Shown here: positions 1-32,000 of the stretch, piece by piece | How the letters are laid out: each line of letters starts with the position of its first letter | How positions within the stretch are numbered: the stretch's first letter is position 1 | Assembly (NCBI GenBank): GCA_016840465.1 | Contig: JAEOSH010000005.1 | Coordinates: forward strand, 1 to 32,000 | Length of the DNA stretch: 32,000 bases | Direction: 5' to 3' | Origin: Candidatus Baldrarchaeum yapensis | GTDB lineage: Archaea; Asgardarchaeota; Baldrarchaeia; Baldrarchaeales; Baldrarchaeaceae | Made by a program: the position numbers and the translations under genes | Notes under the pieces: model-generated | What the model was told of the DNA's origin: nothing | Databases searched by the model: none | What the model saw: the letters and a program-made list of their open reading frames with translations, nothing else

Positions 1-653
1 GCCTTCACTCCCAGCCCAAGGAAGAATGCTACAAAGCACATATTCACGAAACCCATGTCTAATGTTTCCTTATTCTCGAGGAAGAACTCTGCAAGATCCG
101 TGAATCTTAATGTCGTTTGTTGCGATAAGAGAAGCACTGCGGATATTAGCAGAACCGATGCACCTATGCTACAAAGTACGAGATACTTTAATCCCGCCTC
201 AATGGACTCCGGTCTCCGGTCGTGGATTACGAGTACCGTTGAGACGACCGTTACTATCTCTAGGAATATGTACAGTGTTAGTAAATCTGCAGCGACCGCC
301 ATTCCGTACATGCTAGCTATGAACAACGCTGAAAATACATAGTATTCCCGCTGGAGACTTTGCTCCTCTTCGCTCATATACGAAAGAGACGCTATCATTG
401 CAAGAGCGCCGAGAAGTAATACTAGCCAGCCGGTGAGCGCGCCGAGGCCATCAACGTTAAACAACACCGTCAGCGTATCCACGGCTTCCCCGTCAAGTAT
501 TGCAAGTTTTGCGCCATAACTTGCAGCTATAAACGCGAGTATTGAAAATACTGTTGTAGGAATTCCATTCCTGTTCTTTGGCATTACAAATTCGAGCAAT
601 GCTCCTATGAGGAGAACACTGAGTATGCACTCGGGCGCGATCAGACAGGTCAT
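1..653 (-). CDS. Antiporter-like ion-translocating subunit (NuoN/MrpD/HyfF family) of the membrane-bound hydrogenase; truncated by window start
   Basis: Not in ORF track. Hand translation from ATG 653 (ATGA overlap with upstream stop) is open to base 1: MTCLIAPECILSVLLIG...DLLTLYIFLEIVTVVS...ESIEAGLKYLVL...FFLGLGVK. These are the conserved LF.FLE, EAG.KY and G.K motifs. Confidence 0.9.
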   Translation of the reverse strand, partial: MTCLIAPECILSVLLIGALLEFVMPKNRNGIPTTVFSILAFIAASYGAKLAILDGEAVDTLTVLFNVDGLGALTGWLVLLLGALAMIASLSYMSEEEQSLQREYYVFSALFIASMYGMAVAADLLTLYIFLEIVTVVSTVLVIHDRRPESIEAGLKYLVLCSIGASVLLISAVLLLSQQTTLRFTDLAEFFLENKETLDMGFVNMCFVAFFLGLGVK

Positions 654-1267
654 CCTACCAACCTCCTCAAACTCCAACTATTAATCGTTCCAGTCTTTTG
701 ATATGCAAGCAACGCCAAATAGAGAACCATTCCGACTACGGTTAATGTTATCAGACTACAAAGCGCGCTTTGGATCATCACTACACCTCCTACATATTCG
801 GTTGCGGAAAACACTGAGCACAGATGTAGGCCCTCGTCGATTATTGCAAGACCCACTGCGAACTTCACAATATTTCCCTTTACCAAGAGCGCATAGAGCC
901 CAACTATAAACATCGCGACCGCCAATTGCTGGTACCATGTCAGTCCTCTAACCAAGGTCCCACCTGCTGCAAATACCGTTAATGCAATAAGGGCCAGCAA
1001 CGCCATGGATGTTCCACCGCCCACAGGTTCTCTTTCCACTGGCGGCAGCTTTCTAAGGACATACAGCATCATTGAAGGTACTGCAACGCCATATACCAAC
1101 AGAACCATTGATGCTTCTATTGCATGCGGTGAGAGCCCAGCAAGCGCCGCGCCGAGTATTCCCGCTATGCCCAACAGGTATGCGGAATATCTTAGGTTTC
1201 TTGTCTCTACTGCTAATATCCCAAATATCACGAGTATCACTGAAATTGCGCTTTCCACATAACTCAT
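650..1267 (-). CDS. HyfE-like membrane subunit (NuoJ/NuoK-related)
   Basis: 205 aa, multi-TM. VAVPSMML...EREP linker as in HyfE; C-terminal half NuoK/MnhC-like (KGNIVKFAVGL, INSWSLRRLVG); operon context. Confidence 0.75.
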   Translation of the reverse strand: MSYVESAISVILVIFGILAVETRNLRYSAYLLGIAGILGAALAGLSPHAIEASMVLLVYGVAVPSMMLYVLRKLPPVEREPVGGGTSMALLALIALTVFAAGGTLVRGLTWYQQLAVAMFIVGLYALLVKGNIVKFAVGLAIIDEGLHLCSVFSATEYVGGVVMIQSALCSLITLTVVGMVLYLALLAYQKTGTINSWSLRRLVG

Positions 1268-1812
1268 TTCATCATCACCATCAAGATTTTTCTTCCAGCC
1301 TCAATATTTTCTATCTTGCGTCTGCAATTCGGACATACCTCAACAATCTGACGGAACTTCTCAATATCTATATTGTACTTCTTTAGGAGGTCTGCGACCT
1401 TTTCGAGTCCCATTTCAAGTTGCGGTTTTGGAACAAATGGAGTTCCACAAATTCTACAGGTGAGGAGAGGGACCGTGACCTTGACATAAAACGCAGACTT
1501 ATCGTAATCGCTCAATTCGAATTCGCGAGAGAGTTTTACTGCCTCTGCTGGGCATACTTCCTCACATCTCGCACAGAACGTACATTTTCCATAGAAATAT
1601 GATATGGTTCTCTCCGCACCCTTATCTTCTATTGTTATCCCCTCTGCTGAACAGACCCTAGCACATGCCCCACACCCAATGCACTTCTCGGGATCCACTT
1701 CAGGCTTTCCGCGGAATCCCTCCGGTGCTGGCGATGGTTCGTAAGGATATTTTATTGTGAAGGGACGTTTAAACAGGGCTTTTATCGTTTCAATAATTGT
1801 TCGCTCCTTCAC
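1264..1812 (-). CDS. NuoI/HycF-like 2x[4Fe-4S] subunit with extra CxxC...CPxC metal site
   Basis: TIKYPYEP...GFRGKP start; CIGCGACARVC and CTFCARCEEVCP; C-terminal CRIC...CPNC as in HycF. Confidence 0.93.
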   Translation of the reverse strand: MKERTIIETIKALFKRPFTIKYPYEPSPAPEGFRGKPEVDPEKCIGCGACARVCSAEGITIEDKGAERTISYFYGKCTFCARCEEVCPAEAVKLSREFELSDYDKSAFYVKVTVPLLTCRICGTPFVPKPQLEMGLEKVADLLKKYNIDIEKFRQIVEVCPNCRRKIENIEAGRKILMVMMK

Positions 1813-1815
1813 GTA

Positions 1816-2832
1816 TCACACCCCCACTACCGCATATAATACCAACATCTCTCCTATAAGTCCCACGAGCGAGAGCAGAAGAGCTACCTTCATGAAGAAC
1901 TTGTACGCCTGATCTATCCTGTATCTCGGATTTATGATGTCTATGTATGCCAGTATCAGTACTATCACAAAGCACTTTATCAGGAATGTTATGATGCTCG
2001 TATCTCCGCCTATGAACAATATCACGGTGAACGCTGGAAGCACGAACCACTTCAACGCGTTTGTTACCTCGAAGAGTCCCAATAACTTTCCTGAGTATTC
2101 GGTGAGTGGCCCTGCAAGTATTTCGCACTCGGCCTCGGGTATATCAAATGGCCTTTTGCCCATCTTCGCTAATACGCATAATAGGAACGATATGAATAGA
2201 CAAATCCTAAATACCACGCTCAGTACATATAGCATCGGGTCTAATCCTTCCACAGACGTTATCAGGAACGGGCCTTCCTTCGCCTGTTTGACCATCATCT
2301 CGTTGACACTAAGGGTTTTCATGAATATCACGACACCAACTATTGACACTGCAAACGGGAGTTCGCTGGATAACAGTAGGTTTACCCTTCGGCTAGCACC
2401 AACTGCACCGTAGGGCGATGCTGAACTTGCTCCCGCAACTATCTCACCGACTTCTATCAATGCGAGTAGGTATAGTATGACTATTATATCCGCCCAGAAT
2501 GCCAATGGACTCACGAGGGGTTCTGCCGTCGGAAGAACATGCGCTGGTATCGGCAATAGCCACAGAGCTGTTACACAGCCTGTTAGCGCTATTATTGGCG
2601 CCAGCACGAATAGCGTTCTATGTGCCACCTTAGGAATTATTGTCTCCTTATTGAACAATTTCACAATGTCTGCGAATACTTGATACCATGGTGGTCCTAC
2701 TCTTGACTGCATTCTTGCTCGAAGCTTTCTATAACTCCAGAGAAACATTGCACCCATAAAGAATGCAAATAAACCTCCGGGATAAAGAGCCGCATATATT
2801 ATTGCTAATATGACTTCCATAACGTCCGTCAT
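1816..2832 (-). CDS. NuoH/HycD/EchB-like membrane subunit
   Basis: RKLRARMQSRVGPPWYQVFADIVKLFNKE, ASSASPYGAVGASR, KRPFDIPEAECEILAGPLTEYSG motifs. Confidence 0.96.
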   Translation of the reverse strand: MTDVMEVILAIIYAALYPGGLFAFFMGAMFLWSYRKLRARMQSRVGPPWYQVFADIVKLFNKETIIPKVAHRTLFVLAPIIALTGCVTALWLLPIPAHVLPTAEPLVSPLAFWADIIVILYLLALIEVGEIVAGASSASPYGAVGASRRVNLLLSSELPFAVSIVGVVIFMKTLSVNEMMVKQAKEGPFLITSVEGLDPMLYVLSVVFRICLFISFLLCVLAKMGKRPFDIPEAECEILAGPLTEYSGKLLGLFEVTNALKWFVLPAFTVILFIGGDTSIITFLIKCFVIVLILAYIDIINPRYRIDQAYKFFMKVALLLSLVGLIGEMLVLYAVVGV

Positions 2833-3989
2833 TTCCTCTTCCTCCCGTACCTTATCATAAATTCGTTGAACGTCATTATCTTCTTTTCATTAGTTCGCGA
2901 ATCAACAATAATCACTCTCTCAGTACATGCAACACACGGATCGACGCTCGCAAATATTAACGGGGCATCCGCAATGGTTTCTTCAAGTAACATTGGCTTT
3001 ACCGATGCAATGTTCATGAAACTCGGAGTTCTGACTTTCACCCTTTCGGGCACATTTGTACCGTTTGATTTGATATAATACACGAGCTCTCCTCGTGGAG
3101 CCTCTACTCTTCCGAAAGCCTCACCTGGCGGAAATCTACTTACCTCAGTAACTATGGGGCCTGGTGGAAGCTTCTCTAAACTTTCATTCACCATTTTAAT
3201 GGATTCATACACTTCGTACACTCTGACGAGTGTCTTTGCGAGTACGTCACCCTCATCGAACACTATCATTTCCCAATCAAGTCTATCATATGCAGCATAA
3301 GGATCGTCCTTACGAATATCGGATGCTATTCTAGATGCCCTTGCGGTTGGTCCAACAACACCGTAGCGTTTTGCCTCCTCATGCGTTAATACGCCGACGC
3401 CCTTCACACGAGCTTCTATTACTGGATCCTGGAGAATTGCCTCAACCGTTTTGTCGAAAGCATTTTTGATAGTATCCATGTACTTCTTTACTAGCCTTAT
3501 TGTCTTTTCATCAACGTCCCTTCTGACACCACCAATGGTGTTATACGCATAGTTTACCCGGTTTCCAGTAATTATTTCCAGAAGATCCTGGACGTACTCC
3601 CTATCCCGCCATATCTGCATGAAGAGCGTATCAAACCCTATGATGTGCATCGCGACTCCTAACCATAAGAGATGGCTATGAATACGTTCGAGCTCTGCAA
3701 CTAATACTCTCAGAAACAGTGCTCTTTCGGGAGGAGTTACACCTGCAACGTCTTCAACCGTTTGGCAATAGCAGGTCGTGTGCGCATCACTACAAATTCC
3801 ACAAACGCGCTCGAATAGGAAAATATTTTGCCAGTAAGTTCTTCTCATCGCCAGATATTCGATGCCGCGATGGTGATATCCGAGTTTTATGTCGGCATCT
3901 TTGATTCTCTCTCCCTCCACCTCTAACTTGAGAAAAATGGGTTCCTTGAGCGCAACATGATACGGACCGATTGGTATTGTCGCCGCCAT
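2829..3989 (-). CDS. Group 4 [NiFe]-hydrogenase large subunit (EchE/MbhL-like), with C-terminal extension after L2
   Basis: L1 ERVCGICSDAH and L2 DPCVACTER, so all four Ni-ligating Cys are present; ELERIHSH and EAPRGE motifs; separate NuoC-like gene. Confidence 0.96.
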   Translation of the reverse strand: MAATIPIGPYHVALKEPIFLKLEVEGERIKDADIKLGYHHRGIEYLAMRRTYWQNIFLFERVCGICSDAHTTCYCQTVEDVAGVTPPERALFLRVLVAELERIHSHLLWLGVAMHIIGFDTLFMQIWRDREYVQDLLEIITGNRVNYAYNTIGGVRRDVDEKTIRLVKKYMDTIKNAFDKTVEAILQDPVIEARVKGVGVLTHEEAKRYGVVGPTARASRIASDIRKDDPYAAYDRLDWEMIVFDEGDVLAKTLVRVYEVYESIKMVNESLEKLPPGPIVTEVSRFPPGEAFGRVEAPRGELVYYIKSNGTNVPERVKVRTPSFMNIASVKPMLLEETIADAPLIFASVDPCVACTERVIIVDSRTNEKKIMTFNEFMIRYGRKRK

Positions 3990-4001
3990 CTCAACACCAC
4001 C

Positions 4002-4886
4002 TCATATTTTCACCTTCTCCAGAACATTCTTCACGGGAATCCTGTGAAGTTTGATCCCGATTTCATCGGGGGAAATACCAAACGAAAGTGCAAGTAGTTC
4101 CATTATGTGCAAAACCGGAATCCTAAAGGTCTCTTTTACGTATCTTCTCAGTTCCGTCTGTCCTAGTTCAAATTGTATATAACATGCAGGACATGCAAGG
4201 ACTATGCAGTCCGCATTGGATTCCCTCATGTTCTTAAGCTTTACATGCAGCCTGTTTTTCAGCGAAAACTCCACATTTGCCTGTCTAGCTGGATATCCAC
4301 AACATAATCTTTCAACACCATACTCCACGAGATTAGCTTCCGTGACCCTAATTAGTTCCTCAAGAAGCCGTGGCTTTTTCCATACGTCCTCATCATCCGG
4401 TTTTGCAGATCTAAATAGGTGGCAACCATAATGAACAGCAACATTAAGGCTCCTCAGAGGCCTCTTGACGTATTCTTTTAACTTCTCGATGCCTATATCC
4501 TCTCCAAGTACCTCAACTACATGCTTCACTTCTATTTTACCTTCAACCTTCTTTCCAATACCGCTCAACACCTGATTTACTTCATTACGCAACTCTGCAT
4601 CCTCTTTGAGCATATGATTGACCTCAAATAGCGTTTCATAGCAACCATTGCATAGGGTCATAATGTCCTTGCCTTTAGCTTCGGCAAGTGCTATATTCCT
4701 AGCTGCGAGTGCGGTCCACAACTTTCTTGCAACAAGCTTTGAAATTACAGGTTCAGGGCAACAAGACGCTCCCTCTAACTCCTCAATCGAAACTCCCAGT
4801 ACTTCAAAGACTTTCCTAGATGCCGCTTCAATGTTTGGCATCCTCGCGGGAATGTAGCATCCCCAAAATGCAACATATTCGGGCAT
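4002..4886 (-). CDS. hdrB: Heterodisulfide reductase subunit B (two CCG domains)
   Basis: FWGCY, SCCPEP, CNGC in domain 1; HYGCHL, LCCG, CPAC in domain 2: ten Cys as in HdrB. Confidence 0.9.
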   Translation of the reverse strand: MPEYVAFWGCYIPARMPNIEAASRKVFEVLGVSIEELEGASCCPEPVISKLVARKLWTALAARNIALAEAKGKDIMTLCNGCYETLFEVNHMLKEDAELRNEVNQVLSGIGKKVEGKIEVKHVVEVLGEDIGIEKLKEYVKRPLRSLNVAVHYGCHLFRSAKPDDEDVWKKPRLLEELIRVTEANLVEYGVERLCCGYPARQANVEFSLKNRLHVKLKNMRESNADCIVLACPACYIQFELGQTELRRYVKETFRIPVLHIMELLALSFGISPDEIGIKLHRIPVKNVLEKVKI

Positions 4887-4898
4887 CTTGCTTTCACC

Positions 4899-5570
4899 TC
4901 ACTTATATCTTAGCCTCTTCTTCTCCCAATCATACCCGGCTTCCTTATCAAATCCAGTTTCCTTCACTATTTCATGAACTTCCTTGAGAGCGTCCTCAAC
5001 AACGGCGGTTGTGGGCAATTGCGACGACAATTTTAGTTCCTCTCTCCTCCTTGCAAGTGGCGGTGCTATTTCTAATGGCTGCCCTTTGGTTATGAGCATT
5101 TCAACACTGGGTCTCTGGTCCTTTGGAATGACGCCCTCCATCGGTTTGCGCAGTGGATGAACCCCCTCTGGTAATTCGAATGGTAGTAGAAGTCTCCTTG
5201 GATCCGGATGACCTTCAAATTTTACCCCGAACAAATCGGAGATTTCACGCTCTATCCATTGAGCAGCAGGCAGGAACTCGGCAATGCTATCTATGGAAGA
5301 TTCCTCCTTCTTGACAATCGTTCTCAGGCTGAGGACGTTACCGCCACCGACGTCTATATGGTATACCATTTCGAAATCCGTGCCATTATCCACACATGAA
5401 ATAGTGATAAAACGGGCGTCGAAATTGTCGATCAAAAACTTTACCATGGACTTTACGGCATCCTTCTCAACGTTAGCAAAGTACCTCTTATCCCGCTTCT
5501 TATAGTATCTTATGAACTTATCCCCAAATTGCTCCTTCAGTTTTGAAATTATTTCCTCGACACTAATCAA
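4899..5570 (-). CDS. NuoC/EchD/MbhK-like subunit fused to an HdrC-like C-terminal tail
   Basis: aa 1-142: WIEREISDLFGVKFEGHPDPRRLLLP...HPLRK (complex I 30 kDa family). aa ~146-223: LPTT...DALKEVHEIVKETGFDKEAGYDWE resembles recalled HdrC C-termini. TTG start after GTGAGGATGA. Confidence 0.85.
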   Translation of the reverse strand: MISVEEIISKLKEQFGDKFIRYYKKRDKRYFANVEKDAVKSMVKFLIDNFDARFITISCVDNGTDFEMVYHIDVGGGNVLSLRTIVKKEESSIDSIAEFLPAAQWIEREISDLFGVKFEGHPDPRRLLLPFELPEGVHPLRKPMEGVIPKDQRPSVEMLITKGQPLEIAPPLARRREELKLSSQLPTTAVVEDALKEVHEIVKETGFDKEAGYDWEKKRLRYK

Positions 5571-5582
5571 TCATCCTCACCC

Positions 5583-7553
5583 CTATAGGAATAATATCGC
5601 TAGAATTATTGCAAGGAAGGCTGCAAGAACTATGGTATACACGTTAAGGTATCCTATTTGCACTTTTCTCAACTTCTCTGACGCTTTTACGACCAACTTG
5701 CCTATTCCGAACCAGAGTATGTCGAGGCCTCCTCTTTTCATGAACTTGTATAGTTTCTCAAACATGACCTCAGATCCGAAGAGAAACGCCTCCGGATCTG
5801 GGCGAACCCTATTTATGTCAAGGTAAGGTTGTTCGATTTCACCACCAGTGAATACGTCAATTTCCACCTCGGCAGGAGTTCTTGGCGCTAGTCCTATTCT
5901 GTAAATAGCGAGTCCCAGTATTATCGATGCAACTATCAGTCCCGTAACAAGAGTGGCAAAGTATCCTCCGAGCATTGTGGTTTCAACAAACCCTAGCCAT
6001 GTAACGTGAACTTCCCCGCCAACTAGTGCAACGGATGCGGGAATTATAAGTCGTAGCGGAACTTGAGGAACAACTCCGAAGAACAAGCATAGAAACGCCA
6101 GTATTGTTATCGAAACCTGCATTGGTAGAGGTACCTCTTTAACCTCCTTCAACTTCTCCGGTCGCGATCCGAAGAATGCTGAATATAGCAGCTTCATAAA
6201 GCTTGCAAGTGTAGCTGCACTGACGAACATAGCAATTACTGCATAAACAATGAACAGAGAACCAGCAAGACCACCTAACTCTATTCCTCTCCCCAGTGCG
6301 GCCTCATATATCATTAACTTGCTGACAAATCCGTTGAACGGCGGAATTCCGGAAACCGAAAACGCAGCAAATATGCAGGCGACTGCTGTCACTGGCATGT
6401 TCTTTGCGAGTCCACCCATTTCATCAAGGTATCTTGTACCGGTTGCGTATATTAGACAACCTGCACATAAGGAGAGCAATCCTTTGAATATTGCGTGATT
6501 CAGCAAGTGGAAGAGTCCTGCTGCAACACCAAGTGCAGTTCCGATTCCAACTCCCAAGAACATGTATCCTATTTGACTAATTGTGTGATACGCGAGCAAT
6601 CTCTCGATATCCTTTTGAGCAAGAGCGCACATCACGGCTACCGTCATTGTGATTACGCCTATCGTTGAAACGGTAAGCTGCCAGAGGAGACTCTTACCCA
6701 GGACTTCTCCAAACAGGAAATACATTCGCGCAACGAGATATATACCTGCTTTAACCATCGCGGCTGCATGCAGAAGCGCAGTGGCTGGAGACGGGGCAAC
6801 TGTGGCATCGGGTAGCCATGTATGCAACGGGAATTGAACGGATTTTGCAATTGCTGCGACAAGGAATAGCACCGCAATTATCACGGCAACATCCTTACAG
6901 TATATCAGTTTTCTTGGAAGTTCCTCGAATAGAAGAGTTCCCGCTGCTAGATACGTCCAAATAATCCCTACTAGTAATGCAAGCCCTGTTCCGTGTGTGA
7001 GCATGATTGCCTTGTATGATGCTCTTAAATGATCCGGCTTCTCATAGTGGAACCCTGTAAGGAGATATGAGCATATGCCTACCAGTTCCCAGAAGACGAA
7101 TAGTAGTATCAGGTCGCCTGCAAATGCTAACCCGGTCATGGAGCCTATAAATATCAGCATTACCGCATAGAATCTTCCTAGGTGTTCTTCTCGCTCCATA
7201 TCGGCCACTGCATATAGGAGATCCAGTGTGCCAAAGCCTGATGCTATCCCAGCTATTAACAAACTTAGACTGTCTATGTAAAGGGCAAATTCCATTCCTA
7301 TGAACGGTTGCGCTATCATTGGAACTAGTGCTGCAAATTTTTCTGAAAACTCGAGCGTGAATATCACTTTTCCTTTCTCGAGTACTTCTGGTATCAGCAT
7401 GAAGACCAGTGCTGCAGATATGAATGCTATTATTGTCGAGAACCAGCCGACTCCCTTCTTTGAAACATTACCCAGAGGGTACGCAAAAATTGCGGCCAGT
7501 ATTGGGATCGAAAACGCAAGAACTCCGATCATTCCCGGATCCAACCCTACCAC
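5583..7553 (-). CDS. NuoL/MrpA/HycC-like antiporter subunit
   Basis: WELVGICSYLL, KSVQFPLHTWLPDA, TISQIGY, NHAIFKGLL, PPFNGFVSK; C-terminal amphipathic helix plus TM. Confidence 0.95.
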   Translation of the reverse strand: MVGLDPGMIGVLAFSIPILAAIFAYPLGNVSKKGVGWFSTIIAFISAALVFMLIPEVLEKGKVIFTLEFSEKFAALVPMIAQPFIGMEFALYIDSLSLLIAGIASGFGTLDLLYAVADMEREEHLGRFYAVMLIFIGSMTGLAFAGDLILLFVFWELVGICSYLLTGFHYEKPDHLRASYKAIMLTHGTGLALLVGIIWTYLAAGTLLFEELPRKLIYCKDVAVIIAVLFLVAAIAKSVQFPLHTWLPDATVAPSPATALLHAAAMVKAGIYLVARMYFLFGEVLGKSLLWQLTVSTIGVITMTVAVMCALAQKDIERLLAYHTISQIGYMFLGVGIGTALGVAAGLFHLLNHAIFKGLLSLCAGCLIYATGTRYLDEMGGLAKNMPVTAVACIFAAFSVSGIPPFNGFVSKLMIYEAALGRGIELGGLAGSLFIVYAVIAMFVSAATLASFMKLLYSAFFGSRPEKLKEVKEVPLPMQVSITILAFLCLFFGVVPQVPLRLIIPASVALVGGEVHVTWLGFVETTMLGGYFATLVTGLIVASIILGLAIYRIGLAPRTPAEVEIDVFTGGEIEQPYLDINRVRPDPEAFLFGSEVMFEKLYKFMKRGGLDILWFGIGKLVVKASEKLRKVQIGYLNVYTIVLAAFLAIILAILFL

Positions 7554-7559
7554 CTCGCT

Positions 7560-8012
7560 TCATTCTTTATAAATTTCTTTGAGTAATGCTGTAGCCTCTT
7601 CACGTGGAACAAATCTTAATGCTCTCGATGAGCAGAACTTCACGCACTCCGGATCACCATCGCATAGATCACACTTTATCGAAACCCTCAACGCTTCATT
7701 GAACCACGGGACAGAAAGTGGACACATGACATTACACAACTGGCAACCTATGCACTTCATTACGTCTATTGTCACTATTCCGGTATCCTCGTCTTTAACG
7801 ATTGCCGACACTGGGCACACCGTTGCACAAATGGGCTCTTCGCAATGGTGACAATAAACAGCTTCAAACCTTTTTAATTCTTCAGCGAAGCTTATCTTTA
7901 TATTTGAGAGGTTGTAATCGAGAACCCCGTAGTGTTTATAGGAGCATGCGATCATGCACGATGTACATCCCGTACATCTCCACGGATTATAAACAAGTAC
8001 CATTTGCGTCAT
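7560..8012 (-). CDS. HycB/CooF/DmsB-like 4x[4Fe-4S] protein, first gene of the hydrogenase operon
   Basis: 16 Cys in four groups (CTGCTSCMIAC, CHHCEEPICATVCP, CIGCQLCNVMCP, CDLCDGDPECVKFC). Confidence 0.93.
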   Translation of the reverse strand: MTQMVLVYNPWRCTGCTSCMIACSYKHYGVLDYNLSNIKISFAEELKRFEAVYCHHCEEPICATVCPVSAIVKDEDTGIVTIDVMKCIGCQLCNVMCPLSVPWFNEALRVSIKCDLCDGDPECVKFCSSRALRFVPREEATALLKEIYKE

Positions 8013-8375
8013 CTGCGTCCCTCTCTTAATGGTGGTTAATTGAAAGTCATGAGCAACATTGAATCAGTACCTACATTTTTAAACATTTTTTGCCACAAAA
8101 AACCAGCAATCAAACCTGTTACGAAGATCTTCCATAGCAATAGCCCGTTATTGATAATCATAACAATAATCAAAATAATTTTTATACAAACGGACATTAA
8201 GATGCGTCATACTTTCGAATAAGGAAACCATCAATGATGTAATTGCAAAGAGAAGGAGCTATCTATCTATATTTCGTTTTTTGAACAATAAGGTGCTAAA
8301 GTGATACTATTAAGGGTAAAAGTAAGACCGACCGCCGGAAAATCCTGCCTCATTTTGATCTTTGATGTAAAGAAT

Positions 8376-8405
8376 GTTGTTACGTTTATTTAAAAAAGTA
8401 ACAAC
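8376..8405. promoter_or_regulatory. Perfect 8-bp inverted repeat with 14-bp AT spacer in the divergent promoter region
   Basis: GTTGTTAC (8376-8383) / GTAACAAC (8398-8405) flank GTTTATTTAAAAAA. Confidence 0.45.
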
Positions 8406-8867
8406 TCTTTCTTTTTGTACCCTCTCATGTGTATTTGATAGCCCGGCAAAAACGTATTGCAATTCGCTTTGCGTAGGTTGTAAGATCATGTGCCTTATGC
8501 ACTTTTTCGCTCCCTAACAATATAATCGGAGACTGAGTATCAATTCTTCTCCTTTGTTGTTATTTCTTTGAGAAGAAAGTTAAAATAATTTACCTTTTGG
8601 GGGGAAATATATGAACGTTGACGTTTGAAGAAAAAATTACAGTAACATCTCTACAATCATTGTATTTAATATCCAAGTGTTTTTCGTTTATCGTAAATTG
8701 ATTATATTGTGCGTCGACTAATTTTAGACGGAAGGAGATATTAGTTTTTCTTCCTCTCTACGCAAAAGATATAAAACTTTCTTATCATAACATTGCCGGA
8801 ACGTATTAGCAGTCCGTTAGGCCCATTTACGCTTCCGAATAGGACAGTGAGAACGAGAGGATCGAGT

Positions 8868-10964
8868 ATGGGGCTGCGGCCAGCAGAAATGGAAATTGTG
8901 AAAATAATTTGTCATAAGGATTATGAGCGGTCGATACTCTGCGCACTTCATGAACTTGGATGTGTAGAATTCATAGATGTCGAGCGAAAAGGGACGACAC
9001 GGGCCACAACGAGAGAGGAGAGCGAAATTCTTTCATCATTAGGGATTGTTTCTAGAATTATCGATTATCTCGGCCTCGAGAGGTATGAACCCGCGATAGA
9101 GAGAATAGAAATAGATGATAGGAAGTTGGAGAATATACTAAGATTCACAAAAGAGTTGCTGAACGAGGTTTCACCCATTGTTGACAAGCTTAGAGAGGAG
9201 GAAGAAAAGCTCATCAGAGAGAAGAACGAATGGGAAACTATGAAAAAGATTGCCGAGCAACTTGCTCCATTAAGGGTAAGACTCGAACACCTAGGTGCGG
9301 GGAAGTATTTCTTCACTGTGGCAGGAGTTGTTAAAACTGCTAGGGTTCGAAGACTTGAGTGGAATATAAGAGAGGCTACTGATGGCGCTTATGTTTTCTT
9401 TGAACACCCAATAGGAAAGGAGGAAAGTGTCGTAATAATAGGATCATTATTGGAGTACTCGGATGTCATAAGGAGAGTACTCTTCGCATTCGACTTTGAT
9501 GAGTTCAAAATTCCGGTGAACATCCAAGGGTCGGCGGAGCAAATAGTTGAGGAAGCTAACAAGAGAATTTTGGAAATAGAGGGGGATCTTGAGAAAATCA
9601 ACGAAGAGAGGGCCAAAATTGCCGAAAAGTATAGAGTTAAGCTTCTTGCGTTGGAAGAGATATTAAAACTCGAGAGAGATAGAATAGAGATTAGGCAGAA
9701 ATTCAGGGAAACTGCCGATACTGTTGAAATGTGGGGATGGGTACCGAGGAAGTATAGGAAGACCGTAGAGGAGGCGGTAGAGAGGGCAAGTGATGGAACT
9801 GCATATATAAAGTTTGAAGAACCAGATTTTCCGCCTGAGGAGTTTCCCACATATCTTGAGAATCCAAATGTCGTGAAACCATGCGAGAGATTGGTAAAAG
9901 CATATGGAGTTCCAAGATACGAGGAAATAGATCCCTCGCGGATAATAGCAATAACATTCCCGATAATATTTGGAATAATGTTTGCCGATGTTGGACATGG
10001 TGCTATACTTACGTTATTGGGACTTGCAGGCATATTAATGAAACCAATACCAAAACCTAAGGGTATCGTGGACGAAATCATGGAATATATAAGGAAAGGA
10101 GGAGTACTACTCCTTACATGCGGAATTTCATCCGTTATTTGGGGGTTCATCTTTGGAACTTTCTTTGGCATTCCAGGGTTCTTTAAACCGATATGGTTCT
10201 CCCCAGAGGCCGAAATGACAGAATTCGGCGTAGGTGGAAGGTTCTTACTACTAGAACTTGCAATAGTTATCGGAGTACTACACATATCTTCTGGAATACT
10301 GATTGCAGTCATCCAGAAATTGAGGCATGGAGAGTACGGGGAGGCGCTTCTCGGAAGATTTCCATTGCTGATAATCTACTGGTCGGCATCAATACTCGTG
10401 TTTAGCCGAGGCATAGGATTGAACTTTATGCTTTGGTTCCAACCGATAAGTGGAGAGTTTGACATTGCATTAATACCATTCCTGAAGTTCGCTGTCCCAA
10501 ACGCTATGTACTTGAGCATCTTCGGGATCATCGTGCCGCTGTTGCTGGTGCTTACATACTACGGAAGGCACGGTATGGAAGGAGTATCGGAGGCAATAGA
10601 CTTTCTATTGAGTCTGTTGAGCCATACTGTAAGTTATGCTCGAATATTTGCGCTCAACCTCATACATGGAGTACTTTCACAAATTTGTGCAACGATGATT
10701 CCAGGATTCTGGATATACGTACATACCTATATTCCTGTGCATGGCCATTACGGAATTCAGGTGAGTATCGTAGGAATAATTGCAGGAACGCTAATAATAT
10801 TGATGTTAGAGGCACTAATAGCGTTCCTTCACACGCTCCGACTCCACTGGGTCGAGTGGTTCTCGAAATTCTACATCGGAGAAGGAAAGGAATTCTTGCC
10901 ATTCAAGTCTGAGCGTCTGTTCACAATTCCAACATACATTTCTGCACTACCAATTCGTAGATAA
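8868..10964 (+). CDS. atpI: A/V-type ATP synthase subunit I (a)
   Basis: FPIIFGIMFADVGHG, HTVSYARIFAL (essential Arg), LRLHWVEWFSKFY. Start moved to ATG 8868 (after GAGAGG) from ORF-track 8793. Confidence 0.97.
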   Translation: MGLRPAEMEIVKIICHKDYERSILCALHELGCVEFIDVERKGTTRATTREESEILSSLGIVSRIIDYLGLERYEPAIERIEIDDRKLENILRFTKELLNEVSPIVDKLREEEEKLIREKNEWETMKKIAEQLAPLRVRLEHLGAGKYFFTVAGVVKTARVRRLEWNIREATDGAYVFFEHPIGKEESVVIIGSLLEYSDVIRRVLFAFDFDEFKIPVNIQGSAEQIVEEANKRILEIEGDLEKINEERAKIAEKYRVKLLALEEILKLERDRIEIRQKFRETADTVEMWGWVPRKYRKTVEEAVERASDGTAYIKFEEPDFPPEEFPTYLENPNVVKPCERLVKAYGVPRYEEIDPSRIIAITFPIIFGIMFADVGHGAILTLLGLAGILMKPIPKPKGIVDEIMEYIRKGGVLLLTCGISSVIWGFIFGTFFGIPGFFKPIWFSPEAEMTEFGVGGRFLLLELAIVIGVLHISSGILIAVIQKLRHGEYGEALLGRFPLLIIYWSASILVFSRGIGLNFMLWFQPISGEFDIALIPFLKFAVPNAMYLSIFGIIVPLLLVLTYYGRHGMEGVSEAIDFLLSLLSHTVSYARIFALNLIHGVLSQICATMIPGFWIYVHTYIPVHGHYGIQVSIVGIIAGTLIILMLEALIAFLHTLRLHWVEWFSKFYIGEGKEFLPFKSERLFTIPTYISALPIRR

Positions 10965-11010
10965 CAATTAGGTATTTATTCCAAGGTAGGCAATAATGTA
11001 GGGAGCGCTG

Positions 11011-11268
11011 ATGAGTAGAGAAGATGCATGGGCAAATGCAGCTAAGTGGATGGGCTGGGGGCTGGGATTGCCGATTATGGTATTCGTGGGAGCATATATT
11101 GGGCATGTCATTGGGTCACAATACGGGAAGATGTACGAAGCAATAGGCATCATAGTGGGAGCATTATTAGGGTTTTTTGTCGGAGTTTATGACATCCTCA
11201 TGACGGCGAAAATCATAGAGAGAAAGAAGAAAGGAAGGACTCACCGGAGTAAAAGCAATACTCAGTAG
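11011..11268 (+). CDS. Small 2-TM protein, AtpZ/AtpI ('ATPase gene 1')-like
   Basis: 85 aa; two Gly-rich TM helices (GLGLPIMVFVGAYIG / IGIIVGALLGFFVGVY) and a basic tail; lies between subunits I and C. Confidence 0.7.
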   Translation: MSREDAWANAAKWMGWGLGLPIMVFVGAYIGHVIGSQYGKMYEAIGIIVGALLGFFVGVYDILMTAKIIERKKKGRTHRSKSNTQ

Positions 11269-11280
11269 GAGGTAAGGGTC

Positions 11281-12345
11281 ATGTTAAGGGAACCTTTCTC
11301 TTATTCTTTTATAAATGCCTGGATAAGAGCAATAATGTCGAGATTTGTGACGATAGGCGACTTTGAGAGAGCTATTTCAGCTACAACTTTTGAAGAGGCA
11401 TTCAGGCTAATAGCTGCCACTACATACGCGAATGTGCTTTCTGACATCTCACCTGAGAAAATACTGACGTTTGAGGAGGTTGATACGAGGCTAAGCAAGC
11501 ATTTCATAGACACATTTGTGAGAATACTGAGACTCGTTCCAAAGCGGGCAGAAGACTTCTTGATGACTTATTTCAAGAAATTCGAATTTTCTAATCTTAA
11601 GGTGGTGCTACGAGCGAAGCATGCGAGACTTTCCAGAGAAGAAACCATGAAGTACCTTCTTCCGACATCGGAGGTAGAGTTTCACCTATTGGAAACCTAC
11701 ATGGACACCGCTGATATCGAATCTCTTATAGAACATATTCCTTATAGGGCTGTAAGAAAAGCACTCCAAGATGCATTACCGAGTTATAAGGAACTTGGAA
11801 ATACGGTGCCCCTTGAGGTCGCATTGGATAAATTGTTCTTCTCAATGATATGGGATAAGATCGATAAGCTTTCAGGAATTGACAGAAAGGAAGCCATGAG
11901 GCATATAGGGCTGGAGGCAGATCTTCAAAACATAATGACCATTTTGCGGTGTAAAGCCCTAAACATAGATCAGAACGTATTAAGACAATTTATCTTGCCA
12001 TCTCGATATCATTTTGGAGAGCAAATACAGAGGAGATGCATATTAGCAACGACTATAGAGGATGTGCTCTATGTGTTACTTAACACGTACTATAAAGATC
12101 TGATTTCTCGAGTTAAGGATACTTACGAAAAATACAAAAACATAACCAATGCGGAACGGCTTATAGAACAATACAAGGCACACGAGTATCATAGGACGTT
12201 CATAGGATACCCATTCCACATTGGAACAATCCTATCGTTCTTTAATTTGAAATTTTATGAAACAAGAAACGTACGTATAACCTTACTAGGAAAATTTGAG
12301 GGGGTTGCTCCTGAAAGGTTACGAAATCTTTTAATAATATTTTGA
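11281..12345 (+). CDS. atpC: A/V-type ATP synthase subunit C (homolog of eukaryotic V0 d)
   Basis: YSFINAWIRAIMSR, FEFSNLKVVLR, ADLQNIMTILR, YETRNVR motifs; RBS GGAGGT. Confidence 0.92.
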   Translation: MLREPFSYSFINAWIRAIMSRFVTIGDFERAISATTFEEAFRLIAATTYANVLSDISPEKILTFEEVDTRLSKHFIDTFVRILRLVPKRAEDFLMTYFKKFEFSNLKVVLRAKHARLSREETMKYLLPTSEVEFHLLETYMDTADIESLIEHIPYRAVRKALQDALPSYKELGNTVPLEVALDKLFFSMIWDKIDKLSGIDRKEAMRHIGLEADLQNIMTILRCKALNIDQNVLRQFILPSRYHFGEQIQRRCILATTIEDVLYVLLNTYYKDLISRVKDTYEKYKNITNAERLIEQYKAHEYHRTFIGYPFHIGTILSFFNLKFYETRNVRITLLGKFEGVAPERLRNLLIIF

Positions 12346-12373
12346 GGAGAAATGACAAAGGAGGGATGGCGAA

Positions 12374-12766
12374 ATGGACGCCCGGAAAAAATTCATTCTT
12401 ACACAAATGTTCTTCGTTGCAAGTGTGGTACTCATAATACTTTTCATGGTGCTGGTGCCTGTCGCAACCGCGAATTCAGGTTCTACGCAGGCCGTCAAAA
12501 CAGCCGAGGAACAAACCACTACTGTGGAGATGAAAATTGATGTGGGACTTTTAGCACTTGGTGCGGGTATCGCCGTTGGGCTAGCGGGTTTGGGCGCAGG
12601 CCTTGGAATGGGAGCCGCGGGATCTGCAGCAATGGGGGCTATCGCAGAGAGACCTGAGATTTTCGGTAGGACAATGATCTACATAGTGTTCATAGAAGCT
12701 ATTGCAATATACGGCCTTGTGATTGGATTCTTACTGTGCTTCGCAATTACGGGATTAATCCCTTAA
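12374..12766 (+). CDS. atpK: A/V-type ATP synthase subunit K (c), single hairpin with N-terminal signal-like extension
   Basis: [12 protein letters not shown]...AERPEIFGR...FIEAIAIYG with carrier Glu; hydrophobic leader ending VATA. Confidence 0.95.
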
Positions 12767-12822
12767 TTGTCAGAAGCGACATCCCATTTTCTTCATTTTT
12801 CTTCTTAGCAGGGATGGTAGTA

Positions 12823-13902
12823 ATGAGGGAAGAAGTAACTTTTTTAATAGAATTTCTCAAAGCTTATAGTCCAACGGGAAATGTAGAAAAGGCTGTTAAA
12901 GTTTTTTGCAATGAGGCCTTAAAATTAGGATTCGTACCAGAAATGGATTCTCTTGGCAATGTCATATGTGAAATAGGACAGGGGAACAGTGTTATTCTCC
13001 TATGTGGGCATATAGACACCGTGGAAAAGGAAATTCCTGTGACTGTGAGGGGTAATATTATCTCTGGACGTGGAGCTGTTGATGCGAAATCTTCTCTCGC
13101 GGCAATGTTGTATGCTATGAGAAAGGTGAGACCGCTAGTTGAGAAAAATAAGAGTTTTAAAGTTGTACTTGCCGGAGTGATAGACGAGGAAGGGTCTTCT
13201 GAGGGTGTGAGAGAGATCATCAAGAGATTTCGAAGCATTGATGTTGCGGTTGTTGGAGAGCCTACAAGAACCTATGGAATTGCAATCTCATATCGAGGGA
13301 GGATTTTCTTTAGAGTTCACGCACATGGTACACGAGCGCACATCAGTGCGTATAGGAAGTTCGGAAACCCCATTGAACGTATTATGGAGTTTTGGAGTAA
13401 TTTAAGCAAGTATTTGAGGAACAAATATCGCGGAGAGATCATTGGAGGGCCTGTAAAGATAGAGGGGGGATGCTTTGATAACGTTTTGCCCGAGAGTTGC
13501 GATATGGCAGTAGATTTAAGGATCCCGCCAGCATTGGACGTTCACGAGTTGTTAGACAATATTCGCAATCTTGCAAGTACTACTAATGTACTAATAGAGA
13601 ATCTTTCATTTGTGCCTCCCTTTGAAACTTCACCGGATAACCCTATCGTGGCAAGTTTCTTGAATGCTATTAGGAGGATACTTAAAAGAGATCCTGTTAT
13701 TTTGAGAAAAAGTGGTACTTGCGATGCCAATATCATCGCTTCACAGTTAAAAATCCCCGTGGTTGTATACGGGCCGGGCAATCCGCGGCTAAGCCATACG
13801 GATATTGAGAGAATTTCGATAGAAGAGTACCTCTTATCAATTGAGGTGCTGAGCGCCGCAATATCCGAGTATATTGAGAAAAACGCGCGGAAAAGCACAT
13901 AA
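12823..13902 (+). CDS. lysK: M20 metallohydrolase, LysK/ArgE-like ([LysW]-lysine/ornithine hydrolase-like)
   Basis: LCGHIDTV, GRGAVDAK, DEEGSSEG, VGEPT, HTDIE metal ligands; YSPTG start. Start 12823 or 12814 rather than 12736. Substrate not certain. Confidence 0.75.
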   Translation: MREEVTFLIEFLKAYSPTGNVEKAVKVFCNEALKLGFVPEMDSLGNVICEIGQGNSVILLCGHIDTVEKEIPVTVRGNIISGRGAVDAKSSLAAMLYAMRKVRPLVEKNKSFKVVLAGVIDEEGSSEGVREIIKRFRSIDVAVVGEPTRTYGIAISYRGRIFFRVHAHGTRAHISAYRKFGNPIERIMEFWSNLSKYLRNKYRGEIIGGPVKIEGGCFDNVLPESCDMAVDLRIPPALDVHELLDNIRNLASTTNVLIENLSFVPPFETSPDNPIVASFLNAIRRILKRDPVILRKSGTCDANIIASQLKIPVVVYGPGNPRLSHTDIERISIEEYLLSIEVLSAAISEYIEKNARKST

Positions 13903-13914
13903 ATCAAAAATAAT

Positions 13915-13999
13915 GGGGAAGGGGAGCGCACACGGGGAGCCGCCCGTATCACATCCTCTGGGCCGCCACTCCTTCATTGTTCGGACGGGCCTTTACGGC
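13915..13999 (-). ncRNA. Candidate ~85-nt structured RNA with C/D-like tandem GA motifs
   Basis: ~67% GC island (hand count) in AT-rich intergenic DNA; GCCCGT/ACGGGC stem; TATA/BRE upstream and T-rich tract downstream on the minus strand. Confidence 0.5.
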
Positions 14000-14020
14000 A
14001 AAATATTTTCCCTCTCGCGT

Positions 14021-14040
14021 CTTTTAAAAATTTCTCTCCT
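14021..14040 (-). promoter_or_regulatory. BRE/TATA promoter for the candidate ncRNA
   Basis: Minus strand AGGAGAGAAA-TTTTTAAAAG; spacing predicts a start near G13999. Confidence 0.5.
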
Positions 14041-14785
14041 AACAGATAACATTCAAAATTTCCCTTAAAGTTCTCATCAGTTAATTTTAGTATTTTTTTA
14101 TCGGTAGATTTTCTGAATGAACGAGACGCTTTTCACGTGGAGTGTTCATCTACCGTCACAAAAGATACCCAGAGTTTTTTGGTATTTGCTCGATATGATC
14201 ATCATTTTTGGTTTTCTAGGATCTTGAATGCGAGAGTATAACTTGTGGTTTTCAAAGGGGATTTATGTTAATCCATGACATCTGATGTTTATTTAGCCCG
14301 CGTTCGAGGAGTTTTTCGGGCGTCTAGAAATTCGTCTTTATTGTCCTTTTAATTTTTATCGTATATTAGGTTCGATATTTAACAAGTAGTGAGTACTTGG
14401 AAAATCTCACTTTTGAATTGTTCATATTCGTGATTCCTCTTTTTTGATTCGCAAATGTATTCTCTGATGATTATTAGGGAGAGAACTTTCATAATTGTGC
14501 ACATCAGAATCATGTTTTTCTTAAATATAATAAGAGTCGTGAAAGTGGCGCAAATTTTGCTTTTTAGTACCATTAATGCCTCATAAGTGGTCAAAAACGT
14601 ATGAGTGATTCAATCTACCATTATTATGCTACCCGAGCAATTTGCAACATCAGATAATTGTAGTATCGATTTCTGAGATAGGAACTTAGGGGGTTTACTA
14701 AGTTCATTGATACGTATGGTTAGCTTTAAAAAGTATTGCCTAACATCCCTATTCTTAGAGAATAAGCAATTGGGGGTTCTAGAAT

Positions 14786-14959
14786 ATGGCAAAGGTGAAG
14801 GAGAAGATTCTAGAACTCCTCAAAGAGGGCCCTAAGACCGCCGAGGAGATAATCTCCTCGATCAGCGGCACAAAGCCAGGTGTCATCAAGGGACTACTTA
14901 CAAAGATGGCTAAGAAGGGAGAGATAAAGAAGGTCGACGATAAGTACTCCCTTCCATAG
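14786..14959 (+). CDS. 57-aa basic winged-helix protein (missed by ORF track)
   Basis: MAKVKEKILELLKEGPKTAEEIISSISGTKPGVIKGLLTKMAKKGEIKKVDDKYSLP; clear wHTH pattern; upstream TTTAAAAA near 14725. Confidence 0.85.
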   Translation: MAKVKEKILELLKEGPKTAEEIISSISGTKPGVIKGLLTKMAKKGEIKKVDDKYSLP

Positions 14960-15007
14960 CGGCGCCGATACTATAGAGCCTCCAACACGCTCTCAAAAAT
15001 TTATTTT

Positions 15008-15898
15008 TTATTCCTCTATTTCTTCGACTTCCTCGATTTCGTAAAATTTCATTATCTGGAGCTCACTGTCCTTGAAGTAACCCTTTAATATGACTCGCTT
15101 TCCGGCAAGCCCTTCCTGTGGAGGATCGCCGAAGAACACCGCAGGGTACGTACCACTGTCGTCCGCAACAAAATAGTGATACACCTTGCGCATTTCCGGC
15201 TGATCTATTGGTCCATGGACCGAACATAGCCACTCAGAATCCGTCATATCCAGACTCCTCTTACAGTAAGGGCATGAAGGATACTCCATTATTTCCTCTT
15301 CAAGTATCAGAACGGATACTATAAATGCTCCACGTGCTTGTGTCATGCTTTTGAGGTTTTCGGCCCATGCTGGTTTCAATTGCAGTATTGGTGGCAACTC
15401 TTCCTCATCTAACTCCGTAATTTTTGACCTTTCTGTGACCCTTAATAGAGTTCTCCCCCTCACACTAGTTAGTGTGTAATTTTCGATAAGCACGGGCTTC
15501 TCCTCAAGTTGTCTTACTTTTTCTACGTTTTCCGCACCGAAGACTACACACCAGAGCCTTTCGTCCTCATTTACTAAGACGAAAATGCAGTAAGGGGTCT
15601 CTTCACCTCTGCTTCTCGTTATTCTTACGGGCCCCACCTCTAGGATTCTTCCCTTCTTCGGCTCTACGAGTATCGATGATACGTCTGCTCCGAGTTCTTT
15701 CGCCACAACTATTGCCAGTGCTCTTATATTTGCTTTCCAGTTCAATCTCCTCGCAAGCCTCGTAACTCTATCGAAGAATTCCTCTTTGGATATCGGAATC
15801 TGATCCTTGATTTTCTCCCATATTTCCTCGAGAATCAAAGACCGTGACAATACTTTAGCACCTCTTCTGAATGTTCCCTCAAGCATTTTGAGCCACAT
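15008..15898 (-). CDS. Replication protein A-like ssDNA-binding protein (helical N-terminus, OB folds, Zn finger)
   Basis: N-terminal IVVAKELGAD; OB strands; CPYC...CSVH inside second OB; ADDSG motif; acidic tail. Confidence 0.8.
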   Translation of the reverse strand: MWLKMLEGTFRRGAKVLSRSLILEEIWEKIKDQIPISKEEFFDRVTRLARRLNWKANIRALAIVVAKELGADVSSILVEPKKGRILEVGPVRITRSRGEETPYCIFVLVNEDERLWCVVFGAENVEKVRQLEEKPVLIENYTLTSVRGRTLLRVTERSKITELDEEELPPILQLKPAWAENLKSMTQARGAFIVSVLILEEEIMEYPSCPYCKRSLDMTDSEWLCSVHGPIDQPEMRKVYHYFVADDSGTYPAVFFGDPPQEGLAGKRVILKGYFKDSELQIMKFYEIEEVEEIEE

Positions 15899-16028
15899 GA
15901 CGTCTTTTTAGTAATTAATTTCCAAAGATTCTAATAAAGCTTGCTGGATTCCCCGTCCACATGTAACGATACTCATGCTAGCTTTCATTAATACGTGATT
16001 TTGCGGTAGGCTAAGAACTTCTCCTTCC

Positions 16029-16859
16029 TTAAGAATTAGAATGCTGATTTGTAGAGATGGGCAGTACCCTAGGGTAAAAGATGCACGAGAGGATTAAAGC
16101 AATAAAGCCTAAAAGGCCCTCCTCTGGTCCGAAGGTCCGTCCCACGAACCACCATGGAAGATCGCCTTTGACGATAAAAATACTACAAAGAGATATCCCG
16201 CTGATTGGGAAGCCAAATACACAACCCTCGGAAGCGTTCCATCCAATATGAAACCCTATTGCCGAGAGCAGAGTTCCTGTCTTCAACCTAAGTGTTGCAA
16301 GAAAAATGCCTGCCATTAATAGGAAGAAAAACGCAGTAACTGAAAAACCGGGATTGTTTATGTGCAGAAGCGCGAAAGCTACACTTGATGCGATTATTGC
16401 GAGTGTTTTCCCCATTTTCATTACATTTTTGAGGAAGTATCCTCTTATTACGAGTTCTTCGCCGATGCTTCCGAGAAGAACTGCCAAAAATGAGCAAAAA
16501 ATGTTGCAATCGACTGATAACAGGAGATGAATACTTACGTTAAAAAGTAATATAAATACGGAAATTGTTGCTGAAAAAGAAATGAATGCAAGCAATATTC
16601 CCCTTATGAGGGCACTAACTACTACTCGTTTATTGATTTGCCCCAATACAACGGCCATATTTTCTCCGTCTAATAGCTTATTGAAAAGTACCACAAGTAA
16701 GATCGCGCTAAGAAGCGATGCCATGTTCATGAACAGCAAGGTTCTAATATTTGCAATTACAACCATGACGAAAGTAAGCAGTATCCACAACATGAGAACA
16801 AGCAACGCCTTCACTAGTGAGGCAAACTCGGCTCTCGAAGGTACCTCATTAAATATCAT
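16029..16859 (-). CDS. CPBP/Abi (CAAX-type) intramembrane metalloprotease
   Basis: EELVIRG, FALLH, IGFHIGWN motifs. Confidence 0.92.
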   Translation of the reverse strand: MIFNEVPSRAEFASLVKALLVLMLWILLTFVMVVIANIRTLLFMNMASLLSAILLVVLFNKLLDGENMAVVLGQINKRVVVSALIRGILLAFISFSATISVFILLFNVSIHLLLSVDCNIFCSFLAVLLGSIGEELVIRGYFLKNVMKMGKTLAIIASSVAFALLHINNPGFSVTAFFFLLMAGIFLATLRLKTGTLLSAIGFHIGWNASEGCVFGFPISGISLCSIFIVKGDLPWWFVGRTFGPEEGLLGFIALILSCIFYPRVLPISTNQHSNS

Positions 16860-17460
16860 TACATGAAATCTCCTTCTTTAGTTCTTCTAAATACTTTAGC
16901 AGGAAATTGTGCCTTTTTTCTGCAATCATTTTGGCCGTCTGCGTATACATTATATCCTTTAATTTCAGTAGTTTCTCGTAGAAGTGTCTTATGGAATCTG
17001 AGAGAGTTCTCCCCAAGTAACCCCCGTACATGAAAGTTCTCGCCACACCTATTGCTCCCAATGCGTCCAGTTTATCCGCATCAGAAAGTATCTTTGCCTC
17101 TAGGGTTTTCGGTTCCTCCTTCCTCCTATATCTATGTGCTCTTATCGCATGAACTACTTGCTCTATTTTCTCATTAGGTACTCCCAATTCCATGAGAACT
17201 TGACGTGCAATTCTCACAGAAGCTTCTTCATGAGGTGTTCCATGTTCTAGTTCTTCTTTAATTCCAACATCATGTAAGAGCGCTGCCAGTTCCAATACAA
17301 ATATGTCTCCGCCTTCTCTTTCTGATATTTTCCTACATAGTTCTCTTACTCGTTCAACATGCTCAAAATCGTGTCCCGCTACGCCATCCCTTAGTATTTC
17401 CCGCACAAATTCTTCTACCTTCTCTAGAATCGTTTTCTCGCTATCTTCAGAAGGTGACAT
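16849..17460 (-). CDS. HD-domain phosphohydrolase
   Basis: GHDFEHVERV, ALLHDV, AHRY, LSDADKLDALGAIG. Start probably ATG 17460. Confidence 0.93.
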   Translation of the reverse strand: MSPSEDSEKTILEKVEEFVREILRDGVAGHDFEHVERVRELCRKISEREGGDIFVLELAALLHDVGIKEELEHGTPHEEASVRIARQVLMELGVPNEKIEQVVHAIRAHRYRRKEEPKTLEAKILSDADKLDALGAIGVARTFMYGGYLGRTLSDSIRHFYEKLLKLKDIMYTQTAKMIAEKRHNFLLKYLEELKKEISCNDI

Positions 17461-17540
17461 AGGAATCCCCTCTCGTACTGAGGGGAATTGCATGTAGATG
17501 CTCTGTGAATAGTTTACTCACAAGAGCTCTTACGCTTTTC

Positions 17541-17984
17541 TCACTTTAATCTTCGAAGAGCTACACAACAATCTACAGCGAGCACACCACGTATCTCCAT
17601 TATCTTATCGATGACCTCACGTAAGTGATCCAGATCCCGCGCTTCAACTATACAGATAATCCCACACTTTCCTGTGGCTTCCCAAGCGCGCACAACCTCT
17701 TCCATTTCTCTTATTGCATTTGTTATTGCATTTATTTGCCTGATACTCGGTGATATAGTAACTATTGCTGTCACCGAACGACCCATTTTCTTAGGATTCA
17801 AAACTATTGTGAATCTCTCTATTATTTCATCTCTAATCAGCCTTTCGATTCTCTTACGTACCGCGGAGGGGGATAGACCAAGCTTTTCTCCTATCTCCGT
17901 ATAACTCATCCGTGCGTTCTGTGAAAGTAGCGATAGAATTTTCTTGTCCACCTCATCAAGGTACTTTACCAATTCTATCACCAT
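17541..17984 (-). CDS. Lrp/AsnC transcriptional regulator
   Basis: LDEVDKKILSLLSQNARMSYTEIGEKLGLSPSAVRKRIERL HTH plus RAM domain. Confidence 0.96.
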   Translation of the reverse strand: MVIELVKYLDEVDKKILSLLSQNARMSYTEIGEKLGLSPSAVRKRIERLIRDEIIERFTIVLNPKKMGRSVTAIVTISPSIRQINAITNAIREMEEVVRAWEATGKCGIICIVEARDLDHLREVIDKIMEIRGVLAVDCCVALRRLK

Positions 17985-27343: not shown

Positions 27344-28138
27344 TTAGCATAAAATCAGGGGAAGAAGTATCTGGATTGAGTTATAAACAGTGTGGAATGT
27401 TATTGGTCCAGCGAGGGTTCGGTTGCTTTTTTCGTAAAGTGTGCCGATAAGCAGTCCTATCACAAAAATTATCGGCATTGTGTAAGGCTCAAGATGTACA
27501 AGCGCGAATATTGCCGACGAAATCATAACTGCTTTAAGAAATCCGAGACGTAAAGTTAATGCTTGTTGCAAGAATCCCCTGAAAACCATTTCCTCCGAGA
27601 GCCCGATAGCTAACATCGAAATTGTTATTATTGTTGCGTCCAGCGGTGAGAAAGTTAATTCGGCTACGCCTATGTCTAAGTAGCGTGACACTATTGATAC
27701 CATCACAGAACAAATTGCACCCCCAGTCGCTCCGAAAAATGTATGCTTCACGGCATTTTTTGGGTCTGCAGGCACGATTTTCATCCACGCTTTTAACACA
27801 TGCCAGTTATCAAAATAAAAGTATATTGCCAATATCATTGCCAACTCAGAGCCTGCCATCAAAGAGAGCATTACGAGAAATACCTGCTTAGAAGGAATCT
27901 CGTAGCGTGCGAAGAGAGCATAAACGAAATATGATGGAAGTACAAGTAATACAGCTATTAGCAATATGCCGAGTGACATCAACAACGCCGCAATGGGCAC
28001 ACCAATTGCATGAGTGAACTTAAACGGCAAAAGTCGCATCCCACAATGTATACAATATTTTCCGGTAATTGGGGTGAGATTTCCACAATTTCTACAAGCT
28101 ATCCTTCTTTCGTATTGATGGATTCTATTCACGATCAT
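27344..28138 (-). CDS. Double-zinc-ribbon plus CPBP intramembrane metalloprotease
   Basis: CRNC...CIHC N-terminus; EEMVFRG, FALVH, ITFHTVYN. Confidence 0.9.
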   Translation of the reverse strand: MIVNRIHQYERRIACRNCGNLTPITGKYCIHCGMRLLPFKFTHAIGVPIAALLMSLGILLIAVLLVLPSYFVYALFARYEIPSKQVFLVMLSLMAGSELAMILAIYFYFDNWHVLKAWMKIVPADPKNAVKHTFFGATGGAICSVMVSIVSRYLDIGVAELTFSPLDATIITISMLAIGLSEEMVFRGFLQQALTLRLGFLKAVMISSAIFALVHLEPYTMPIIFVIGLLIGTLYEKSNRTLAGPITFHTVYNSIQILLPLILC

Positions 28139-28401
28139 CGGAGCCCCCGGTGATATTGTCGGGGAATATGACGATCAATTTTACTGCGCTTTGATCTCTT
28201 AATGAAGTGATGAGTGTTGCAATATTTAATATTTGATAACGTGTCGGCCGTCTGACTGTACAGCATAGTTTGTTATCGTTGTACTGTACTTCAAACGTCA
28301 TCTTTGCCACATCGGAGCATTTTTAATGAACACGATGACACTCTTTGCTAACTACAGATCAAGAGACATTGATGGACACTAAAGACTTGGATGGGTTTGC
28401 C

Positions 28402-28812
28402 ATGAAAAGGGTAGCTATTGTAGATGTCGACCGTTGTGTCGGATGCCAGATGTGTATGTTCGCATGCACACGTAGGCACGGCGTGGGAGGGTTGGCGAGA
28501 AGCGCTATACACGTGAGGTCGGCAGGGGGTTTTGAAAGGGGTTTCGTCGTCATAGTGTGCAGGGCATGTTCGGATCCCCCTTGTGCAAAAGTTTGCCCTA
28601 CAGGAGCATTGAGGCCACGAAAAGGGGGCGGAGTCGTTCTTGATGAAAGGAAATGCATAGGTTGTGGGCTCTGTGCTGAAGCTTGTCCTATTGGCGCCAT
28701 ATTTTGGGATGATGAGAGAAATAAACCAGTTGTTTGTAAGTATTGTGGCTCATGTGCCGAGCATTGCCCACATGGAGTTATAAAGCTTGAGGTTTTGGAG
28801 GGAGGAGAGTAG
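28402..28812 (+). CDS. 4x[4Fe-4S] ferredoxin-like subunit paired with AOR
   Basis: CVGCQMCMFAC, CRACSDPPCAKVCP, CIGCGLCAEACP, CKYCGSCAEHCP. Start ATG 28402. Confidence 0.93.
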   Translation: MKRVAIVDVDRCVGCQMCMFACTRRHGVGGLARSAIHVRSAGGFERGFVVIVCRACSDPPCAKVCPTGALRPRKGGGVVLDERKCIGCGLCAEACPIGAIFWDDERNKPVVCKYCGSCAEHCPHGVIKLEVLEGGE

Positions 28813-28813
28813 C

Positions 28814-30577
28814 ATGGTGGATAAGCTACTAAGTAGGGTTTTATACATCGATCTTTCAGAGAGGAAGTTCTGGGCTGAGGATCGGCGAGACCTCTTCGAG
28901 GAATACCTCGGGGGAACCGGTGTAGCTATCAATCTTTTGCGCGAGGAATGTCCAAGAGGCGCAGATCCGCTGGGACCCGATAATGTTATAATATTTGCTG
29001 TTGGACCGCTGACAGCAGTCTTTCCTATGGCATCGAAGACTGTCGCACTGTTCAAATCGCCACATACGGGAAATCTCGGTGAGAGTCACGCTGGTGGAAG
29101 AAGTGCTGCTGCAATAAGGTTAGCGGGTTATGGTGCGATTGTGATAAAGGGGCAGAGTGATATACCTGTATATGTTGCGATCCACGGCGACAAGGTGTAC
29201 TTCAGAAACGCTATGGCGCTCTGGGGGATGAGAAGCACCTATACGGTCGGAAGAATAATAAGAGAGAACGAACCGGGTGCCGGAATAAGGACTATAATGA
29301 GGATAGGAAGGGCAGGAGAAAATCTCGTAACCTACGCAACGGTGGTGACTGAAACATACCGTCACTTTGGGAGACTTGGATTGGGCGCTGTCTTCGGTAG
29401 TAAAAAGCTAAAAGCAATAGTTATTTCGGGGAAGCATTCCATTCCGGTTGCTGATTCAAAAATGTACAAAGAAGTTTATGAAGAGATCTATAAGGCCGCC
29501 GTCAAATCCCCAGCAATGAAGAAGTATCATGATATAGGAACGGCGGTAAACATATTGCCCCTTAACGAATTAGGTGCACTGCCAACGATGAATCTTAAAA
29601 AATCAAGATTTGAAAACGCTGAAAAGATAGCGGGCGAGGCGCTCGCCGAGTACTATCTAGGAAGAAGAGTGGCGTGCGCTCACTGCCCGGTTGCATGCAT
29701 TCATTTGGCTATACTCAGAGAGCCTTACGTCGATGAACCTTATTTCTACAAGACAACATGGGTGTCGTATGATTACGAGCCGTTATACGCCCTTGGCACG
29801 ATGCTTGGTGGCACCGACGTTTTCAAGATGCTCAAATTAATGGAGGAGGTGGAGATCCAAGGACTTGATGCAATGAGCACTGGAGTTGTACTGGCATGGG
29901 CCACCGAGGCTATGGAGCGCGGCATGATTTCAACGAAGGAGACTCTTGGTGTTGAGTTGAAATGGGGAGATTATGACAACTATATAAAGGCCGTCCGCTT
30001 GATAGTCGAGCAACCAAATGAGTTCTATAAGGCGTTAGCGAGAGGGGTCGAGTATGCAGCATCGAAGTATGGAGGCCTAGAGTTCGCACTTGCTTTTGGC
30101 GGCAATGAGATGCCGGGGTATCACACGGGGCTCGCATGTTACGTTGGATATCTAACCGGGGCGCGGCATAGTCACCTCGACTCGGCGGGCTATAGTCTGG
30201 ATCAGAAGATGCTCTCAATGGAAAAGAGGCTAAGTCCCGAGGAGATAGGGAAGAGACTCTTTGAAGAGGAAAGTTGGAGGCAGATACTCTCGAGCTTAGT
30301 GGTGTGCTTCTTTGCAAGGGGGATCTACAAACCCGATATTGTTATCAAATGTCTCAAAGTGATGGGATATGATTTCGACGAGAACAGATTAATGGCGTTG
30401 GGCCGGAAAATTCTTCGCCTCAAGCATAAATTCAAATCTGACGAAGGATTCGATCCGAAAAAACTAAGAATTCCGAAGAGGATCCTTGAAACTGAAAGTC
30501 CACATGGAGTGCTCAGCGAGCAGGATATAAGAACGGCAGTGAATGCTTATTTTGAGGAACTTTACAAGGAACAGTGA
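28814..30577 (+). CDS. aor: Tungsten-dependent aldehyde:ferredoxin oxidoreductase family protein
   Basis: KSPHTG...ESHAGG, GRLGLGAVFGSKKLKAI, CAHCPVAC, DYEPL, GLDAMSTG. Start ATG 28814 after GGAGGAG. The subfamily is not resolved. Confidence 0.93.
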   Translation: MVDKLLSRVLYIDLSERKFWAEDRRDLFEEYLGGTGVAINLLREECPRGADPLGPDNVIIFAVGPLTAVFPMASKTVALFKSPHTGNLGESHAGGRSAAAIRLAGYGAIVIKGQSDIPVYVAIHGDKVYFRNAMALWGMRSTYTVGRIIRENEPGAGIRTIMRIGRAGENLVTYATVVTETYRHFGRLGLGAVFGSKKLKAIVISGKHSIPVADSKMYKEVYEEIYKAAVKSPAMKKYHDIGTAVNILPLNELGALPTMNLKKSRFENAEKIAGEALAEYYLGRRVACAHCPVACIHLAILREPYVDEPYFYKTTWVSYDYEPLYALGTMLGGTDVFKMLKLMEEVEIQGLDAMSTGVVLAWATEAMERGMISTKETLGVELKWGDYDNYIKAVRLIVEQPNEFYKALARGVEYAASKYGGLEFALAFGGNEMPGYHTGLACYVGYLTGARHSHLDSAGYSLDQKMLSMEKRLSPEEIGKRLFEEESWRQILSSLVVCFFARGIYKPDIVIKCLKVMGYDFDENRLMALGRKILRLKHKFKSDEGFDPKKLRIPKRILETESPHGVLSEQDIRTAVNAYFEELYKEQ

Positions 30578-30595
30578 ATTTCCGTCAACATATTC

Positions 30596-31987
30596 TCACA
30601 CATAATCTTTTTTAGCACCCTCCTTTAGTGCATTCAACAATCTTAAGATCTTATTTACAACATCTATCGCATCTTTTCCTAATATTATCGTCATGGGCTC
30701 CTTTCCCCAATCCCCCCTGTGATATATAACGTCCGGAACCTGGCCCAACGCCTTTATCGCAACATCTGCTCCCCATATCGTGGATCTCCCTTCAATTTTC
30801 TTAACTTCAGGTGGTTCCTTGCTTCTGTCATAGAAAGAAACCTTCCAGCCTAACTCTTTGCAAACGTTAATGATTTCTTCTGAGTACTTTATGTTCATTG
30901 CTGCACGCACATTCGGGTCATACTTCATGGCTACGAGTACGTAATTTGCCACATGTCTCGAAGCTCCAAATGTGGGACATGCCGTCACCACAATTCTCTC
31001 GCCAGCTCTTACGATCCTGCCGGGTATACCGGCAACATCCATCGCACCCATGCAGTGTTCCACTGCCATCACAAGATTTGATCCCACCTCCGGTATTAAT
31101 TCGAAAAGACCATCGGCTCTTTCCAAGATCCTAATAGCCGCATCGATATTTTGTAGCACCAGTGCCCGTTCCGCCTCTCTATAAACGAATGCCATCGGAT
31201 CTACCGGACCTATGCCTCCTCCTACATCTAACCCGTATTTTATTGCAATTGTAACGATGTCTTTCGCTATCCTCACAGCCTTCGGTATCTCTCTTCCTTT
31301 TGCCAGTTCTGCAGCAATCGCTGCTGAAAAAACACAGCCCGTTCCATGGGTATTCTTCGTATCTATACGCTCACTCACATAATACCTAAATCTGCCATCG
31401 AAGTATAAAATATCGGTAACGACATTACCCCCTAAGTGACCTCCTTTTACAACAGCTGCTTTTGCACCCATGTCAACTATCGCTTTCGCTGCCTTCTCGG
31501 CATCCTCACTGCTCTTTATTCTCATCCCTGTTATTTTTTCGGCCTCAGGAACATTGGGCGTAACCACAGTAGCGATAGGAATCAGTCTTTTTACGAGTTT
31601 TTCAAAAGCTTCTTCCCTTATCAGCAGAGTACCACTCTTAGCACGAATGATGGGATCGACAACAAGTGGGATTTTCATAGCTTCAATGGCATCGGCAACT
31701 ACATCTATTATCTCGGAAGTGTACAGCATACCCGTCTTTGCCGCTTGAACGCTAAGATCGTTCAATATCGCATCTAACTGTTGTTTAACAATGTCCGGTG
31801 GAAGAGCATATACTTCGTGGACCCCCCTCGTATTCTGTGCGGTAATAGCAGTAATTACTGATGCGCCATAAACCCTTAACGCTGCAAACGTCTTTAGATC
31901 CGCTTGTATACCCGCGCCCCCGCTGGAGTCCGATCCAGCTATTGTGAGTGCGCAGGGAAACCTTTTTCCCTTCGAAATACTCACCAT
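30596..31987 (-). CDS. thiDN: Bifunctional HMP(-P) kinase / thiamine-phosphate synthase ThiD-ThiN
   Basis: [35 protein letters not shown]; C-terminal [25 protein letters not shown] (ThiN). Confidence 0.96.
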
Positions 31988-32000
31988 TTTATGATCACCT

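Follow-up and report, generated by a model that had tools for sequence, protein, structure and literature searches.

An hdrB gene lying inside a [NiFe]-hydrogenase operon of Candidatus Baldrarchaeum yapensis raises the question of whether its product works as a subunit of the hydrogenase and, if it does, which redox couple the complex would link to H2. The window, by which we mean the whole 32-kb stretch of DNA that was analysed, begins at a contig end. ORF calls and Pfam families resolved positions 1-8012 into one tight minus-strand operon of nine genes, in the order four-cluster ferredoxin, NuoL-like, NuoC-like, HdrB, [NiFe] large subunit, NuoH, NuoI, NuoJK-like and NuoM-like. Along this order the first four junctions are gaps of 6, 12, 12 and 12 nt, and the remaining four are an overlap of 4 nt, a gap of 3 nt and overlaps of 4 and 28 nt, which agrees with the original prediction of a compact minus-strand operon with gaps of about 12 bp or less and several overlaps. 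Its placement of an hdrB gene with ten cysteines between the NuoC-like gene and the large-subunit gene was likewise confirmed from the ORFs, the Pfam matches and the cysteine positions. The operon and its surroundings comprise the following features.

7560..8012, minus strand: HycB/AorA-type ferredoxin, first gene of the operon; 150 aa; Pfam Fer4_11, 5.8e-16
5583..7553, minus strand: NuoL/MbhH-like antiporter-type membrane subunit; 656 aa; Pfam Proton_antipo_M, 2.2e-69
4899..5570, minus strand: NuoC-like subunit with HdrC-derived C-terminal tail; 223 aa; Pfam Complex1_30kDa covers aa 33-144 only
4002..4886, minus strand: HdrB; 294 aa; two Pfam CCG domains; ten cluster cysteines
2829..3989, minus strand: group 4 [NiFe]-hydrogenase large subunit; 386 aa; Pfam Complex1_49kDa and NiFeSe_Hases
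1816..2832, minus strand: NuoH/MbhM-like membrane subunit; 338 aa; Pfam NADHdh, 5e-71
1264..1812, minus strand: NuoI/MbhN-like 2x[4Fe-4S] subunit; 182 aa; Pfam Fer4 and Fer4_7
650..1267, minus strand: NuoJ/K-like small membrane subunit; 205 aa; Pfam Oxidored_q2, 8.9e-6, slightly under the curated cut-off
1..677 (ORF 3-677, leaves the window), minus strand: NuoM/N-like antiporter subunit, N-terminal part; Pfam Proton_antipo_M
L005:14178-14612 (adjoining contig C46), minus strand: NuoB-type small subunit; Pfam Oxidored_q6, 2.8e-32
8013..8792, no strand: divergent intergenic region of 780 bp, presumed promoter, separating the hydrogenase operon from the ATP synthase genes (ORF coordinates)
8793..12766, plus strand: A/V-type ATP synthase membrane-sector genes I (a), C (d) and K (c); context, outside the complex

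The last 144 bp of contig C46 are the first 144 bp of the window, and joining the two yielded one uninterrupted NuoM-like ORF of 491 aa followed by the 144-aa NuoB small subunit. The NuoJ/K-like gene is kept at the equivalent position in loci L023, L025 and L030. The ATP synthase I, C and K genes, transcribed divergently from the hydrogenase operon, matched V_ATPase_I (7.5e-61), vATP-synt_AC39 (3.6e-58) and ATP-synt_C (2.3e-20); the nearest named relatives of subunit I come from Asgard lineages, at 42% identity or less.

Several features place the hydrogenase in group 4. Direct reading of the large-subunit translation gave an L1 motif of RVCGICSDAH and an L2 motif of DPCVACTER, which follow the RxCGxCxxxH and DPCxxCxxR/H patterns of the group and bear out the intact Ni motifs claimed earlier. 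The four Ni-ligand cysteines are invariant among 20 relatives, and an extension of 28 residues lies beyond the L2 motif. The NuoB-type small subunit carries four cysteines, in GGCNGC, GTC and PGCPP motifs, for a single proximal [4Fe-4S] cluster, and Pfam matches placed NuoH-like, antiporter-like (NuoL/M), NuoC and NuoI subunits in one operon. For maturation, the genome contains two HycI matches together with a HypE-like (AIRS-domain) gene at a second hydrogenase locus, on contig C84. A degenerate, Ni-free enzyme of the Mbx or complex I-like type was considered and ruled out, since none of the four Ni ligands is lost and the genome encodes HycI. As judged from the translated genes, all of the hydrogenase core subunits (large subunit, NuoB, NuoC, NuoH, NuoI and the NuoL/M/JK-like proteins) are encoded with their metal ligands intact. 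The nearest solved relatives of the large subunit are HycE (7z0s_E, 1.1e-85) and MbhL (6cfw_L, 2.7e-85).

The hdrB product matched solved methanogen HdrB over its full length (8rvu_b, E 4.7e-79; 5odc_B, E 8.9e-74). Its cysteines C10, C42, C43, C79, C82, C155, C195, C196, C232 and C235 are all invariant in the family alignment (A3), in which H156 of the GCH motif is nearly invariant and the position of E88 holds an acidic residue in most rows. By its sequence the operon protein is a true HdrB, with both non-cubane cluster sites present. About 18 CCG proteins are encoded in the genome as a whole.

It had been claimed that no stand-alone hdrC or hdrA accompanies this gene. Across the whole 32-kb window we found no hdrA gene and no hdrC ferredoxin-type gene (Fer4_8/Fer4_17-type), so the claim stands for separate genes, but it missed the C-terminal tail of HdrC, which is present as a fusion to NuoC. 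The NuoC-like part of the protein occupies aa 1-~145 and is followed by a C-terminal extension of 78 residues (aa ~146-223, nt 4899-5135). By BLASTP this extension matched residues 118-185 of the genome's own HdrC (E 1e-6), and a profile of it matched solved HdrC, at residues 115-184 of 185 in 8rvu_c (E 1.2e-14) and also in 5odc_C (E 1.7e-12). These alignments identify the extension as the C-terminal tail of HdrC. A partner HdrC with its 2x[4Fe-4S] ferredoxin domain does not lie alongside HdrB in the operon; only HdrC residues ~115-184 are there, on NuoC.

The same fusion is found elsewhere. NuoC is 215-238 aa long in 10/10 loci in which hdrB lies between nuoC and the large-subunit gene, and ~140-170 aa in most loci that lack hdrB. 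The HdrC tail is always beside hdrB: it is fused to NuoC in that arrangement (all ten loci) and forms a free ORF of ~90 aa immediately upstream of hdrB in the other gene arrangements. The C-terminal segment of HdrC reportedly packs on HdrB, as Wagner et al. are said to have described in 2017; the open-access literature that we found on this packing gave general descriptions of the HdrBC interface only. In the complex encoded here, the HdrC-derived tail would tether HdrB to the peripheral arm. HdrC residues Y81, E94 and K98, reported as lining the proton path and the CoM site (PMC13518236), fall outside the tail retained in the operon, and the surroundings of the active site therefore differ from those of methanogen HdrBC.

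Structure prediction suggests that the missing HdrC ferredoxin domain is likely replaced by the HycB-type ferredoxin encoded by the first gene of the operon. This protein contains four CxxCxxCxxxC-like motifs with 16 cysteines, and therefore four [4Fe-4S] clusters; the cysteines are invariant in 10 orthologues. Among solved structures it comes closest to the AOR Fe-S subunit (8c0z_C, 7.5e-35) and to HycB of formate hydrogenlyase (FHL; 7z0s_B, 1.1e-23). Prediction of HdrB and the ferredoxin as a complex gave an ipSAE of 0.77, a mark reached by 58 of 80 solved complexes versus 2 of 110 mismatched pairs, and the best of three controls gave 0.00. The runs had at least 95% of contacts in common, with a partner pLDDT of at least 88. 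In the predicted interface, residues 12-26 and 125-133 of the ferredoxin, at its first cluster motif, lie opposite residues 153-160 and 190-215 of HdrB, at the C-terminal CCG site. HdrC was not found among the solved relatives of the ferredoxin, so the docking result is not a simple sequence memory of HdrBC. The predicted interface may in part reflect a general resemblance of ferredoxin folds to HdrC. We propose that the ferredoxin carries electrons between NuoI and HdrB, in which case their path would run [NiFe] - NuoB - NuoI - ferredoxin - HdrB.

Gene neighbourhood by itself often misleads, and hdrB might only be co-transcribed with an ordinary ferredoxin-dependent Mbh-like hydrogenase of which its product is no physical subunit. 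We regard this as very improbable: hdrB sits between two peripheral-arm genes with 12-nt gaps, a segment of its partner is covalently joined to NuoC, docking of HdrB to the operon's own ferredoxin is predicted, and the association is clade-wide in three gene orders. The last point came from relatives collected by an alignment-based scan, a single-protein scan of the genome contigs with the large subunit having given zero matches. Among 89 related large subunits placed in one tree, the 11 encoded next to hdrB formed one split (SH-aLRT 98), and adjacency required 1 state change; 500 shuffles averaged 10.5 changes and never gave a value that low. This single clade spans Asgard archaea, Nezhaarchaeales and Bathyarchaeia, with hdrB co-located and co-oriented with the group 4 large subunit. 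The question of synteny posed by the original prediction is answered by the orthologous loci and the tree, in which the arrangement recurs across phyla. That hdrB is a chance neighbour was ruled out because of the single clade and the conserved synteny. The closest orthologue that keeps an identical gene order, from Candidatus Asgardarchaeum abyssi, has 61% identity.

The apparent neighbours of the hdrB clade, in a weakly supported grouping, include formate-hydrogenlyase-like complexes. Eight loci of the neighbouring clade (e.g. L027) carry an Fdh-like molybdopterin gene immediately upstream of the same ferredoxin type, and the family looks like a formate-hydrogenlyase scaffold with HdrB in place of formate dehydrogenase. 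With FHL-1 of E. coli (PDB 7Z0S) the operon has several features in common: its large subunit matches HycE about as well as it does MbhL, one of its genes encodes a multi-cluster ferredoxin of the HycB type, and a modular peripheral catalytic subunit would be wired to NuoI. In FHL (group 4a) the wired partner of HycB is FdhH, whereas Pfam matches placed the HycB-type ferredoxin but no molybdopterin formate dehydrogenase gene in the operon, HdrB appearing in that role. The operon also differs from FHL-1 in that NuoC and NuoD are separate genes and two large antiporter-like subunits are present.

The Pyrococcus furiosus Mbh/Mbs complexes (PDB 6CFW, 6U8Y) have the same membrane and peripheral-arm core, with MbhL (2.7e-85) a much better match to the large subunit than the MbsL-type subunit (4.4e-59); P. 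furiosus Mbh, unlike the operon, lacks an Hdr module and is supplied with electrons by free ferredoxin. MvhAGD-HdrABC (PDB 5ODC, 8RVU) resembles the operon in its full-length HdrB with all cluster ligands and in the HdrC C-terminal segment, which the operon retains. The operon lacks the HdrC ferredoxin domain, and it lacks HdrA and therefore flavin-based bifurcation. MvhAGD-HdrABC is a soluble group 3c enzyme that couples by bifurcation, whereas the operon hydrogenase is a membrane-bound group 4 enzyme whose complex would couple chemiosmotically. We consider it reasonably probable that the operon encodes a membrane-bound, ion-translocating, FHL/Mbh-like group 4 [NiFe]-hydrogenase with a methanogen-type HdrB in the formate dehydrogenase position, and that the complex would move ions as it interconverts H2 and a disulfide/dithiol couple. 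These genes most likely specify an ion-translocating H2:disulfide oxidoreductase, and the original functional proposal of H2/disulfide redox chemistry with ion translocation fits all of the findings.

The direction of the reaction and its substrate are points that we infer. Pfam searches for mcrA (PF02249) and comA (PF02679), standing for Mcr and CoM biosynthesis, gave no matches in a genome estimated to be 96% complete, a result that is not proof of absence. CoM-S-S-CoB is improbable as the substrate because neither gene was found, and it was set aside; the disulfide is probably a different one, in keeping with the earlier suggestion that it might not be CoM-CoB. The failure to find Mcr and ComA, together with the missing HdrC residues near the CoM site, would also suit an HdrB that uses no organic disulfide and acts on polysulfide, a carrier-protein persulfide (sHdr or Mbs-type chemistry) or another CCG-protein substrate. 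CCG-domain proteins, some 18 of them in this genome, are used in several chemistries, including those of sHdr with LbpA, thiol:fumarate reductase and LutA. However, the match to methanogen HdrB runs end to end (E 4.7e-79), H156 is nearly invariant, and there are no DsrE- or TusA-type carrier genes in the operon or the orthologous loci inspected; we therefore find a sulfane-sulfur substrate distinctly unlikely.

More likely candidates than CoM-S-S-CoB are a protein of the lipoyl-GcvH type or some unknown thiol cofactor that the genome's numerous HdrABC-type complexes would recycle. The hdrB-positive loci L024, L026 and L029, as well as the second hydrogenase locus of this genome, are flanked by lipoate genes (GcvH, Lpd, LplA and a radical SAM gene), and no hdrB-negative locus has them. 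At that second locus, genes for HdrBC, GcvH and LplA separate the two halves of a further group 4 hydrogenase. No lipoate genes were found beside the B. yapensis operon, in the window or the adjoining contig, and the nearest of the genome's three GcvH genes is ~13 kb past the window. The link to lipoate rests on the orthologous loci and the second locus.

For a disulfide with an E0' well above ~-300 mV, a threshold reckoned from textbook potentials, the favourable direction would be H2 oxidation and disulfide reduction with ion export, and the exported ions would feed the ATP synthase encoded divergently next door. The same architecture might instead run in reverse, oxidising a low-potential dithiol (dihydrolipoyl-GcvH, or thiols from HdrABC-type bifurcating complexes) and releasing H2 as a fermentative or syntrophic electron sink that is neutral to, or driven by, the ion gradient. 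Characterised group 4 hydrogenases mostly evolve H2, as do the nearest solved relatives, FHL HycE and Mbh MbhL, and models of Asgard archaea generally make them H2 producers. At ~-290 mV, a textbook value, the lipoyl couple could drive proton reduction if the H2 pressure were very low. The clade next to this one resembles FHL, having Fdh beside the same ferredoxin, and in the models of Appler et al. the Asgard complexes produce H2 in the manner of Mbh (bioRxiv 10.1101/2024.07.04.601786). For disulfides of CoM-S-S-CoB-like potential (~-140 mV), however, H2 evolution would be strongly endergonic, and two antiporter-like subunits with divergent ATP synthase genes suit energy conservation over consumption. 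We consider H2 release rather unlikely.

The novelty implied by the original prediction was not borne out. HdrB-interacting group 4 hydrogenases were described by Kohtz et al. in 2022 as Ehd, Ehe, Drh and Ehg, including examples from non-methanogens, in Methanomethylicia, Culexarchaeia, Methanocellales and Nezhaarchaeia, respectively, and GcvH was proposed as the disulfide carrier in non-methanogens (PMC9723716). Ehg was subsequently reported to be expressed in strain YNP3N (PMC12700198), and both papers proposed H2/disulfide coupling with ion translocation (PMC9723716, PMC12700198). In 2024, Appler et al. described Mbh-like complexes with a 'peripheral heterodisulfide reductase domain' in Asgardarchaeia and Baldrarchaeia, in groups 4l/4q (bioRxiv 10.1101/2024.07.04.601786). 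Set beside the operon by description, the 4l/4q complexes come from the same lineages and are Mbh-like with an Hdr module, and would be the same complex. The text of that preprint does not contain the words HdrB, HdrC or disulfide, and describes neither a NuoC-HdrC tail fusion nor a HycB-type wire. Compared in the same way, Ehd, Ehe, Drh and Ehg share with the operon an hdrB gene and an antiporter subunit encoded beside a group 4 [NiFe]-hydrogenase. The descriptions of Ehd and Ehe give an HdrBC pair as their core, whereas the operon has hdrB alone between nuoC and the large-subunit gene, with the HdrC tail only. The neighbouring genes differ as well, the operon having no SdhA, CdhA, FdhA or HdrA. 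The second hydrogenase locus of this genome resembles Ehe and Ehd more closely than the operon does.

Because the class is already a genomic prediction in the literature, the locus mainly adds a well-resolved example. The mechanistic details that it contributes, namely a NuoC-fused HdrC tail that would anchor HdrB, a four-cluster HycB-type ferredoxin as the likely stand-in for the HdrC ferredoxin domain and an FHL-like scaffold, make the prediction more testable. They touch on two open questions, the many Hdr genes in non-methanogenic archaea and energy conservation in deep-branching Asgard archaea. We tentatively suggest, as one possible answer, that in the living cell the complex acts on a lipoylated GcvH-like protein, or on some other dithiol bound to a protein or cofactor, and that it serves non-methanogenic Wood-Ljungdahl archaea as the site at which a thiol/disulfide cycle is coupled chemiosmotically. 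If this were true, the carrier would be reduced by H2 at the membrane while ions are exported, and either Lpd (with NAD+ as acceptor) or the many cytoplasmic HdrABC/MetVF-type complexes would re-oxidise the carrier, amounting to 'disulfide respiration without methanogenesis'. Such a cycle would explain the persistence of Hdr genes in Mcr-less Asgard archaea, Bathyarchaeia and Nezhaarchaeales. A membrane hydrogenase working on a thiol/disulfide couple would give Asgard archaea an H2-linked chemiosmotic coupling site.

Nine close-packed ORFs were found on the minus strand of the window from 1 to 8012, either overlapping or separated by 3-12 nt. Pfam searches identified the following products.

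Genes of the operon in order of transcription (window positions, Pfam assignments)
7560-8012, minus strand: ferredoxin (Fer4_11)
5583-7553, minus strand: NuoL-like antiporter subunit
4899-5570, minus strand: NuoC-like protein
4002-4886, minus strand: protein with two CCG domains
2829-3989, minus strand: large subunit (Complex1_49kDa/NiFeSe_Hases)
1816-2832, minus strand: NuoH
1264-1812, minus strand: NuoI
650-1267, minus strand: NuoJ/K-like protein
3-677, minus strand: second antiporter-like subunit, beginning only

The large subunit sequence reads RVCGICSDAH and DPCVACTER at its motifs, and ten of ten cysteines are kept in the CCG protein, so the original prediction of a packed minus-strand operon with a ten-cysteine hdrB and intact nickel motifs was correct throughout. 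The window begins at the start of contig C1, and an identical stretch of 144 bases ends contig C46. Joining the two contigs produced an unbroken 491-aa NuoM-like ORF and, after it, a NuoB-type small subunit of 144 aa that has its four cluster cysteines. This accounts for the small subunit that seemed to be missing from the window. Because a 331-bp gap comes after nuoB, the operon most likely consists of ten genes. Past this gap, C46 carries ORFs of 81 and 258 aa on the same strand (L005:12758-13846, minus), neither of which had a Pfam match.

The CCG protein aligned end to end with solved methanogen HdrB (8rvu_b, E = 4.7e-79; 5odc_B, 8.9e-74) and is, by homology, a true HdrB. The NuoC-like protein is 223 aa long, and its Pfam domain stops at residue 144. 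In a BLASTP comparison the remaining extension (the tail) matched residues 118-185 of an HdrC from the same genome (E = 1e-6), and a profile of the tail from ten loci matched only HdrC chains in the PDB, along their last ~70 residues (8rvu_c, 115-184 of 185, E = 1.2e-14; 5odc_C, 1.7e-12). As judged from these alignments, the C-terminal part of HdrC is present and fused to NuoC. The HdrC ferredoxin domain, with its two [4Fe-4S] clusters, was absent from the operon and from the whole window. The earlier statement that no stand-alone hdrC was in view thus held for the ferredoxin domain but overlooked the tail.

The ferredoxin encoded by the first gene contains 16 cysteines in four cluster motifs, all invariant in an alignment of orthologues. 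Its nearest solved relatives are electron-wire subunits, the closest being the Fe-S subunit of an AorA-type aldehyde:ferredoxin oxidoreductase (AOR) complex (8c0z_C, 7.5e-35), together with HycB3 and HycB of formate hydrogenlyase (FHL; 7z0s_B, 1.1e-23); HdrC was not among them. Complex prediction of HdrB with the ferredoxin gave a score of 0.77, and the best of three controls scored 0.00. A score of 0.77 was attained by 58 of 80 solved complexes and 2 of 110 mismatched pairs, counts that are approximate here, our own alignments having been used. At least 95% of contacts were common to the runs, and partner pLDDT was at least 88. In the predicted interface the first cluster motif of the ferredoxin (12-26, 125-133) lies opposite the C-terminal CCG site of HdrB (153-160, 190-215). 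This docking prediction supports, without proving, a model in which the ferredoxin takes the place of the HdrC ferredoxin domain, and electrons would pass along a chain of [NiFe], NuoB, NuoI, the four clusters and HdrB, in that order. Elsewhere in the window (28345-30577, plus strand), a 155-aa multi-cluster ferredoxin gene overlaps the start of an AOR gene.

The closest relatives of the large subunit (~60% identity) were from Asgardarchaeia, Nezhaarchaeales and Bathyarchaeia. Among seven relatives' contigs inspected, hdrB adjoined the large subunit gene in six; five had the window's order (ferredoxin-NuoL-NuoC-hdrB-large subunit-NuoH-NuoI-...-NuoB), and one, from Promethearchaeota, had hdrB in a different order. 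The seventh (L027, 'Methanomicrobia', 54% identity) lacked hdrB and carried an Fdh-like gene. A further 80 loci came from an alignment-based scan that took one genome per species. In all, hdrB lay between nuoC and the large subunit gene at 10 loci; the arrangement singled out in the original prediction is conserved across phyla. NuoC was 215-238 aa and carried the tail at all ten, and was ~140-170 aa at most remaining loci. A maximum-likelihood tree of 89 large subunits placed all 11 that adjoin hdrB in one split (SH-aLRT 98), with one state change for adjacency versus a shuffle mean of 10.5, suggesting a single origin for a clade spanning Asgard and TACK lineages.

Three gene orders were found in a sample of 151 genomes from the same phylum. 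The window's order occurred in its own genome and one other (G004). The second (ferredoxin, free ~90-aa tail ORF, hdrB, nuoC, large subunit, nuoL) occurred in at least seven genomes, and the third (ferredoxin, tail ORF, hdrB, fused NuoC/large subunit) in two relatives within the same taxonomic order, L123 (G039) and L125 (G018). The free ORF lies between the four-cluster ferredoxin gene and hdrB at L029, L130 and L147-L154, as well as L123 and L125. Because this ORF and the NuoC extension are homologues, the HdrC tail accompanies hdrB in every arrangement found. Among arguments from sequence, this constant pairing speaks most strongly for HdrB being a physical subunit.

The large subunit is about equally near HycE of FHL and MbhL of the membrane-bound hydrogenase (Mbh). 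The clade that groups beside the hdrB clade, with weak support for that placement, includes eight loci at which an Fdh-like molybdopterin gene immediately precedes the same ferredoxin gene, for which reason the family looks like an FHL-type scaffold with HdrB in place of formate dehydrogenase. Two loci of the neighboring clade, L032 (Hadarchaeota) and L027, lack hdrB and have the Fdh-like gene, same-type ferredoxin, NuoC and large subunit in an archaeal FHL-like order.

Textbook potentials are -414 mV for H2, about -140 mV for CoM-S-S-CoB and about -290 mV for lipoamide. Electron transfer from H2 to such a disulfide would be exergonic and could drive ion export; the reverse reaction, releasing H2, would require either an ion gradient or very low H2. 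An energy-conserving role fits the two antiporter-like subunits and also the I, C and K genes of the ATP synthase, which are transcribed divergently from the operon, 780 bp upstream of it. These ATP synthase genes (8793-12766, plus strand) encode only the A/V-type membrane sector (subunits I, C/d and c proteolipid); an M20 peptidase gene comes next, not the catalytic A/B genes. The c subunit, predicted at 130 aa, is extended by ~60 aa at its N terminus, ahead of its single hairpin domain. Coupling between H2 and a disulfide in one direction or the other, as originally proposed, is still the best hypothesis; together with the architecture it is somewhat favored.

CoM-S-S-CoB is an unlikely substrate because McrA and ComA had no match in this 96% complete genome, in line with the earlier suspicion of another disulfide. 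The genome encodes ~18 CCG proteins, three GcvH-like proteins and one Lpd-like protein. In two Nezhaarchaeales the orthologous hdrB-hydrogenase operon is immediately preceded by lipoate genes (LplA, radical SAM, GcvH and an Lpd-like flavoprotein; L024:585-4275, L026:131-4286) and immediately followed by HycI, and Lpd adjoins the Promethearchaeota hdrB locus. Lipoate genes also adjoin a second group 4 hydrogenase of this genome, located on contig C84. None were found beside the window's operon or beside hdrB-negative loci among those compared. Since they adjoin several hdrB-positive loci and no hdrB-negative ones, a lipoyl protein is a reasonable candidate substrate, on thin evidence from few independent lineages.

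The C84 locus (L022:92-12647) has a minus-strand GcvH-LplA-HdrC-HdrB-DUF2096 module nested between two halves of the hydrogenase and a further HdrC-HdrB pair 2 kb downstream. The locus is similar to the Ehe/Ehd type that Kohtz et al. described, and its large subunit fell in a different clade of the 89-tip tree from that of the window. Also in the window (19111-21930, plus strand), overlapping MetV (DUF5981) and MetF genes precede a Mer-like luciferase-family gene, placing folate-type and methanopterin-type methylene reductases side by side.

'HdrB-interacting' group 4 hydrogenases (Ehd, Ehe, Drh, Ehg and Ehd-like), including those of non-methanogens, were described by Kohtz et al. 2022 (PMC9723716), who suggested GcvH as a disulfide carrier, and Ehg is expressed in a cultured Methanonezhaarchaeon (PMC12700198). 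Appler et al. 2024 (bioRxiv 10.1101/2024.07.04.601786) reported Mbh-like complexes with a peripheral heterodisulfide reductase domain in Asgardarchaeia and Baldrarchaeia; the words HdrB, HdrC and disulfide are absent from the preprint text. Since subunit I of the window's ATP synthase has only Asgard lineages as its nearest named relatives, this locus is very probably one of those genome-predicted complexes. The novelty implied originally was therefore overestimated, the concept being present in both studies. The enzyme is real, conserved and mechanistically interesting, and belongs to a kind that earlier genome studies had described. The present analysis adds the HdrC-tail fusion, the putative HycB-type wire with its supported docking prediction, the apparent descent of the hdrB-adjacent clade, which spans Asgard and TACK lineages, from one origin, and the neighboring group that is FHL-like.

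Follow-up and report, generated by a model that had tools for sequence, protein, structure and literature searches.

How a disulfide-reductase subunit of the HdrB type is mounted on a membrane-bound [NiFe]-hydrogenase is the question raised by a gene of Candidatus Baldrarchaeum yapensis, in which a NuoC-like subunit runs on into a C-terminal segment that lies directly before an hdrB gene. The gene is found in the window analyzed here, i.e., the first 32 kb of contig JAEOSH010000005.1, which belongs to a genome of 2.27 Mb and 96% completeness. Its two halves are delimited as follows.

4899-5570, minus strand: NuoC::arm gene, 223 aa, TTG start, stop codon at 4899-4901, between the NuoL-like and hdrB genes
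5142-5570, minus strand: NuoC (30-kDa) domain, aa 1-143, PF00329, including the terminal PLRK
5145-5156, minus strand: PLRK motif, aa 139-142, at the end of the NuoC domain
4902-5141, minus strand: HdrC-derived C-terminal arm, aa 144-223, 80 aa, Cys-free, assigned by homology and predicted HdrB contact

The first half is matched by the Pfam model Complex1_30kDa (PF00329) with 93.9 bits against a gathering threshold of 22.5, covering aa 33-144 and profile positions 2-118 of 124. Among PDB sequences, the domain matches the MBH subunit MbhK (6cfw_K, E 1.8e-12), and NuoD-, NuoB-, NuoH- and NuoI-like partners are co-encoded with it, the NuoB-like one in near-identical contigs. Close homologues without a tail (P0018, P0019 and that of locus L027) end at 142-149 aa; in the protein studied here, 81 residues (aa 143-223) follow the PLRK motif. 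An earlier, sequence-only reading of this DNA had let NuoC end at HPLRK (aa 142) with additional residues behind it, which our analysis confirms; the span 4899-5135 that it gave for the tail corresponds to aa 146-223 plus the stop codon. It was likewise correct in stating that the Cys-containing ferredoxin part of HdrC is absent, as the entire 223-aa protein holds a single Cys and lacks the two CxxCxxCxxxC motifs of the HdrC ferredoxin domain.

To what is the tail related? The arm alone matches the HdrC model TIGR03290 at E 2e-5 over positions 80-143 of 144, and solved HdrC chains at E 3.5-5.9e-5 in their C-terminal 60-70 residues. The canonical HdrC of the same genome is matched at E 9e-6, in an ungapped stretch of 69 aa with 29% identity. 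A profile built from 17 tails, compared with all PDB sequences, matched HdrC chains only (5odc_C, 8rvu_c, 8rvv_C, 9sfi_E and 7bkb_C), the best being 5odc_C at E 4.6e-15, where profile positions 2-78 correspond to HdrC residues 107-183 of 184 in an ungapped alignment. Individually, 15 of the 17 tails match TIGR03290. Within the tail alignment, R176 and L181 are invariant, and E197, G212 and R221 nearly so. The ungapped likeness to the HdrC C-terminus, which the sequence-only reading had noted, thus holds, and the HdrC match that it suggested seeking for the tail alone was obtained. Two broader searches with the arm region gave nothing beyond this: no Pfam model covered it, and a word-index search with the arm alone as query returned only the protein of 4899-5570 itself. 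By sequence comparison, the arm is confirmed as a homologue of the HdrC C-terminal extension, with a likeness far beyond chance. The protein as a whole scores 22.9 bits against TIGR03290, with a match confined to profile positions 78-142 and below the curated cut-off of 160 bits; on this sequence evidence it is a protein with an HdrC-derived segment rather than an HdrC.

Extensions of NuoC do occur for other reasons. Some NuoC homologues (P0020, P0048 and P0049) carry unrelated C-terminal extensions, and mitochondrial NDUFS3 aligns as far as ~aa 170, so that one might think of an ordinary lineage-specific extension, or of an assembly or frameshift artefact, whose likeness to HdrC is due to chance. 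We regard this as next to impossible. An exhaustive search of 1.84 billion representatives returned full-length homologues including the arm in ~16 clusters at 50% identity, which share 36-48% identity with the query, and the identical protein occurs on at least 13 contigs from several assemblies; the fusion therefore defines a conserved family and not an artefact. With the open frame kept throughout these clusters and in independent assemblies, and with the profile E-value of 4.6e-15 to HdrC chains only, both chance likeness and an assembly or frameshift artefact were ruled out.

The fusion is present in two phyla. It was found in 2 of 400 sampled Asgard genomes, and 401 sampled Thermoproteota genomes yielded, at E <= 1e-18, 14 fused and 2 stand-alone forms. 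The tailed proteins are named 'NADH-quinone oxidoreductase subunit C' or 'hypothetical' in the databases. Several metagenomes of hydrothermal vents and marine sediments, which stem from different studies, also have contigs that contain the DNA of 4002-5570; among the sequencing runs matched, there was no RNA data set with this DNA.

The NuoC::arm gene belongs to a tightly packed minus-strand hydrogenase operon, in which neighboring genes overlap or are separated by gaps of at most 12 nt. Its other members within the window are listed from the first gene onward.

7560-8012, minus strand: four-cluster polyferredoxin, 150 aa, first gene of the operon (Pfam Fer4_11, E 5.8e-16)
5583-7553, minus strand: NuoL/MrpA-like antiporter subunit, 656 aa (Pfam Proton_antipo_M, 2.2e-69)
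4002-4886, minus strand: HdrB-like catalytic subunit, 294 aa, with both CCG motifs (TIGR03288, 8rvu_b)
2829-3989, minus strand: group-4 [NiFe]-hydrogenase large subunit, NuoD-like, 386 aa (Complex1_49kDa 2.9e-72, NiFeSe_Hases 3.9e-11)
1816-2832, minus strand: NuoH-like membrane subunit (Pfam NADHdh, 5e-71)
1264-1812, minus strand: NuoI-like 2x[4Fe-4S] subunit (Fer4 families)
650-1267, minus strand: NuoK-like membrane subunit, 205 aa (Oxidored_q2, 8.9e-6, just below the cut-off)
3-677, minus strand: NuoM/N-like antiporter subunit, start only, cut by the contig end (Pfam)

In near-identical contigs (L009-L012), the NuoM-like gene is complete and encodes 483 aa; behind it, the operon ends with a gene for a NuoB-like small subunit of 141 aa. 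The translation of the large subunit reads an N-terminal RxCGxC and a C-terminal DPCxxC, so that the Ni-binding Cys motifs are intact. Upstream of the operon, in divergent orientation (8793-12766, plus strand), lie genes for three A-type ATP synthase subunits, namely I, C (AC39) and the c/K proteolipid, and after them a gene for an M20 peptidase. The proteolipid reading frame comprises 130 aa, with the ATP-synt_C match confined to aa 62-121.

Kohtz et al. 2022 (PMC9723716) describe 'HdrB-interacting' group-4 hydrogenases, namely Ehd in Methanomethylicia, Ehe in Culexarchaeia, Drh in Methanocella, Ehg in Nezhaarchaeia and 'Ehd-like' enzymes in Bathyarchaeia and others; for these, that paper draws on Borrel 2019 and Lyu and Lu 2015. 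Judged from gene content, the operon in the window probably encodes an Ehd-like, HdrB-associated and ion-translocating member of the group-4 [NiFe]-hydrogenases.

Is the arm tied to HdrB? In every tailed NuoC locus examined (the window, L013-L021, L103, L108 and L109), hdrB lies directly downstream, a neighborhood that the sequence-only reading had suggested checking for proteins of this architecture. Among 80 species-level NuoC loci from a NuoC-query scan, which returned mostly ordinary bacterial NuoC and served as the negative set, 3 had both arm and hdrB and 77 had neither within 7 kb. The nearest NuoC without a tail (L027, Candidatus Asgardarchaeum abyssi, 42% identity) is encoded in a hydrogenase operon that lacks hdrB. 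That operon (L027:1476-11065) is preceded by genes for a ferredoxin, a 638-aa protein and a P-loop protein, a set that resembles CooF-CooS-CooC; by ORF order and N-termini, it may be a CO-linked hydrogenase.

The fused module itself occurs in two forms. Membrane subunits accompany it in the window and in a Candidatus Asgardarchaeum sp. (G001, L103). In Bathyarchaeia and in metagenome contigs, we observed a module consisting of ferredoxin, NuoC::arm, HdrB, large subunit and a NuoB::NuoI fusion, and no NuoH/L/M genes were found nearby (L014, L015, L018, L019-L021, L108 and L109). One Bathyarchaeia genome (G400) holds two fused copies.

The HdrB partner (4002-4886) matches the solved HdrB 8rvu_b over its full length (E 4.7e-79) and reaches 315.6 bits with TIGR03288, just under the cut-off of 345. 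All ten of its CCG cysteines are invariant among 16 homologues. In HdrABC, the helical C-terminal part of HdrC packs against HdrB. Complex prediction of HdrB with the arm, using alignments of each, gave a score of 0.83 as compared to 0.00 for the best of three controls, which shows that the pair resembles the known interface but does not prove binding independently, as the predictor perhaps remembered the solved HdrBC structures (5ODC, 8RVU). The mark used for this score is attained by 58 of 80 solved complexes and by 2 of 110 mismatched pairs. At least 81% of the contacts were shared by three runs, with a partner pLDDT of at least 77. The arm is predicted to touch HdrB through its residues 5-67, and the contacts with the lowest predicted error are those between arm R176 and HdrB E20 and between arm E197 and HdrB R63. 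In the arm and HdrB alignments, E197 is nearly invariant and the other three residues are fully so.

These data bear out, at the level of a structural model, the proposal of the sequence-only reading that the tail docks HdrB; most likely, the arm clamps HdrB onto the hydrogenase. In M. maripaludis, the HdrC residues T79, Y81, Y84, E94 and K98 have been reported to lie at the interface with the HdrB active site (PMC13518236). These are probably not supplied by the arm, as their numbers lie below the ~107-183 region, a comparison of unaligned numbering across species.

We therefore consider it likely that NuoC::arm is a subunit of an Ehd-like hydrogenase, whose HdrC-derived arm fixes the adjacent HdrB to the peripheral arm of the complex, such that H2 reduces a disulfide while ions are moved. 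In the proposed mechanism, the arm of HdrC would have been detached from its ferredoxin domain and joined behind the PLRK of NuoC. It would wrap around the N-terminal CCG domain of the neighboring HdrB, as the same HdrC segment does in HdrABC, and would thus hold HdrB covalently next to NuoC and NuoI on the hydrogenase's peripheral arm. Electrons would pass from the [NiFe] site via the NuoB cluster and the NuoI clusters to the four clusters of the polyferredoxin and from there to the non-cubane clusters of HdrB. Reduction of the disulfide by H2 would be exergonic, and the NuoL/M/H-like subunits would move ions.

The polyferredoxin in this path is the product of the gene that opens the operon. 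A HycB/CooF-type protein wires a soluble catalytic partner to the NuoI-like subunit in formate hydrogenlyase and in CO-dependent hydrogenases. Comparison with PDB sequences places the polyferredoxin (7560-8012) in the HycB/CooF/DmsB type, with matches to 8c0z_C (1.5e-26), HycB3 (7qv7_A, 2.5e-18) and HycB of formate hydrogenlyase (7z0s_B, 3.5e-18). Of the 14 related loci in which the upstream side could be read, 13 have a homologue in the operon; in one tailed locus, L018, no polyferredoxin was seen directly upstream. By analogy, the HycB/CooF-type protein probably replaces the lost ferredoxin domain of HdrC. The sequence-only reading had routed the electrons through Fe-S proteins other than HdrC, a notion with which the co-conserved HycB/CooF-like ferredoxin fits; the path itself we infer.

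Does the linkage to NuoC matter for holding HdrB? In the Asgard genomes, our scan also revealed short ORFs (~88-128 aa) with a closer match to the arm profile than that of canonical HdrC. These split loci have the order ferredoxin, arm protein, HdrB, then NuoC or a fusion of NuoC with the large subunit, and the remaining hydrogenase genes. The same arrangement exists in two Thermoproteota genomes, one of them with McrA. As the arm is a separate protein of ~90 aa beside hdrB in many related operons, a covalent linkage is not required. This would suit a reading in which the arm is merely an obligatory clasp that completes or stabilizes HdrB, the fusion to NuoC being a neutral accident and HdrB being held otherwise, e.g., by the polyferredoxin. 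However, all eight stand-alone arm proteins (88-128 aa, at most one Cys) start with YP[LW]RK, the very motif that terminates NuoC and precedes the arm in the fused proteins, and the motif is absent from the partner NuoC or NuoCD in seven of seven cases. The two partner NuoC that are separate proteins match the Pfam profile only to position 110 of 124, while the fused and the HdrB-less NuoC reach 116-118 of 124. A motif carried by the arm protein and missing from its partner indicates that the arm is anchored in NuoC whether the genes are fused or split, and this evidence is independent of any structure predictor. The retention of the fusion across 36-48% identity and two phyla also speaks against a neutral accident. 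A clasp without a role for NuoC is consequently unlikely, and we retain the reading in which the arm mounts HdrB on the hydrogenase via NuoC.

The simplest reading of these sequences is that the stand-alone arms are fission products of NuoC::arm, cut a few residues upstream of PLRK, and they look like proteins that still complete, or plug into, NuoC. In a tree of HdrB, the fused-type, split-type and canonical proteins form three groups; the tree is unrooted, and the order of fusion and fission events is thus only inferred. In the McrA-bearing Thermoproteota genome (G404, L106), the arm is a Cys-free protein of 96 aa and NuoC is fused to the large subunit. Because of its McrA, this locus is taken to be the Ehd type of Methanomethylicia, with a gene order that differs from the published Ehd list. 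Adjoining this split-arm cluster on the opposite strand (L106:9506-11515), we noted two genes, one for a CCG-like protein of 242 aa and one for a protein of 425 aa that contains an HdrC-like ferredoxin stretch; together they may form a second Hdr-like unit.

A more far-reaching version would make the NuoC::arm fusion ancestral to all HdrB-linked group-4 hydrogenases, with the small 'hdrC' or 'HdrC?' of Ehd, Ehe and perhaps Drh as fission products that insert into NuoC. We put this forward tentatively, with slightly less than even confidence. If true, it would show where on a complex-I-like module a disulfide reductase physically docks, and it would describe an Asgard archaeon with ion-pumping, H2-dependent respiration of a disulfide.

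Which substrate could HdrB reduce? No match to McrA or ComA was found in the 96%-complete genome, which makes CoM-S-S-CoB an unlikely substrate. The organism has several Hdr systems despite the lack of McrA: the genome encodes one canonical hdrC-hdrB pair, which exceeds the TIGR03290 cut-off, and another four HdrC-like genes (contigs C52, C25 and C84; L002-L005), at least three of which adjoin HdrB-like genes. One could go further and assume that the linked CCG protein acts on a substrate other than a disulfide, the arm thus tethering a different chemistry. The missing McrA and ComA, the score of HdrB below the TIGR03288 equivalog cut-off and the separate group formed by HdrB of fused systems in the tree would all agree with this assumption. 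On the other hand, the match to solved HdrB extends over the full length with E 4.7e-79, the ten cluster cysteines are invariant, and non-methanogens widely possess HdrABC for unknown disulfides (PMC9723716). We therefore judge a non-disulfide substrate to be quite improbable and favor a disulfide as the electron acceptor.

Novelty has to be assigned with care. Neither the searchable literature nor the text and supplement of PMC9723716 yielded a description of the NuoC-HdrC arm fusion, the EhdD account of Borrel 2019 lying outside this scope, and the retention of the arm as the only part of HdrC and the PLRK split-motif relation were not found in these sources either. The view of the sequence-only reading that the fusion is undescribed accordingly stands for the architecture within the literature searched and fails for the enzyme class and its HdrC-like piece, both of which are already published (PMC9723716); only the fused architecture and its implications appear undescribed.

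The fusion and the split motif offer a testable answer to how HdrB mounts on a hydrogenase, i.e., via an HdrC arm anchored in the NuoC C-terminus, with a HycB/CooF-type ferredoxin that would supply its electrons. A role in energy conservation has been proposed for HdrB-linked membrane hydrogenases in several uncultured lineages of archaea, methanogens as well as non-methanogens, and annotation labels such as those given above hide an Hdr component. For structural biologists, the pairing of arm and HdrB indicates which constructs to choose for co-expression. An H2:disulfide respiratory module would also be placed in Asgard archaea, whose hydrogen metabolism bears on models for the origin of eukaryotes.

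Among known systems, Ehd and the Ehd-like enzymes come closest to the operon in the window. They, too, are membrane-bound group-4 enzymes whose operon includes hdrB along with genes for antiporter-like subunits and an HdrC-like piece, and for them H2:disulfide oxidoreduction with ion translocation has been proposed, as is proposed here. In contrast, the published Ehd list has a separate 'EhdD/hdrC' gene, while in 4899-5570 the HdrC piece is fused to NuoC, and the host of the window is a non-methanogenic Asgard archaeon. The gene lists in PMC9723716 also contain 'EheH/HdrC?' and a small drhH gene beside hdrB. According to the same paper, no HdrB-linked group-4 hydrogenase has been purified so far; expression of Ehg was reported in a cultivation paper of 2025 (PMC12700198). 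Drh, the 'disulfide-reducing hydrogenase' of Methanocella, likewise has hdrB in a Coo/Ech-like hydrogenase operon (Lyu and Lu 2015, cited in PMC6046458 and PMC9723716). It differs in its methanogen hosts and is reported to lack an antiporter subunit, and no fusion is reported for it. From its position beside hdrB in the gene list, drhH may represent the same arm as in NuoC::arm.

The soluble HdrABC-MvhAGD complexes share the two parts that are brought together here. Residues ~107-183 of their HdrC (5ODC, 8RVU, 7BKB) are homologous to the arm without gaps, with R, L, E and G[FY]DW kept, and their HdrB is homologous to that of the window over the full length. Their HdrC, however, contains a two-cluster ferredoxin domain that takes electrons from HdrA, and in its place the window protein has a NuoC domain without cluster cysteines. 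Formate hydrogenlyase and Coo have a four-cluster HycB/CooF-type ferredoxin too, which the first operon gene of the window matches; their catalytic partner is FdhH or CooS, whereas here it is HdrB, which would additionally be held by the NuoC arm. Finally, the NuoC C-terminus also serves as a fusion site in the NuoC-NuoD fusions of E. coli NuoCD and of HycE in formate hydrogenlyase, but there it leads into NuoD and here into the HdrC arm; in the relatives with split arms, NuoC is often joined to the large subunit instead.
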